Source: Sulfurospirillum sp. (GTDB lineage Bacteria; Campylobacterota; Campylobacteria; Campylobacterales; Sulfurospirillaceae). Taken from it: a stretch of DNA of 64,000 nucleotides. Location: the NCBI GenBank assembly GCA_045047115.1, contig JASFYR010000010.1, positions 85,457 to 149,456 of the forward strand, written 5' to 3'. The position numbers and the translations under genes are program-made. A model generated the notes under the pieces. It was given only the letters and a program-made list of their open reading frames with translations, did not search any database and was not told the DNA's origin. Shown piece after piece: positions 1 through 64,000 of this stretch (positions are counted from its first letter, which is position 1; each line of letters starts with the position of its first letter).

Positions 1-2
1 GC

Positions 3-254
3 AAATGGAGCAGATATGATTCCGACAATGGCGAACAAGAGATCAACAGCTGGAGTGTCCTGAATTTAAAAGTAAGCAAAGATTTTTACAAAGGATTTAA
101 TATCACTTTGGGAGTCGACAATCTATTTGATAAAGCTTATGCCGTATCAAATACCTATAAAGACCTAAATCTAGTAGCCGGATCAACAGGGGATGTTATG
201 CTTCTAAATGAACCTGGTCGCTACTTATACGCAAACTTATCATATAAATTTTAA
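3..254 (+). CDS. TonB-dependent receptor, C-terminal fragment (5' truncated by window)
   Basis: Own translation of frame 3: ...LGVDNLFDKAY...NEPGRYLYANLSYKF*; typical TBDR C-terminus with terminal Phe; directly upstream of exbBD-tonB. Confidence 0.9.
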   Translation, partial: KWSRYDSDNGEQEINSWSVLNLKVSKDFYKGFNITLGVDNLFDKAYAVSNTYKDLNLVAGSTGDVMLLNEPGRYLYANLSYKF

Positions 255-258
255 TCGC

Positions 259-288
259 AAAGGCTGACATACTTTATTGCCAGCCTTT
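259..288 (+). terminator. Hairpin after TBDR gene
   Basis: AAAGGCTG...CAGCCTTT inverted repeat followed by T/A run. Confidence 0.5.
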
Positions 289-306
289 TAATTAAGGACA
301 GATAAA

Positions 307-729
307 ATGGATTTACTCTTCTTAAAAGAGATGGTTGACTATGGAATAATAGGGTTTTTGGTTTTACTTAGCATCATATCTTTGACATTTTTTATAGAGA
401 GATTAATTTTTTATAAAAAAATAGATACTACAAAATACAAAAATCACAAAGTGCTCGAAAACAGACTTACAAAACACTTGACTATCATAGGTTCAATTGC
501 CTCAAATGCACCATATATTGGTCTTTTAGGCACAGTAATGGCCATCATGATAACATTTGCCACAATCGGAAACAGCGGACTTGATGCCGCAAAAATCATG
601 AGCTCCATTGCATTGGCTCTGAAGACTACTGCTGTCGGTCTGGTCGTAGCTATATGTTCTATGTTTTTTTACAATATTCTAGCAAGGTTTACAGAAACTA
701 TATTGGCAAATTACGATGAAGAAATTTGA
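307..729 (+). CDS. exbB: TonB system energizer ExbB
   Basis: IASNAPYIGLLGTV and ALKTTAVGLVVAI motifs of the MotA/TolQ/ExbB family. Confidence 0.93.
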   Translation: MDLLFLKEMVDYGIIGFLVLLSIISLTFFIERLIFYKKIDTTKYKNHKVLENRLTKHLTIIGSIASNAPYIGLLGTVMAIMITFATIGNSGLDAAKIMSSIALALKTTAVGLVVAICSMFFYNILARFTETILANYDEEI

Positions 730-1084
730 CTCTATCAATGTTGTTCCTTTTATAGACATAATGTTGGTGCTGCTGGCAATTGTTCTGACAACATCAACAT
801 TTGTAGCAAAAGGCATAATACCCCTCGAACTGCCACAAGGAAATGCTAAAAAATTGGCTAAAAACAAAAGTATTACTATCAGCATAAAAAAAGATGGCAA
901 AATATACCTTGATCAGCAAGAACTGACAAAAAAGGGACTCGAAAATCGTCTTGAACTTATGAGCAAAAAATCAATTATACTCATCAGGTGTGATAAAAAC
1001 TCAAAATTTCAATCTTTTGTTACCGTACTAGAAGAGTTAAAAAATCTAAATTATGAAAATATCTCTATAGTTACAAAAAAATAA
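716..1084 (+). CDS. exbD: TonB system protein ExbD
   Basis: INVVPFIDIMLVLL motif. Confidence 0.93.
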   Translation: MKKFDSINVVPFIDIMLVLLAIVLTTSTFVAKGIIPLELPQGNAKKLAKNKSITISIKKDGKIYLDQQELTKKGLENRLELMSKKSIILIRCDKNSKFQSFVTVLEELKNLNYENISIVTKK

Positions 1085-1086
1085 AA

Positions 1087-1776
1087 ATGCGTTGCTTTTT
1101 CTCTCTTTTTACTTCTATAATCATACATTCGTTCATATTTATAGGTTTGATTTTCTCATATCAAACTATAAAAATGCCACAAAAAAAAGAGAGGATAATA
1201 TCCATAAAAACTATCAAATTTCAAAAACCTAAACCTAAGTCTAAACCAAAACCAAAGCCTAAACCAAAGCCTAAACCAAAGCCTAAACCAAAGCCTAAAC
1301 CAAAGCCTAAACCAAAAAGAATAATAAAAAAAATTATCCATAAACCCAAGCAAATAAAAAAAGAATTAACTTCGGTAGAGCCAAAAAAAGTTTTTCCTAA
1401 AACTATAAAAAAAGATATTTCTAAAAAGACAGTAGAAAAAGTTGAGGATAATTTAACCAAATCAACTCCAACATATCAACCAAAAATTGATTTGAAAGCT
1501 AAATATTTAAAGTATAATTACAAAAAGATACTATCCTCCATCAAAGACTCAAAATTCTATCCGAGAAGAGCAAAAAAACTCCATATACAAGGAGCTGTAA
1601 AGATAAAATTTTTACTAAAAAAAGATGGCTCTGTAGTAATCGAAGAGTTAATTTCCAAAAAAAGGTTTCTCAAAAAGGCAACTAAAAAAATTATCGAGAA
1701 AGCAAGTATCTATTTTCCTAGACCACCGGAGGATTTAAGCATAAAAATAACTCTGGTATTTAAATTACAAGATTAG
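1087..1776 (+). CDS. tonB: Energy transducer TonB
   Basis: N-terminal TM helix with SxxxH, (KP)n spacer, YPRRAKKLHIQGAV C-terminal domain. Confidence 0.92.
   Translation: MRCFFSLFTSIIIHSFIFIGLIFSYQTIKMPQKKERIISIKTIKFQKPKPKSKPKPKPKPKPKPKPKPKPKPKPKPKRIIKKIIHKPKQIKKELTSVEPKKVFPKTIKKDISKKTVEKVEDNLTKSTPTYQPKIDLKAKYLKYNYKKILSSIKDSKFYPRRAKKLHIQGAVKIKFLLKKDGSVVIEELISKKRFLKKATKKIIEKASIYFPRPPEDLSIKITLVFKLQD
1249..1308 (+). repeat. Five perfect 12-bp tandem repeats AAACCAAAGCCT encoding the TonB KP spacer
   Basis: Read directly from the sequence. Confidence 0.95.
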
Positions 1777-1825
1777 AAAACTTATCTGAGTTAGCTACCA
1801 TTTTTATCAGATAAGCATCGACATT

Positions 1826-2410
1826 CTATTTTTTCTTTGGTATCACTATCTTAAGTATTCCATCTTTATACTCTGTCTTTAGATTTCCGGTATCTGCATC
1901 GCTTGGCAAACTCAAACTCCTGATAAATGTACCCTCGTACATCTCTTTTTTTATAAAATTTGGATTCTTCTGATCTTTCAAGTTTTTAGTTCTTGCCTCA
2001 ATAGTAAGCACTCCATTCTTGGTATTGATTTTGATATTGTTTTTTTCACTTCCGGGGATACTCGCACTCAACTCATATCTGTCTTTATAGCTTTTCATGT
2101 TTAAAGCAGGCGATATACTCATATCTTTATTAAAAAACTTCTTAAACTCAGGCATTGCAGCAAACTGGGAATTCATAGAGTTAAATATCTTTTGCATATT
2201 TTGCTCCATCTTTTGCATCTGCTCAAACGGATTTCCTGCAAAGATTTTATCCAAATCATCATCTTTTACGAGTGGTTGATTTAGCTGCTTAACAGGTAAA
2301 ATTTTTTGACTAACGCTTGGATTATTTGTCTTGTTAACATAGATATAATATCCCTGCAAGCCAATCACTACCATCAATAAAAAAACTATCAAATATTGTA
2401 TATTTTTCAT
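1826..2410 (-). CDS. Hsp20/alpha-crystallin protein with N-terminal membrane anchor or signal
   Basis: GGAGG SD before ATG at 2410; hydrophobic N-terminus; IPG...GVLTI...FIRSLSLP...YKDGILKIVIPK alpha-crystallin motifs. Confidence 0.88.
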   Translation of the reverse strand: MKNIQYLIVFLLMVVIGLQGYYIYVNKTNNPSVSQKILPVKQLNQPLVKDDDLDKIFAGNPFEQMQKMEQNMQKIFNSMNSQFAAMPEFKKFFNKDMSISPALNMKSYKDRYELSASIPGSEKNNIKINTKNGVLTIEARTKNLKDQKNPNFIKKEMYEGTFIRSLSLPSDADTGNLKTEYKDGILKIVIPKKK

Positions 2411-2455
2411 AATCCACCTCCTGTGAGGCTCCACATGTAGAGCCTCTTGTATCTT

Positions 2456-2881
2456 TTATTTTACAGCTATGCTTTTTGCCTTCTTGGCTTCAACTTTTTC
2501 AAGGGTTATATACAATCTTCCATCTTCAAACTTTGCATCAACTTTATCTCTGTCTATATCATCAGGTAGCGCAAAAACTCTCGAAATCTCACCAAAATAG
2601 CTACCCATCATGTAGTAATCTTCCTCTTTTACCTCCTTTTTCATCTCTCTTACAGCACTAACTCTCAAAAAGTTATCTTCTACTTTTATATCTATATCAT
2701 TTTTATCAACGCCGGGCAAATCCACCTCTATAGTAAAAGTATCACTATTTTTTTTCGCTAAATTTGCGAAAGGAAGATGGCTTGCTACATTTGTAAAAAT
2801 CTCTTTTGTCTTTTCCAGGCCACTCTCGATACTCTTTTCCAAATTTTCACCAACTTTTTTTGTGCTTTTTACTATATCCAT
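2456..2881 (-). CDS. Hsp20 family small heat-shock protein
   Basis: VDLPGV...RVFALPDD...FEDGRLYITL. Confidence 0.92.
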   Translation of the reverse strand: MDIVKSTKKVGENLEKSIESGLEKTKEIFTNVASHLPFANLAKKNSDTFTIEVDLPGVDKNDIDIKVEDNFLRVSAVREMKKEVKEEDYYMMGSYFGEISRVFALPDDIDRDKVDAKFEDGRLYITLEKVEAKKAKSIAVK

Positions 2882-2891
2882 AATATCCCCC

Positions 2892-3338
2892 TTACTTGAT
2901 CTCTATCTTTTTAGGTTTTGTGTCTATGTTTTTTTGCTTAGGTATTTTCACCTCCAAAACACCATTTTTGCTGTTTGCAACTATCTTGTCTGCATCTACA
3001 TCTTTTGGCAAAGTGAAACTTCTTACAAATTTTCCATATCTGCTCTCTATCTTGTAGTAGTCACTCTCTTTCGTCTCATTTTTGACTTTTCTCTCTCCAG
3101 ATATACTCAAAACATTGTCTTTCACATCTATAGATATATCACTTTTTTTTACCCCGGGAAGATCAACTTCGACATAGTAGGCATCATCTGCTTCCCTACT
3201 GTTTACGATGGGAGCAAAAGAGGATATACCTGCCTCATAACCCTGCTCTTCTAAGCCTTCCACAACATTGTTTAGATACTCAAAACCTCTTCTAAGTTCT
3301 CTTAATTCTCTAAACGGTTCAAATCTTGTAAGTAACAT
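2892..3338 (-). CDS. Hsp20 family small heat-shock protein
   Basis: VDLPGV...YGKFVRSFTLP...NGVLEVKIPK. Confidence 0.95.
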   Translation of the reverse strand: MLLTRFEPFRELRELRRGFEYLNNVVEGLEEQGYEAGISSFAPIVNSREADDAYYVEVDLPGVKKSDISIDVKDNVLSISGERKVKNETKESDYYKIESRYGKFVRSFTLPKDVDADKIVANSKNGVLEVKIPKQKNIDTKPKKIEIK

Positions 3339-3362
3339 TGCGAACTCCTTATATAATTTTAC

Positions 3363-3379
3363 TTAGTCTAATAGACTAA
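3363..3379. promoter_or_regulatory. HAIR-like (HspR) operator candidate
   Basis: Perfect palindrome TTAGTCTA-A-TAGACTAA between the -10 (minus-strand TAAAAT, 3391-3396) and the hsp20 start; resembles CTTGAGT-N7-ACTCAAG. Confidence 0.6.
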
Positions 3380-3413
3380 ACTTTGATGAAATTTTACCAA
3401 TAAAGGGGAAGTT

Positions 3414-3439
3414 TTTTATGCTACTTTAGTAGCATAAAA
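3414..3439. promoter_or_regulatory. Palindromic operator candidate TTTTATGCTACT-TT-AGTAGCATAAAA
   Basis: 12-bp perfect inverted repeat centred about 30 nt upstream of the hsp20 -10; no 3' U-tract on either strand, so not terminator-like. Confidence 0.5.
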
Positions 3440-3445
3440 CAAAAA

Positions 3446-4117
3446 TTATGAAGAAATTTTTAGTTTTTTGAGTAGTTTTTTCATATCTTTTATGATTATA
3501 TTTTTTCTTTTAGTCTCTATCGCACCTGAGTCTTTAAGCTCATTGATATGCCTATCCACCACATGTCTAACTGTGCCTATCAAACTGGCTATTTCGCTTC
3601 TTGAGAGATTTTGCAATAGTGTTTTTACCCCTTTTCTCGGAGGCGTTAAATTTTTAAGTATTAAGTGTATCAACCTGTCTGATGTATCATAAAGTGAAAG
3701 TTCTGTACTCAGCTCTTCCATTTTTCTCATTTGGTTTGCGATATAAGGAAAAAATATACGATTAAATGCGGGATTTGTGTCTATCCACTCTCTTACTTTT
3801 TCTATGGGCAGCCTAAGAGCTTCTCCATCTTCTATAATCTCAGTTACTACTTCATGAATTTTGCCATCGAGCAGAGTGATGGTATCAAACATATCACCCA
3901 GAGAAAGCATAAAGATAGTCTGTTCTTTTGAGTTTTCAAGACTTATCTGATAGACCTTAATGCGTCCACTTAAAAAAATATAAAAGTACTTTGTCGCATC
4001 ATAACTACTGAAAATGTATTGATTTTTTTTAAATGAGATTAGTTTTGCATATCTGTTTATCTCATTTTTTAGTGTATCGTTAAGATTCTCAAACAGTTCT
4101 ATCTTGTATTTTCTCAT
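3446..4117 (-). CDS. Crp/Fnr family transcriptional regulator
   Basis: cNMP-type domain (SGRIKVYQ...GDMFD) and HTH LSRSEIASLIGTVRHVVDR. Confidence 0.92.
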   Translation of the reverse strand: MRKYKIELFENLNDTLKNEINRYAKLISFKKNQYIFSSYDATKYFYIFLSGRIKVYQISLENSKEQTIFMLSLGDMFDTITLLDGKIHEVVTEIIEDGEALRLPIEKVREWIDTNPAFNRIFFPYIANQMRKMEELSTELSLYDTSDRLIHLILKNLTPPRKGVKTLLQNLSRSEIASLIGTVRHVVDRHINELKDSGAIETKRKNIIIKDMKKLLKKLKISS

Positions 4118-4151
4118 AATAGTATTATAGCAAAACTATGGATTGCAAGGA

Positions 4152-4173
4152 CGGTCGAGGAGATCCCTCGACC
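4152..4173 (-). terminator. Hairpin downstream of NosL-like gene
   Basis: GGTCGAGG...CCTCGACC. Confidence 0.5.
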
Positions 4174-4191
4174 AATTTTTGAAGAATGTGT

Positions 4192-4881
4192 TTATCTACC
4201 CGACAGGTATAGTGCAACAGCTTGGAAAGGCTTGCCTTTTATCTTTCCACACAAATTGTGCTCTTTTATATATGTTTTAGCAACAGCAGGATTACTAAAT
4301 CTCTTTTCTGTCATCTTGCACTTTTTATTGTATATCTTTCTGCCCATTTTTGCCATTTTTGCCTGCTTTTTCTTTATACCCATCATCTCTTTTTTAAGAT
4401 TTTTCTTTACCATTTTTTCAAGTTTTGCATACTTCATAATCTTTCCGCCAAATTTTTTGGCAAAAGCCTGAGCTGCACTTTTTGTTCCAAAAGCATACTT
4501 ACTCACCATAGACATCGTTCCTGGTTTTTTTGAACCTACGACATAAAATGCTTTTGTTGCATTTATAAACTTCAAAGTTGTATTATCAACTACTTCGGGA
4601 TCAACCGGATCACCACCGTTTTTAACCGCCTCTTCTACCATACAGTGTATAGAGCAGTATTGATGAACTTTTCCATTAACTTTTGCTGCGTGATTTGTTT
4701 TGTAAAACATAGGAAGTGTCATACCACAAACCTTACAGAACATTTTGCCTTTTCCTTTTTGTACAATCTGTGCTTTTTGCATTGGAACTGCTCTAAAGTT
4801 TTTCATTTTCATATTTTTTTGCATACCGCCTGCTGATAAAAACATAGAAAATGCCACTAAAACAAATAAGAATTTTTTCAT
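4192..4881 (-). CDS. NosL-family exported metal-binding protein
   Basis: Signal peptide, CKVCGM, YCSIHCM, AFYVVGS...GTM...AF...AQAFAKKFGG. Confidence 0.85.
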   Translation of the reverse strand: MKKFLFVLVAFSMFLSAGGMQKNMKMKNFRAVPMQKAQIVQKGKGKMFCKVCGMTLPMFYKTNHAAKVNGKVHQYCSIHCMVEEAVKNGGDPVDPEVVDNTTLKFINATKAFYVVGSKKPGTMSMVSKYAFGTKSAAQAFAKKFGGKIMKYAKLEKMVKKNLKKEMMGIKKKQAKMAKMGRKIYNKKCKMTEKRFSNPAVAKTYIKEHNLCGKIKGKPFQAVALYLSGR

Positions 4882-4916
4882 TTTTACTCTCCTTGAAATT
4901 TTTCGTAATTGTATTT

Positions 4917-4962
4917 AATATTTGTTAAATTTGTATTAATTAACACAAATTTAACAAATATT
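4917..4962. promoter_or_regulatory. 18-bp inverted repeat in the divergent nosL-like promoter
   Basis: AATATTTGTTAAATTTGT-N10-ACAAATTTAACAAATATT. Confidence 0.65.
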
Positions 4963-4977
4963 TGATAATATTTCGCC

Positions 4978-6105
4978 ATGAAAAAAATATTATTATTTAC
5001 ATTTATCATATTTCTGTCTCATCTGTTTGCTGACTTCTCAAAAGAAACTACTATAAAACCAGAACTATTTCAAGCTGGAAGTGAAAAAAAGTGGTGTCCA
5101 ATCACCGGCTTAAAGATAGCTGATTTTTACAAAACTTCATACATAGCAAAACTAAAATCAAACGGAAGATACAGACAATACAGCTCCATAAATGCGCTAG
5201 CCATTGACATGAAAGAGAGTGGCTTGGATGCAGACTCCATAAAAGCACTGGATACCCAAAAAGAAGAGTATATAAATGCCAAAAAAGCATATTTTTTGAT
5301 AAACTCAACAATCACTCCTACATTTGGCAAAAGCGCCACTCTTGCTTTTAAAAACCAAAAAGATGCGTTAAAATATAAAAAAAAATATGGAGGAGATATT
5401 GTTGATTTTCAAAAAGCTCTACATGCAGCAACCTCTGGCATAAAAGAAAACATCTCTTATATGAGAAAAATATATGAGAAAAAACTATATATCATGGGAA
5501 AGAAAATATATGAGAAAAGATGCAAAAAGATTGATTTGAGTGACTTTATAGAGATAAATGAATTAAAAGCAGAAGTCCTAAAAGACAAGTTCTGCGGAAA
5601 CTTGGATGAAAGACATTTGCAAGCGCTCGCTCTTTACCTGTGGGATGTTAAAAGAGAAGGTGGAATCAGTAACAAAACACAAAAAGTCACAGTCAATGAA
5701 GATGAAAAGTGCCCTGTTTGCGGTATGTTTGTCTACAAATACCCAAGATGGGCAGCTCAGATATTTTATAAGCACGGAAATCATCAACACCACCTCTCGT
5801 TTGATGGCGTAAAAGACATGATGAAGTTCTACTTCAACAATAAAAAATGGGGTAAATATGATTATGCTAAAAGAAAAAATATCACCAAAATACTTGTAAC
5901 AGACTATTATAAGCAGTATGCCATAGACGCAAGAGGTGCTTTTTTTGTAATTGGAAGTAATATTTATGGTCCTATGGGGAATGAACTTGTGCCTTTTTCA
6001 ACACTTCAAGAAGCTAAAAACTTTAAAAATGATCATAAAGGCACAAAAATATTGAAATTCAGTGAAATAAAGGAGAGCTTACCTTACAAACTAGATACCA
6101 AGTAA
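4978..6105 (+). CDS. Two-domain NosL-family protein
   Basis: Degenerate N-terminal NosL domain (CPITGL); canonical C-terminal domain CPVCGM...FDGVKDM...GPMGNELVPF. Confidence 0.85.
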   Translation: MKKILLFTFIIFLSHLFADFSKETTIKPELFQAGSEKKWCPITGLKIADFYKTSYIAKLKSNGRYRQYSSINALAIDMKESGLDADSIKALDTQKEEYINAKKAYFLINSTITPTFGKSATLAFKNQKDALKYKKKYGGDIVDFQKALHAATSGIKENISYMRKIYEKKLYIMGKKIYEKRCKKIDLSDFIEINELKAEVLKDKFCGNLDERHLQALALYLWDVKREGGISNKTQKVTVNEDEKCPVCGMFVYKYPRWAAQIFYKHGNHQHHLSFDGVKDMMKFYFNNKKWGKYDYAKRKNITKILVTDYYKQYAIDARGAFFVIGSNIYGPMGNELVPFSTLQEAKNFKNDHKGTKILKFSEIKESLPYKLDTK

Positions 6106-6147
6106 AAAGATTTGCTATAATGCTGATAATTTTTATAAAGGGACGCT

Positions 6148-8061
6148 ATGAATATAAAAAAATACAAACTTTCCACAATGTTCTCCATCATGTTTGCTCT
6201 GGCTTTTATAATTATCTCTACAGTTTTTTACTATTTTAGCTACACAAAACAAGCGACTTCCCTAAAAACAAATCTCAAATCTCAAGCCAGATCTATATTG
6301 GATTTTGCAGATGTTTTGCTTGACTCAAGAAATGAAAAGTTTTTCAGCGGAGAATCTTCCGAAGTCCCACAAATCATTCAAAATTCTGTATTTGATAAAT
6401 TTACAAAAATCTCTGGCGGGAAAGTATTTTTCAAAGAAGCCTCAAAAAGTCCCACAAATGCAAAAAATCTTGCAACAAAATACGAAGCCTTGACGATAGA
6501 CCAGTTTGCTGAAAATAGAAAATTAAAAGAGATAGCAAAGACAGTTAAAATTGAAGGCAAAGAGTACTATATGCTTTCAAGACCCATCATAGCCGAAAAA
6601 AGATGCAAGATGTGCCATCCAGCCTGGAAAAGCGGGGATGTCATTGCGATAGAAGATGTAAAAATTGATATGAAAGATTTTTACAGTGCATTAAAAAACA
6701 GTTTGTTTATCACTATGCTAACAGGGCTTATAAACATAGTGATTATTTTACTACTCATACAATTTATATTTAAAAGATATGTCTCAAACCGCATAAACAA
6801 ACTACTTCAAGTTATCTTCAGGGTCGAAAAAGGTAACTTTGTCATAGATGATCTACTGGAAAATGAATCTCTAAAACAAGGAAGTACCAACAATGAAATA
6901 GACAGACTCTTTAGACACTTGAAAAGAATGGTAAATGCCTTAAAACCTGTCATCTCAAATGTCATAGAAGCAAGCAAACACATGGCCTTTCAATCAAGCT
7001 ACAGCTATACAAAAATAGACGAAACAAACCAACAGGTACAACATCAAAATGGGCTTCTTGTAAATTCAAAAGACTTGCTAAACAGTGCTTTAAATGAGAA
7101 CAGTCAAATGAAGCAATCTCTTGATTCTTTACTGGATAGTTCAAGATTATCTCAAAAAATTGTTCAGCAAAGCAAAGAAGACATAGAAAATAATCTCAAA
7201 AAAGGTGAAGAAGCAGTTGAGTCAATGGACAATACATCACAAACTATCAGTGATTTAAAGATATTTTCCAATGAAGTTTCAAAAATGACCAGTGTAATCA
7301 CAGATATCGCAGACGAAACAAATCTCATTGCTTTAAATGCTGCGATAGAAGCAGCTCGCGCAGGAGAACACGGAAGAAGCTTCTCTGTTGTAGCAGATAA
7401 AATCAGAGAACTTGCTGAAGTTTCGCTGAAGAATGCAAGTGATATATCTATAGTTTTGAAAAAGATTGATCAAAAAATTGACAATGTATCAAAAAGTGCA
7501 GGAAACTCAAAAAATAGTGTTCTAAATCTTGTTGAAAACTCTCAACAGATTAACAATAGTTTTGAAAAGATAAATGAAAGCTTCCGACTAATCTCCGATT
7601 CCTTACTAGAGTTTGACAGTGATTTTACAAAAGAATCAAAAATGCTTCGAGACACAGACAGCAACCTTAACGAAGTCAAAAAATCAAGTGCGGTATTGAC
7701 AGATAATGCAGAAGAGACGAAAAAGATTATGGATTCTATATCGCATAAAAGCGCACAGCTAAAAACACTTGCTGATGGATTTGAAGTTGTGCTTAACAAC
7801 AGAACAGAAAAAAGAACCGTCCAAACGCCACCTTTAAAAGCAAAAGATGAAAAAGGCAGAGATGTTTTTGTCTTTGATTTATCTACAAATGGTGTATCTT
7901 TTTATTTTTTAAATACTCAAGATAGTCTAAACAAGGGTGAAAGAATAACCCTGTATCTTCAAGATAAACACAAAAATAGTCAAATAATAAAATGCGAAAT
8001 AATATACTTAAACAATAAAAACAGTGCAAATGTATATTTTTATGGCGCTAGAAAAATCTAA
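6148..8061 (+). CDS. Methyl-accepting chemotaxis protein with periplasmic c-heme (DUF3365-like) sensor and C-terminal PilZ domain
   Basis: Two TM helices, [40 protein letters not shown]-terminal RTEKR and DLSTNG. Confidence 0.88.
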
Positions 8062-9692
8062 TGGGGCAGTTTTATCGTAAACTCTGCTCCATTTTCTATA
8101 TTTTGCACATCTATGCTGCCTTTAAATTTACTCTCTATAACCAATCTTGACATATAAAGCCCTATGCCGGTTGATGGTGTTTTCTTTTTGCTTTTGAATG
8201 GTTTGAAGATATCATCTGCCGGTTCTATTTGAATACCGCCGGCATTATCTGAAATCTTCAGAACAATATGAGTTTTTGTATCTTTCAAGAAAATAAGGAC
8301 AGTTGGATTTTGGACTTGCCTGTTTCTGATAACATCTATCATATTTTGCAAAATTGATAAGACAACATGAGCCAAAGAGTTTGAATTTCCAAAAATTGTA
8401 ATCTTTGAATCTATCTCTTTTAGCAAATTTATTTGATTTAATTTCAACAAAGACTCTACAATTTTTAAAGCTTGATTTATAGAAATTATTGGATTAAAAG
8501 TACTATTTTGAGTTACCTTGTAAAAGTTTTGAAAATTTGTGATAGTATCAGACATAAACTGTATGATATCTTCATTTTTACTCACATCTTTTGCCAGTTC
8601 ATTGTCTTTTAGTTTTTTTCTTATATACATGCAGTTAAAATTTAGCTCTGCCAAAGGTTGCCTCCATTGATGGGCGATGATAGCTATCATCTCACCAAGA
8701 GCTGCAAATTTTGCCTGTTGTTGAAGGAGTTGGTCTTTTAGCTTCTCTTTTGTAATATCCTGTACATTTGCCACTATCGCTATGGATTCATTTTCTCCGC
8801 TTGTCCCAAAAGAGATTCTGATTGGAAAAATATGTCCATTTTTATTTACCGCCTCCATCTCTCCAACCTCACCGATTTTATCAAGATTTAACCTTTTGAG
8901 AAACTCTTTTACTCCATCATCATGTAAGATTTTATACTGCCTTGGGATTATCTTGTCAAATGCAGACTGATTGAGCATTTCTTCTTTGGTGTAGCCAAAA
9001 ATTCTCTGTGCCATTTTATTGTAGGTTCGTATTCTCAAATCTCTATCTAAAGTAATTATAGCATTTGTACTTGATTCTATGACAGCATTTGAGTAGTCTT
9101 TTTGTGCAGTCAAATCTTTTGTGTCTTGCTTTATCCTTCTATTTGCCGGCATAAAGATAAAAATAGCCTCAAAAAAAAGCGTAAAAAGCGTAAATATAAA
9201 TATAAAAAACTCAACCTGCTTTAGTTTATCAGTATTGTTTCTTGCTTCCAAAAGATATAAATTTACAGCTTTATCTAAGTCTTTTAGCATTGCATTTGAG
9301 TGTTGCAAAAGATATGTCAGGCTCCTTCCATCACGAGAATTATCAAATCTTTTTGCATGAAACAGATAAGTCTGAACTTTTTTATCAAGCAAGACAGGTC
9401 TATGAAAATACAATTGCTTAAGCTCTTCTGACATATTAGCACTTACAAGCTGTTTATGCGACTCTTCCATCTCTTTTATGATGGGCTCTAACTCTTTTAT
9501 CTTATAATATATAGAATAAAACGCTATCTTTTGGGCAAATATCTTTTGACGGCTACTTAAGTTTATCATCTTGCCATTATCTGCTTGAGAAGCTATCAAA
9601 TGGTCAAGATTAAAATATGCCAGTGTAGAAAGAAGCGCTATAAGAGAGAGAGCAAAAACATATCTCTTAGTGAAACTAATCGTCTTAATCAT
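8058..9692 (-). CDS. Sensor histidine kinase (PilJ/NarX-like periplasmic domain, PAS, HisKA, HATPase)
   Basis: [15 protein letters not shown]-box-like segment, PAS (FGYTKEEM), AHQWRQPL H-box, DNAGGI, STGIGLY. Confidence 0.9.
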
Positions 9693-9748
9693 AAAAAATT
9701 CCTTAATAATTTTTATGTTATAATATTACCATACTAAAACAAAAGGTT

Positions 9749-10441
9749 ATGTTTATGGATGAAAAATATGAAATTCTTTTAAACAAAAGCTCTATCCTCT
9801 TGGCGGAAGATGAAGATAATGTAAGAGAGAGTTTCAAAAAAGTTCTTCTTCTATATGTAGATACCGTATATACGGCAAAAGACGGGGAAGTTGCTTACAA
9901 TCTGTATAATAAACATCACCCAGATATAATTATAACAGATATAAAAATGCCAAAAATAAACGGCATAGAACTTATAAAAAAAATAAGGCCAAAAAACCCT
10001 GATATTCCGATTATTGTAACAAGTGCATACACGGATCAAGAGTTACTGCTGGAGTCTATAAAACTCTCCTTAGTAGAATATGTCGTAAAACCGATCAAAG
10101 AAAAAGATCTAAACAGACTCTTAAAAGAGTGTGCACAAAAGCTTTATGAGAGTTCTGAAACTGTAGCAAGCATAGAGAAAGACAGTTCATATGATTTTGA
10201 AAATAAGATTTTCATACATAAAAACAAATCCATTCCTCTAACGCAAAAAGAGGTAGAATTTTTTGAATTGTTATTAGCCCACAAAGGTAATCTTGTTACC
10301 AAGCAAGACATAGAAGACAAGATATACATATACGAAGAGGCTCCTCCCTCAGCTCTTAAAAATCTAGTCTTCAAACTCCGAAAAAAGCTTGGCACAGACA
10401 TAATAAAAACTGTCGGAAAACTCGGCTACACAATAGAATAA
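9749..10441 (+). CDS. OmpR-family response regulator
   Basis: LLAEDE, TDIKMP, KP receiver motifs; winged helix KLRKKL...GYTI. Confidence 0.93.
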   Translation: MFMDEKYEILLNKSSILLAEDEDNVRESFKKVLLLYVDTVYTAKDGEVAYNLYNKHHPDIIITDIKMPKINGIELIKKIRPKNPDIPIIVTSAYTDQELLLESIKLSLVEYVVKPIKEKDLNRLLKECAQKLYESSETVASIEKDSSYDFENKIFIHKNKSIPLTQKEVEFFELLLAHKGNLVTKQDIEDKIYIYEEAPPSALKNLVFKLRKKLGTDIIKTVGKLGYTIE

Positions 10442-10571
10442 AAAAGAGGGGCTTCTTAGTTTCTTTTTGGTCTCTTTAACACTTTTTTAACGATAGCGAC
10501 TCAAAAGAAACTCTACTTATAGTAAAATTCACCATAGACTATTAAAACAGTGTTAAAAAAGGTGCCGATTC

Positions 10572-10585
10572 TTGATAAGCATCAA
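10572..10585 (+). promoter_or_regulatory. Fnr/Dnr/Nss-type box upstream of nosZ
   Basis: TTGAT-AAGC-ATCAA, 22 nt before TAAAAT (10608). Confidence 0.85.
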
Positions 10586-10649
10586 GTCTATTGGTAAATA
10601 ATAACGATAAAATTTCGTTTCAAAAACAAGTTCATAAGGAGGACACGCG

Positions 10650-13253
10650 ATGAAGGATGTGTTTGGTAAAGCGTCAGCTTTATTAGCTACAACTGCACTA
10701 CTTGCTACATTTGCTAGCGGTGCAACTGAGTTAGAAAAGGTGATGAAGGAGAGACATTTATCTCAACAAGATCTCTTGGCAGCTGCCAAGACTTATCTAC
10801 CAAGTGGCGGTAGAGATAAATACTTGGTTTTCAGCTCAACGGGTCAAGCTGGACAAATAATGGTATATGGTGTACCATCTATGAAGATACTAAAGTACAT
10901 AGGTGTATTTACGCCGGAACCTTGGCAGGGCTGGGGATATGATGATGACACCAAGAAGATTCTTGCTGAGGGAAACATAAGAGGCAAGAAGATAACTTGG
11001 GGTGATACTCACCACCCGGGACTTTCAGAAACAAATGGTAAATATGACGGAAGATGGTTGGTTATCAACGACAAAGCAAATCCTCGTATTGCTGTTATAG
11101 ATTTGAAAGACTTTGTTACAAAACAGATAGTTGTAAACCCTGTTTTCAAAAGTGATCACGGTGGGGCTTTCTTTACTCCAAACAGTGAGTATATCCTGGA
11201 AGCTTGCCAATATGCAGCTCCACTGGATAACAACTGGCACCCTATGAGTGACTACGCTGAGACTTATCGCGGTGGTGTTACTATTTGGAAATTTAACCAC
11301 AAAACCGGAAAGATCAATGTAAAAAAATCTTTTACACTTGAACTTCCTCCATATATGCAAGATTTGTCTGATGCCGGTAAAGAGGCAAGTTATGGTTGGG
11401 GTTTTACAAACAGTTTCAATTCAGAGATGTACACAGGTGGTATAGAAAAAGGTCTTCCTCCATTTGAGGCAGGATGTTCTAGAAATGATACTGACTTTTT
11501 GCAGGTATATAACTGGAAAAAACTTGCAAAACTTGCAAAAGATCCAAAAAATGTAAAAGTTATAAACGGTCATAGAGTTATTCCTATATCTGTAGCTGTT
11601 AAAAACAATGCACTGTTTTTAGTTCCTGAGCCAAAATCACCACACGGTGTTGATGTTACTCCCGATGGTAAATATGTAGTAGTTTGCGGTAAACTAGATA
11701 CTCATGCCAGCGTATATGACTTTGCAAAAATGATGAAACTTTTTAAAAATAAAGAGTTTGCAGGCAAAGATCCTTTTGGTATTCCAATTCTTGATATGAA
11801 AAAAGCTTTACACTGTCAAGCAGAGTTGGGTCTTGGACCATTGCATAATCAAATCGGTAAACACTGGAAAAAAACTGGTGAGATTTATACTTCACTATAT
11901 GTTGACAGCCAGGTTGTCAGATGGAGTTACCTAACTTGTAAAGTAAGTGACAGAATGAATGTTAACTACAACATCGGTCACCTTTGCGGTATGGAAGGTA
12001 AAACTGAAGATCCTCAGGGTGATTATATCATCGCTCTAAACAAACTATCTATCGATAGATTTGACAGAATCGGACCTTTGCATCCACAAAACCACCAGTT
12101 GATTGATATCCGTGGCAAAAAAATGCAAATGCTTTATGACTTACCTATAGGACTGGGTGAACCTCACCAGGCAGTTGCTATAAGAGCTAGTAAAATTCAT
12201 CCTTATGTAAGATATAAGATGGGATACAATCCTTTTACAGACAAGCCGCATATCGGTAAAACTCTAGCCGGTCAAGAGAAAATTGTCAGAAAAGGCAAGC
12301 ATGTATATGTTTATGGTACTATGGTAAGATCTCACATCAACCCAGAACATGTAAATGTAAATCTAGGCGATACTGTAACTTTCTATCTTACAAACCTAGA
12401 GAGAGCAGAAGATGAGACTCACGGTTTTACAGTTGACCAATACAATGTACACGCTTCACTAGAGCCTGGTAAAACTGTAGCACTATCATTCAAAGCTGAT
12501 AGAGAAGGAATTTTTCCTTACTACTGTACAGAATTTTGTTCAGCTCTTCACCTTGAAATGATGGGATACCTACTAGTTAAAGATCCGAATAAAAAGTATG
12601 CGAAAGTCGCCAGATTGAAAATGGCTAAAATGAGTCCAAAACAACTAAAAGCAGAGTATGACAAAACAGTAGCTGTAAACAAAGCAACTGACGCTGTTAT
12701 CCAAAGTGTTGTTAAGTTTTTGAAAGAGAATCACTACGAAAAATATCCTGTAGTTAAAAATCTTGTTGTTGATGCGCTTGACCAATACGGTAAAATTGCT
12801 AAACAAAAGAAACTTTCAAATAAAGAAGTAAAAGCCGGAAATCTAAATAAAGCAATTTTGTTTGAAAATATGATTTGGCAATATATGGTAAAAACTGCCG
12901 ATGTTGGAATTAGAGCAAGAGATTTACTTGTCAAAAAAATTGCAACTCCTATGAGTGCAGCTGCCCAAAGAGGACACGCTGCTTATCTAGAGGGCGGCTG
13001 TAACGGTTGTCATGTTATCGGAAAAGTTAGTTCTGGTCCAGACCTGGTTGGTGTTTTGGGAAGACATGAAAATGGTGCAAAATGGGTCAAAGAGTGGATA
13101 TTAAATCCTGAAAAAATGTACAAAAATCCGTATATTAAATCTATGACCAATTATTTCAACCTAAGAATGCCTAACCAAGGTATGAAGCCTCACGAAGTTG
13201 ATGATATCATCGAATATCTAAAATGGATAGATAAAAACGCTAACTTGTTTTAA
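10650..13253 (+). CDS. nosZ: Clade II cytochrome c nitrous-oxide reductase (cNosZ)
   Basis: Sec-type signal, DTHH, SPHG, EPHQ, CuA motif CTEFCSALHLEM, C-terminal CNGCH domain. Confidence 0.98.
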   Translation: MKDVFGKASALLATTALLATFASGATELEKVMKERHLSQQDLLAAAKTYLPSGGRDKYLVFSSTGQAGQIMVYGVPSMKILKYIGVFTPEPWQGWGYDDDTKKILAEGNIRGKKITWGDTHHPGLSETNGKYDGRWLVINDKANPRIAVIDLKDFVTKQIVVNPVFKSDHGGAFFTPNSEYILEACQYAAPLDNNWHPMSDYAETYRGGVTIWKFNHKTGKINVKKSFTLELPPYMQDLSDAGKEASYGWGFTNSFNSEMYTGGIEKGLPPFEAGCSRNDTDFLQVYNWKKLAKLAKDPKNVKVINGHRVIPISVAVKNNALFLVPEPKSPHGVDVTPDGKYVVVCGKLDTHASVYDFAKMMKLFKNKEFAGKDPFGIPILDMKKALHCQAELGLGPLHNQIGKHWKKTGEIYTSLYVDSQVVRWSYLTCKVSDRMNVNYNIGHLCGMEGKTEDPQGDYIIALNKLSIDRFDRIGPLHPQNHQLIDIRGKKMQMLYDLPIGLGEPHQAVAIRASKIHPYVRYKMGYNPFTDKPHIGKTLAGQEKIVRKGKHVYVYGTMVRSHINPEHVNVNLGDTVTFYLTNLERAEDETHGFTVDQYNVHASLEPGKTVALSFKADREGIFPYYCTEFCSALHLEMMGYLLVKDPNKKYAKVARLKMAKMSPKQLKAEYDKTVAVNKATDAVIQSVVKFLKENHYEKYPVVKNLVVDALDQYGKIAKQKKLSNKEVKAGNLNKAILFENMIWQYMVKTADVGIRARDLLVKKIATPMSAAAQRGHAAYLEGGCNGCHVIGKVSSGPDLVGVLGRHENGAKWVKEWILNPEKMYKNPYIKSMTNYFNLRMPNQGMKPHEVDDIIEYLKWIDKNANLF

Positions 13254-13265
13254 TCTCTCCTTTCA

Positions 13266-13298
13266 CAATGCACCGAAATCAAAGATTTCGGTGCATTG
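13266..13298 (+). terminator. Strong hairpin after nosZ
   Basis: CAATGCACCGAAATC-AAA-GATTTCGGTGCATTG, perfect 15-bp stem. Confidence 0.8.
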
Positions 13299-13405
13299 AA
13301 CATGACTTTTACATAATAAAAACTTATTTTAATTTTATACTTATTTAACACTTCTACTGTATAATATATAAAGTTAAAATAAGAAAAAAACATAAAGGCA
13401 GACAC

Positions 13406-14188
13406 ATGAACAGTTCTTTGATAAAATCAAGAATTTTCGCTCTATTGGCACTTGGAATTCTACTCTATTTCTTTGTAATTCCGGTAGTTTTCACTCACAA
13501 TGTTGTAGAGATGAAAAAAGAAGGTATGGGAGATAAAATCTCACCATTAACAGCAAAAGTATGGAACTATTACAAAAAAGGCTCATATGTGAGTCCTACT
13601 GTTCCAAAGAAAATAGCAGGAGATTTAAAAAAACTCATAGATGAAGACATGGAAGTAGGAGTTGTATCGTCTCCAATTTGGTATGTTGCACTTGAAGCTC
13701 CAAACTATCCAAAAAAATCTTTTCCAAACGGTATCCCTGTTTACTATCATTTTGACGGATTTAGCGGAGATGTGTTTGAGATGGAGACCATAAACCACTT
13801 TATCGGCATGGATCCGATGGACAGAGGCGCTCCATATCTTAGGATGGCAGCTCCTTATGCTTTGGTATTTACTGCACTTCTCATAGTGCTGTTTATGGTA
13901 TATAGATCAAAGATATTAAATCTTCTTATGCTTATACCTATATCACTACCGCTTATCTTTATAGGGTTTTACTCTTATTGGCTATACTGGTTTGGACACC
14001 ATATGCACCAATGGGGAGCATTTAAGATAAAACCGTTCACACCCACCGTTTTTGGAGATGGAAAAGTTGCACAGTTTACAACGCATTCATACCCAACTAC
14101 CGGTTTTTGGCTTTTAGTAGCAATAAGCGTGCTTTGTTTGCTTGCTGTTGTTTCAAAAAGCAAAGCACTAAAACAAGAGAGCAAGTAA
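13406..14188 (+). CDS. nosB: NosB membrane protein
   Basis: LEAPNYP...INHFIGM...WLYWFGH motifs; position directly after clade II nosZ. Confidence 0.85.
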   Translation: MNSSLIKSRIFALLALGILLYFFVIPVVFTHNVVEMKKEGMGDKISPLTAKVWNYYKKGSYVSPTVPKKIAGDLKKLIDEDMEVGVVSSPIWYVALEAPNYPKKSFPNGIPVYYHFDGFSGDVFEMETINHFIGMDPMDRGAPYLRMAAPYALVFTALLIVLFMVYRSKILNLLMLIPISLPLIFIGFYSYWLYWFGHHMHQWGAFKIKPFTPTVFGDGKVAQFTTHSYPTTGFWLLVAISVLCLLAVVSKSKALKQESK

Positions 14189-14198
14189 AAGTACTATT

Positions 14199-15419
14199 AT
14201 GAGATGGTTGTATATAATTTTAATCTCCTTTTTACCGCTAATTGCAGCAAACAGATTGCAAATTGCGATAGATTTAGCGGAACCTGGTTCACTTCTTGAA
14301 TTGCCTGCTGGTATATACAGGGGAAATATAGTTATAAATAAACCTCTCATAATTGATGGCAAGAATCAAAAAGCCATCATAGAAGGAAGCGGCAAAGGTA
14401 CAGTTGTAAGAATCAAAAGCTCTTATGTAACTATAAAAAATCTTATCATCAGGCATAGTGGTCAAGAGCATGAGAAACTCGCAGCCGGAATCGCTATCAA
14501 AAAAGCAAAGCATGTTAAAGTTTTAAATTGCAAAATTTTAGATGTTTTGTTTGGAATTGATTTACAACAAGTCAGCGAAAGTGATATAAGTGATAATTAC
14601 ATCACTTCAAAACCCTTTACTTTGGGTTTAAGAGGTGATGCCATAAGACTTTGGTATAGCAATGACAACACGCTTAAGAACAATAGAATTATAAAATCAA
14701 GAGATTTTATAGTATGGTACAGTCATGGAAATTTGATAGAGAAAAACTACAGTGAATACTGCAGATACTCTTTGCATTTTATGTACACAGGGAAAAATAT
14801 AGTAAAAAATAACACTTTTAAACACAATAGTGTGGGTATATTTTTTATGTACTCTCAAGATACCGAGGTTTATGGCAATGTGATAGAAAATTCACTTGGA
14901 ACTACGGGTCTGGGCATAGGTTTAAAAGATTGTTCGAACTATACACTAAAAGACAATACTATGATTTACTGTGCAAGGGGACTCTATCTTGATAGATCTC
15001 CGTTTCAGCCGGGAACTCATAATTATATAGAGGAAAACAAACTGTTATACAACAGTATAGCTGTAAAATTTCACTCTTTAAGCATAGCAAATATTTTTAA
15101 GAAAAATATCATAAAAGGCAACATAGAAAATGTAGTAAACGATTCATTCAACAGAAAAGTTACGCAAAATATATGGAATGGAAATTACTGGGATAATTAT
15201 CAAGGATTTGATAGAAACAATGACGGAGTCGGAGACACACCTCACATAGAGAAATTTTATGCAGATAGAATGTGGCACTCTAATCCTGATATTAGGTTTT
15301 TTTATGGCTCACCGGTCATAACTATCATAAACTTTTTGGCTAAACTTGCTCCTCTTTCGGAGCCGGTTATACTAGCCATAGACAAACAACCAAAGATGAG
15401 TATAGGAGGGGTCCTTTGA
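14199..15419 (+). CDS. nosD: NosD maturation protein
   Basis: Beta-helix repeats, RYSLHFMY, GNYWDNYQGFD. Confidence 0.95.
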   Translation: MRWLYIILISFLPLIAANRLQIAIDLAEPGSLLELPAGIYRGNIVINKPLIIDGKNQKAIIEGSGKGTVVRIKSSYVTIKNLIIRHSGQEHEKLAAGIAIKKAKHVKVLNCKILDVLFGIDLQQVSESDISDNYITSKPFTLGLRGDAIRLWYSNDNTLKNNRIIKSRDFIVWYSHGNLIEKNYSEYCRYSLHFMYTGKNIVKNNTFKHNSVGIFFMYSQDTEVYGNVIENSLGTTGLGIGLKDCSNYTLKDNTMIYCARGLYLDRSPFQPGTHNYIEENKLLYNSIAVKFHSLSIANIFKKNIIKGNIENVVNDSFNRKVTQNIWNGNYWDNYQGFDRNNDGVGDTPHIEKFYADRMWHSNPDIRFFYGSPVITIINFLAKLAPLSEPVILAIDKQPKMSIGGVL

Positions 15420-16201
15420 ATCCTGAAGATAAAAAAAGAAGAAAATTTATAAAGCAGATGACAGGCCTTGGTGTCTTGGGTCTTGCCAGTGGTGCCGGTA
15501 TATACCTTGCACCTGAATTAAAAGCAAATGAATTAAGACTAAGACCTCCTGGAGCAGTAGAGGAAGATCAGTTTTTAAAACTTTGCATAAAATGCGGTCA
15601 ATGCCTGCAAGTATGCCCCTATGACGCCATAGAGCTAGAGGACATAGATGGAGGAGCGAGTGTTGGTATGGCATATATCGATCCGCAAAAGCGTGGATGC
15701 TATCTGTGTGAAGCATTTCCTTGCATGTTGGCATGTCCTAGTGGAGCACTTAATCACGAACATGACAATATAAAATATGTCCAGATGGGCATTGCAGTTC
15801 TTGCAAATACGGATGGCTGTTTGGCACTTCATAACAAACCTGTTCCGAACAGTGCAGTTGATGCTATATATGAACATACAAAAGTTTTATCATCAAAGCA
15901 AAGAAAGGAACATAAAACTTTCTTAACCGGAACAGAAAAAGAGAAGGTAAAACTACAAAAACAACTTTTGATTAAATTGGATAAATTTAGAGACAAGCCT
16001 TGTACAATTTGCGCAGATATGTGTCCATATCCGACACCGGCTAATGCGATAGGAATGATAAAAAAAGACGGCGGGTTGATACCTGAGATAAGAGATGCTT
16101 GTGTTGGGTGTGGGGCTTGTGTAGAGCTTTGTCCAACAAAAGTTCTCAAAATTATACCGGCACAAACTTATGCCAGCGTATATAAGAAAGGTAAAAAATG
16201 A
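15416..16201 (+). CDS. nosG: NosG (NapG-like) polyferredoxin
   Basis: Tat signal RRKFIK, LRPPGA, CIKCGQCLQVCP and further 4Fe-4S motifs. Confidence 0.9.
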   Translation: MNPEDKKRRKFIKQMTGLGVLGLASGAGIYLAPELKANELRLRPPGAVEEDQFLKLCIKCGQCLQVCPYDAIELEDIDGGASVGMAYIDPQKRGCYLCEAFPCMLACPSGALNHEHDNIKYVQMGIAVLANTDGCLALHNKPVPNSAVDAIYEHTKVLSSKQRKEHKTFLTGTEKEKVKLQKQLLIKLDKFRDKPCTICADMCPYPTPANAIGMIKKDGGLIPEIRDACVGCGACVELCPTKVLKIIPAQTYASVYKKGKK

Positions 16202-16794
16202 TAAGCAAAAAAGTTATATTTACTTGTATTGTTTCAGGGGTACTTTTGTTTAGCGGTTGCGGTAAAAAAGAGAAGAAACAAGAAGAGGTGAAACAAGAGG
16301 TGACTACGCCTGCTACTATAAAAGTTACCAAAAATGCTGTAAAAGAATCAACAAAAAAAGAGATTTCAAAAGAGAATGGCGGACAGTTTTATTATGCTTA
16401 TAACAAAGAAGATAAATCAAAAGAGGCTAAAGAGATAGATAAGTACAATAACGAAACTTCAAAAACAAGAACCACGATAGATGCCTATCTTAACATAAAA
16501 TCTCCTTATGAGCGAGTAAGAATCACTATGATGATAAAAAGACTAAGCAAGGACTACATCATCAAGTGTGCTGCTTGTCATGATGACTATGCAAATGGTA
16601 TCATAGGTCCATCATTGTTAGACAAGAATAAAGATTTCATATATAAAAGAATTATTGCTTTTAAAACCGGTAAGAGAAAAAATGTCTTAATGAAAGAGCT
16701 GGTTAGTCAGATTGATGACAAAAAACTTGAAAGCATAGCACAAGAGATAGCAAATTTTAACAAACAAATAAGAAAAATGAGGATGAAAAGATGA
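16198..16794 (+). CDS. nosC1: Monoheme cytochrome c lipoprotein NosC1
   Basis: Lipobox FSGC, CAACH, position in cluster. Confidence 0.85.
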   Translation: MISKKVIFTCIVSGVLLFSGCGKKEKKQEEVKQEVTTPATIKVTKNAVKESTKKEISKENGGQFYYAYNKEDKSKEAKEIDKYNNETSKTRTTIDAYLNIKSPYERVRITMMIKRLSKDYIIKCAACHDDYANGIIGPSLLDKNKDFIYKRIIAFKTGKRKNVLMKELVSQIDDKKLESIAQEIANFNKQIRKMRMKR

Positions 16795-17309
16795 TCAAAA
16801 ATGCAATAGCAGCTGTAGCAGTAGTATTGGCACTATGGGCGAGTATAAATATGTTTAAATCGGATATGGAAGTACACAAGTTGGCAAATATAAAAAGGCT
16901 GATAAAGAAATCCGAGATAAAAGTTCATTTGGTTAAAGAATCTACTATCAAAAAAGAGATTCAACAAGAGCAAAAATCAAACGCAAATGATAAGAAAAAC
17001 ACAGAGATGGATAAAAAGTTGCAAGCGCTAAGAAACAAAGTAGGAAATATTGCGGCATTTAAAGTTTCACCTCTATATAAGAAAAACTGTTCATCTTGCC
17101 ACGGCACAACCGGAGAGGGAATAATCGGACCAAAACTAAGAGGAAGAAGCAAGGATTATATACTCAAAAACCTAAAAGAGTTTAAAACGGGAAAGAGAAA
17201 AAACTATGTAATGTACGGTTTACTTGGAAACCTAAGCGACCAACAACTTGATGATTTAGCTACTGAGATAAGTACATTTCAAGCTAAATACGATAAAGCA
17301 CAAAAGTAA
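16791..17309 (+). CDS. nosC2: Monoheme cytochrome c NosC2
   Basis: CSSCH, position in cluster. Confidence 0.85.
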   Translation: MIKNAIAAVAVVLALWASINMFKSDMEVHKLANIKRLIKKSEIKVHLVKESTIKKEIQQEQKSNANDKKNTEMDKKLQALRNKVGNIAAFKVSPLYKKNCSSCHGTTGEGIIGPKLRGRSKDYILKNLKEFKTGKRKNYVMYGLLGNLSDQQLDDLATEISTFQAKYDKAQK

Positions 17310-17319
17310 AGAGTAAAAA

Positions 17320-18231
17320 ATGAATAAATACAGTGGGAGCGTCAGGGAGCTAGTCAATGCTCCCTTTCTTTCAACATTTTTCAATAAAAACAAACAAGGA
17401 CACAATAGACTCTCCTGGAGAGGCTGGAGATGGCTGAGTATCATAATCATAAACCTACTCTTCTTTCTATCATTTCATATAGATATTCAGGTTTTAGAGG
17501 GTACGCTAAATGGCTCAAGACTTCTGGGTTTTCACCTTATAGATCCATTTACCGCTTTGGAAATCCTTGCAAGCGATCACGGTATGCATATCAATGTCAT
17601 CATCGGTAGTGTAACACTCATAATTTTCTACTTTTTTGTAGGAGGCAAGGCATACTGCTCGTGGGTATGTCCATATGGGTTGCTGAGTGAAATAGGCGAG
17701 AGAATACACCTCAAACTTGTAAGTAAAAAAATTATAAAATCCAGAAATTTTGATCCTAGAATCAGATTTTTCTTTTGGGCTGTTTTTCTTTTGGCGGCTG
17801 CAATAGATGGATATCTTGTTTTTGAAGTTATCAACCCTATTGGAATAATCAGCAGATTCATCGCATACGGCTGGAGCTTAGCCCTTGTTTGGGTAGTTGT
17901 TATTTTACTGTTTGAGATTTTCTTTTCAAGAAGAGGTTGGTGTAAATATATATGTCCTGTTGGCACAACATACAACTTTTTAGGATGGATCGGACTTACT
18001 AGACTCAAGTGGGATATGGACAAGTGTGATCACTGTTCAGCCTGTATAGCAGTTTGTCCGGAGGATCATGTTTTGGAATTCATAAAACCAAAACACGATA
18101 AAGAAAGAGCCGCAAAAGGTAAGCATCAAGAGTATATCAAAAACGGAGATTGCATCATGTGTGGAAGATGCGTCGATGTCTGCCATGTAGATGCTTATAA
18201 GCTTGATTTTAGATTGAAGGATTTGGTGTAG
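17320..18231 (+). CDS. nosH: NosH (NapH-like) membrane Fe-S protein
   Basis: CSWVCP, CKYICP and two 4Fe-4S motifs. Confidence 0.92.
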   Translation: MNKYSGSVRELVNAPFLSTFFNKNKQGHNRLSWRGWRWLSIIIINLLFFLSFHIDIQVLEGTLNGSRLLGFHLIDPFTALEILASDHGMHINVIIGSVTLIIFYFFVGGKAYCSWVCPYGLLSEIGERIHLKLVSKKIIKSRNFDPRIRFFFWAVFLLAAAIDGYLVFEVINPIGIISRFIAYGWSLALVWVVVILLFEIFFSRRGWCKYICPVGTTYNFLGWIGLTRLKWDMDKCDHCSACIAVCPEDHVLEFIKPKHDKERAAKGKHQEYIKNGDCIMCGRCVDVCHVDAYKLDFRLKDLV

Positions 18232-18232
18232 T

Positions 18233-18874
18233 ATGCTTGTATCAGCAAAAAATGTTACTAAAAAATTTTTAGGTGTAAATGTTCTTGATGGTGTAAGTTT
18301 AGATATCAATCAAGGGGACAGGGTAGCCATGATGGGTCCAAACGGTGCGGGCAAGACAACTCTTATACGAGCATTTTTGGGATTTTACCATATAGACAAA
18401 GGCACAATAGAAGTTGATGGCTTTAATCCTATAAAAGATAGAGTAAAAGTTTTACAGAAGATAAGCTTTATACCCCAGCTTCCACCTCCTATAAAATTGA
18501 GTCTTGATGAGATGATCTCTTTCATAACCAAGAGTTCAAACATCTCAAAAGAGATGATTTTTAGAGAATCCGATCGGATGGAGCTAAGCTTAGAGAAAAA
18601 TCTTCATAAACAATTTTTTAAACTATCAGGCGGTATGAAGCAAAAGCTTTTGATAGCTATCGCGCTATCAAAGAAAAGTTCATTGCTTGTTTTTGATGAA
18701 CCAACAGCAAATTTAGATCCAAAAGCAAGAGAACACTTTTATAGACTTCTTCAAGAGCTTGATGCAGAGTGTTCTACTCTATTTATAACTCACAGGCTTG
18801 ATGAGATTAAAGATTTGGTAAACAGACAGGTCTATATGGATTTAGGAAAAATTGTTGAAGATGAAAAAGTTTAA
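18233..18874 (+). CDS. nosF: ABC ATPase NosF
   Basis: GPNGAGKT, LSGGMKQK, DEPT. Confidence 0.88.
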   Translation: MLVSAKNVTKKFLGVNVLDGVSLDINQGDRVAMMGPNGAGKTTLIRAFLGFYHIDKGTIEVDGFNPIKDRVKVLQKISFIPQLPPPIKLSLDEMISFITKSSNISKEMIFRESDRMELSLEKNLHKQFFKLSGGMKQKLLIAIALSKKSSLLVFDEPTANLDPKAREHFYRLLQELDAECSTLFITHRLDEIKDLVNRQVYMDLGKIVEDEKV

Positions 18875-19352
18875 ACTTCTCTTTTTCCTGCTGGTAACTA
18901 TCGGTCTTTTTTTCACGGGTTGTGAAAAAAAGAAGATAGGAGGAGTTGAAGAAGTTCACTGGGACAGAGATATGTGTGAAAGATGCAAAATGGCTATCAG
19001 TGAGCGAAAATTTGCATTTGAGATAGTAAATCCTAAAAATGGAAAAACATATAAATTTGATGACATTGGTTGTGCAGTTCTTTGGATGGATGAGGAAAAA
19101 ATTTCTTGGAAAAACAGAGCAATACTCTGGATAACAGATGCAAAAACGGGCAAATGGATAGATGCGAGAAAGGCATTATACACTGACGACAGCATTACCC
19201 CTATGGCTTATGGATTGGCGGCATATACAAAAGATACCGTACCTAAAAATCATGAAATTATAAATTTCAAACAAGCTAAAAAGATTATATACGAGGTAGA
19301 AAAGTTGAATACAAAAAAATTAGAAGAGATGAGAAAAGAGGATAAAAAATGA
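18861..19352 (+). CDS. nosL: NosL lipoprotein
   Basis: Lipobox FTGC, CERCKM, FDDIGC, TPMAYG; start placed at ATG 18861. Confidence 0.88.
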   Translation: MKKFKLLFFLLVTIGLFFTGCEKKKIGGVEEVHWDRDMCERCKMAISERKFAFEIVNPKNGKTYKFDDIGCAVLWMDEEKISWKNRAILWITDAKTGKWIDARKALYTDDSITPMAYGLAAYTKDTVPKNHEIINFKQAKKIIYEVEKLNTKKLEEMRKEDKK

Positions 19353-20176
19353 AAAATCTATTACTTGTGGCATATTTGGATATAAAAGAGTCACTGAGAT
19401 CAAAATGGTTTTATGTATATGCTCTTGTCTTTGGTGGCTTGATGGCACTATTTTTTGTCACCGGAATTTCTGATTCGGTTGTTATGGGTTTTTCCGGACT
19501 CAGTAGGTTGCTTTTGGTTTTCATACAGGTTACTATCATAATTTTACCTATATTTATATTGATTACCACTGTTAAATCTATTTCGGGCGATAGAGAAAGC
19601 AATGTTTTGGAATATATGCTCTCCTTTCCCATATCCTTAACTCACTACTATTGGGGCAAGATGTTGGGAAGATTTTTAACTGTATTTTTACCAGTTATTC
19701 TTGCTCTTGTTATGGGTGTGGTTTTTGGAATCATAAAAGGCGGTAATCTTCCATGGGCCATGATAAGTCTATACTCTGCGCTACTCTTTGCCATGTGCTT
19801 TGTATTTTTAGGTATTGCATTTTTTATCTCAACCATGGTAAAATCATCTGATATAGCTGTTGGCACCTCTTTTATGATATGGATAATTCTTTTGGCATTT
19901 ATCGATATTGCGCTAATTGGGCTAATGTTACAAGGCAGACTCAGTGATGGTCTGATTATCTCTATAGCACTTACAAATCCTATCGAAGTTTTCAGGATCG
20001 GAGCAATTTCACTTTTTGATCCCGAACTCACAGTCATAGGTCCTGTGGCATACTATCTGCTTGATACTTTGGGAGCAAAACTGTTAATGATGTATTCGAT
20101 ATTTTACCCTATAATACTAGGATTGTTTTTCTCATTTATGGGATATATCACATTTAAGAAAAAAGATTTACTGTAA
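19349..20176 (+). CDS. nosY: ABC permease NosY
   Basis: ISGDRESNVLEYMLSFP...GK, NPIEVFR. Confidence 0.9.
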   Translation: MKNLLLVAYLDIKESLRSKWFYVYALVFGGLMALFFVTGISDSVVMGFSGLSRLLLVFIQVTIIILPIFILITTVKSISGDRESNVLEYMLSFPISLTHYYWGKMLGRFLTVFLPVILALVMGVVFGIIKGGNLPWAMISLYSALLFAMCFVFLGIAFFISTMVKSSDIAVGTSFMIWIILLAFIDIALIGLMLQGRLSDGLIISIALTNPIEVFRIGAISLFDPELTVIGPVAYYLLDTLGAKLLMMYSIFYPIILGLFFSFMGYITFKKKDLL

Positions 20177-20185
20177 GGAGTAAAA

Positions 20186-20650
20186 ATGAAAAAATTTATA
20201 TTAGTAATCACTGTATTAGCACTTAGTCTGTTTGCGGGAGAGATAAAACTCTTAAATAAAAATGCTGTGGATCCCGTATATCAACTGCCTCTTAAAAAAT
20301 ATCCTGCTTTTTTATGCGAAGCAACTCTAAATAACGGCAAAACTGTACAGTTTGTGTCGGTAAAGTCTATGTTTCAAGTCTATTATCATCAGGGTTACTT
20401 TATGCATAATAAATTTTTAGATACTCATATAAAAAATATGTATGTTCAAGATTATCTAACTGGCAAAAAAATCAACGCTAAAAAAGCCCTATATGTTTTT
20501 GGTAGCAGACTTATCGGACCACACGGTGATGATTTAATACCGCTAAAAGACCAGGCAAGCATTAAAATATTTGCTATCAAATTTGGTGGCACTAAAACAC
20601 TTCATTTTAGCAAAATGTCTGTTGGCCTTATCAAATACCTTGACCAATAA
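20186..20650 (+). CDS. NosL-like protein lacking CxxCxM
   Basis: FVSVKSM, VQDYLTG, YVFGS...GPHGDDLIP. Confidence 0.75.
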   Translation: MKKFILVITVLALSLFAGEIKLLNKNAVDPVYQLPLKKYPAFLCEATLNNGKTVQFVSVKSMFQVYYHQGYFMHNKFLDTHIKNMYVQDYLTGKKINAKKALYVFGSRLIGPHGDDLIPLKDQASIKIFAIKFGGTKTLHFSKMSVGLIKYLDQ

Positions 20651-20672
20651 CAAATAAAGAAAGTTACAAAAA

Positions 20673-20981
20673 ATGAAATTTAAAGTTCAATTTGTACTTT
20701 TCTTTATGTTTACCGTTTTATCTCTTCTGTTTATACAAGTACTTTGTCTAAATTTAAGAGATAGTCACACAGATGAGAAAATTAGCTTTGTGAAACTCAT
20801 AGGATTGCCTGATTTAGCTATATCAAATGAGACTCATTATGTGAGGCACAGGAGCCTGAGTGATACTTTCTCTATATTTAGTAATTCACCGACACTGAGT
20901 GAAAATTTTCCCTCAACTTTTGTGTATAATTACTCCAATATCCAAAAAAATCTACCATCAAGGATAGAAATTGAAAAATAA
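20673..20981 (+). CDS. Small membrane-anchored hypothetical protein
   Basis: N-terminal TM helix, GLPDLA...RHRSL; overlaps the permease start. Confidence 0.7.
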   Translation: MKFKVQFVLFFMFTVLSLLFIQVLCLNLRDSHTDEKISFVKLIGLPDLAISNETHYVRHRSLSDTFSIFSNSPTLSENFPSTFVYNYSNIQKNLPSRIEIEK

Positions 20982-22158
20982 AATCAATCTTTTTTTATTT
21001 GATTTTTCCATATTGTCTATTTTTAGAAGAGGCAGTAAAAATATATTTATATTTTTTGTTTTTACCTTACTAATTTTTTTACTAAGTTCGATACTGTTCA
21101 TATCAAACTCTATAAAAAGTGAACTAGACACAACACTAGATGCGCTTCCAGATATAACAGTACAGAGACTGCAAGCGGGACGAGCCATAAATACACCGCT
21201 TAGCAGAGTTGATAAGCTCTTAGCGATAGATGGCGTTAAAGCTGTTGTGCCAAGAGTTTGGGGCTACTACTATTTCGCAAATGCAGGTGTAAATTTTTCT
21301 GTGGTTGGCATAGATCAATTTGAGGATCAATATAGAAACCTATACACTAAATTATGTGATAAATTTGATTTTGACAAACTCAAAAGTGACTCTGGTATGC
21401 TTGTCGGAAGTGGTGTCAATAAAATATTGAAGCATAGCTTCTATCAAGGCTACTTTAATTTTATCAAGCCTGATGGAGATTTAACAAAAGTCAAGATAGA
21501 TGGTGTTTTTAAAGGTGATACAAAACTAGAGTCAAACGATGTAATTGTTATGCCAAGCAAGAGGGTTAGGGAGATATTTGGTATGAAAAATGACGAAGCA
21601 GTCGATTTTGTCATAAAGATAGCAAATCCCAAAGAGATACCTAATATCGCAAGAAAGATAACTGAACTCTATCCTGATACAAGGGTCATAACCAAAGAGG
21701 ATCTAAAGATCAGCTACCAAAATCTTTTTAACTACAAAGGTGGTCTCTTTTTGGCTCTATTTGTCATCAGTACTTTTACATTTTTTATGATTATTTACGA
21801 CAAAGCAAGTGGTGTCAGCTCGGATGAAAAAAGAGAGATAGGTATACTCAAAGCTGTCGGTTGGACGATAGATGATATACTCAAGGAGAAATTTTATGAA
21901 GCTTTTATAATCTCTTTTATCTCTTTTATCACAGCACTTTGTCTCTCGATGTTTTATGTTTATTTCCTAAACGCCCCACTCTTGAAAAATATTTTTATCG
22001 GGTATTCCAGCCTGAAACCAGCATTTGATCTCCCTTTTAGCTTTGATTTTCAGACATTTGCTATCATATTTTTCTTAACAGTTCCAATTTATATAGCAGC
22101 AACCATCATACCTTCATGGAGAGTTGCATCAATGGATGCTGACGAGGTAATGAGATGA
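20971..22158 (+). CDS. FtsX/LolE/MacB-type ABC permease
   Basis: KREIGILKAVGW, 4-TM layout with a large periplasmic loop. Confidence 0.9.
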   Translation: MKNKINLFLFDFSILSIFRRGSKNIFIFFVFTLLIFLLSSILFISNSIKSELDTTLDALPDITVQRLQAGRAINTPLSRVDKLLAIDGVKAVVPRVWGYYYFANAGVNFSVVGIDQFEDQYRNLYTKLCDKFDFDKLKSDSGMLVGSGVNKILKHSFYQGYFNFIKPDGDLTKVKIDGVFKGDTKLESNDVIVMPSKRVREIFGMKNDEAVDFVIKIANPKEIPNIARKITELYPDTRVITKEDLKISYQNLFNYKGGLFLALFVISTFTFFMIIYDKASGVSSDEKREIGILKAVGWTIDDILKEKFYEAFIISFISFITALCLSMFYVYFLNAPLLKNIFIGYSSLKPAFDLPFSFDFQTFAIIFFLTVPIYIAATIIPSWRVASMDADEVMR

Positions 22159-22823
22159 TAGAGTTAAAAAATGTAACAAAAGAGTTTAAAGTCGGAGCAA
22201 ATGACAAAGTAATTGCTCTTAAAAATATAAATCTACATGTGAAAAAAGGGGAAATAGTTCTTCTTAAAGGTCCTAGCGGGAGTGGAAAAAGTACGATTTT
22301 ATCGCTCATTGCTGCACTAAACAAGCCAACAAGCGGGGAAGTGATAGTAGATGGAAAAAGAGTTTCAAAATTGGCTGATAATTTTACATCTCTCTTTAGA
22401 CGAGAAAATATAGGCTTTATATTTCAAAGATATAATCTTATACCAACTCTTAGCGCAAAAGAGAATGTGATAGTTCCGCTCATTCCTTCAAATCCTGATT
22501 CACACTGGCTAGACCTTAGAGTAAGAGAACTGTTTGAAAATTTTTCTCTACAATCCAAAATGGAAGTCATAGTTAAAAATCTCTCCGGAGGAGAACAGCA
22601 AAGAGTTGCAATTGCAAGAGCCCTTATCAACAATCCCAGCATCATCATTGCAGATGAACCAACAGCGAATTTGGATAAAAAACTCTCTTTGGAGTTTATA
22701 GAGATTTTAAAAAAGCTAAAAAACGGACGCAACAGTATAATAGTTGCATCTCACGATCCACTATTTTTTGATTTAGACTTTATAGACAGACAGATAGATA
22801 TACACAATGGAGAGATTTTATAA
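22155..22823 (+). CDS. LolD/MacB-type ABC ATPase
   Basis: GPSGSGKS, LSGGEQQRVAIARAL, ADEPTANLD. Confidence 0.93.
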   Translation: MIELKNVTKEFKVGANDKVIALKNINLHVKKGEIVLLKGPSGSGKSTILSLIAALNKPTSGEVIVDGKRVSKLADNFTSLFRRENIGFIFQRYNLIPTLSAKENVIVPLIPSNPDSHWLDLRVRELFENFSLQSKMEVIVKNLSGGEQQRVAIARALINNPSIIIADEPTANLDKKLSLEFIEILKKLKNGRNSIIVASHDPLFFDLDFIDRQIDIHNGEIL

Positions 22824-23785
22824 TGCTCTTGACTCCTGAAATCATTACTATTTTGGCGCTTGATTTTATATTTCTTTTTTTTGGCACAATCGCCTTTTTT
22901 ATCAGCATAAAAATAGTAAGATTTTGGAATCTAAATGCCACAACCAATCTACAGTACAAATTGGAAAAACAGAGTTTTTTAGTAGCTACTATCATAAAGT
23001 ATATATTTATAGTCAAACTGCCTCTTTTTCTGTTTTTTATATTTACAGCTGACAAACTCTCAGACATCATCACAGGTGCCATGTGTGGTGCAGGAGTGGT
23101 AAATTCAGTCAGTTTTGGCTCAACTATGTTCTTTTTTAAGATTTTAAATCTATATATATTTGGTTTTTGGCTTGTTCTAAACCACTTTGATCTTAAAAAT
23201 GAAAATCAACCATACACCAGATACAAATTTTTGCTTTACTCTGTAGGATTTATCTTTCTACTGATTGAGTTATATCTTGATGTTGATTTTTTCTCTTCAT
23301 TGGATGTAAGTAAATTAGTAAGTTGTTGCGGAACACTTTTTTCAGCTACTTCTAGCTCATCTCTATCTTTTATATTTACCGTAAATAAACTCTATTTTGT
23401 CTATATATTTTATGCCATATTTGCACTTTTGCTTATATCGTATATATTTAAAAATGCTTTTATGATTTTGAGTCTTAATGTTATATATATATTTATCTCT
23501 ATCATCTCTTTGATTGTATTTTTTGGAACTTACATCTATCAACTCCCAACTCATCACTGCCCTTTTTGTATGTTGCAAAAAGATTATGATTATATAGGAT
23601 ATGTTGTATATACAACTCTTTATGTCGGTACATTTTATGGCATAAGTGGAGCTATAATGTCATTTTTAGAGAAAAAAACAGAAAAGTTTTACTATAATGT
23701 ATCTATAATATTTAACACCGCTTATGCGCTTATAATAAGTGCATATCCAATTACTTACTATATTAAAAATGGAGCTTGGTTATGA
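22823..23785 (+). CDS. Polytopic membrane protein with Cys/His motifs, unknown function
   Basis: About 8 TM helices; GAMCGAG, SCCG, HHCPFC. Confidence 0.8.
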   Translation: MLLTPEIITILALDFIFLFFGTIAFFISIKIVRFWNLNATTNLQYKLEKQSFLVATIIKYIFIVKLPLFLFFIFTADKLSDIITGAMCGAGVVNSVSFGSTMFFFKILNLYIFGFWLVLNHFDLKNENQPYTRYKFLLYSVGFIFLLIELYLDVDFFSSLDVSKLVSCCGTLFSATSSSSLSFIFTVNKLYFVYIFYAIFALLLISYIFKNAFMILSLNVIYIFISIISLIVFFGTYIYQLPTHHCPFCMLQKDYDYIGYVVYTTLYVGTFYGISGAIMSFLEKKTEKFYYNVSIIFNTAYALIISAYPITYYIKNGAWL

Positions 23786-24291
23786 TTAAAAAAATTGTAC
23801 TTATCGTTTTTCCTGTTCTTGTAATTTTAGGACTCTTCTACTACAAGACACAGAGCGATCAAAAAGCAGAAGATATAAAAAATACTGAAATGATACCTCT
23901 TAAAATAATTCCAAACAAGATGCAAGATCCTCAGTGTCATATGTATCTTTCAACACAAGATTTTGCAGTTGAAGTGATAACCAAAGACTATAAAACACAC
24001 TTCTTCGATGATCCGGGATGCTCAATACTTTGGATGAAAGGCAATAAAATTGATCCTAAAAATGTAAAGATTTGGGCATATACGATGGATACCAAAAAAT
24101 GGATAGATGCAAAAAAAGCATTTTACAGCATAAGTGACTTTGAAACACCTATGCACTATGGGTTTGGCGCACACGAAAAAGATAGAAAAGGATATATTGG
24201 TTTTGACGAAATGAGATTAAGAATGTTAAGAGGTGAAAATATGACAAACCCAAAAATCAGAAGAAAGATACTACAAGAAGAAAAGAAATAA
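23782..24291 (+). CDS. NosL-like membrane-anchored protein
   Basis: DPQCHM, FDDPGC, TPMHYGFGA. Confidence 0.78.
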   Translation: MIKKIVLIVFPVLVILGLFYYKTQSDQKAEDIKNTEMIPLKIIPNKMQDPQCHMYLSTQDFAVEVITKDYKTHFFDDPGCSILWMKGNKIDPKNVKIWAYTMDTKKWIDAKKAFYSISDFETPMHYGFGAHEKDRKGYIGFDEMRLRMLRGENMTNPKIRRKILQEEKK

Positions 24292-24520
24292 AAAAATTCT
24301 AGGCGATAGCCTAAGCTTTAGTAGAGCGTGAATTGATGAGGAATTCACTTCCGTATAAAAAGATAAACAGTAAATTCTAAGCAAAGCCTAAGCTTTAGTG
24401 TTTGCTACTTTAGTCGGAATTCATTTCCGACGCTAAAAGTAGATAAAAATAAAAAAATTCTAGGCGATAGCCTAAGCTTTAGTAGAGCGTGAATTGGCTA
24501 GGAATTCACTTCCTAGCCAA
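24286..24520. repeat. Three ~80-bp REP/BIME-like palindromic units
   Basis: Exact 50-bp direct repeat 24286-24335 = 24447-24496 with a diverged middle copy; each unit has a CTAGGC...GCCTAAG hairpin and a GGAATTCAYTTCC hairpin core. Confidence 0.85.
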
Positions 24521-24548
24521 GATGACAATAAATAAAATAGGAGAAAAA

Positions 24549-25073
24549 ATGAAAAGACCAGAACCGATAGATAAAGAGATTATCTTAGATAACACAAAGT
24601 ATATAGAATCACAAACGGATAAAAAAGGCATCATCATAGAGTGTAATGACTACTTTGCAGAGATTTCAGGCTACTCAAAAGAGGAGCTTCTTGGAGAGCC
24701 TCACAGTATTGTAAGACACCCTGATATGCCAAGAATTGCATTTAAACTTCTTTGGGAGAGAATTCAAAGTGGTCACAATCTCACTGCTGTCATCAAAAAT
24801 CTTGCGAAAGATGGAAGATACTACTGGGTATTTACACATTTTGAAATCATAAGAGACATCAATACTAAAGAGATAAAGGGGTATAGGGCATACAGAAAAG
24901 CAGTCTCTAAGCATATAGCTGATATATTACTACCGCTCTATAAAAAACTTGTTGAAATAGAAAAAGATGACGGTATGGAAGCAAGCGAAAAATACTTAAA
25001 TGAATTTTTAGCCGAAAAGGGCGATGATGTCACTATCGACAACCTAATGGAAGAGATACATAGATTTTATTAG
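24549..25073 (+). CDS. Stand-alone Aer/CetB-like PAS protein
   Basis: SQTDKKGII...NDYF...SGYS...HSIVRHPDMP...KNLAKDGRYYWV; AGGAG SD before ATG 24549. Confidence 0.88.
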   Translation: MKRPEPIDKEIILDNTKYIESQTDKKGIIIECNDYFAEISGYSKEELLGEPHSIVRHPDMPRIAFKLLWERIQSGHNLTAVIKNLAKDGRYYWVFTHFEIIRDINTKEIKGYRAYRKAVSKHIADILLPLYKKLVEIEKDDGMEASEKYLNEFLAEKGDDVTIDNLMEEIHRFY

Positions 25074-25096
25074 CAGAGCAAAAAAGGATATGATTT

Positions 25097-25741
25097 TTGA
25101 AAGATTTACTAAAACAAATTCCTATATTTGAAAGTTTTAGCGATGATGATCTTTCTTATCTTGAAAATATTTCAACAGTAAAAATATTTGAAAAAAACAG
25201 GGTTGTCTTCTTTAAGGGAGATGACTCAAAATATCTTCACATTCTTTTAGAAGGACATATAAAGATATATAAAAACAATATAAAAGGGAATGAGGTTGTA
25301 TTGAAAATTCTCGACACACCCTCTTTGGTCGCCGAATTGGCAAATTTGGAACATATGCCATACCCATCTAGCTGTTCAACACTGATTGATTCAAAAATTT
25401 TATTGGTTGATTTTGAAAAATTTGAAAATCACTTCTTAAATAATACAAAATTTTTATTTATGTTTGTAAAGTCTTTGACAAAAACCATATTGATGCTGGA
25501 AAAAACAATCTCCTTGAATCTTACCCTGGACTCAACATCAAAAGTGGCAAAACACATATATGAAACGTTTCCTAACTCTTGTCATATGAATCACAAAATT
25601 ACAGCTTCTACACTAAATATGACTCCGGAAACTTACTCTAGAATTATAAGAAAGTTCAAAGATGAAAACTTGATAAAAGAAGAAAACGGTGAGTTCACTA
25701 TTTTAAACGGGAGCAAGCTAAGAGAATATTTTGACATATAA
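25097..25741 (+). CDS. Crp/Fnr family regulator (NssR/Dnr-like)
   Basis: HTH MTPETYSRII with the canonical ExxSR recognition helix; no FNR Cys cluster. Confidence 0.9.
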   Translation: MKDLLKQIPIFESFSDDDLSYLENISTVKIFEKNRVVFFKGDDSKYLHILLEGHIKIYKNNIKGNEVVLKILDTPSLVAELANLEHMPYPSSCSTLIDSKILLVDFEKFENHFLNNTKFLFMFVKSLTKTILMLEKTISLNLTLDSTSKVAKHIYETFPNSCHMNHKITASTLNMTPETYSRIIRKFKDENLIKEENGEFTILNGSKLREYFDI

Positions 25742-25783
25742 CTAACCTTACGCACCGGGCACTTAACCCGGTACATACAAAAT

Positions 25784-26398
25784 CTACATTCCCAAAGAAC
25801 CTATCAGAGTAGCTTTTGGGCTCACACCTTTGTCTTGTATAAACAAGAAGTCATTTCCGGGTGCTGCCGCATGGCAAGATATACAACCCACCGGCATACC
25901 TTTTGCAACCTTGCCTGCCAACTTCATACCCTTTGGATTTTTCATAATTATTCCATCCGGAGTATATTTAACCCAAAACCAATCTTTATCATCAGGGTCG
26001 TAACCCGGTCTTTTAGCCATAACTGTTATAGCTTTTAGGTATTTGGATCTATTTAAGGATACACTATCAATGCTAACCCCTTTTCCTCCGTAGTTTCTCT
26101 TTAAAACTATTAGATTGCCATCAATTTTACCCTCTAAAACTTCTCTGACTTTTCCATGTGGAGGACTACCGGTATAGAGCTTCGAAGCTTTAGAGTTAAA
26201 ACCCATCATTTCAAGTTTATTCCAAAGATTTTGTGCATACGACACATCATCCATGCTGCCAAATGGGGGCACCATTTTACCCATCGATTTTTTGTTGGTA
26301 TTTTTGTCGCTATTTGTGCCATAATCACTGCTCATGGCACAACCCGAAATTAGAAGACCGGTGGCACTTAGTGCAACGATAAAATATTTTGTATTCAA
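25784..26398 (-). CDS. Cytochrome P460/c'-beta family lipoprotein
   Basis: Lipobox ISGC, ITVMAKRPGY...DWFWVKY...GCISCH...DFLF; GAGGAG SD supports TTG start at 26398. Confidence 0.8.
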   Translation of the reverse strand: MNTKYFIVALSATGLLISGCAMSSDYGTNSDKNTNKKSMGKMVPPFGSMDDVSYAQNLWNKLEMMGFNSKASKLYTGSPPHGKVREVLEGKIDGNLIVLKRNYGGKGVSIDSVSLNRSKYLKAITVMAKRPGYDPDDKDWFWVKYTPDGIIMKNPKGMKLAGKVAKGMPVGCISCHAAAPGNDFLFIQDKGVSPKATLIGSLGM

Positions 26399-26489
26399 GA
26401 TAAACTCCTCATTTTGTTTTGATAAAAGCATCTTATCTATGCTGCGTGTAATAATTGTTTAGAGTTTATTGATATAATTATTTTATTGA

Positions 26490-26503
26490 TTGACCCATAT
26501 CAA
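26490..26503 (+). promoter_or_regulatory. Nss/Dnr box
   Basis: TTGAC-CCAT-ATCAA, 22 nt before TATAAT (26526). Confidence 0.8.
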
Positions 26504-26557
26504 TAAACTTTTAATAAAAGTAGTGTATAATTCCACAAAAATTAAATAGGAGTCAAT

Positions 26558-26917
26558 ATGTCTGATTTAAAAATCTCAAAACCAGATGATGCAAAAGAGA
26601 TAACAGTCGAAGGTCAAACAGTACCTTTTTTTGAGTATAAGATAGGTGATACTACATATATAGAATTTGACACATCAAGATGTGGTCCACCTGAGCCTAT
26701 GGTAAATGCTATGCTTGCAGTTGGACTTATAAAGGACAAAAACACAAAGGTTATCATGATAAATCACAAAAGTCCTGCCGGATTATTACCAAAAATAAAT
26801 CAAAATTACAATATCCAAGAGGCTACGACAGAAGATGGGAAAGCAAAATTGATTTTTTCATATAAAGAAGGCATGAGCGAAAAAGCTGACCTAAGTGATA
26901 AAAGTTGTGACGGATAA
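26558..26917 (+). CDS. DUF2249/TusA-fold-like protein
   Basis: FDTSRCGPPEPMV...MINHKSP resembles the DxRxLxPPEP...H.P pattern. Confidence 0.6.
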   Translation: MSDLKISKPDDAKEITVEGQTVPFFEYKIGDTTYIEFDTSRCGPPEPMVNAMLAVGLIKDKNTKVIMINHKSPAGLLPKINQNYNIQEATTEDGKAKLIFSYKEGMSEKADLSDKSCDG

Positions 26918-26920
26918 AAA

Positions 26921-28216
26921 ATGGCAAAAAATCTAGCCACAGATATGGCGCCACCATTTATATTGGTGGCACACTATTTTATAGCAGGAGCTGTTTTTTA
27001 TGCAATTACTGCTTTTTTACTACCTTTTTATGCAAATGAAGTAAGCGGATATTTCCTCTCATCTTCTATTGCTACCCTTATGCATCTTTACTTACTCGGT
27101 TTTGTAATGATGGTAATTTTTGGTGCCATGTACCAGCTAGTCCCTGTTGTGCTAGAAATTCCAATCTTTTCAAAAGATTTTGCCTACATACAGTTTTATA
27201 TGTTTGTTGGCGGAATATTGATTTTTACATCCGGTTTAGCAGACGAAAACTTTACTCAAATTTTACCTTATGGCGCAATGCTTATGTATCTTTCTATGCT
27301 TATATTTGTAGCCAATGTATTCTTAACATACAAAAATATAATAAGATGGGATATAGTTGCAAAATTCATATTTGTATCAAATATATTTTTAACCATAGGC
27401 GTAACCATAGGCTTTATAATAGCACTAAATCTCTTATATGGCTTTTACCCTGATATATTAGGCCTTGTACAGATGCACATAGCTACGACTATATTTGGAT
27501 ATGTTATTATGACTATTATGGGAATAGGTATGATTTTGCTACCTATGTTTTCACTCTCGCACGGATTTAATCAAACAGCCATAGAAATGGCGTTTTACAC
27601 CATAATCATAGGTTTGATTCTGTTTTTATTTGGAACTTTTTTTAAATTAGATATACTGAAATTTGGTGGAATCCTGTTTTTAACAGTAGCAATCTTTTTT
27701 GCACTCTACCAAATGTATCTGATATTTTCCACTAGAATAAGAAAGCAAAATGATTTTTGGGCAAAAAATATGATGGCTTCATTTGCTACACTCATCATTT
27801 CATTTTTTATACTTTTAGCAGGGGTAATAACCAAAAATGATACATACTATCTACTTTTTGGATTTACCCTCTTCTTTGGTTTTTTTACCTTTTTTGTAGT
27901 CGGTCATATCTATAAGATACTTCCATTTTTGGTTTGGTATCAAAGATATTCTCCGTTAGTTGGAAAGATAAAAGTACCTATGTTAAACGATATGGTACAT
28001 GAAAAAGTAGCAGATACCCAGTTTTGGATTACACTTACAGGACTATTGCTGGCTATCGGCGCAATTGTCGCAAAAATTCCCTTTGTATTTCAAATAGGAA
28101 CTGTGATAATGGGCATAGGAACTCTTTTGGTGATATACAATATCTATTATACCCTTATATACGGGATAGAAGAATTAGAAAATTATAATAAAGGATTAGA
28201 AAATGGCAGTAACTGA
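26921..28216 (+). CDS. 12-TM membrane protein with heme-copper oxidase subunit I/NnrS-like repeats
   Basis: Repeated H-x4-5-G...G...LP units (HLYLLGF...GAMYQLVP; HIATTIFG...GMILLPMF; GHIYKILPF). Confidence 0.7.
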   Translation: MAKNLATDMAPPFILVAHYFIAGAVFYAITAFLLPFYANEVSGYFLSSSIATLMHLYLLGFVMMVIFGAMYQLVPVVLEIPIFSKDFAYIQFYMFVGGILIFTSGLADENFTQILPYGAMLMYLSMLIFVANVFLTYKNIIRWDIVAKFIFVSNIFLTIGVTIGFIIALNLLYGFYPDILGLVQMHIATTIFGYVIMTIMGIGMILLPMFSLSHGFNQTAIEMAFYTIIIGLILFLFGTFFKLDILKFGGILFLTVAIFFALYQMYLIFSTRIRKQNDFWAKNMMASFATLIISFFILLAGVITKNDTYYLLFGFTLFFGFFTFFVVGHIYKILPFLVWYQRYSPLVGKIKVPMLNDMVHEKVADTQFWITLTGLLLAIGAIVAKIPFVFQIGTVIMGIGTLLVIYNIYYTLIYGIEELENYNKGLENGSN

Positions 28217-28505
28217 GGAAATGGTATATGATGCTATAAAAACAGTAATAGACCCTGAGGTTGGATTTGACATCTACTCTTTGGGCTTAATTTATGGAGC
28301 AAAAGTTGAAGGAGACCATGTGCATGTAACCATGACCCTCTCAACCAGAGGTTGTCCTTTGCATGAGATGATGAAACAGTGGACAAAAGAAGCTGTGGAA
28401 AAAATCGATGGTATAAACAGTTGTGAAGTCGAGATAGTATGGGAGCCGGCGTGGAATGTCACTATGGCAAGTGATGAAGTTAAAAAAGCATTGGGAGCAT
28501 TCTGA
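28203..28505 (+). CDS. DUF59 (SufT/PaaD-like) Fe-S assembly factor
   Basis: VIDPEVG...LGLIY...TLSTRGCP...VWEPAW. Confidence 0.92.
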   Translation: MAVTEEMVYDAIKTVIDPEVGFDIYSLGLIYGAKVEGDHVHVTMTLSTRGCPLHEMMKQWTKEAVEKIDGINSCEVEIVWEPAWNVTMASDEVKKALGAF

Positions 28506-29107
28506 TGGCATTTCCAAAATTTTTCGATAAAGTTCCGGGAATTACAACATTTGACCCCTTGGCTCTGATTCTTGGAACAGTAGAAGACGGTATCATAAAA
28601 TTCAGATACACCCAAATAGTAAAATCAGCAGGACACAGTTGTCCAACAGTTGCAGGCGCATATCTTATGACACTAAAAGCTCTTGATGCTCTCTATCCCG
28701 ATACTCCAGCTGTTAGAGGAGATATAAAAGTTGAATTCAAAGAGGATATAGAGGATGGAGTTGCCGGTGTCATAGCAAATGTAATCTCAAACATAACGGG
28801 AGCTACAGATAAAAGTGGTTTTAAAGGATTGAACGGAAATTTTACAAGACACTCTTTGATGAAATTCAACTCAGATATAAGCGCAAGCGCAAGATTTACT
28901 AGAACTGATACAGGAAAAAGTGTAGATGTATTCTACAATCCCGGAATAATTCCTCCTCATCCTAAAATGAAAGAGTTAATGGGGTTAGTTATCACACAAA
29001 ATGCAACAGACGATCAAGTAAAAGAGTTTGGTAAACTTTGGCAAGACAGAGTCAAAAGAATACTAATAGATAATCTAAATAATGAAGAGATGATAAATAT
29101 AATATAA
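28505..29107 (+). CDS. FmdE-family protein
   Basis: GHSCPTVAGAYLM. Confidence 0.75.
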   Translation: MAFPKFFDKVPGITTFDPLALILGTVEDGIIKFRYTQIVKSAGHSCPTVAGAYLMTLKALDALYPDTPAVRGDIKVEFKEDIEDGVAGVIANVISNITGATDKSGFKGLNGNFTRHSLMKFNSDISASARFTRTDTGKSVDVFYNPGIIPPHPKMKELMGLVITQNATDDQVKEFGKLWQDRVKRILIDNLNNEEMINII

Positions 29108-29109
29108 AT

Positions 29110-29123
29110 TTGACTTATGTCAA
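29110..29123 (+). promoter_or_regulatory. Nss/Dnr box upstream of nirS
   Basis: TTGAC-TTAT-GTCAA, 22 nt before extended -10 TGnTACACT. Confidence 0.85.
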
Positions 29124-29263
29124 TAATTTTTTTTACAAATTGTGTTACACTTTGAAAGGTTTTAAAAATCTAGGGTAGATTTTTAAATAATTTTATATAT
29201 CAGATATATGATTATAGTTGTATAAATATGTATCTGATATTATCTTTCAAGGAGGAACAATAC

Positions 29264-30973
29264 ATGGATTTAAAAAAGTTAGCTGCTTCTAGTGCAGCTA
29301 TTGCGTTTGTTGCTACAACAGGGTTACTAGCAGGCACTTCAAATATGAACTTTGCAAAAGTTTATGAAAAAGAGTGTCAGGGTTGTCACGGTCCGATTCA
29401 CCAAGGTGGGGTTGGTGCAGATTTAAGACCAAAGGCTTTAAAGAAAAAAGAGTTTCATTCTCTCGTTGAAACTATATTAAGTGGTCGTCAGGGCACGGCT
29501 ATGCCATCATGGAAAGCAACATTTTCAAAAGATGATGCAGCAGGTATGGTTAATTGGTTGATGAACTGGAAAAATACAGTTACTCTAAAACTATCTCTTG
29601 CAGATGTACACAAAAGCTGGAAAAAACTGGCAAATCGTAAAATGTTGTATAAAAAATATATGAAAGCAGCTGATGTAAAAAGTGCAAAAGATATTATGTT
29701 TGCAACAGAAAGAGATGCATCTTTGGTTGATTTTATCGACTCAACAACAGGAAAAGTGCTATCTCGCCATAAAGCAGGATTTGCTGTGCATGTAACGGTA
29801 ACAAACAAAAGAATGCCAAGATATGCATATTCAATCAGTAGATCCGGAAGACTTACAATGTTCGATCTCAATGCTCCTGGTCAACCAGCCCTTGCAAGCG
29901 TTCAAGTAGGGCAAGAGTCTCGTGGTCTTGCAGTTTCACCAGATGGCAAATATGTCATGGCAGGAAACTACAATCCGGGCGGTGCTGTTTTATGTGATGC
30001 GAAAACATTAGAGCCATTAAAAGTCTATCCGACAGCGAGCGTAATCGATCCGGATGGAAATATAGGACCAAGCAGAGTTGCTTACATAGCAGACACACCT
30101 TACAGACCTTATTTTACATTTGCCTTAAAAGATGGTGGACATGTATATGTTGTTGATTATTCAAAACCAAACTTTCCGATTATAGCTGATATTGCCAATA
30201 TAGGAAAGATTCTGCATGATGCTTTTGAAAATGAAGGAAAAGACGAAGGTAGATTTGTCTATGTTGCTTCCCAGGGAAGTGACTTAATGGGTGTCATTGA
30301 CCTTAAAACTTTAAAATTAGCTGCAAAAATATATACCGGACCGGGCTCTAAACCACATCCTGGACAAGGAAGCTCTTGGTACAACAAAAGATATGGTCAG
30401 TTAAATGCAACAAACAGTATAAATGTTGGTGATGTTGTTATTTGGGATATGAACAATGAAGTAGTTGCAAATGTCCTAACAGCAGGTGGAGGACTATTTG
30501 TCGGAACAAGTAAAGATACTCCTTATATCTGGTCTGATTGTGTCCTTGGCGGTGCAGCAAACTACAATAAAGTTTACTTAATCAACAAACAAACACTCGA
30601 AACTGACAGAATCATCGAAGTTGGCAAGAAAAAAGGACATCTTATCGATGCTCATACTGGAAAAATTCTACAAACTTGGAACGCAACACAGTATAAAACT
30701 GTTAAGCACCAAGAAGTTGCCTCTAAGATTTCCAATGAGATGCTAGTTCCTTACACTGCAAAACATGGTGCAAAAGTTGCTAAGCCTGTTCAACCTAGGC
30801 TTCTTCATGCTGAACCTGCAAACCACGGCAAATGGGTTACAATCAGCGAATGGACAACAGGAAGAATTGGAATATACACTAACAAAGGTAAGTTTGTAAA
30901 ATATATTTACAATCTAACTACGCCTACATTTACTTACTCTGTTGAACACAGACAAGAGATTCCAGGCGCTTAA
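29264..30973 (+). CDS. nirS: Cytochrome cd1 nitrite reductase
   Basis: CQGCH plus AMP c-domain; GFAVH, LHDA, PHPG d1-domain His motifs; AAGGAGG SD before ATG 29264. Confidence 0.93.
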   Translation: MDLKKLAASSAAIAFVATTGLLAGTSNMNFAKVYEKECQGCHGPIHQGGVGADLRPKALKKKEFHSLVETILSGRQGTAMPSWKATFSKDDAAGMVNWLMNWKNTVTLKLSLADVHKSWKKLANRKMLYKKYMKAADVKSAKDIMFATERDASLVDFIDSTTGKVLSRHKAGFAVHVTVTNKRMPRYAYSISRSGRLTMFDLNAPGQPALASVQVGQESRGLAVSPDGKYVMAGNYNPGGAVLCDAKTLEPLKVYPTASVIDPDGNIGPSRVAYIADTPYRPYFTFALKDGGHVYVVDYSKPNFPIIADIANIGKILHDAFENEGKDEGRFVYVASQGSDLMGVIDLKTLKLAAKIYTGPGSKPHPGQGSSWYNKRYGQLNATNSINVGDVVIWDMNNEVVANVLTAGGGLFVGTSKDTPYIWSDCVLGGAANYNKVYLINKQTLETDRIIEVGKKKGHLIDAHTGKILQTWNATQYKTVKHQEVASKISNEMLVPYTAKHGAKVAKPVQPRLLHAEPANHGKWVTISEWTTGRIGIYTNKGKFVKYIYNLTTPTFTYSVEHRQEIPGA

Positions 30974-30980
30974 TTTAATT

Positions 30981-31006
30981 TATCCCCTCTATACCCAGAG
31001 GGGATA
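30981..31006 (+). terminator. Hairpin after nirS
   Basis: TATCCCCTCT-N6-AGAGGGGATA. Confidence 0.65.
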
Positions 31007-31027
31007 CTTCACCGACAAGGTCAAAAA

Positions 31028-32152
31028 ATGATAAAACTTTTTTTCTTTGCTCTGTTTAGTACACTTTTGTCTGCAAATTATCTCACAAATAAATCTTGTA
31101 GTGAATGTCATGAGGGAATTTATGAAGAGTTCCAAAGTTCACAACACTCTAAGAGTTATTTCAACGATGAATTGCATAGAAAAGTGGCTCAAAAAGCTGC
31201 TGCTGAGGATAATTACGACTGCTCCACCTGCCATATGCCCTCGGCTCAAAATCAACAAGAACTAGCTAACGGTATTACAAAACCAAATTCTTCAAATCAA
31301 AGAGAAAAAGATGCCATCAGTTGTTTTTATTGTCACCAGATAGCTTATGTTAAAAAAGCTCATCTAAAAAACAAAATAATACTCACAAGACAGATAGATG
31401 GCTATAAATCTACCATATACGGTTCGCTAAAAGACCCTCAAGATAGCGACAAGCACACTATGACACATAGTCCCATATATGATAAATATGTCTGTTCAGG
31501 CTGTCATTCACACAAAAGAAACTCACATGGAGTATTAATTTTCGATGCCATGGGTGCCAAACTAGATAGTGTCGGATGCATAAAATGCCACATGCCTCTC
31601 ATAAAAGGCAAAGTCGAAAAAATGGATAAAAAATCCCGCACAAAACACCATGACCACAGCTTTGTCGGTATCCACGATATGAGCATGAGACAAAAAGGGA
31701 TCGAGTTAAATATCGCAGTAAAGGGTAAAAAAGTTGAAGTTGATATCAAAAACAAGATGCCTCATCCCCTCATCATTCAAGCCGCCAGGCTAAAATACCT
31801 CAAACTAAATATAAAAAGGGGTGGAAATATAATCTGGAGAAATTATAAAAAATCTCCGACGGAAGACAGGCAAGGGACATTTAAGATCGATTTTTTAGGA
31901 GCTGATGGAAAGCCTGTTGCTATACCGGCTTTTGCATACAAAAGGGGATTTGCAAACAATATAGAAGCAAACAAGACTAAAAAGCTGAACTATAGCGTAC
32001 CTAGTTTAAAAAAAGGTGATATAATCATAGCTTCAATGTATGTTATATTGGCAAAACCTGGTTGCTGGAAAACTCTAAATTTACAAGACTCAGACTTTAA
32101 AAAACCTATGCTCTTAAAAAGCAAAACATATATTATAAAGGCGAAAAAATGA
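31028..32152 (+). CDS. Pentaheme periplasmic cytochrome c (c554/c552-like)
   Basis: Five CxxCH: CSECH, CSTCH, CFYCH, CSGCH, CIKCH. Confidence 0.9.
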   Translation: MIKLFFFALFSTLLSANYLTNKSCSECHEGIYEEFQSSQHSKSYFNDELHRKVAQKAAAEDNYDCSTCHMPSAQNQQELANGITKPNSSNQREKDAISCFYCHQIAYVKKAHLKNKIILTRQIDGYKSTIYGSLKDPQDSDKHTMTHSPIYDKYVCSGCHSHKRNSHGVLIFDAMGAKLDSVGCIKCHMPLIKGKVEKMDKKSRTKHHDHSFVGIHDMSMRQKGIELNIAVKGKKVEVDIKNKMPHPLIIQAARLKYLKLNIKRGGNIIWRNYKKSPTEDRQGTFKIDFLGADGKPVAIPAFAYKRGFANNIEANKTKKLNYSVPSLKKGDIIIASMYVILAKPGCWKTLNLQDSDFKKPMLLKSKTYIIKAKK

Positions 32153-32472
32153 AAAAAAAGATACTTTTGTGTTTGTTGGTCTTACCACTGCTCCACTCTA
32201 GTCTCTATGCTCAAAAACAAAATGGAGAAAAACTCTTCAAGGAGTACTGCTGGGGTTGTCATCACCAAACTGCCCAAGCGTTCGGACCTTCATTTAAAAG
32301 CATTGCAAATAGACGAAACAGAGGTGAAATCATAGCTCAGATTGCTGATCCTGGCGGCACTTACAAGTCTTTAGGATATAAGATAAATTCTATGCCCTCT
32401 TTTAATGATTTGAATTCAAACGAACTTGAGGCATTGGCTGATTACATATATAAATTTAAGGATAAAAAATGA
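32149..32472 (+). CDS. Small monoheme cytochrome c (NirC/NirM-like)
   Basis: CWGCH, MP axial Met, upstream of nirF. Confidence 0.85.
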   Translation: MKKKILLCLLVLPLLHSSLYAQKQNGEKLFKEYCWGCHHQTAQAFGPSFKSIANRRNRGEIIAQIADPGGTYKSLGYKINSMPSFNDLNSNELEALADYIYKFKDKK

Positions 32473-33578
32473 AAAAGATACTTTTATGGGTAATAGCAAC
32501 TATACTGCTTGCGGTTACGCTTCAGGCAAATGAGAAGATATTTATAGTAGAGAGAGAAAATTCAGCACTAGCGGTGATAGATCATAACCTAAAAGTCAAT
32601 GATATTAAAAATATGCACAACTTCAACCACGCTGTTGTCAAGTTTCGAGACAGTGACGGATATGTCATAACAAGAGACGGATATGTCATAAAATTTGACC
32701 CTATAAAAGAGAAGAAACTAAAAGAGTATCGCACAAGCAAAAGCGCTATAGGTTTTATCATAGGGAAAAACTTTTTAGCGGTTGCAAACTATGACAATAA
32801 AACGGTAGAGATTCTTGATCGTAACCTAAACCCGGTGCAAAGCATAAAAACCGGCAGTAGAAATGTAGGCATCAAGCTTTATAAAAATTATCTCGTATTT
32901 GCCTGCATGGACAAAGATCAACTATGGGTTATGAAAAATACAAATATTGGCAAAAAAACTCCACATTTTGTACTCTACAAAAAGATAAAAAACATTGGAA
33001 AAGTACCATTTGATGCTATGATAAATAAAAATCTTTATGTTGTAGGACTTTTTAATTCTCCGGATATCGGGGTCTTAAACCTTGACACAATGAAGTACAA
33101 AAAAATTCCTCTTGCGCTTGGTAAAAAAGAGAGGATTCTAAAAGTACCTCATTTTGGTTTTTGGAGCATATCAAAAGGTAGATTTTTCATTCCTGCTGTT
33201 GGAAATAAAAAAGTATTTGTGTTTGATCACAAATTTCACTTTATAAAAGCTATCAAAACCAAGGGAAATCCTGTATTTACTGCACTAAGCCCAGATAAAA
33301 AATGGCTGGCAGTTACATTTAGCGGTAGAGATTTTCCATTTGTTCAAATCATAAATACAAAAACACTTAAGATTGCAAGAACTTTCAAATTTCCAGGTTG
33401 GATACTTCATCTTAGGTGGTCAAACCAGTCAAAAAATCTCTACTTTAGTGTAAATACAAAAAATATGGTTTTAGCGTATAATGTTTCTGACAAAGATCCT
33501 AAAAAGTGGTGGAAACACTTTGAATGGCCAGTATCTAAACCTTCAGGCATATTTTTATTTGATTACAAAGTTAAGTAA
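32469..33578 (+). CDS. nirF: Heme d1 biosynthesis protein NirF
   Basis: IVERE, TRDG, KVPHFGFW, LHL, KPSGIF; beta-propeller without c-heme. Confidence 0.88.
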   Translation: MKKILLWVIATILLAVTLQANEKIFIVERENSALAVIDHNLKVNDIKNMHNFNHAVVKFRDSDGYVITRDGYVIKFDPIKEKKLKEYRTSKSAIGFIIGKNFLAVANYDNKTVEILDRNLNPVQSIKTGSRNVGIKLYKNYLVFACMDKDQLWVMKNTNIGKKTPHFVLYKKIKNIGKVPFDAMINKNLYVVGLFNSPDIGVLNLDTMKYKKIPLALGKKERILKVPHFGFWSISKGRFFIPAVGNKKVFVFDHKFHFIKAIKTKGNPVFTALSPDKKWLAVTFSGRDFPFVQIINTKTLKIARTFKFPGWILHLRWSNQSKNLYFSVNTKNMVLAYNVSDKDPKKWWKHFEWPVSKPSGIFLFDYKVK

Positions 33579-34702
33579 TGTTTAGACTCTCTAATCTTAT
33601 AAAATCTGTCACAAATGGACAAAAAGAACGATCTTTAGATGGCTCTATCATTATCTGGAATTTTACAAATCGCTGTAACCTTGCCTGTCATCACTGTTAT
33701 AGTTATGCCAATCCAAACTCAGAAGACTTTTTAACTACAGAGTTTATACTCGACTCAATAAAAGAGCTCAAAAAAGCAGGTATAAAATTTGTCATATTTT
33801 CAGGAGGAGAGCCCCTTATCAGAAAAGACATATTTAAAATTTCACAAGCTATGAGAGAGGCAGGAATCATCACCTACCTCTCTACTAATGGTCTATATAT
33901 AGATGAAAAAAATGTTGATAACATTATAAAGTATTTCAACTATATCGGTATCAGCATAGATGGCATAGAAAAGATCCATGATGAATTTCGTGGCTTAAAA
34001 GGTGCATATAAAAAATCACTTGCTGCAATTTCACTTATACAAAAACATGGTGGCAATGCTGGTATTCGTTTCACCATAACAAATGAGACAAAAGAGAGTT
34101 TTTATAGTATTTTTGAATTGGCCGAAGAGATAGGAGTGGATAAAATTTATATATCTCATCTTGTTTATTCGGGTAGAGGCTTAGACAATCTCAAGATAGA
34201 TATAAGCAAAGAGGAAAGAAGAGAGTTTGTAGAATTTACCATAAACAAAGCATTTGAATATATAAAAGATGAACGAAATATAGATGTAGTAACTGGCAAT
34301 ATGGAGATGGATGCAATTATATTTCTAAATATATTTAACAAAAAATATCCCCACTTAAAAGAAGAAATGAAAAAAAGACTCTCAAATTGGAGAGGAAACA
34401 GTGCTGGAGTGAAACTAGGCAATATAGACTGGCTAGGAAGAGTAAAACCTGATCCATTTTTTCCGTATTATATAGGCAATATGAGCGAAACCCCTTTTAG
34501 TAAAATTTGGCTCAACAAAAACAATGAAATGCTAAATAAATTAAGAAAGTATCCAAGAGAGATCAGCGGATACTGCAAAGATTGCGGAGTTTTGGATATC
34601 TGTAACGGAGGCTCAAGAAGCAGAGCAAAAGCAATATATGATGATTTATGGGCTCAAGACCCATCTTGCTATCTAAACAATGATGAAAAGAGAGGTAAAT
34701 AG
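33578..34702 (+). CDS. nirJ: Radical SAM heme d1 biosynthesis protein NirJ
   Basis: MFRLS N-terminus, CNLACHHC, SHLVYSGRG, CNGGSR...DPSCY. Confidence 0.92.
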   Translation: MFRLSNLIKSVTNGQKERSLDGSIIIWNFTNRCNLACHHCYSYANPNSEDFLTTEFILDSIKELKKAGIKFVIFSGGEPLIRKDIFKISQAMREAGIITYLSTNGLYIDEKNVDNIIKYFNYIGISIDGIEKIHDEFRGLKGAYKKSLAAISLIQKHGGNAGIRFTITNETKESFYSIFELAEEIGVDKIYISHLVYSGRGLDNLKIDISKEERREFVEFTINKAFEYIKDERNIDVVTGNMEMDAIIFLNIFNKKYPHLKEEMKKRLSNWRGNSAGVKLGNIDWLGRVKPDPFFPYYIGNMSETPFSKIWLNKNNEMLNKLRKYPREISGYCKDCGVLDICNGGSRSRAKAIYDDLWAQDPSCYLNNDEKRGK

Positions 34703-35430
34703 TGGTATATCTAACAGGAGCAGGACCGGGAGATATGGAGCTTTTGACCTTAAAAGCTCTTAGAGTTATAAAAGATGCTGATGTAGTAATCTACGACAGA
34801 CTTGCAAATCCCCAAATCCTCAAAGAGGCAAAAAACGGATGCAAATTTATCTATGTTGGCAAGGAAGATGGTCATCACATAATGCCTCAAGACGAAATAA
34901 ACGAAACGATATATCAAAGTTCACTAAAATACAACACTGTCGTTAGACTCAAAGGTGGCGATCCTTTTGTTTTTGGAAGAGGCGGTGAAGAGGGGATATA
35001 TCTAAGGCAAAGAGGTGCAGAATTTGAGATAATACCAGGAATCACTTCTGCCATCAGCGTTCCAGCTTATGCGGGAATTCCTGTAACTCACAGAGGAGTG
35101 GCAGTATCTTTTAGAGTTATAACAGGACATGAATCACCAAACAAAAAAACTTCCCAAATAGATTGGTGGAGTTTCAAAGGAGATGACACACTTGTCTTTT
35201 TAATGGGACTACATAATCTCTCAAAAATCTCTCAAAAGCTTATAGAGATAGGTAAGCCAAAAGATTTTCCTTGTGCCCTCATCTCAAGAGGAACTACAAA
35301 AGAGCAAAAAACAGTAGTCGGAACACTTGAGAACATAGTTGAACTATCAAAAGATTTACCAACACCTGCTTTGATAATTGTCGGAAAGGTAGTAGATCTA
35401 AGAGAAGAGTTAAGGTGGTTTCACTCCTAA
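34702..35430 (+). CDS. nirE: Uroporphyrinogen-III C-methyltransferase (NirE/CobA)
   Basis: GAGPGD, RLKGGDPFVFGRGGEE. Confidence 0.92.
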   Translation: MVYLTGAGPGDMELLTLKALRVIKDADVVIYDRLANPQILKEAKNGCKFIYVGKEDGHHIMPQDEINETIYQSSLKYNTVVRLKGGDPFVFGRGGEEGIYLRQRGAEFEIIPGITSAISVPAYAGIPVTHRGVAVSFRVITGHESPNKKTSQIDWWSFKGDDTLVFLMGLHNLSKISQKLIEIGKPKDFPCALISRGTTKEQKTVVGTLENIVELSKDLPTPALIIVGKVVDLREELRWFHS

Positions 35431-35499
35431 AATAAAAAGCTCTACATACGGAGCTTTTTATGGTATAATTTCATACTTGTTTTACTAGGATAGACCACT

Positions 35500-36705
35500 T
35501 TGGATAAATTTTCAAACCACTTAAAAAATATAATACACGGTTTTTTTCTCACTATCGGCGTAACTATCGCTGAACCATCAACCATACTGCCTCTTATGGT
35601 AAATTACTTTGGTGGAAGTTCCATGATTGTAGGACTGTTTGCAACTCTTCTAAGGGGCGGGGCTATAGTGGTTCAACTATTTGCCGCCTTTAAATCCCAG
35701 AGCTATGTCAGAATGATACCATATCTAAGACGGGTTTTTATCTTTAGATTTATCTCATGGTTTCTTATCGGAGTTGCGATAAATTTTCTTGGGAATAATC
35801 ATCCTAGCCTAACTCTTGTTTGCATAGGTATTGGTCTTTTTGGCTTTTCTTTTAGTGCTGGTTTTGGGGCTATATACTTTAAAGATATAGTAGCAAAAAT
35901 CTTTAGCCATAAATTTCGTGGCAAAACAATGGCTTATAGACAGTTTTTCAGTGGATTAGGAGGTCTCATAAGTGGTGCTATTACAGCCATAATGCTTGAA
36001 AAATTCAAAGCACCATATAGTTTTGGCTACCTCTTTATGCTTAGTTCATTTATAATGGCTTTAGGCTACATCGCATTTGCAACCATAAATGAACCTGCCA
36101 AACAAGACATACCGATTCGCGAAAACTCTTTCAAAAAGTTTTTAAAAAACTCTTTGAAAATTCTAAAAGGCGATAAAGATTTGCAAATTCAATTAAGCAC
36201 ATTTCTTTTTGCATATGGATATCTAATAGCCCTCCCTTTTATCATCTTGCAAGCAAAAGAGACAATACATCTAAATGGTGTAGCCATTGGTAGTCTTATT
36301 ACTGCCCAAATGGTAGGAGCAATGTTGAGTAATTTTTTATGGGGCAATTTAAGTGGCAGGGGACATAATAAACTTACAAGTATCATATCTATCATACTCC
36401 ATATAAGCGCAATAGTGCTTGCTGTTTTCAGCTCTAGTATATACCTGTATATGCTAGTTTTTTTTCTAATGGGCGCAGCAACTGATGGTAACAGAATAGC
36501 ATCAGGTAATCTAATCTTAATTTTAGCACCGGAAAAACTAAGACCTACTTATGTGGCTCTTCAAGTCAATATAGTCTCTTTTGGGATATTTTTCTCTGTC
36601 TTAGGCGGTGCAATCTTGCACTTTAGTAACTATGGGGTTTTATATACCGTAACTATAGCAACTCTTGCTTTGGCTCTATTTTTATCATTTAAGCTCAAAG
36701 ATTAA
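35500..36705 (+). CDS. MFS transporter
   Basis: About 12 TM helices in an MFS-like layout; own TGGTATAAT -10 at 35461. Confidence 0.8.
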   Translation: MDKFSNHLKNIIHGFFLTIGVTIAEPSTILPLMVNYFGGSSMIVGLFATLLRGGAIVVQLFAAFKSQSYVRMIPYLRRVFIFRFISWFLIGVAINFLGNNHPSLTLVCIGIGLFGFSFSAGFGAIYFKDIVAKIFSHKFRGKTMAYRQFFSGLGGLISGAITAIMLEKFKAPYSFGYLFMLSSFIMALGYIAFATINEPAKQDIPIRENSFKKFLKNSLKILKGDKDLQIQLSTFLFAYGYLIALPFIILQAKETIHLNGVAIGSLITAQMVGAMLSNFLWGNLSGRGHNKLTSIISIILHISAIVLAVFSSSIYLYMLVFFLMGAATDGNRIASGNLILILAPEKLRPTYVALQVNIVSFGIFFSVLGGAILHFSNYGVLYTVTIATLALALFLSFKLKD

Positions 36706-37252
36706 AAAACTTTTTAGCTTTTTCATCAAGTATTTTCATCCTTTTTTTGCCTTTTGGAAGTGAACTTCTTAAAGCCTTCATCTCCTTTAAAAAATCTGAT
36801 ATACCATTTGGTATCAGCCTTGAGAGATAGATTCTTAGATACTTAGCAAGTGCAGGAGATGCACCAGAAGTTGAAATAGCGATAGTTAAATCATCTTTTT
36901 TAACATAAGAGGGAAATATAAAATCACAATAATCCACTGAATCCACTGCATTACACAAGCAGTTATATTTTTTTGATTCGATATATATCTCTTTTTGCAG
37001 TGATATATCATCAACTGCTATAATAACAATCTTAAAACTTTCTATATCGCCATTTTTATAAATATTTTCTCTAAAATCAAGATCATTTTTTTTTATAAGC
37101 ATCATCATGTCTTCTGAAATTACTTTTGCTACTATTGTTATCTTTTTGGTAAAATCCAATAAATGCAACAGTTTTTCATAGGCAATATTTCCACCACCTA
37201 CTATAAGAATTTTTTCATCATCTAATTTTATAAAAGCCGGAAAATAAGCCAT
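36695..37252 (-). CDS. Precorrin-2 dehydrogenase (SirC/CysG N-terminal-like)
   Basis: YFPAF, VGGGNIA, NAVD...CDFIFP, ISTSGASP. Confidence 0.92.
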   Translation of the reverse strand: MAYFPAFIKLDDEKILIVGGGNIAYEKLLHLLDFTKKITIVAKVISEDMMMLIKKNDLDFRENIYKNGDIESFKIVIIAVDDISLQKEIYIESKKYNCLCNAVDSVDYCDFIFPSYVKKDDLTIAISTSGASPALAKYLRIYLSRLIPNGISDFLKEMKALRSSLPKGKKRMKILDEKAKKFFNL

Positions 37253-37264
37253 ATTTCATCCTCA

Positions 37265-37453
37265 TTAAAAATATTTCAAAAACAGTCCACCAATCAAAGA
37301 TATAGATATGGTGATTATGATAGTAAACAAATTATAGTAAAAACTACTTAATTTACTCTTTTTATCGAAAAATTCAACGATCCTGATAGCAGGATATATC
37401 GAAAAAAAGAGCAATACAACAGAAAAAACCAATATAAAAATAATATCTTTCAT
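37265..37453 (-). CDS. Small 2-TM hypothetical protein
   Basis: MKDIIFILVF...GGLFLKYF, co-oriented with the sirC-like gene. Confidence 0.55.
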   Translation of the reverse strand: MKDIIFILVFSVVLLFFSIYPAIRIVEFFDKKSKLSSFYYNLFTIIITISISLIGGLFLKYF

Positions 37454-37562
37454 ATGCAAACCGCCAAATTTGTAAATTTTCATATGTATATTACAACAAT
37501 ATGATTTAATTTATCATAAGCAACCTCAACATTACAGTATTGACGAAAAATATCTTTAAACA

Positions 37563-37576
37563 TTGATTTAAATCAA
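37563..37576 (+). promoter_or_regulatory. Nss/Dnr box upstream of the nor operon
   Basis: TTGAT-TTAA-ATCAA inside a 24-bp perfect palindrome; 22 nt before TATAAT (37599). Confidence 0.85.
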
Positions 37577-37657
37577 TGTTTTTATATCATTTCTATATTA
37601 TAATATAATCAAATAATAATAGATATATTTAAGTTATATTTAAAATAAGGAATACTT

Positions 37658-37984
37658 ATGATTGAACCGTTGTATGTTAGACCGGTTATTGCACTAAATG
37701 ATTTTTTACCTATATTTGTCTCTGCTGGTCTTATTTTACTGTTTGGTTCATTTTATGCTGGTGTCACTACGCTTGTAAAAATGCAAAAACTAAAAAAAAC
37801 ATATATGTTTTTGGCATATATGTTTTGGGTTTTTCAACTTTACTGCACCTACTTTTTAACCACAAAAATACATAGCCAACCATTTACTGTAAAAGCTATG
37901 ATTATAGCTATGATAGCCTACCTAATGGTACCGCATATCTATTATTATCTAATAAAAAAATCTGAAGAGAGATACGAAAACTAA
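37658..37984 (+). CDS. 3-TM membrane protein preceding norC
   Basis: AAGGA SD; three hydrophobic segments. Confidence 0.8.
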   Translation: MIEPLYVRPVIALNDFLPIFVSAGLILLFGSFYAGVTTLVKMQKLKKTYMFLAYMFWVFQLYCTYFLTTKIHSQPFTVKAMIIAMIAYLMVPHIYYYLIKKSEERYEN

Positions 37985-37996
37985 AAAGGAGGAAAG

Positions 37997-38698
37997 ATGT
38001 CTGGAAAAAAAGTATCCGTTTGGTCGGATAACCGTTTTTGGCAAAGATCTGCTACATGGGTAACAGGTTTTGCTGCACTTTTGCTAATATGGCTAACATT
38101 TGACACTATGGGACAAATATCCATGGGGAATCAAAATGATATAAATAAGCATATCACAAAAAGAGTTCCGTCACCTACTGTAATCAATTATAAGGTTGAA
38201 TACAACATGAATCAAAGAAGAGGTCATGAGGTACCGGTTATCGGTGGGGATGATGGAAAAGGAAACTCTTTGTTTAAAGTAAAAGAGATGTTCTTCGGCA
38301 GAGATGATTACTCTCAAAAAGAGGCTAACGCACTTTTGCATCTTGGTAAACTTGCTTCACAGGCCAAAAACTGTATGGATTGTCATACACTTCTTGGAAA
38401 TGGGGCATATTATGCACCTGACCTTACCAAAGCATGGCTAGATCCAGCCTGGGGAAAAAATGGACCTATGCAATCAATGACAGGCAAAAGTACAAAAGAA
38501 GAAGCAATGGCAGAGTTTTTACAACATCCAGGTAAATACCCAACACATGCAAGAATGATGCCAAATCTTGGAATAACACCAAAAGAAGCTATAGGACTTG
38601 TAGCATTTTTAAAACATATGTCAACGATAGACACAAATGGTTTTCCAAGAGGTTTTGGAAAGATTAAGGAAGGAGTAGTTTATGCAAGGTCAAAGTAA
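37997..38698 (+). CDS. norC: Nitric oxide reductase subunit C
   Basis: TM anchor, NCMDCHTLLGNGAYYAPDLT, RMMPN. Confidence 0.95.
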   Translation: MSGKKVSVWSDNRFWQRSATWVTGFAALLLIWLTFDTMGQISMGNQNDINKHITKRVPSPTVINYKVEYNMNQRRGHEVPVIGGDDGKGNSLFKVKEMFFGRDDYSQKEANALLHLGKLASQAKNCMDCHTLLGNGAYYAPDLTKAWLDPAWGKNGPMQSMTGKSTKEEAMAEFLQHPGKYPTHARMMPNLGITPKEAIGLVAFLKHMSTIDTNGFPRGFGKIKEGVVYARSK

Positions 38699-40106
38699 TT
38701 TCAAATACGAATCTCAAAAACTAGGAAGTTGGTATTTTACAGTTGCTGTTATACTTTTTGGTGCTCAACTTGTTTTTGGCTTAGTATCTGCTATCCAATT
38801 TATCTATCCATCATTTTTATATGATATCCTTGACTTTTCAATCACTAGAATAGTGCATATAAATGCACTTGTTGTTTGGATGTTATATGCTATAATTGGT
38901 TCAGTTTACTATCTTTTGCCCGACGAAACAGGCATAGAGACAGTTGGTATCGGCATAGGAAAACTACTGTTTTGGGTACTCACTTTAGCCGTTACTGTTG
39001 TAGTTTTAGTCTATATCTTTATACAGGTAGGACCTGCAAATCAAACAACAATTTGGCTAATCACTGAGGGTAGAGAGTATATAGAGGCTCCAAGATGGGC
39101 TGATATAGGTATAGTTGTAGTAGTTGTGGGCTTTTTGGTAAACACTTTCTTGACTTCCATTAAAGGTAGGAGAACAGGAATCATGACTGTAATCCTCTCA
39201 GACATGATAGCCCTTGCGGGTCTATATCTGGCAGGTATGTACTTTACTGACAATATCTCAATGGATCAATACTGGTGGTGGTGGGTTATACACCTTTGGG
39301 TTGAAGCTACTTGGGAAGTTATGGTTGGTGCACTTGCTGCATATGCTCTTATAAAAGTAGTTGATGCAAAACGAGAGATAGTTGAGATGTGGCTTTGGAT
39401 AGAGGTTGCCATGCTCTTTGGATCAGGAATACTGGGCTTAGGTCACCACTACTTCTGGATAGGAACACCTGAGTATTGGTGGGAAATCGGTGCTTTATTT
39501 AGTGCACTAGAGCCATTGCCACTTATTGGTATGTTTGTACATGTATTGTATGACTGGGGTAAAGAGAAAGGCAAAAAAGAGCATACGGGAGTTGATACAT
39601 CATCGAACAATACTCCGGCTCTTATATGGTTGGTTTCAAATGGATTCGGAAACTTCTTGGGTGCCGGTATCTGGGGATTTTTTCATACATTGCCTCAGGT
39701 AAATATCTATACTCACGGAACCCAGTTTACAGCAGCTCACGGACACCTTGCATTTTTCGGTGCGTATGCTACTATACTGATAGCGATGTTCTACATGGCG
39801 ATTCAGGGCAAATACGGCATCAAAAAGCTAAGAGCAACATTTGACTCAAAGATGGCAATATTTCTCATATCATTTGGCGTGATTGGGATGACAATCGCTC
39901 TGACAATCGCCGGATACGAGCAGGTTCTTATAGAAAGAGCTCAACTAGGCGCTACCTGGAATGCATTTTTCCTAGCTCAAAACCAAACATGGATGGCGCA
40001 AGCTATGGATTGGCGACTCATCATGGGTGTAGTAACAACAGTCGGATTTTTCTATCTAGTAAAAGATTTATTAACTATCAGTAAAAATCCCAACAATGTA
40101 AGATAA
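38682..40106 (+). CDS. norB: Nitric oxide reductase subunit B (cNOR)
   Basis: GREYIE, HLWVEATWE, GHHYFW, HGHLAFFG. Confidence 0.97.
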   Translation: MQGQSNFKYESQKLGSWYFTVAVILFGAQLVFGLVSAIQFIYPSFLYDILDFSITRIVHINALVVWMLYAIIGSVYYLLPDETGIETVGIGIGKLLFWVLTLAVTVVVLVYIFIQVGPANQTTIWLITEGREYIEAPRWADIGIVVVVVGFLVNTFLTSIKGRRTGIMTVILSDMIALAGLYLAGMYFTDNISMDQYWWWWVIHLWVEATWEVMVGALAAYALIKVVDAKREIVEMWLWIEVAMLFGSGILGLGHHYFWIGTPEYWWEIGALFSALEPLPLIGMFVHVLYDWGKEKGKKEHTGVDTSSNNTPALIWLVSNGFGNFLGAGIWGFFHTLPQVNIYTHGTQFTAAHGHLAFFGAYATILIAMFYMAIQGKYGIKKLRATFDSKMAIFLISFGVIGMTIALTIAGYEQVLIERAQLGATWNAFFLAQNQTWMAQAMDWRLIMGVVTTVGFFYLVKDLLTISKNPNNVR

Positions 40107-40116
40107 AGGAGTAGAT

Positions 40117-40269
40117 ATGTTTGAAACATTTACAGATGTAAATCATAGTTTTTTCGGATTTTTAAATCAAGGTCCGTTAACTCTGACTATTTTTCTTCAT
40201 ACATTGATTGTACTTCCAATGTTTTGGATATACTTTCAGGAGAAAAAGAGATTAGAGAGAGAAGACTAG
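40117..40269 (+). CDS. 50-aa single-TM protein following norB (absent from the ORF track)
   Basis: AAGGAG SD; MFETFTDVNHSFFGFLNQGPLTLTIFLHTLIVLPMFWIYFQEKKRLERED*; terminator follows. Confidence 0.75.
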   Translation: MFETFTDVNHSFFGFLNQGPLTLTIFLHTLIVLPMFWIYFQEKKRLERED

Positions 40270-40274
40270 AGAGA

Positions 40275-40310
40275 TTTTATGGGTGTTGGTTTACATCAAC
40301 ACCCATAAAA
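40275..40310. terminator. Hairpin between convergent genes
   Basis: TTTTATGGGTGTTG-N8-CAACACCCATAAAA. Confidence 0.7.
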
Positions 40311-40313
40311 AAT

Positions 40314-40685
40314 TTAAATTCCAAAGAATTTGCGTACAAAATCAACCTGTTTTTTATTTTTCAACTTAAAAGACTTTACAATTTTTTTGTTTTTATCCCG
40401 AATAGACAATACGAAACCATCAATACTCAAATATGTTTTTCCCCACTGCTTCTCAAGCTTGTCCAATCTCTTATAAACCATATCATTAGGAGGCTTCTCT
40501 TTTGTTCCTGTTCTTGTATCTACTATAGTTAATCCACCAAGTCTTTTTTCCAACCTATATGGCATATATGGTGCAATCAAATTCATAACTTCTCTATTTT
40601 TTGTCTCCGGCATAGCATTATTAAAAGCTACAAAACTCAAAAAAACAAATACAAAAATCAAACCTATAAAAGTAACTCTGCTCAT
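40314..40685 (-). CDS. Hypothetical exported or membrane-anchored protein
   Basis: AGGA SD, N-terminal hydrophobic helix. Confidence 0.7.
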   Translation of the reverse strand: MSRVTFIGLIFVFVFLSFVAFNNAMPETKNREVMNLIAPYMPYRLEKRLGGLTIVDTRTGTKEKPPNDMVYKRLDKLEKQWGKTYLSIDGFVLSIRDKNKKIVKSFKLKNKKQVDFVRKFFGI

Positions 40686-40749
40686 GAAATTCCTTTATAT
40701 AAACATAAATACCAATTTTAATTATAACATAAATTTTATTTATAAAACT

Positions 40750-40763
40750 TTGATACTTGTCAA
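40750..40763 (+). promoter_or_regulatory. Nss/Dnr box
   Basis: TTGAT-ACTT-GTCAA, 22 nt before TAGAAT (40786). Confidence 0.8.
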
Positions 40764-40826
40764 TGAAATTTTAGTAAAAATAGTGTAGAATAAATTAATG
40801 ACTTTAAAAACAGTGGAGGTGATATT

Positions 40827-41198
40827 ATGATGAATTTTTTTGAATTAGAGATGGGATATATAGTTATAGCTATCTTTTTTCTTGTTGTTACTGTGATTGT
40901 CACAACAAGAAGTTTTATGCCACGCATTGCTTTTAAGCGAGGTATGACAATAGTGAGTATCATACTTATAGCATTTGTCATGCTTCACTATTACATCACC
41001 ACAAAAAGGATGCATATGATATCAAATGAATTTAATAGCGGAAAAACAATTCTCTGCGAAAACAGAGGGACGCTAAAGGGGAATCAATCCGTAATCATCA
41101 GTAAAAAGGCTAGCTGGACTTTGAAAGATGGAATTTTTACAAATCCTGATTTTTACAGAGGTTTCCATAGCGCAAGATGCGCTGTGTCTTTGAGGTAG
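40827..41198 (+). CDS. 2-TM hypothetical protein
   Basis: GGAGG SD; two TM helices plus a small domain with two Cys. Confidence 0.75.
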   Translation: MMNFFELEMGYIVIAIFFLVVTVIVTTRSFMPRIAFKRGMTIVSIILIAFVMLHYYITTKRMHMISNEFNSGKTILCENRGTLKGNQSVIISKKASWTLKDGIFTNPDFYRGFHSARCAVSLR

Positions 41199-41202
41199 CA
41201 AT

Positions 41203-42204
41203 ATGACTAAAGAGATACTTTCGATAATACAAAAAAACTTTCCTTTGACATCCAGACCCTTCAAAGAAATAGGAAAAAACCTAAATATAAGCGAAAATGA
41301 AGTATTAAAAATTCTACAAGAACAAAAAGAAGCAGGAATTATTCGTCAAACTTCTGGCATATTTGACACAAAAAGACTAGGATACAACTCTTCTCTTGTT
41401 GCCTTCAAAATCTCAAAAGAAAAGATTGATAAAGCTGTTGAGATTCTAAACTCACATCCGGGCATATCTCACAATTACGAAAGAAACCATGACTTTAATA
41501 TCTGGTTTACTATAGCAGTAGAGCCGGACAGTTCACTTGGTCTTAAAGGAACAGTTGAGCTTTTGGCAACTTTATGTAAAGCCCAAGACTTCATCATTTT
41601 GCCAACACTGAAGCTTTTTAAAATATCGGTTAAACTGAATATTACAGGTAAAGACAAACAAAAAGAGAGAGTCAAAAAAGTCAAACATAAAGAGATGAAA
41701 TTAACACCTCTTCATTATAAAATCATTAAAGCTCTACAATACGACATCAAGATTATCTCTGAGCCGTTTAAAGAGATAACAGACAAACTAGATATCAGCT
41801 ATGAACAACTTTTTGGGACTCTTAAAGAGTTAAAAGATACAGGATTCATGAGAAGGTTTGCCTCAATTTTAAACCATAGAAAAGCCGGATTCAATGCAAA
41901 TGCAATGGTAGTTTGGGATGTAGATGAGAGAGACAGTGAAAAGATTGGAGATATTGCAGCTTCATTTAGCGCTGTGAGCCACTGTTACCTGCGTCCAAAA
42001 TACCCTAATTGGCCGTATAATCTCTTTACAATGATTCATGGAAAAACAAAAGAAGAGACAAGTAAAACCATCAATGACATTTCCAAAGAAATCAACTCTA
42101 AATCGCACATACCTCTATACTCTACAAGAGAATTTAAAAAAGTCAGAATTGAATATTTTACTGATGCTTTCAAAATCTGGGAAAAACAATACATAAAAAA
42201 TTGA
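41203..42204 (+). CDS. Fused siroheme decarboxylase (NirDL/GH, AhbA-AhbB type)
   Basis: Two Lrp-like halves: SHNYER...NIWFT and SHCYLRP...YNLFTMIHG. Confidence 0.92.
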   Translation: MTKEILSIIQKNFPLTSRPFKEIGKNLNISENEVLKILQEQKEAGIIRQTSGIFDTKRLGYNSSLVAFKISKEKIDKAVEILNSHPGISHNYERNHDFNIWFTIAVEPDSSLGLKGTVELLATLCKAQDFIILPTLKLFKISVKLNITGKDKQKERVKKVKHKEMKLTPLHYKIIKALQYDIKIISEPFKEITDKLDISYEQLFGTLKELKDTGFMRRFASILNHRKAGFNANAMVVWDVDERDSEKIGDIAASFSAVSHCYLRPKYPNWPYNLFTMIHGKTKEETSKTINDISKEINSKSHIPLYSTREFKKVRIEYFTDAFKIWEKQYIKN

Positions 42205-42214
42205 CATAAGTCAA
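42201..42214 (+). promoter_or_regulatory. Nss/Dnr box upstream of the gNOR-like operon
   Basis: TTGAC-ATAA-GTCAA overlapping the upstream stop codon; 22 nt before TATAAT (42237). Confidence 0.85.
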
Positions 42215-42270
42215 CAATTTTATAAAATTCTTAAGATATAATACTTATAAATTTTATAAGGAGGACAAAT

Positions 42271-42861
42271 ATGACATTTGCGAGTTCGATAGAGTTGCTT
42301 AGGTTTCATAATGTTGCTTACACTATCTATGCATTTTTGATTATATCAATTATAGCATGGTTCGGGTACAACCTTACGAAAGCAAAGAAAGCTAATTCAT
42401 TGGTTAGAATTCCATTTTATGCATATATTGCGTTTTTGGTTATAGGCGGTGTGGGGCATCACATCTTTACATACAATACGATACCTTGGGTATCAGAGGA
42501 TATAAGTAGGGATCACATAAAAGCTGATCAAACTTTTAATTTTGAGATTAAGAATCACAAATGGATACTTCCAAAAGAGAAGATAAATATCAAATGTGGT
42601 CAAAAGGTAATGTTCAAGGTAAAAAGCGATGATTTGACATATGGTTTTGGTCTTTTTAGACAAAATGGAACAATGGCTATGCAAATGCAAGTAGATCCTG
42701 GCTCGCCAAACGAAATACTATGGACATTTAACCACAATGGAGTTTTTGATTTAACTTCAACTGAATATTCCGGTCCTGCACAATACGATGAAGAGGGAAA
42801 TGATTTGATGAAAGTAAAAAAACTAATTAGAGTAACAGGATGCACAGGAGGTCAAAAATGA
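42271..42861 (+). CDS. Heme-copper superfamily subunit II lacking CuA ligands
   Basis: Two TM helices plus cupredoxin fold; SDDLTYGF and STEYSG replace SxDVxHG and CxExCG. Confidence 0.88.
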   Translation: MTFASSIELLRFHNVAYTIYAFLIISIIAWFGYNLTKAKKANSLVRIPFYAYIAFLVIGGVGHHIFTYNTIPWVSEDISRDHIKADQTFNFEIKNHKWILPKEKINIKCGQKVMFKVKSDDLTYGFGLFRQNGTMAMQMQVDPGSPNEILWTFNHNGVFDLTSTEYSGPAQYDEEGNDLMKVKKLIRVTGCTGGQK

Positions 42862-44507
42862 GTTTTGCAAAAACTTTAATTGGTGGAACAAATTTTAATC
42901 ACCACAGTCTGAATGCTCTTCAAAAAGTAACATTAAGAGCTGTTGTTATGGCATTTCTATTTTTTGGTCTTACTGCAACTGAAGGTATGATTATGAGAAT
43001 GGTAGTTACCGGATCCGCAAATCCACTGCCTGAGATGTTTTCACATCCTGCACACTACTTTTCTATCATGACAGTACACCCTATAGTCGGTATATTTGGC
43101 TCTACTTATCAGTTGGTATTTGCTGCTTTTATGTTTTTGGTTCCTTTTCTAACAAAAAAACCATTATATAGCGTCAAATTGGCAAATGCTGTTTGGCTTC
43201 TCATTACAATCGGTACAGCTTTGGCTTGGTTGGCAGCATTCTTTTCACACTATGCTCCATTATATACACTATATTGGCCACTACCTGCCGATACAACACA
43301 GTTTAATGTCATAGGCGGTATAGTATTTATAACTGGCATAGCGCTTATCATGGTTGGTACTTTGGGATTTATTTACAATATCTATGCAACCATATTTGCT
43401 CGTGTCGGTGTTCATAAAAATAAAACTACAAAAGAGTTACTGATCTCAGGTTTTGGAATAGACGGTATGCTCAATATCTGGCACAAAATCACTGGACGAC
43501 CTCCTTATTCAAAAGAGCCTGCTCTTGCACTTCCTGTTGTTGCTATCTTTAGAGGAACAGTAGATACATTTCTAGACGCTCTTGTTATTCTTGGGGCTGG
43601 AGTATTGGTTTTAATTTATCTGATAGCTGATGCTGGCGGATTAAGCTTGGATGTAACTACGATAAATGCTCTCTTATATAAAAACTTTTTCTGGTGGGGG
43701 CTTGACTTGGTCGCCGATGGTTTGGTTCTTATTTATGTTGCCGGATCTTGGTATTTGCTTGCATCTCTAATCACAGGACAAAAATTGTTCATGGAAAATG
43801 TAGCAAGAGCTGCTCTTATGCTGGAACTTCTTGTCTCTTGGATGGTTTGGTCTCACCACCTGCTAGCCGACCAGGCACAACCAGAGATGATGAAACTAAT
43901 CTCAGGTGAGATGGTTACAGCTTTTGAGCTTCTTACTCAAGGCTTGGCACTGTTTATCACTTTGGTTACTCTATGGAAGGCAAGACCACTTAAAATGACT
44001 ATGGAGCTCAAGTATTTACTTGGCGGACTGGTTGGATTCGGCCTGGCAGTTCCTGCTGCGATTATCCAAGCGGATATGGGTATGAACAGAGTCCTACACA
44101 ATACTCAATGGATCATCTTTGCGCATGTTCATATAGCTCTTATAGTTGGACTATATATGACTCTGTACAGTGCTGTATATGTTCTATGGCCGATCGTAAC
44201 AAATGGTACCAAAATGTACTCGCACAAGCTTTCAAACATACACTTCTGGCTACACCTCATAGGTGGTATAGGAATGGGAGCATTTGCCGGTATGGCAGGG
44301 CTTGATGGTATGCTTCGTCGTCACCTATATGTTCACGGCGAATTTAACAATCTGATGATTTTGGCTGCGATTTGTGGCTCTATGGTACTTATCGCCTGGG
44401 CTTTGTTTTTGTTTAATATAATTATGTCAGTAGGTATTAAAGGACTTATTGGTATATTTTTACCTGCAAAAGACAAAACTGCAAGTTATGGAATAGAAGA
44501 AGAATAA
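42858..44507 (+). CDS. Heme-copper superfamily subunit I, gNOR-like
   Basis: MTVHP, WSHHL, AHVH, GMLRR; helix VI FWWGLDLVADG has Asp where His is canonical; AGGAGG SD before ATG 42858. Confidence 0.85.
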   Translation: MSFAKTLIGGTNFNHHSLNALQKVTLRAVVMAFLFFGLTATEGMIMRMVVTGSANPLPEMFSHPAHYFSIMTVHPIVGIFGSTYQLVFAAFMFLVPFLTKKPLYSVKLANAVWLLITIGTALAWLAAFFSHYAPLYTLYWPLPADTTQFNVIGGIVFITGIALIMVGTLGFIYNIYATIFARVGVHKNKTTKELLISGFGIDGMLNIWHKITGRPPYSKEPALALPVVAIFRGTVDTFLDALVILGAGVLVLIYLIADAGGLSLDVTTINALLYKNFFWWGLDLVADGLVLIYVAGSWYLLASLITGQKLFMENVARAALMLELLVSWMVWSHHLLADQAQPEMMKLISGEMVTAFELLTQGLALFITLVTLWKARPLKMTMELKYLLGGLVGFGLAVPAAIIQADMGMNRVLHNTQWIIFAHVHIALIVGLYMTLYSAVYVLWPIVTNGTKMYSHKLSNIHFWLHLIGGIGMGAFAGMAGLDGMLRRHLYVHGEFNNLMILAAICGSMVLIAWALFLFNIIMSVGIKGLIGIFLPAKDKTASYGIEEE

Positions 44508-44513
44508 AATAAA

Positions 44514-44534
44514 AGGGGAGCCAAGTGCTCCCTT
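44514..44534 (+). terminator. Hairpin after the gNOR-like operon
   Basis: GGGAGC-CAAGT-GCTCCC. Confidence 0.6.
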
Positions 44535-44549
44535 CCTTAAAGAGCAATA

Positions 44550-44819
44550 ATTGCTCCACTGGCTAGATACACCAATTTTTGATGTTTTATTTTTGTTCAT
44601 AGACGAGACAGATTTTTGCTGGCTTAGCAAGAGCTAAGTCAAAGAAATCTAACGAAGTATATGGGCAAAACTAAAACACCCAAAGGGAAAATAGATATAG
44701 GGCAATCTTTGAATATAAAAATTATCAAATTAGCAAATGCCGGTCCTTCAAATTTTTTTATTTAAATCTCACCCTATCTCTGTTTTTCAAAAGTTGGTGT
44801 ATCTAGCCAGTGGAGCAAT
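44550..44819. mobile_element. MITE-like element with 33-bp terminal inverted repeats
   Basis: ATTGCTCCACTGGCTAGATACACCAATTTTTGA (44550-44582) vs 44787-44819, one mismatch; GAGCAATAAT direct repeat at 44542-44551 and 44813-44822; no transposase. Confidence 0.75.
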
Positions 44820-44820
44820 A

Positions 44821-45426
44821 ATGACAAATTTACAAAGAGTTGCTAAAGAGATAAAAGATGTAGGTCTATATGATTTAATCTTACAAGATGTTCAAAAGCT
44901 AGCAGGCAAAAGAAAATTGAGCATGGAAGAGATTTTAGACATTATGCAAAAAAATCCTCAAATACTGGAGGAGTATAAGCAGGTAAATATTGAGTACAAC
45001 CTAAGCAATATTCACATAGACAAAGTAGAAAAATCAAACATAAACGAAGAATATCATCAAAAGATAGAAACAATCAACCAAAACTTAAAAAAAATCAAAG
45101 AAATAGAAAAATATACACTCGATTTTGAACACAGCTCAACTCTGGTGATTATATTTTCAATAGAGTTTTTTGTACTCTTTTCGGTTCAGTATTTTATAGT
45201 TTTACTTGATTTAAAAGAGTGGCAACTGTGGATTTACGGACTCTTTGCAAGCTCAATACTGTGGGCTTGGCTATATGCAAAAAAACAGAAAAAGCTATAT
45301 ATTAAGAACTCTAAAAAATTTAACGAATTGTACAAAGAAACAAAATCTCTTTTAGATGATTTAGAAGATAAAAATGTCCTAAAAAGAAGCGAGATATACA
45401 AAAATCTGAGCGAAGAACATGTCTAA
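44821..45426 (+). CDS. Hypothetical membrane protein
   Basis: Start reassigned to ATG 44821 (the upstream part of the track ORF lies inside the MITE); two TM helices. Confidence 0.75.
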   Translation: MTNLQRVAKEIKDVGLYDLILQDVQKLAGKRKLSMEEILDIMQKNPQILEEYKQVNIEYNLSNIHIDKVEKSNINEEYHQKIETINQNLKKIKEIEKYTLDFEHSSTLVIIFSIEFFVLFSVQYFIVLLDLKEWQLWIYGLFASSILWAWLYAKKQKKLYIKNSKKFNELYKETKSLLDDLEDKNVLKRSEIYKNLSEEHV

Positions 45427-45955
45427 AGAGATAGTTTTAAGCTACCGTTGGACTAAAGAGATTTATATGCAGGCAGGAGAGTTTGCATACGACTTTAAGA
45501 TGAATCACACACCCAAAAAATATATGGGCTGGTTTTTCATAGCTTTATTACAATTTGGCGTTGTTGGAGCTTTACTAAAAGGAACTTTGGCAATACTGCT
45601 CTTTTCAACAATTTTACTGATTTACTGGTACTATATAAAAAAGAGGATAGAGAAATCCTTACTTCTAAAAAATTTTGACAGGGAAGAGGATGCAAATAAA
45701 ATACTTGACATTATTATAAACAAAGAGCACATCAGTATCAATAATAAAAAAATTCTATGGAGCGATATAACACAAATCATATCCGGTGAAAGAGGTTATC
45801 TTCTTGACCACATAGACGGTTTTCTTTTTTTTCCGGCAAATGCCTTTAAAAAAGAAGAAGACAAAACAGAGTTTATAGAGTTTGCCAAGAAAAACGGTAT
45901 CCACATCCAAAGAATTCAAAAATCTACAAATCAACCTTTGATAAAAACCACGTAA
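45419..45955 (+). CDS. YcxB-like membrane protein
   Basis: Two TM helices then W.DI...FFPANAF C-terminal domain. Confidence 0.65.
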   Translation: MSKEIVLSYRWTKEIYMQAGEFAYDFKMNHTPKKYMGWFFIALLQFGVVGALLKGTLAILLFSTILLIYWYYIKKRIEKSLLLKNFDREEDANKILDIIINKEHISINNKKILWSDITQIISGERGYLLDHIDGFLFFPANAFKKEEDKTEFIEFAKKNGIHIQRIQKSTNQPLIKTT

Positions 45956-46748
45956 GACAAAGCAGATCAGCACTCCCGCCAGCAGATAAATTTTTCCCTA
46001 TCATCTCTTTATCAAATTTTATAAGTTTTTTATCTAAATTTTTTATATCGGCCTCATCTAAGAGAATTTTGGATTTAAGCCTGACAAACTTCATCGCACG
46101 CACCCCGCCTCTTGCAAAAATATTACTATCCGTTGCTCTACTCATGATAAATAACAAAGTCAGCTTTAGAGCTACATCTTCACCATACAACTGTTCCTGC
46201 TTGGCATAAAATGGAAGGCTGTATTGAAAGACCAAAGGATATCCGTTTTGCGCCTCATCTCTTATACCGGCATATTTTGTCTCTTTAAACAGTCTTTCTC
46301 CGCTTGTGGTTACTCTTGTGTTGTTTAGCAAATCCCGTTTAACCAGACCTTGGCAAATCTCTTTTATCTCGTTTTGCAACTGTTCATATCCAAAGGTCTG
46401 ATATCTTGCCTCCAGTCTCCCCAAAGCACCAAAAATCACAGCAAAAGAGAAAACTATACCCTTGTGAGTATTTACCCCTCCTGTTGCTAGATACATCTCT
46501 TTTTCGCACTCCTTGCCTATCTCCTTTAATCTCTGGAATAAAACTTTTCCCTCTACATGTAGAGCCTCTTTCCCACACACATAAAACCTTCGCATAAAAG
46601 GCTTTATAGCTCTTGAACTCTTATAAAAAGTATCTATGCTCATATCGCGATGAGAGCCGTTATTGTTTCTGTCAACAAGACCGGGTTTTGGAGTTAATTC
46701 AACCTCTTTTATGAGTGCTCTGTACACCAGTTCTTCAAATCTTTTCAT
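45924..46748 (-). CDS. citG: Triphosphoribosyl-dephospho-CoA synthase
   Basis: TPKPGLVD...GSHRDM, GVNTHKG, NLSAGGSADL; start placed at ATG 46748. Confidence 0.92.
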   Translation of the reverse strand: MKRFEELVYRALIKEVELTPKPGLVDRNNNGSHRDMSIDTFYKSSRAIKPFMRRFYVCGKEALHVEGKVLFQRLKEIGKECEKEMYLATGGVNTHKGIVFSFAVIFGALGRLEARYQTFGYEQLQNEIKEICQGLVKRDLLNNTRVTTSGERLFKETKYAGIRDEAQNGYPLVFQYSLPFYAKQEQLYGEDVALKLTLLFIMSRATDSNIFARGGVRAMKFVRLKSKILLDEADIKNLDKKLIKFDKEMIGKNLSAGGSADLLCLTWFLSKVDL

Positions 46749-47223
46749 ATGATTGAACTCTGTTATGTATAAAAAGCAGGAGCTCTTCAAGTGGGTGTTT
46801 TGCACTTCTTGCGCATATCTTTGCATCACAATCACATATAAAACAGACTCTTGAAGACATAAAAATATCTTTTCTGGTTATTTGTTTTTTATCGCGGGAT
46901 ATAACATCTATATCCATAAATCTTCCCAAGGGGTGTTTCTGTTCTATTTCTACAACTATCTTTTTAAGTTTTACCACATCTGCATCAATTGCGATTTGAG
47001 CTTCATAGCCACTTGAAACTTTAAATTTTTGTGTCTCTAAAATTTTTAGATTTGTTTTTGTAATTTCATCAAGTGCTGCATCAAAGATAATTCTTGCATC
47101 TTCGCTCAGTTTATTAAAACCAGGAATATTAATACTCAGACTAAGAATAGAAGAATTGAATTTATCTATCAACTCTTCTTGCCTTCTTACTCTTTCTTCT
47201 TTGCATCTAAGTATATTTTCTAT
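46735..47223 (-). CDS. citX: Citrate lyase holo-ACP synthase, probable non-canonical ATA start
   Basis: NIPG, HPLGRFMDIDV, RVCFICD...CARS.KH; conserved N-terminus extends in frame to ATA at 47223. Confidence 0.85.
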   Translation of the reverse strand: MENILRCKEERVRRQEELIDKFNSSILSLSINIPGFNKLSEDARIIFDAALDEITKTNLKILETQKFKVSSGYEAQIAIDADVVKLKKIVVEIEQKHPLGRFMDIDVISRDKKQITRKDIFMSSRVCFICDCDAKICARSAKHPLEELLLFIHNRVQSYEKI

Positions 47224-48722
47224 GCCAAAGCCTTTACAACATCTAAAATTGAACCATCCCTATAACGAATAGTGGCAACTACTTTATTACTATAGTTGAT
47301 AGGTTTTGGTTTTCCACAGATTCTTATGGCTTTTTTATACAAATCTTCTATCTCAACAATTGTGATACCAGCTTTTTTCAATCTCTGTTTTAATTCACTG
47401 TTTTTTGAATTTACGGCCACTCCTTGATCGGTTACTACTACATCTACTGTATTTCCTGGAGTTATGATTGCATTTACCCTGTTAACGACAGTCGGGATTC
47501 TTCCTCTCGTAAGCGGAGCTACTATGATAGAGAGTTTAGCTTCTGCTGCTGTATCACAATGTCCACCACTTGCCCCTCGCAGGATTCCTTTTGAACCGGT
47601 CAGAACATTTACATTGAAATCAACATCAATTTCCAAAGCACTAAGAACTACAACATCAAGCTGCTTTATGGCTGCTCCTTTTGAGCTTGGATTTGCATAT
47701 TGGTTTGCACTTATCTCTATATGGTTTGGATTCTCACCCAAAGATTTTGCTGCAAATTCATCAAAACTCTGAACATCCAAAAGAGTCTTAATCTGCCCTC
47801 TTTTTAGCATATAAACCATAGTTCCCGTGATACCGCCTAATCCAAAACTGGCTGTTATATTTTCCTCTTCCATTTTTTCACTAAGAAATATAGTCGTAGC
47901 CAAAGATGCTCCACCAGTTCCTGTTTGCAGACTGTATCCATTTTTAAAGAGTCCTGAATTTACTATAACTTTTGATGCCCTTCTTGCCAACAATAGCTCT
48001 TTTGGATTACTTGTCATTCTTGTAGCACCCTCTCCTATTTGACTAGGATCTCCTACTTCATCCACCAGAACTATGGCATCAACCTGGTCTTGGGTTATGC
48101 TTGCTGGAAAACTCGGATACTCCTCCAAGCTTTCACTTATAGCAACTACATACTTTGCGTATCTTGCATCTGTCATGGCATATCCCAAAGAGCCACATTT
48201 TGAGCGACCTTTATATCCCGAGGCATTTCCAAATCTGTCAATTACCGAAACCCCTATAAAAGCCACATCTATATTTAATTCACCTGATTTTATGAGATGG
48301 ACTCTTCCGCCGTGAGAGTGAATCTGAACCGGTTTTTCCATCAAGCCTCTTGAAATTGCCTCCCCTAATTTACTTCTTAATCCAGAGGTATATATCTGAG
48401 TAACGACTCCGTTTTTTATATGCTCTATCAATGGATCGTGAACACTTGCAAGTGAACTTGAAGCAAGCGTCAAATCCCTAAAACCCATCTGTGCTATCAC
48501 ATCCATAACCACATTTAAAACTTTATCTCCACCACGAAAAGCATGATGAAACGATATAGTCATACCATCTTTTAACCCTGATTTTTTTATACTCTCTTCT
48601 ATACTTTGACATATCTTGCCGGCTCTATATTTTCCGCTATGATCTTTCTCTTTTGCTTTAAAAAAATTTTTTTCAAGTGGAGTTAATTTTAATCTGTTTT
48701 TCATATCTTGTGCATCTATCAT
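47220..48722 (-). CDS. citF: Citrate lyase alpha subunit
   Basis: GMTISFHHAFRGGD, QTGTGGASLA, GASGGHCDTA. Confidence 0.96.
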   Translation of the reverse strand: MIDAQDMKNRLKLTPLEKNFFKAKEKDHSGKYRAGKICQSIEESIKKSGLKDGMTISFHHAFRGGDKVLNVVMDVIAQMGFRDLTLASSSLASVHDPLIEHIKNGVVTQIYTSGLRSKLGEAISRGLMEKPVQIHSHGGRVHLIKSGELNIDVAFIGVSVIDRFGNASGYKGRSKCGSLGYAMTDARYAKYVVAISESLEEYPSFPASITQDQVDAIVLVDEVGDPSQIGEGATRMTSNPKELLLARRASKVIVNSGLFKNGYSLQTGTGGASLATTIFLSEKMEEENITASFGLGGITGTMVYMLKRGQIKTLLDVQSFDEFAAKSLGENPNHIEISANQYANPSSKGAAIKQLDVVVLSALEIDVDFNVNVLTGSKGILRGASGGHCDTAAEAKLSIIVAPLTRGRIPTVVNRVNAIITPGNTVDVVVTDQGVAVNSKNSELKQRLKKAGITIVEIEDLYKKAIRICGKPKPINYSNKVVATIRYRDGSILDVVKALA

Positions 48723-49600
48723 TCATCGCCTCCTAGCATGCCTGAAGCTTTAGCTAAATCAAGTGTCCACTCGGCTCTCGCAATAACCGGTGCATCAACC
48801 ATCTTTCCATCGATAGATACGACCCCCAAGCCTCTCTCTTTTGCATTTGCAGAGGCTTCTATAACATCAAGTGCCCATTCAACATCCTCTTTTGAAGGAG
48901 CAAATATTTTATGTAAAACAGAGATTTGATTTGGATTTATCAGCGATTTCCCGTCAAAACCCAAATCTTTTATATATTTAGCCTCTCTCATAAATCCTTC
49001 CTTATCTCTTACATCGGAAAAGACAGAATCGAAAGCATGTATTTTTGCAGCACGGGCTGCTAGAAGTATCTGAGCGCGAGCAACCATCAGTTCTGAACCG
49101 GCCTTGGTTCTTTGGGTATGCAAATCCCTCACAAAATCCTCAGCCCCAAGCGCTACCCCCATCAGTCTGTCACTGCATCTTGCGATATCAACCGCATTTA
49201 CCACACCCTGTGCACTCTCTATCGCTGCTAAAAGCTTGGTTTTTTTATTTGTACCTATTTTAAACTCTATCTTCTCTATCACCTCTTGCATATCCAACAC
49301 ATCTTCTACTGTATCTGTCTTTGGAAGCCTAATGATATCAACTCCTGCTCTTATAACGGCTTCTAAATCCAAAAGCCCATATATACTATGTAGAGGATTT
49401 ACTCTTACAGCAGTCTCAACATCTTCATAGGTAAAGTGTTGCAAAGCATGATAAACCATCAATCTAGCTGAATCTTTCTCTTCTATCGCAACAGAGTCTT
49501 CTAGATCAAACATTACGGTGTCCGGCCTATATACAAAAGCGTTACAAACCATAGATGTATTTGAGCCTGGCACAAAAAGCATACTTCTTCTTAATTTCAT
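48719..49600 (-). CDS. citE: Citrate lyase beta subunit
   Basis: RRSMLFVPG, FDLEDSV, GAEDF. Confidence 0.95.
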   Translation of the reverse strand: MKLRRSMLFVPGSNTSMVCNAFVYRPDTVMFDLEDSVAIEEKDSARLMVYHALQHFTYEDVETAVRVNPLHSIYGLLDLEAVIRAGVDIIRLPKTDTVEDVLDMQEVIEKIEFKIGTNKKTKLLAAIESAQGVVNAVDIARCSDRLMGVALGAEDFVRDLHTQRTKAGSELMVARAQILLAARAAKIHAFDSVFSDVRDKEGFMREAKYIKDLGFDGKSLINPNQISVLHKIFAPSKEDVEWALDVIEASANAKERGLGVVSIDGKMVDAPVIARAEWTLDLAKASGMLGGDE

Positions 49601-49893
49601 AGTTTATCCCATTCTATCTTTTCATCTTCATTTGCCCTTAATATTGCAGCTTGAAGTCTTGCTTTTATCACATAGTCAAGTGCACCTTTGTCCTGAACTT
49701 TCACGCTTATATAGCTGATATCCAGTTCTTTTATAATTTTTTTTATCAACTCTCTGATATCATCACCATACATCTCTTCAACACTACTTTGAAGTTCAAT
49801 TTTGATTTTGTCCTCATCTATTGGCTCTATCTGTATAAAAGCATCGCTAGACTCCAATGTTCCGGCATATGCACTTTTTTTGATTTTTCTCAT
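49597..49893 (-). CDS. citD: Citrate lyase acyl carrier protein
   Basis: AGTLESSD, DKGALD. Confidence 0.95.
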   Translation of the reverse strand: MRKIKKSAYAGTLESSDAFIQIEPIDEDKIKIELQSSVEEMYGDDIRELIKKIIKELDISYISVKVQDKGALDYVIKARLQAAILRANEDEKIEWDKL

Positions 49894-49901
49894 ATTTTTT
49901 C

Positions 49902-50909
49902 CTACATTTTTTCTAAAAATTCCAGCGTACTTGCAGGAACAATTTTTTTTAATTCATCAAATTTCTTAACTCTAAGCAAGTCTCTTACTCTTGAAGCTGA
50001 GATAGCTTTTCCATTTTTTTCAATTCGTTGTATCTCAACTACTTCGATAGAGTTTGATTTTCCATTAGGATTTTCCAGTATTTTTTTCATATTTTTATTG
50101 TAGTTATTGGTAACAACACAATATGGCTCAGTCCCCACAAATCTGTGAGTAATACCCAATACAGGTGCAAGATGATTTCTAAACACACTCAAATCAAGCT
50201 TCGCATGCAGCTCATTGATTTTGCCTTTGTCCTTTATAAAATAAGTAGGAAATGTTGCATTTGATATGATATAGTCCGAGCCCTCATGCACTGTAACATT
50301 TGGGATATAAGATACACCTTTTTTGATTAACTTGATTCTATCAACAAACTTAAATTCAGAAAGGTCTTCTTTAACAACAAACAGATGCAACCAATCTGAT
50401 TTTTTCGCAGCCTCTTCAACCAGGTATTGGTGTCCTAGAGTAAAAGGGTTTGCATTCATAACTATACTGCCTATTACATTGCCGTCTCTTGCACTCGAAG
50501 CCAATTTATTTTTATAAATCTCAAGATTATCGCTGTTTTCCATGAGCATTATCTCATTGTCACAATTTTCTATGAGCTTGAAGCCACATCCTTCAAAAAG
50601 CTCCATATTGTTAGGGGTACTAAATATAAAAAGAACTTTTATGCCTTTGGTGTATGAGATATTGATAAGACGAGTCATGATGGAGAGTATAAGCCCCTCT
50701 CCTCTTCTGTGCGGTGCCACAGCAATACCCTTGAGAACTTTACCGTCAAGCCCACCACAAGCTATAAGCTTATTGCCATCTTTGGCTATCACAAAATTTT
50801 CTATACTGTTCGGAAAGTCCAAACCCATAGCATTTAAAAATTTTTCTACTCTTTTGACTCTTCTACTGTTTGTAAAATCAAACTCAGAAAAACTGATAGA
50901 TGAATCCAT
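49902..50909 (-). CDS. citC: [Citrate lyase] ligase
   Basis: VMNANPFTLGH, YIISNATFP, RFVGTEP, ISASRVR. Confidence 0.95.
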   Translation of the reverse strand: MDSSISFSEFDFTNSRRVKRVEKFLNAMGLDFPNSIENFVIAKDGNKLIACGGLDGKVLKGIAVAPHRRGEGLILSIMTRLINISYTKGIKVLFIFSTPNNMELFEGCGFKLIENCDNEIMLMENSDNLEIYKNKLASSARDGNVIGSIVMNANPFTLGHQYLVEEAAKKSDWLHLFVVKEDLSEFKFVDRIKLIKKGVSYIPNVTVHEGSDYIISNATFPTYFIKDKGKINELHAKLDLSVFRNHLAPVLGITHRFVGTEPYCVVTNNYNKNMKKILENPNGKSNSIEVVEIQRIEKNGKAISASRVRDLLRVKKFDELKKIVPASTLEFLEKM

Positions 50910-51000
50910 TATGAATTAGCCTAATATTTTTTGGTGGAATTATAGCACTTTTAAACTTATATTGATAAATATTTATAAATTAAATTTTCGTAAGATTTTT

Positions 51001-51031
51001 GTGCTTAGCGATCAATTTGAGCACTAAGCAC
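51001..51031 (-). terminator. Hairpin downstream of rplS
   Basis: GTGCTTAG...CTAAGCAC. Confidence 0.5.
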
Positions 51032-51046
51032 TATATGCTGTAGTTA

Positions 51047-51403
51047 TTATTTTCTAAGTTCTCTAATTTTTGCAGCTTTTCCTCTTCTGTCTCTTAGATA
51101 GAAAAGTTTAGCTCTTCTTACCCTGCCTCTTCTGACAACAGTTATACTGTCTATACTATCAGAATATAGTGGGAAAATTCTCTCAACGCCAACAGAGTTT
51201 GCACCTATTTTTCTTACATTGAAAGTGGCTCCTGTACCTGTTCCTCTTTTAGCTATACAAACACCCTCATAATTTTGAATTCTCTGTTTGTCGCCCTCTT
51301 TAATAGTAACAGCTACTCTTAGCGTATCGCCGGCTCTAAAATCAGGAATATTTTTTTCGCTAACTTGCGCTTTCTCAAAAGCATCTACATACTTGTTTCT
51401 CAT
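51047..51403 (-). CDS. rplS: 50S ribosomal protein L19
   Basis: FRAGDT...GVERIFP...RRAKLFYLR. Confidence 0.98.
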
Positions 51404-51404
51404 A

Positions 51405-52097
51405 TCATTTTCCTTTTACATTTCGCAAAAATAGGTCCGGCCTGAAATATTTTGTCTTAAGACCCGACATTTCTTTTTTTAAGGTGCAGATTATAGCGTG
51501 ATTTCCCTTTAAAAACTCTGAGGGAATAGCACTATTTCTAAAAACATTTGGTTTTGTAAAAGATGGTGCTTCTAAAACTCCATCCTCAAAACTCTCTTCT
51601 CTCAAAGAGTCCTCATTTCCAAGCACACCTTTTACATTTCTAGCTATGGCATCACTCATCACCAAACTAGCCAACTCACCACCCGTGAGTACATAGTCAC
51701 CTATAGAGAAAACCTCATCCGCGTACTCCTCGATAACTCTCTCATCAATTCCCTCATACCTTCCGCTTACAAAAATAATATGTTCTTTTCCTGCCAATCT
51801 TTTCGCATCTATCTGACGAAAAGGCTTGGCTGATGGAACAGGAAAAATGATATGCGCATATGGAGATTCTCTTTTGATAGTATCCAGCAAATCGCAAAGA
51901 GGCTGAGGATACATCAAAAGTCCCGCTCCACCACCTGCTTGGTAATCATCTACTTTATTGTGCTTATTCCTTGTAAAATCCCGAGGATTTTTAAAATCTA
52001 TCTCTATCTTCTTTTTCTCTTTTGCTATTTTTAAAATAGAGTCTTCAAAATAGGGAGATATAAGATCAGGAAAGAGAGTGACAAAGGTAAATCTCAT
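51405..52097 (-). CDS. trmD: tRNA (guanine-N1)-methyltransferase
   Basis: [28 protein letters not shown]. Confidence 0.97.
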
Positions 52098-52630
52098 GAA
52101 TTTTCCAATATCCCAAATGTATCTTTGCTTTGTATAATCTTTTCCTCTTTATCAAAATCAAGAATATATCTATCTATGTAAGGAATATAAAAGAGCTTCG
52201 GAAAATTTTGTTTGACTAAATCTTCATCTGTTTTTATTACAAGATAATCGGTTGCTCCAATTCTCTTTATATCTTCAACTACTCCTAAAACTTTGCTTTC
52301 ATCTTTTAAGATTGAACCTATCATTTCAAACCAAAAAAACTCACCTTCTTGCAGATTGCAATCTTTTTTGGAATTCTCTTTTGTGGTAAAAAGATTTATA
52401 TTTACAAGTTTCTGGGCATCTTCACGATTATCATATCCCTTGAAAGAGACCAGTCCTTTTTTTATACTAAATGAGTTGATTTCTAATTTGAAGTTTCTAT
52501 CTGTAAGAAAGGAGGCGCTTTTATGAAATTGTTCAGGGAAATCACAATAAATATTTAGCTTCAATTCACCTTTTAAGCCTACAAGTCGCCCTATTTTGGC
52601 GACTTGTAGTAACTCGTCACTATTTTTCAT
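52094..52630 (-). CDS. rimM: Ribosome maturation factor RimM
   Basis: GLKGELK, EGEFFW, IPY; synteny. Confidence 0.93.
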
Positions 52631-52631
52631 C

Positions 52632-52877
52632 TTATTCGTCGTTTGCTTTTACGCTCACTCTATATGAGATTCCGTCTTTTGCTTTACAACCTGATATGAT
52701 TGTCTTTAGAGAATTAATCATCTTTCCGTCTTTACCGATAAGTTTACCGGTATCTCCTTTGTCGGCATAAATAGTCACCTCAGAAAAAGTCTCATCAACA
52801 TCTGTTTTCTCTATTCTTACATTTTTAGGATTATCAACTAAAAGCTTTGCAAACTCATAAAAAAATTGATCTATCAT
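52632..52877 (-). CDS. khpA: KH-domain RNA-binding protein
   Basis: GKLIGKDG; located between rpsP and rimM. Confidence 0.88.
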   Translation of the reverse strand: MIDQFFYEFAKLLVDNPKNVRIEKTDVDETFSEVTIYADKGDTGKLIGKDGKMINSLKTIISGCKAKDGISYRVSVKANDE

Positions 52878-52879
52878 CG

Positions 52880-53107
52880 TTATTTACCGGCGATTTTTGC
52901 AACCCTGTCGCTTACTTTTGCACCAACACTTTTCCAATAATTGAGTCTATCCATATCAATTTTGATAGTTTCGGGCTCACTTAGAGGATTATAATAACCG
53001 ATAGACTCTATCCATCCGCTATCTCTTCTTTTTCTACTGTCTGTTACTACAATTCTATAAAATGGCTTCTTTTTTCTTCCCATTCTAGTTAGTCTTACTG
53101 TTGTCAT
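52880..53107 (-). CDS. rpsP: 30S ribosomal protein S16
   Basis: [20 protein letters not shown]. Confidence 0.98.
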
Positions 53108-53282
53108 CTTTTTCCTTTTTTAAAATATGTGTACATGTAGAGGTTAAATTGCAGAATAAATGAGTTATAATGCCTCTTTACCACCACATAGGTGTCATAC
53201 AACTCTTGATCACAGAGGGATTATTGCAAGAGTCAAAACAAGCGTGAATTATACCCTAAACTTCTTGAAAAGTAAAGGAAGT

Positions 53283-54626
53283 CTATCTTGGAATCCCCTG
53301 TCTTTGTGATTGAGATAGCATATTTTGGAGATCTTGCATACCTTTTTTACCAGAGAATTTCTTTGCCATTTTTGCAGCATTTTTAAACTGCTTCAAAAAT
53401 CTATTGACCTCCATTTGTGAAAGTCCTGCACCTTGTGCTATTCTTCTTTTTCTACTGTTATTTAAAAGCGAAGGCAACTCTCTCTCTTTTTTTGTCATAG
53501 AACCTATCATCGCTTTAATTCTCTTCATTTCTACTGAGTTTTCCAAATCCATATCTTTTAGCTTGCCTGCCATCCCTGACATACCTGGAATCATACCCAT
53601 AAGAGACTTCATACTTCCCAGTTTTTTCATCTGCTCCATCTGGGCTAAAAAGTCATCGAAGTTAAACTCACCTTTTTTTATCTTACTTGTGATTTTTTTC
53701 GCTTCTCTCTCGTCTATGATGGCACTTGTCTTTTCAGCCAAAGTCTCCAAATCGCCTTCTCCCATCAGACGATTTACGATACGATCACTTATAAACAGCT
53801 CCAAATCAGCCACTTTTTCACCCGTACCTATAAAACGAAGTGGAATACCAACAAGTGAAGCAATACCAAGTGCCACACCGCCCTTGCTGTCACCATCGTA
53901 TTTGCTCAAGATAACTCCGCTGATACCTATCTTTTCATTAAATGAGTTTGCACTCCTAACAGCATCTTGGCCACTCAATGAATCAGCCACATAGAAAATC
54001 TCATCAGGGCTCAAAGATTTTTTTATCCCCTCAAGTTCGCTCATAAGCTCATCATCTATCGCCAATCTTCCTGCAGTATCAACCAATAGAACATCATAAA
54101 GACCGTTTTTTGCCTCTTTTAGCGCATTTTTTGCAATTTTAACCGGATTTTTCTCACTCTCATCTGAAAACAGATCAATCTCATTTGTTTCACAAAGTTG
54201 CTTTAACTGTTCGATTGCTGCCAGTCTTTGCAAGTCACAAGCTGCAATGAGAACTCTCTTTTGTCTAAGCTTAAGATAATTTGCCAATTTTACAGTAGTT
54301 GTTGTCTTACCACTTCCTTGAAGACCTGCCATCAAAACAACAGTAGGTGGCTTTGAAGCATAAACAAAGCCTTGATTTCCAGGAGCCGTTAACATCTGGG
54401 TTAGATTTGATTTTAGTGATTTTAAAAAATTTAACTGACCAATTCCAGCTGTTTTTGTCTCTATTTCTACTCTTTTTAGCAGCTCTTTTACAACTTTGTG
54501 ATGCACATCAGCTTTAAGCAAAGATCTTTTCAGAGTGTCAAGAGCCTTTTTCAGGGACTTTTCGTCATCTGCAAACCTAATTTTATTTATAGCACTCTTG
54601 AACGAGTCAGTCAAAACACTAAACAA
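53283..54626 (-). CDS. ffh: Signal recognition particle protein
   Basis: GLQGSGKTT, DTAGR, Met-rich M domain. Confidence 0.98.
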   Translation of the reverse strand: MFSVLTDSFKSAINKIRFADDEKSLKKALDTLKRSLLKADVHHKVVKELLKRVEIETKTAGIGQLNFLKSLKSNLTQMLTAPGNQGFVYASKPPTVVLMAGLQGSGKTTTTVKLANYLKLRQKRVLIAACDLQRLAAIEQLKQLCETNEIDLFSDESEKNPVKIAKNALKEAKNGLYDVLLVDTAGRLAIDDELMSELEGIKKSLSPDEIFYVADSLSGQDAVRSANSFNEKIGISGVILSKYDGDSKGGVALGIASLVGIPLRFIGTGEKVADLELFISDRIVNRLMGEGDLETLAEKTSAIIDEREAKKITSKIKKGEFNFDDFLAQMEQMKKLGSMKSLMGMIPGMSGMAGKLKDMDLENSVEMKRIKAMIGSMTKKERELPSLLNNSRKRRIAQGAGLSQMEVNRFLKQFKNAAKMAKKFSGKKGMQDLQNMLSQSQRQGIPR

Positions 54627-54763
54627 ATCAACTCCTTAAAATCTATCGTTAAAGGCTGTGATGATACATAAATCTTGCTTTGAGTCTAATAAAAAGGGTT
54701 ATTAAATAAATATTAATCTTTTTTTACTATAATCTTTTTTAAAAAATCACTTAAGGAATAAAA

Positions 54764-55288
54764 TTGAAAAAAACTGTACTTATAATCTTGGCATTGAGTG
54801 TTCTGGTATTTAGTGGCTGTAGTGATAAAAAGGTAGAAAATCCAAATATCCAAAATATCAACTCTCTTACGAACGATATAACAGTCGGGAAGACATTTCA
54901 AAACATAACACTTAAAGACCAATTTGACAAACCTGTCAGCCTGAACGACAAGACCACAAAGGTGATATTTGTATTTAAAAAAGCAAGTGGTCATACTGCT
55001 AGAGGCTTACTTGATTCAAAACCTGATGATTATCTTTTAAATAAAAATGTAGCATTTATAGCTGATATCAGCGGTATGCCTTCAATCATAGCGTCCATGT
55101 TTGCCATACCTGATTTCAAAAAACACAAGTATCCTGTAATGCTCATAAGAGATGAAAAAGTTTCTGCAAAATACAGAAGTGACAAATATGAGGATTATAT
55201 AGCTATCATCAGTCTAAGCAACTTCAAAATTACAAAGATAACTCTTGTTAGCACAGGAAAGCAACTTGAAAAAATACTAGAGCAATAA
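54764..55288 (+). CDS. Hypothetical lipoprotein
   Basis: Lipobox FSGC; LKDQFD...ADISGMP. Confidence 0.75.
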   Translation: MKKTVLIILALSVLVFSGCSDKKVENPNIQNINSLTNDITVGKTFQNITLKDQFDKPVSLNDKTTKVIFVFKKASGHTARGLLDSKPDDYLLNKNVAFIADISGMPSIIASMFAIPDFKKHKYPVMLIRDEKVSAKYRSDKYEDYIAIISLSNFKITKITLVSTGKQLEKILEQ

Positions 55289-55289
55289 A

Positions 55290-56627
55290 ATAAAAAAATA
55301 TGTTGATTTAACAAAAGGTTCCATAAAACAACACATAAAGAATATTGCCATACCTTCATCAATCGGGTATTTTTTTCATACAATGTTTAATGTAACAGAT
55401 ACTTTTTTTGCCGGCAAAATCTCAACCCAGTCTTTGGCGGCACTCTCTTTAACTTTTTCGATATTTTTTATCATCATTGCGATAGCAGGGGGCATGAGTC
55501 AAGGAGTAACGGCTCTGATTGGAAATGCACTGGGTGGAAAAAACAAAGAGCATGCCAAACAAATCATATGGCATTCATTAATAATATCTCTTTTTTTATC
55601 TATTTTTTTAAGTATCATTGGACTGCTTCTATCTCCTTATCTGATGAAACTTTTGGGGGCAGAAGGAGGATACCTGAGTGATGCCCTCTCATACATAAAC
55701 ATCATACTCCTGGGCTCCTTCTTTTTTGTTGGAGCTTTCTTTTTAAATGCTATGCTCAACTCCATGGGAAATACGATAGCATTTAGAAACTTTTTAACAG
55801 GTGGGTTTCTTTTAAATATAGTGCTTGACCTCTGGTTTACCAAAGGTGGACTAGGCTTGCCTCCCCTTGGTATTAAAGGAGTTGCCTTAGCAACAATCAT
55901 AATAGAATTTTTAGGTATGATTTATCTCTTGATAACTTTAAAAAAATCACACCTCTTGCAAGATATGCCAAAATTCAGATATGATAGAAATATTATAATA
56001 TCTTTTTTAAAACAAGGAGTTCCACCAACGATAAATATGCTCCTTATGGCCTTGGGTATGTTCATCATCACATACTACATATCTCCTTTTGGCAAGCATG
56101 TGGTTGCAGCATATGGAGTATCCATAAGGATAGAGCAGATATTTTTACTGCCAAGTCTTGGTATAAATGTTGCTGTTCTATCCATAGTATCACAAAACAG
56201 TGGTGCAAAGCTAAATGAACGAATAAAAGAGACTGTAAAACTGGCTCAAAAAATCGGTCTGATTATCTGGATAGCAGGTATAATCTTTATATATATTTTT
56301 GGTCGACAACTTATAGGTTTTTTCACACAGGACAAGGAAGTCATAGAAGCCGGACTCGGATACTTGCATGCTGCGGGAATATCTCTGTATGCTTATATAT
56401 TGGTTTTTATAAATATCTCGTTTCTCCAGGGCATAAAAAAGCCGGCCCTGCTTGTGTATCTCAGTCTCTTTAGGCAACTCATAGTTCCTATAGCTCTCTT
56501 TAGTTTACTTACCTTTTTTGGCGCTCCTGTGTTTTTCTATTGGTGGAGTATCGTACTTGTTATCTGGTGTTCGGCATTTTTTATGCTTTGGTATGCCAAA
56601 AAAGAATTAAAACGATTAAATCTATAG
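55290..56627 (+). CDS. MATE efflux transporter; probable ATA start (first ATG at 55383)
   Basis: MATE motifs; in-frame upstream IKKYVDLTKGSIKQHIKNIAIP matches the usual MATE N-terminus. Confidence 0.85.
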   Translation: MKKYVDLTKGSIKQHIKNIAIPSSIGYFFHTMFNVTDTFFAGKISTQSLAALSLTFSIFFIIIAIAGGMSQGVTALIGNALGGKNKEHAKQIIWHSLIISLFLSIFLSIIGLLLSPYLMKLLGAEGGYLSDALSYINIILLGSFFFVGAFFLNAMLNSMGNTIAFRNFLTGGFLLNIVLDLWFTKGGLGLPPLGIKGVALATIIIEFLGMIYLLITLKKSHLLQDMPKFRYDRNIIISFLKQGVPPTINMLLMALGMFIITYYISPFGKHVVAAYGVSIRIEQIFLLPSLGINVAVLSIVSQNSGAKLNERIKETVKLAQKIGLIIWIAGIIFIYIFGRQLIGFFTQDKEVIEAGLGYLHAAGISLYAYILVFINISFLQGIKKPALLVYLSLFRQLIVPIALFSLLTFFGAPVFFYWWSIVLVIWCSAFFMLWYAKKELKRLNL

Positions 56628-56692
56628 ATTTACTTGATTTTAGATAAAATTATGGTATGATTAGACCAATAATTTAAAAGCAAGGAAGCAAA

Positions 56693-57124
56693 ATGCCCAA
56701 AGCCTGTCCAATCTCTCTAAGAAGTATCGACTCAAATCTTGTTCGCATTATATCGATGCAAGTAACTTTGGTAACTATAGCGTTAATCATCACTAAACTA
56801 CCTATTTTTGCATTTATACTGCTGTTTGATTTTTCCACCAGGGCAATTAGAAAACAGTGGTTGAGCCCATTTTTGATAATGGCTAAAATTACTGCTAATA
56901 TATTTGATTTAAAGGCAAACTTGTGCGATGAAGCCCCTAAAAGATTTGCACTTTTTATGGGTTTGGCAATCACATTAACATTAAGTATACTTTATATAAG
57001 CAATTTGTTTATATTCGCAACGATTGTTTCGCTCATACTTTTAGCATGTGCACTGCTGGAAACAATATTTGATTTTTGTCTAGGGTGTAAAATATATCAG
57101 ATATTACACTTGCTAAGGAGATAG
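56693..57124 (+). CDS. DUF4395-like membrane protein
   Basis: PKRFA...G and FCLGCKIY. Confidence 0.8.
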   Translation: MPKACPISLRSIDSNLVRIISMQVTLVTIALIITKLPIFAFILLFDFSTRAIRKQWLSPFLIMAKITANIFDLKANLCDEAPKRFALFMGLAITLTLSILYISNLFIFATIVSLILLACALLETIFDFCLGCKIYQILHLLRR

Positions 57125-57126
57125 AC

Positions 57127-57540
57127 ATGGTTGGCATTACATCTAAAACCGTATATGCTGTTGCGGCTCTCTATCAGCTTGGCTCTTGCGAGAAAAATCA
57201 AACACTTAAGATAAAAGAGATAGCCGCTAAAGCAAAAATTCCGCAAAGATTTTTAGAGCAAATTCTGCTGGAGCTTAGAAAAAACAGAGTGCTAGCGAGC
57301 ATAAAGGGAGCACACGGTGGCTACAAACTGGCAAAACCACTCGAAGAGATAAAGCTCTCAGAGATCATATCTATACTCGAAAATGATATATCTTCAGATA
57401 TTTGTAAAACAAACAATAGCGTACTTAAACTTTTTTGGAGTAATGTACAATCCAATTTAAACACAGTTTTTGATACTCCTTTATCTGAATTTAAAAGATG
57501 CGAAGAAAAGATAAACCAGATAGTCAATTTTTCCATATGA
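57127..57540 (+). CDS. Rrf2 family regulator
   Basis: IPQRFLEQILLEL...SIKGAHGGYKLA. Confidence 0.93.
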   Translation: MVGITSKTVYAVAALYQLGSCEKNQTLKIKEIAAKAKIPQRFLEQILLELRKNRVLASIKGAHGGYKLAKPLEEIKLSEIISILENDISSDICKTNNSVLKLFWSNVQSNLNTVFDTPLSEFKRCEEKINQIVNFSI

Positions 57541-57547
57541 GGCAAAC

Positions 57548-58798
57548 ATGAATTTTGAAAATTTTAACACACTTTTAGTTCAAACAATCGGAAACAAAGT
57601 CGGTGCTACTGCTCCAGTTATAACTCCCTCAGCATCTTTTGGTTACAAAGATGCTTTGCAGGCAGAAAACATCTTTGCCGGAAGCGAAAACCTACCTTTG
57701 TATGCAAGAGTTGGCAATCCGACAAATACAAAGCTAGAGTCAATAGTCGCAAACATCGAAAATGGATTTGGCGCGATTGCAACATCTTCGGGTATGGGGG
57801 CAATTTCTATGGTCCTCAGTGCAATTTTAAGTACAAATGATGAAATCCTTTGCATAGGGGGATTTTTTGGAGGAACATATACTTTAGTAAATCAGACACT
57901 GAAAAGATTTGGTGTCAAAAACAGTTTTTGCCAAATTGATGATTTTTTACATATAGAGGATAAATTAAAATCAAATATAAAGCTGGTTTTACTTGAAAGC
58001 GTAGGAAATCCGGGGCTAAGACTGCCGGATATCAAAAAAATTGCAGATTTATGTAAAAAATATGAAACTATTTTAGCAGTGGACAACACAACCACACCTC
58101 TATTGGTTCAGCCATTGAATTTAGGAGCAGACATAGTTGTGCACTCTAGTACTAAAAATATGAGTGGACACAGTGCGGCACTCGGAGGAGTTGCCGTATT
58201 TAGAGAGGTAAACAGCAAGGATGATAAACTTCTAAACCCCAAATACAAAGATTTGCATGAGATAATTAAAAAAGCAGACAAAAGAGCCCTGATAGTAATT
58301 TGCAGAAAAAGAGCCCTTAGGGATATAGGAATGAGCGCAAATGCTTTTGGTTCATTTTTGACGCTTCTTGGGTTGGAAACACTTGGACTAAGAGTTGAAA
58401 GAGTAAATAAAAGTATTGGAAAAATTGTTAAAGCACTTGATGAAAAACTGCCCGGAGACATAGTTGTAAATCATCCGTCCTTACCAAAAAGTTTAGATTT
58501 TGACAATTACAACAAGTTCTTCAAAAATGGATGTGGTCCAATATTTACTCTTGATGCTAAAACCAAAAAGATAGCTTTCAAGCTTTTAGATAGTCTTGAG
58601 CTTGCCACACAAACTGCAAATATTGGAGACAATAGGACCTTAGCACTTCATATGAAAAGTACAATCTATAGAGATTTTGATGAAAAATCGAGAAAATTTC
58701 TAGGCATAACAGACGGGTTGATTCGGATATCTGTCGGACTTGAAAAGCCACAAGACATCATAGATGACTTATTGCAAGCTGTGGCAAAAGGATTGTGA
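57548..58798 (+). CDS. O-acetylhomoserine sulfhydrylase-like PLP enzyme (Cys/Met metabolism family)
   Basis: YARVGNPT, SSGMGA, HSSTKNMSGH, NIGD, LIRISVGLE. Confidence 0.9.
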   Translation: MNFENFNTLLVQTIGNKVGATAPVITPSASFGYKDALQAENIFAGSENLPLYARVGNPTNTKLESIVANIENGFGAIATSSGMGAISMVLSAILSTNDEILCIGGFFGGTYTLVNQTLKRFGVKNSFCQIDDFLHIEDKLKSNIKLVLLESVGNPGLRLPDIKKIADLCKKYETILAVDNTTTPLLVQPLNLGADIVVHSSTKNMSGHSAALGGVAVFREVNSKDDKLLNPKYKDLHEIIKKADKRALIVICRKRALRDIGMSANAFGSFLTLLGLETLGLRVERVNKSIGKIVKALDEKLPGDIVVNHPSLPKSLDFDNYNKFFKNGCGPIFTLDAKTKKIAFKLLDSLELATQTANIGDNRTLALHMKSTIYRDFDEKSRKFLGITDGLIRISVGLEKPQDIIDDLLQAVAKGL

Positions 58799-58903
58799 CA
58801 CACAGTCTTTTAGTTTTGCTTACCAACCTTACACACTTTTTTCTCACTACAAACTTCTTATTTGACATCTTTTACAAACATTAGACTTGTTGAGACAGAA
58901 CCG

Positions 58904-59380
58904 TTAAACCTTTCTCCAACCGTGCATCTTTTTTGCTGTAATAACCTCAATATCTTCATTTAAGTCTATACTGTTTAGTGCTACATAGTTTGTTTTTTCC
59001 AAAATTTCAAAAAACCTCTGCTTTTGCTCTTTTTTTATAAATACAAAGATATTTCCTGCATTTTTCATCACTCTGTATATCTTTTTAAAAATCACTTCAA
59101 TATCATCTCTCTCGCTTATATCCACACATAAAAAAAGAAAATCATAAAGAATAGAAAAATTATTGTATTTTGGCTGCTCAAAAGAGAAATTTTTGATTTT
59201 AATATCTTTATCACAAGAAGAATCTCGCTCTTTTAGTGCCTTTACATGTAGAGATGCTTCTACTTTTTGACAAAAAGTAGACAACTGCTTGACAAGTAAA
59301 TCTTGCGAATCCTCAATGATAGCTATATTTAGCCCTGGATATGGCGGTATAGTTTCAAACATCAATTCAAAATTTTTCAT
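58904..59380 (-). CDS. Hypothetical protein (methyltransferase-like fragment)
   Basis: YDFLF...IYRVMKNAG. Confidence 0.65.
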   Translation of the reverse strand: MKNFELMFETIPPYPGLNIAIIEDSQDLLVKQLSTFCQKVEASLHVKALKERDSSCDKDIKIKNFSFEQPKYNNFSILYDFLFLCVDISERDDIEVIFKKIYRVMKNAGNIFVFIKKEQKQRFFEILEKTNYVALNSIDLNEDIEVITAKKMHGWRKV

Positions 59381-59673
59381 ATTTCGTGTAACTCCCTAAA
59401 TCTATATGCTTCAACAACATCTTGTGCATATATTTGCAAAGGTGCTACCAAAACTTCAATTCCTTCATCTAAAAACTCTTCTATATCCTCATCAGAGCTC
59501 TTAACAATCACATAATCTACAAGATCTTCTATCTGTTTTCTATCATCAAAGAATGAACATTTTTTGATATATCCTTTGTCCATCTCCAAAACTATCCAGC
59601 ATGTTCTATCATCAAAAGAGACAATCTTTGCATTTTCATACTTTTTACTATCTGCAGGTATCAACAAAATCAT
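59377..59673 (-). CDS. Hypothetical protein (possibly NifX/NifB-like fold)
   Basis: Acidic 98-aa ORF starting MILLIPAD; overlaps the downstream gene. Confidence 0.6.
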   Translation of the reverse strand: MILLIPADSKKYENAKIVSFDDRTCWIVLEMDKGYIKKCSFFDDRKQIEDLVDYVIVKSSDEDIEEFLDEGIEVLVAPLQIYAQDVVEAYRFRELHEI

Positions 59674-59680
59674 AATTTTC

Positions 59681-60412
59681 CTAATCTAACCTTGAAAACT
59701 CTTTTGGTTCAGGGCTACTGAACTCATATCCTAGAAGTGAAATCTTATGAGCATGTAGCATTAGTCGCTTAAACTCTCTTCCCCCATAAAGTTCGTCGCC
59801 AACTATAGCAAAACCCAAACTCTTAAGATGTACTCTGATTTGATGTGTTCTGCCAGTCTCTATCACAACTTTAACTTTTGATTTTCTGCCTTCAACCATC
59901 AAAGGCTCTACATGCGTTATCGCCTCTTTTCCATTTTTGCTTACTTTGCTAAAAAAACTATTACCTTTTTTGATTGTGATGATAGGGTCATCTACATCTA
60001 TAGGCTCAACAACTTTTCCGCTAACTATAGCTATATACTCTTTATATACTCTCTTGTGTCTAAACTCTTCTATCGCTTTTTTGGCAAACTCTTCATCTTT
60101 TACCAAAAGCACAACCCCGCTTGTTCCCTTGTCAAGTCTATGCAAAAGCTTCGCATCAAACTTTTTCTCAACCTCATCAGAAGTTAAAGATGCCGGTTTA
60201 TCCACAGCTATAATTCTCTTATCTTCAAATATTACTCTTATCTTAGATAGCTTTTCCACTCTAAATTTAGAATCAGCATCTATCTCGCCTCTTGCAACTG
60301 CCACTTTTCTTCCTTTGCAAAAAACCAAACCTCTGTCTATCAAATCCTTAGCGGCTCTGTTTGAGATACCCTCTTGGAGCGCTAAAAGCTTATATGCTTT
60401 CTCTTTTATCAT
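59681..60412 (-). CDS. RluA-family pseudouridine synthase
   Basis: HRLDKGTSG, TGRTHQIRVH, GDELYG. Confidence 0.95.
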   Translation of the reverse strand: MIKEKAYKLLALQEGISNRAAKDLIDRGLVFCKGRKVAVARGEIDADSKFRVEKLSKIRVIFEDKRIIAVDKPASLTSDEVEKKFDAKLLHRLDKGTSGVVLLVKDEEFAKKAIEEFRHKRVYKEYIAIVSGKVVEPIDVDDPIITIKKGNSFFSKVSKNGKEAITHVEPLMVEGRKSKVKVVIETGRTHQIRVHLKSLGFAIVGDELYGGREFKRLMLHAHKISLLGYEFSSPEPKEFSRLD

Positions 60413-61560
60413 TTACTGTTTCCCTTTTTTATCTCTTCAATCAACTCTTTCATTTGATCTGATTGTTTAATCTTTGTCTTTTTAAGCTCTTTGAAATCTA
60501 GATTTTTTAACTCTTTTGCTTTGCATATCTCTATATTATCAACCAAAGAAAATAGAACTTTTTGATTAAATATATATGGTCCACTTACAATTTTCTTTTC
60601 AAAATACGCAGGTTCTAGTGGATTATGTCCGCCTATCCCATCTCTAAAAGAGCCACACAGTATCACTATATCACTGATTGCATACAAATTTACCAACTCA
60701 CCCATCCTGTCGCACAACACTATATCTTTGTCTAGATTTTCGCTCTCACTCAATCTGCCTAAACTCAAATTTTTAATTTTAGTGAACTTCTGCAAAAATT
60801 TTTGCACCTCTTTAAACCTCTCAGGATGCCTTGGCACTACCAACAGTAAATCGTCATTTTGTAACTCTAAATTCTCTAAAATCAGCTCTTCCTCACCCTC
60901 GTGAGTACTGGCAAGTATGACAACTCTTCTTTTTGGTTTTTTATAGGCTTTTGAGATTTTTGGTTTCATACCGACCTTTATATTTCCACCTATCCTCACA
61001 TCTTTGGCGCCAAGCTCCTTTAGGCGTTTTTTATCAATTTCACTCTGTGAAAAAACCACATCGATACTCGAAAAAATCCAACTATAAAACCAGGTAAATT
61101 TTTTGTATCCCTGGTAGGAATTATCTGAAATTCTAGCATTTACAAGTATAGTTTTGATACCTTTTGCTTTAGAAGCAAAAAAGAGCATAGGCCACAGTTC
61201 GGCTTCAGTAACAACCAAAACCTTATGCTTTGTTATCCAAAAAGGCAGAAATATCTCATAAGGCAGATATCTAACATCACAAACTCTGATCTCTTTTGCT
61301 TTCTCAAAACCGGTTTGGGTTGTCACACTTATGTCAATGTTATTTGATTTCAAACTCTTTAGTATAGGTTCAAGTGAAGTCACTTCTCCCAAAGAGCAAG
61401 CATGAAACCAGATATTTTTATTTTTAAATTTAGGATTATTTACTAAAAAAAATCGTGCGGGAATGGAGTGTTTATACTTTTTTTTAAAACCTAGATATAG
61501 AAGAATCGGTATCGCTATCAAATATATAAGCGATACCAACGCATAGTAAATTAAAGCCAA
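60409..61560 (-). CDS. waaA: Kdo transferase
   Basis: WFHACSLGE, STHEGEE, PRHPERF, GGHNPLEP. Confidence 0.96.
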   Translation of the reverse strand: MALIYYALVSLIYLIAIPILLYLGFKKKYKHSIPARFFLVNNPKFKNKNIWFHACSLGEVTSLEPILKSLKSNNIDISVTTQTGFEKAKEIRVCDVRYLPYEIFLPFWITKHKVLVVTEAELWPMLFFASKAKGIKTILVNARISDNSYQGYKKFTWFYSWIFSSIDVVFSQSEIDKKRLKELGAKDVRIGGNIKVGMKPKISKAYKKPKRRVVILASTHEGEEELILENLELQNDDLLLVVPRHPERFKEVQKFLQKFTKIKNLSLGRLSESENLDKDIVLCDRMGELVNLYAISDIVILCGSFRDGIGGHNPLEPAYFEKKIVSGPYIFNQKVLFSLVDNIEICKAKELKNLDFKELKKTKIKQSDQMKELIEEIKKGNSK

Positions 61561-61562
61561 TG

Positions 61563-62285
61563 CTACTCTTCATTATCCTGCTGTTTTTCTTTGTATAGTA
61601 TTCTACCGCAGTGTGGACAGGTAACTATATCCTCCTCTTTAACAACAGCAGAGTAAACCTTGTCATTGATTCTCATAAAACAGCCATAACATGCCTGTTT
61701 TCTAACAGGTACAACAGTCGTATTTCCGGCCCATTTTTTAATTTTTTCATAAAATGTCAAGATTTTTTGATCTATCTTAGATACTAAATTTTGCTTATGA
61801 TTATAAACATCTTCTTTCTCTTTTTCTATATCAGCCAACTCATCAGCGATAGAAACTCTGATTTCCTCAACCTCTTTTGAAGCAATTTCAAGTTTTTCTC
61901 TCTCTTCTTCTATGATTAGCTCTCTTGAATCAATAAATTTATCCAGTCTCAGTATCTCTTCATTTGCAAAATCACTCTGCTCTTTTGCAATCTCCTCTTC
62001 AAGTTGCAATGCTTTTGCTTCTCTTGCTGTTTTGACTATAGTTGCCTTTTTTATCAACTCTTTAAGTTTTTCGCTAAGCTCAGCAAGGTGCAACTCATTT
62101 TTACCTCTTTTGAGTTTTGCCTCTTTTATCTCCTCTTCATAGGTCTCTATCTCTTTTTTTATTCCGTTCTCTTTTTCCAAAGCTACATTTAAAGCTCTCT
62201 CAATACTCTCAACACGGGGTCCGAAACCATCTATACTCTTGTCTATCTCCGACAACTCAATCAACTGTTTTAAATACTTATTCAT
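61563..62285 (-). CDS. Coiled-coil C4 zinc-ribbon protein
   Basis: CYGCFM...CPHCGRILY. Confidence 0.92.
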   Translation of the reverse strand: MNKYLKQLIELSEIDKSIDGFGPRVESIERALNVALEKENGIKKEIETYEEEIKEAKLKRGKNELHLAELSEKLKELIKKATIVKTAREAKALQLEEEIAKEQSDFANEEILRLDKFIDSRELIIEEEREKLEIASKEVEEIRVSIADELADIEKEKEDVYNHKQNLVSKIDQKILTFYEKIKKWAGNTTVVPVRKQACYGCFMRINDKVYSAVVKEEDIVTCPHCGRILYKEKQQDNEE

Positions 62286-62315
62286 TTATTTTTTATCCTT
62301 ATTAACTAATCTTGG

Positions 62316-63038
62316 CTATTTATACTCAAATGGGTTTTTTGAATTTGACATTATAACCTTTAATGGAAAATTTTTCAAATGCCTACCCAAACACCTGCCA
62401 AAAAATCTCTCGCTCTCAAAGTGACCTATGTCCACAAGAGAGAGACCATTTTCTCTTGCTTCAAGTGCTTGATGATATTTAAAATCACCACTAAGAAAAC
62501 AATCAGCATCTATCTCGTTTATCAAATCTCCTCCGCTTCCCGTGGTAATCGCACAATCTTTTATCTGTTTTTTTGCTACCGTAACTCTCAAGTGCTCTAT
62601 TCCCAAATTTTTCTTTACATTCATGCAAATCTCATCCAATGAAGAGTTTGCTCTAAAATAACATACGAACTTATCGCTTGATATAATATCATACCCTAAA
62701 ATATCTGTTGCCACGTACCTATTGAGATGCGTCTTGTCGAAATTTGTATGCATAGCTATGAGTGAAATATTTTTTTTAATCATCTGGTAAATTAAATTTG
62801 CCGGATAAGATGAGTAGTCTATCTTCTTAAGTCCTTTAAATATAAGTGGATGATGTGCAATGATAAGTGAGTTTTCTTCCATATCTTCAATCAATTTGCT
62901 ATCAATATCGAGACTCAGATATATACTTCTTACATCCAAATCAAATTCACCAAGCAAAAGGCCACTATTGTCCCACTCTTCCTGTAGAGAAAACGGACTC
63001 AATTCATCCAAAAAATCATATACCTGTTTAACTTGCAT
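62316..63038 (-). CDS. Nif3-like dinuclear metal protein
   Basis: WDNSGL, HHPLIF, HTNFD, GHFESE. Confidence 0.95.
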
Positions 63039-63900
63039 TCAAACCTTCTTTATATTCTAGCGCACAACCTTTTGCCAACTCTCTGATTTTAAGTATGTAA
63101 TTTTGTCTTTGTGTCACAGAGATAGCTTTTCTGGCATCTAAGACATTGAAAGTGTGAGACGCCAACAGGCAGTAGTCATAAGCAGGCAGAGGCAGATTTT
63201 TCTCCAAACATCTTTTGCACTCAATTCTTGCATTATCAAACTGCTCTTTCAGCATTTTTACATCTGCTACTTCAAAGTTGTATTTTGAGAATTCATACTC
63301 ACTTCTTTTATGAACATCGCCGTAAGTTGTGACACCATGAGAATTCTCATTCCATACCAAATCAAAAACAGAGTCTTTGTTTTGCAGATACATAGCCAAT
63401 CTCTCAACCCCATATGTAATCTCGACCGATACAGGATGGCAGGGTATGCCTCCTACTTGTTGAAAATATGTAAACTGAGTCACTTCCATACCATCGAGCC
63501 AAATCTCCCAACCAAGCCCCCAAGCCCCAAGTGTCGGAGACTCCCAGTTGTCTTCTATAAATCTTATATCATGTTTTCCAAGATCCAACCCTAAAGCCTC
63601 TAAACTTTTTAGATATAGCTCTTGGATATTCTCAGGGCTTGGTTTAATCAAAACCTGAAACTGATAGTAAGCTCCAAGTCTGTTTGGATTTTCACCATAT
63701 CTGCCATCAGTCGGTCTTCTGCTAGGTGCTACATAAGCTGTAGCCCACGGCTCATCTCCCAAGCTTCTTAAAAATGTAGCATTATGGAAAGTTCCCGCAC
63801 CAGCCGGAAAATCATAAGGTTGGACGATAGTACACCCCTCATCTTGCCAAAATGTCTGTAATTTCAATAACATTTCACTAAAAGTTAACAATTTTTTCAT
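63028..63900 (-). CDS. glyQ: Glycine--tRNA ligase alpha subunit
   Basis: [32 protein letters not shown]. Confidence 0.98.
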
Positions 63901-64000
63901 CCTTTTTTATTTTGATTACGGTTTTTGAGCAAAGCCCAAAAAGCCTACGCTAACGCTGAGTTCTCTTCGGCAGAGTGCCCGGCGCGACGAGGTCGCTTTT

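Follow-up and report, generated by a model that had tools for sequence, protein, structure and literature searches.

A gNOR-family heme-copper enzyme of Sulfurospirillum with two aspartates at its active site, a regulator box shared with denitrification genes and a candidate companion membrane protein

Two overlapping genes from Sulfurospirillum sp. encode proteins that, judged by their sequences, belong to the published gNOR family (norGH) of heme-copper (HCO) enzymes. The original prediction had proposed this identity, and it is upheld by the active-site residues, a subunit II without CuA and placement in a clade marked by a D-x3-D motif. The genes lie in the 64,000-nucleotide stretch analysed here (the window; assembly GCA_045047115.1, contig JASFYR010000010.1, positions 85,457 to 149,456). 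The enzyme is probably a menaquinol-fed, non-pumping NO reductase (2 NO to N2O) or detoxifier. New here are a putative companion membrane protein of gNOR, ORF3, and regulator boxes common to NO-reductase genes. Among HCO families, loss of an active-site His has been described for gNOR alone, and the locus offers handles on it: residues to mutate (D283, D287, E357, E42 and H66) and a companion gene for expression.

Hemp and Gennis 2008 and Sievert et al. 2008 are reportedly also cited for this family. It was described by Murali et al. 2024 (PMC11214002), and the name norGH appears in PMC8906906. Published support for gNOR function is a bioinorganic mimic, and a 2026 paper (PMC13592168) lists eNOR alone as confirmed among four new NOR clades, which agrees with the earlier remark that gNOR is little characterised. 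Searches of the literature outside subscription journals turned up nothing on how gNOR is regulated or purified, or on gNOR accessory genes. The main text of Murali et al. mentions neither D287 nor E357, the Nss box, the Rrf2 operator, ORF3 or ORF4; the residues may appear in its figure or supplement.

Four genes follow one another on the forward strand. Subunit II (42271..42861, 196 aa) combines two membrane helices with a cupredoxin domain that lacks the CuA ligands. Subunit I (42858..44507, 549 aa) has the HCO fold; its longest ORF begins at 42840, and the ATG at 42858 is preferred because it is the start matching homologues. A MITE-like insertion of 268 bp (44551..44818), with 36-nt inverted arms and a TAA duplication, separates subunit I from ORF3 and is missing from the two closest relatives aligned. 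ORF3 (44821..45426) encodes a 201-aa helical-hairpin membrane protein, and ORF4 (45419..45955), which overlaps it and is part of the usual four-gene operon, a 178-aa YcxB-like membrane protein. A cNOR operon is found in the window at 37658-40106, and the host genome has two cNORs beside gNOR. The nirDL genes lie directly upstream of gNOR in the closest relatives only; cotranscription of gNOR with nirDL, or its fixed attachment to a nir/nor cluster, was rejected because upstream neighbours differ among loci. Of 80 distant loci, 11 and 5 have hemerythrin-like genes near gNOR, which we count in favour of the NO-reductase reading.

Helix VI of subunit I reads FWWGLDLVADGLVLIY, which puts D283 (codon 43704-43706) at the CuB-His site and D287 (codon 43716-43718) at the site of the cross-link Tyr. 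The two align with bo3 H284 and Y288 and with the H-x3-E of NorB, and also with ba3 H233 and Y237. WSHH (H333/H334), HVH (H423/H425) and the helix-II His (H74) are retained, and in this the sequence agrees with the original account of a helix VI that has lost its His ligand and the HPxVY motif. H74, H423 and H425 are the heme ligands, with D283, D287, H333 and H334 at the predicted metal site; the ‘Asp-His-His’ site first proposed missed the second invariant Asp, D287. In helix VIII, E357 corresponds to the NOR-type Glu, in register with that of the NorB ‘ALEP’ motif, a correspondence that depends on the register as the profile match is weak (probability 2.9%). At matching spacing qNOR has H486, E490, H537/H538 and E559. 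Features in common with cNOR and qNOR include a carboxylate four residues past the helix-VI ligand, the helix-VIII Glu and the lack of the Tyr.

D283, D287, E357, H74, H333, H334, H423 and H425 are invariant in all 165 full-length homologues, so that the active-site His is Asp and the cross-link Tyr is replaced by Asp throughout. A sequencing slip can be dismissed as the source of the helix-VI motif: 80 of 81 loci share it letter for letter, and the remaining one has F for L and retains both Asp. Loss of the CuB His, the Tyr, CuA and the proton channel might point to decay, leaving a non-catalytic membrane protein that binds or senses NO, or a degenerating oxidase, and the dispensability of gNOR in many denitrifiers would suit such a protein. 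We regard this as very improbable, given that the substitutions are invariant across clades ∼44% identical, that the quinol-site residues persist along with both heme sites, and that the motif region is free of stops in the loci examined.

Compared with the CuA site of Thermus thermophilus ba3, subunit II has Tyr124 in place of a His and Ser163 and Ser167 in place of both Cys, changes noted in the original prediction, to which we add loss of the second His; all four strong CuA ligands are absent. Escherichia coli bo3 likewise has a CuA-less subunit II, and two of its four quinol-site residues have conserved equivalents here, D75 as E42 (164/165 homologues) and H98 as H66 (162/165), whereas R71 and Q101 are not conserved and are replaced by L38 and S69. 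These residues favour the likely quinol donor suggested earlier. Further differences from bo3 are the lack of TM0, of subunits III and IV, of the Tyr and of the CuB triad, with Ala at the K362 position. The B-family K-channel is mostly gone: one of its five subunit-I residues is kept (ba3 Y248, as Y299), and the Lys and Thr sites are Ala and Gln. Searches of the genome gave no match for heme a synthase and none above the cut-off for heme o synthase, a further difference from ba3. Shared with gNOR as given in the main text of Murali et al. (PMC11214002) are Asp for an active-site His, the missing cross-link Tyr, a CuA-less cupredoxin subunit II, candidate quinol-site residues and the lack of a B-family K-channel. 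We found no defining difference from that account.

In a quick tree all 34 D-x3-D rows form one clade (SH-aLRT 99) apart from A-family, C-family, cNOR and HPxVY rows; the tree leaves out six gNOR reference accessions and the solved ba3 sequence, and its deep branches are unsettled. The phylogeny called for with the original prediction thus sets the D-x3-D clade apart from HPxVY rows. Membership of gNOR proper comes indirectly, through P0096, a protein of Sulfurovum sp. NBC37-1 according to its source, which is 87% identical and falls within the D-x3-D clade. We take GCF_000010345.1 to be the assembly of that strain. Dataset S6 of Murali et al. (PMC11214002) scores GCF_000010345.1 as C=1, cNOR=1, gNOR=1. 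cNOR and qNOR are marked by an H-x3-E FeB site, a cytochrome c subunit or a fused N-terminal domain, and a clade related to the C-family. The proteins differ from them by their own clade, D-x3-D instead of H-x3-E with Asp for the helix-VI His, a cupredoxin subunit II, quinol residues at the bo3 position, and the lack of a cytochrome c subunit.

The nearest solved structures are O2 reductases. A single-sequence PDB search with subunit I returned no matches; profile search, which did, gave ba3 and aa3 oxidases as its best, and the fold search was topped by bo3. For both subunits the profile search ranked T. thermophilus ba3 first, a likeness to the group of B-family O2 reductases, bNOR, eNOR and sNOR. 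Apparent descent from O2 reductases, with the bo3-like subunit II, could suit a quinol-fed O2 reductase or scavenger without the Tyr-His cross-link that shields denitrification enzymes at low oxygen. We think that role quite improbable. The marks of a B-family O2 reductase (three-His CuB, His-Tyr cross-link, K-channel and CuA) do not hold for these proteins: Asp stands at the Tyr position in every homologue, the main text of Murali et al. (PMC11214002) reports no migrated Tyr in gNOR, and the K-channel Lys and Thr are replaced.

As an NO reductase, the enzyme would bind quinol at E42/H66, adjoining the low-spin heme b. Electrons would then reach heme b3 and a non-heme metal (probably Fe) with H333, H334, D283 and possibly D287 as ligands. 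Protons may be delivered via E357, as is thought for the matching Glu of cNOR and qNOR. No proton pumping is predicted, and the role of subunit II would be structural. Beside the two cNORs, gNOR would serve as a second NO sink, independent of cytochrome c.

ORF3 occurs in 30 of 34 gNOR genomes and in none of 46 chosen relatives without gNOR, and was seen beside gNOR only; searches for a Pfam family, an Atlas family or a Foldseek match at E<=0.001 found none. Its distribution suggests that ORF3 is likely an accessory factor or third subunit of gNOR, and ORF3 and ORF4 together are likely lineage-specific accessory proteins. More speculatively, Campylobacterota gNOR may be a three- or four-protein system, in place of the published two-subunit NorGH, with ORF3 as third subunit or dedicated assembly factor, whose two-His/two-Asp non-heme iron and helix-VIII Glu rebuild the cNOR carboxylate set by convergence, and which may reduce NO in sulfide or carry out another nitrogen-oxide reaction; we rate this as less likely than not. 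Were ORF3 a subunit or assembly factor, this would explain the possible failure of a two-gene construct and tell what to express.

A perfect Nss/DNR-type Crp/Fnr box, TTGACATAAGTCAA (TTGAC-N4-GTCAA, 42201..42214, forward strand), precedes subunit II, overlapping the nirDL stop codon. Its centre is ∼41.5 nt before the inferred transcription start, a class II position for TTGA-N6-TCAA. Boxes of the same regulon stand on the forward strand before nosZ (10572..10585), the 26558 operon (26490..26503), nirS (29110..29123) and the cNOR operon (37563..37576), and one (40750..40763) separates two divergent genes, 40685 and 40827, of which 40827 runs into nirDL. At all six boxes, nir, nor and nos promoters included, the −10 hexamer is 22 nt past the box; for gNOR it is TATAAT (42237..42242, forward strand). 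Reverse-complemented, the gNOR box equals the nirS box letter for letter, as the original prediction stated, but we reject this identity as weak evidence. The palindromic consensus leaves only six positions free, with assumed base frequencies the rough chance that any of the other five boxes would be matched exactly is ∼0.02, and the spacer varies among relatives.

The evidence proper is conservation and position. Of 90 Campylobacterota regions upstream of subunit II, 72 contain a perfect box, versus 16 of 297 other genes, and shuffling gave a mean of 0.24 and a maximum of 3; the 18 box-less loci include two of the three closest relatives. Relaxing the window search to one mismatch found 20 boxes against 16.7 expected, no better than chance. 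In the Nss regulon of Wolinella succinogenes and Nitrosophilus labii, denitrification operons carry TTGA-N6-TCAA ∼48 nt ahead of their transcription starts; the part of its description consulted (PMC11539149) names nap, nor/nir, nosZ and nosB units and does not include gNOR. In the N. labii proteome table a search for ‘oxidase subunit’ found no gNOR row, its two rows being a 476-aa HCO subunit and GlcD. Because nosZ and, with one mismatch, napA carry the box as well, it does not single out NO, and Nss proteins of Campylobacterota are described as responding to nitrate, NO or N2O (PMC11539149). The ‘NO-type promoter’ first proposed is thus real as a link to nir and nor, and is better called a nitrogen-oxide regulon box. 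From box placement, an Nss/DNR-type regulator likely activates gNOR together with nir, nor and nos; a candidate reader is the Crp/Fnr protein encoded at 25097..25741 (forward strand), which has only two Cys and an ExxSR recognition helix.

FNR-like boxes in other phyla mark low-oxygen genes, which would favour the O2-reductase role; the ccoN (cbb3) promoter has no box, and the N-terminal Cys cluster typical of FNR is found in none of the genome's four Crp/Fnr proteins. Three box-less relatives have instead a divergent Rrf2 gene, its product 45–47% identical to the Rrf2 that accompanies the second cNOR of this genome, and share with that cNOR the operator TACTAC-N6-GTAG(T/A)A. gNOR thus has the regulator sites of both cNOR operons of this genome, the Nss box here and the Rrf2 operator in the three relatives, and two different sites shared with bona fide NO reductase operons give independent support for a nitrogen-oxide role.

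Among 401 Campylobacterota genomes 35 have gNOR, with cNOR in 28, nosZ in 26 and nirS in 23 of these; 12 lack a nirS match and six match neither cNOR nor nirS. The pairing with cNOR described earlier therefore stands for this genome, and is no general tie to cNOR or nirS. Conversely, 12 of 35 nirS genomes do without gNOR, as do 38 of 66 cNOR/qNOR genomes, which shows it to be dispensable; in this genome the two cNORs make it redundant. The usual co-occurrence with cNOR, which would make plain NO reduction redundant, the box before nosZ, a two-His/two-Asp site found in no characterised HCO, and neighbours such as MFS transporter (22/101 loci), NIR_SIR (16/101) and molybdopterin reductase (17/101) genes might suggest that the carboxylate-rich iron site, unlike that of assayed NORs, works on a nitrogen oxide other than NO, such as N2O or nitrite, or else splits NO. 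We consider this unlikely, since nosZ and nirS are already present in most gNOR genomes, the Rrf2 operator is shared specifically with a cNOR operon, and the carboxylates sit at the positions of those of cNOR and qNOR. NO reduction is the reading we prefer.

One nirS/nosZ genome with gNOR as its apparent only NOR (G172) was set aside, as it also lacks ccoN and the assembly looks incomplete. In some relatives gNOR is the only NOR. In one closed genome (G191) it is the only non-cbb3 HCO, a clean genetic background. Sulfur oxidisers of vents and sediments commonly have gNOR.

The gene pair at 42271-42861 (subunit II, 196 aa) and 42858-44507 (subunit I, 549 aa), both on the forward strand, encodes a further member of the already known gNOR (norGH) family of heme-copper oxidoreductases (HCOs). 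The original prediction had read it so, from an Asp-His-His metal site, a CuA-less subunit II and an NO-type promoter, and all of its stated features were present when the sequence was re-read. In a quick maximum-likelihood tree of 51 rows, which bears on this clade and not on deep branch order, all 34 D-x3-D sequences form one clade (SH-aLRT 99), separate from the rows of the A-family, the C-family, cNOR and the HPxVY type. Judged by this tree, gNOR does not group with ba3-type oxidases. The target is moreover 87% identical to P0096, a protein named Sulfurovum sp. NBC37-1, the organism that we take to be assembly GCF_000010345.1. That assembly is scored C=1, cNOR=1 and gNOR=1 in Dataset S6 of Murali et al. 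2024 (PMC11214002), whose accessible text defines gNOR by the change of an active-site His to Asp, absence of the Tyr, a subunit II without CuA, and possible quinol residues; it places the family mostly in sulfidic settings. The accessible parts of PMC8906906 and PMC6094997 use the names gNOR or norGH and leave the role open, and that of a 2026 paper (PMC13592168) gives eNOR as the only confirmed one among the new clades. Two other HCO subunit I proteins of aberrant sequence branch, with weak support, as sisters of the gNOR clade and may be further variants not yet described. P0214 has WWGLHSYVNQ and FHH, and at its heme site YVH; in P0258 the motifs WVALRFYLQG and WQH leave no helix-VI His and only one of the paired His.

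Of 81 loci, 80 share the helix-VI motif letter for letter, and the exception still has both Asp. Across 165 full-length homologues (99 from Campylobacterota and 66 distant metagenomic ones, a length filter having left out shorter or cut ORFs) there is no variation at D283, D287, E357, H74, H333, H334, H423 or H425. Alignment to Escherichia coli CyoB (hhalign, probability 99.9%) places D283 at H284 and D287 at Y288; in the AlphaFold model of subunit I, a confident HCO fold (pLDDT 91.7), the two Asp lie one turn apart on helix 271-306. E357, 24 residues past the His pair, lines up by register with the Glu of the 'ALEP' motif in the two NorB proteins, with a weak profile score; the available text on qNOR (PMC10256718) has E490 and E559 at similar spacing. 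With the bo3 quinol-site residues as listed in the accessible part of PMC13022660, CyoB D75 and H98 correspond to E42 and H66 of gNOR subunit I, and R71 and Q101 are replaced by L38 and S69. At CyoB T359 and K362, gNOR has Q361 and A364. Y248 is the only one kept of the five subunit-I K-channel residues listed in Murali Dataset S1. Subunit II matches ba3 CuA domains, with both Cys and both His lost, and the distant clade shares its Y-G-F and STEYSGP-like motifs. Near its second membrane helix (42335-42510), H64, D77 and R80 are invariant in 38/38 aligned sequences and may form part of a site for quinol or metal.

We consider it probable that gNOR is a non-pumping, menaquinol-fed NO reductase with heme b/b3 and a non-heme Fe site. 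Menaquinol would reduce heme b, and electrons would then pass to heme b3 and a non-heme Fe, the latter with two His and one or two Asp as ligands; there 2 NO would be converted to N2O with no proton pumping. That menaquinol is the donor and that all hemes are of type b we infer from the genome search, which found no CtaA, no CyoE above the cut-off and just one ubiA_other gene, presumably for menaquinone synthesis. Among the alternatives, we hold other nitrogen-oxide chemistry to be unlikely, O2 scavenging improbable and a non-catalytic protein very improbable.

In the source genome (Campylobacterota, 2.14 Mb, 100% complete) four genes for HCO subunit I pass the Pfam cut-off, those of cbb3, of the cNOR in the window, of another cNOR (contig C24) and of gNOR. 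The window holds a denitrification island with nosZ (10650), nirS (29228), the cNOR operon (37658-40106), heme d1 genes and then the gNOR pair. Its nosZ (10650-13253) encodes an 867-aa protein carrying a cytochrome c domain at the C-terminus, and has homologues in 149/401 genomes of the phylum (94/158 in family f3).

A perfect DNR-type Crp/Fnr palindrome, TTGAC-N4-GTCAA, stands at 42201-42214 before subunit II. The accessible text of PMC11539149 gives TTGA-N6-TCAA as the consensus for Nss, a DNR-type regulator responsive to nitrate, NO or N2O. Perfect TTGAY-N4-RTCAA sites number 24 in the whole genome, 11 of them not deep inside ORFs. Six of these 11 belong to the island, where they precede nosZ, the 26558 operon, nirS, the nor operon, the 40685/40827 pair and gNOR subunit II at distances of 55-105 nt, each with a -10-like hexamer 22 nt after the box. 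napA has a one-mismatch box; upstream of ccoN and of norC on C24 none was found even at one mismatch. The genome encodes four Crp/Fnr proteins, two with an ExxSR helix, one of these within the window. Subunit II is preceded by 150 nt or more of sequence in 90 loci, which are related and hence not independent; 72 of them have a perfect box (shuffle mean 0.24, maximum 3 in 200; other genes 16/297, mostly in nir, nor or nap clusters), and in 66 of the 72 the best -10 match falls 21-23 nt downstream (ties broken towards 22). The other 18 of the 90 lack it, and two of the three closest relatives are among these. Since the upstream neighbours of these loci differ widely, the box travels with the gNOR operon. 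Most relatives have TTGAT rather than TTGAC; here the box also supplies a near-consensus sigma-70 -35 (42201-42228: TTGACA, 16 nt, TAAAAT; 11/12), so that a second, overlapping promoter may exist. The four genes of the predicted box-controlled operon at 26558-29107 are poorly annotated (119 aa, a 431-aa membrane protein, FeS_assembly_P and FmdE-like), and the first two have homologues near gNOR in 7-8 other loci; a cytochrome P460-like gene (25784-26431) is divergent from it.

In three genomes of one genus (loci L081-L083) there is no Nss box; gNOR is divergent from a gene for a four-Cys Rrf2 protein (L081:8989-9600), and immediately upstream of subunit II stands the operator TACTAC-N6-GTAGTA. 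Searches for nirS and cNOR in these genomes gave no match. The second cNOR of the source genome (C24:25363-31016), of classical type with norC, norB and then, by inspection, norD-, norQ- and norE-like genes, is divergent from an Rrf2 gene 45-47% identical to these, with the same operator twice (TACTAC-N6-GTAGAA-like, one and two mismatches). gNOR and true cNOR operons thus have predicted regulator sites of two unrelated kinds in common. Counting gNOR and both cNORs, the source genome encodes three predicted NO reductases, with two putative regulators between them. What is known of the family is usefully extended by these regulatory statistics, by the swap of operators and by ORF3 (below); a literature search outside subscription journals, Sievert 2008 and the Murali SI found none of them.

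gNOR occurs in 35 of 401 Campylobacterota genomes, an even sample of the phylum, and in none of the two largest families (f2 and f3). Of these 35, 23 have nirS, 28 a cNOR/qNOR match and 26 nosZ, as counted from tables of single-protein queries. In four of the five genomes examined with the Pfam family, closed G191 among them, only cbb3 and gNOR exceed the cut-off. By these co-occurrence counts gNOR is neither needed for nor confined to NirS denitrification, and NO removal therefore fits its distribution better than an obligatory respiratory step. Genes for MFS transporters, NIR_SIR proteins and molybdopterin reductases often lie nearby, which may point to nitrate assimilation.

The usual gNOR unit has four genes in the order II, I, ORF3, ORF4. 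Where the locus extends far enough to show it, ORF3 (44821-45426, a 201-aa membrane protein) comes next after subunit I (84 of 88 loci, median gap 54 nt); it is found in 30/34 gNOR genomes versus 0/46 gNOR-negative genomes, chosen out of 366 as denitrifiers or same-family relatives. YcxB-like ORF4 (45419-45955, 178 aa) is found in 13/34 versus 0/46 by a single query, and in 65/98 loci. The roughly 1,470 ORF3 homologues are all unnamed; ORF3 has no Pfam family, and its confident helical-hairpin model (pLDDT 86) gave no match in a PDB fold search. Because ORF3 was found in 0/80 distant loci examined, many of them short, and three of the four ORF3-less Campylobacterota loci form one sub-branch of the quick tree (the fourth not being in it), ORF3 is a lineage-specific addition not required by all gNORs, probably gained once. 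Distant-clade neighbours include hemerythrin-like genes; a PF01814 gene often directly follows subunit I there (e.g. L101:3740-4303, L144:3428-3889), in the position held by ORF3 in Campylobacterota. A non-coding, MITE-like element of 268 bp (44551-44818; 36-nt inverted arms, TAA duplication) has inserted itself 3 nt upstream of the start of ORF3, its right end supplying a putative ribosome-binding GGAG. Copies lie at C24:24250-24521 (89%) and C11:6528-6807 (82%) of the same genome, with remnants on C12 and C14.
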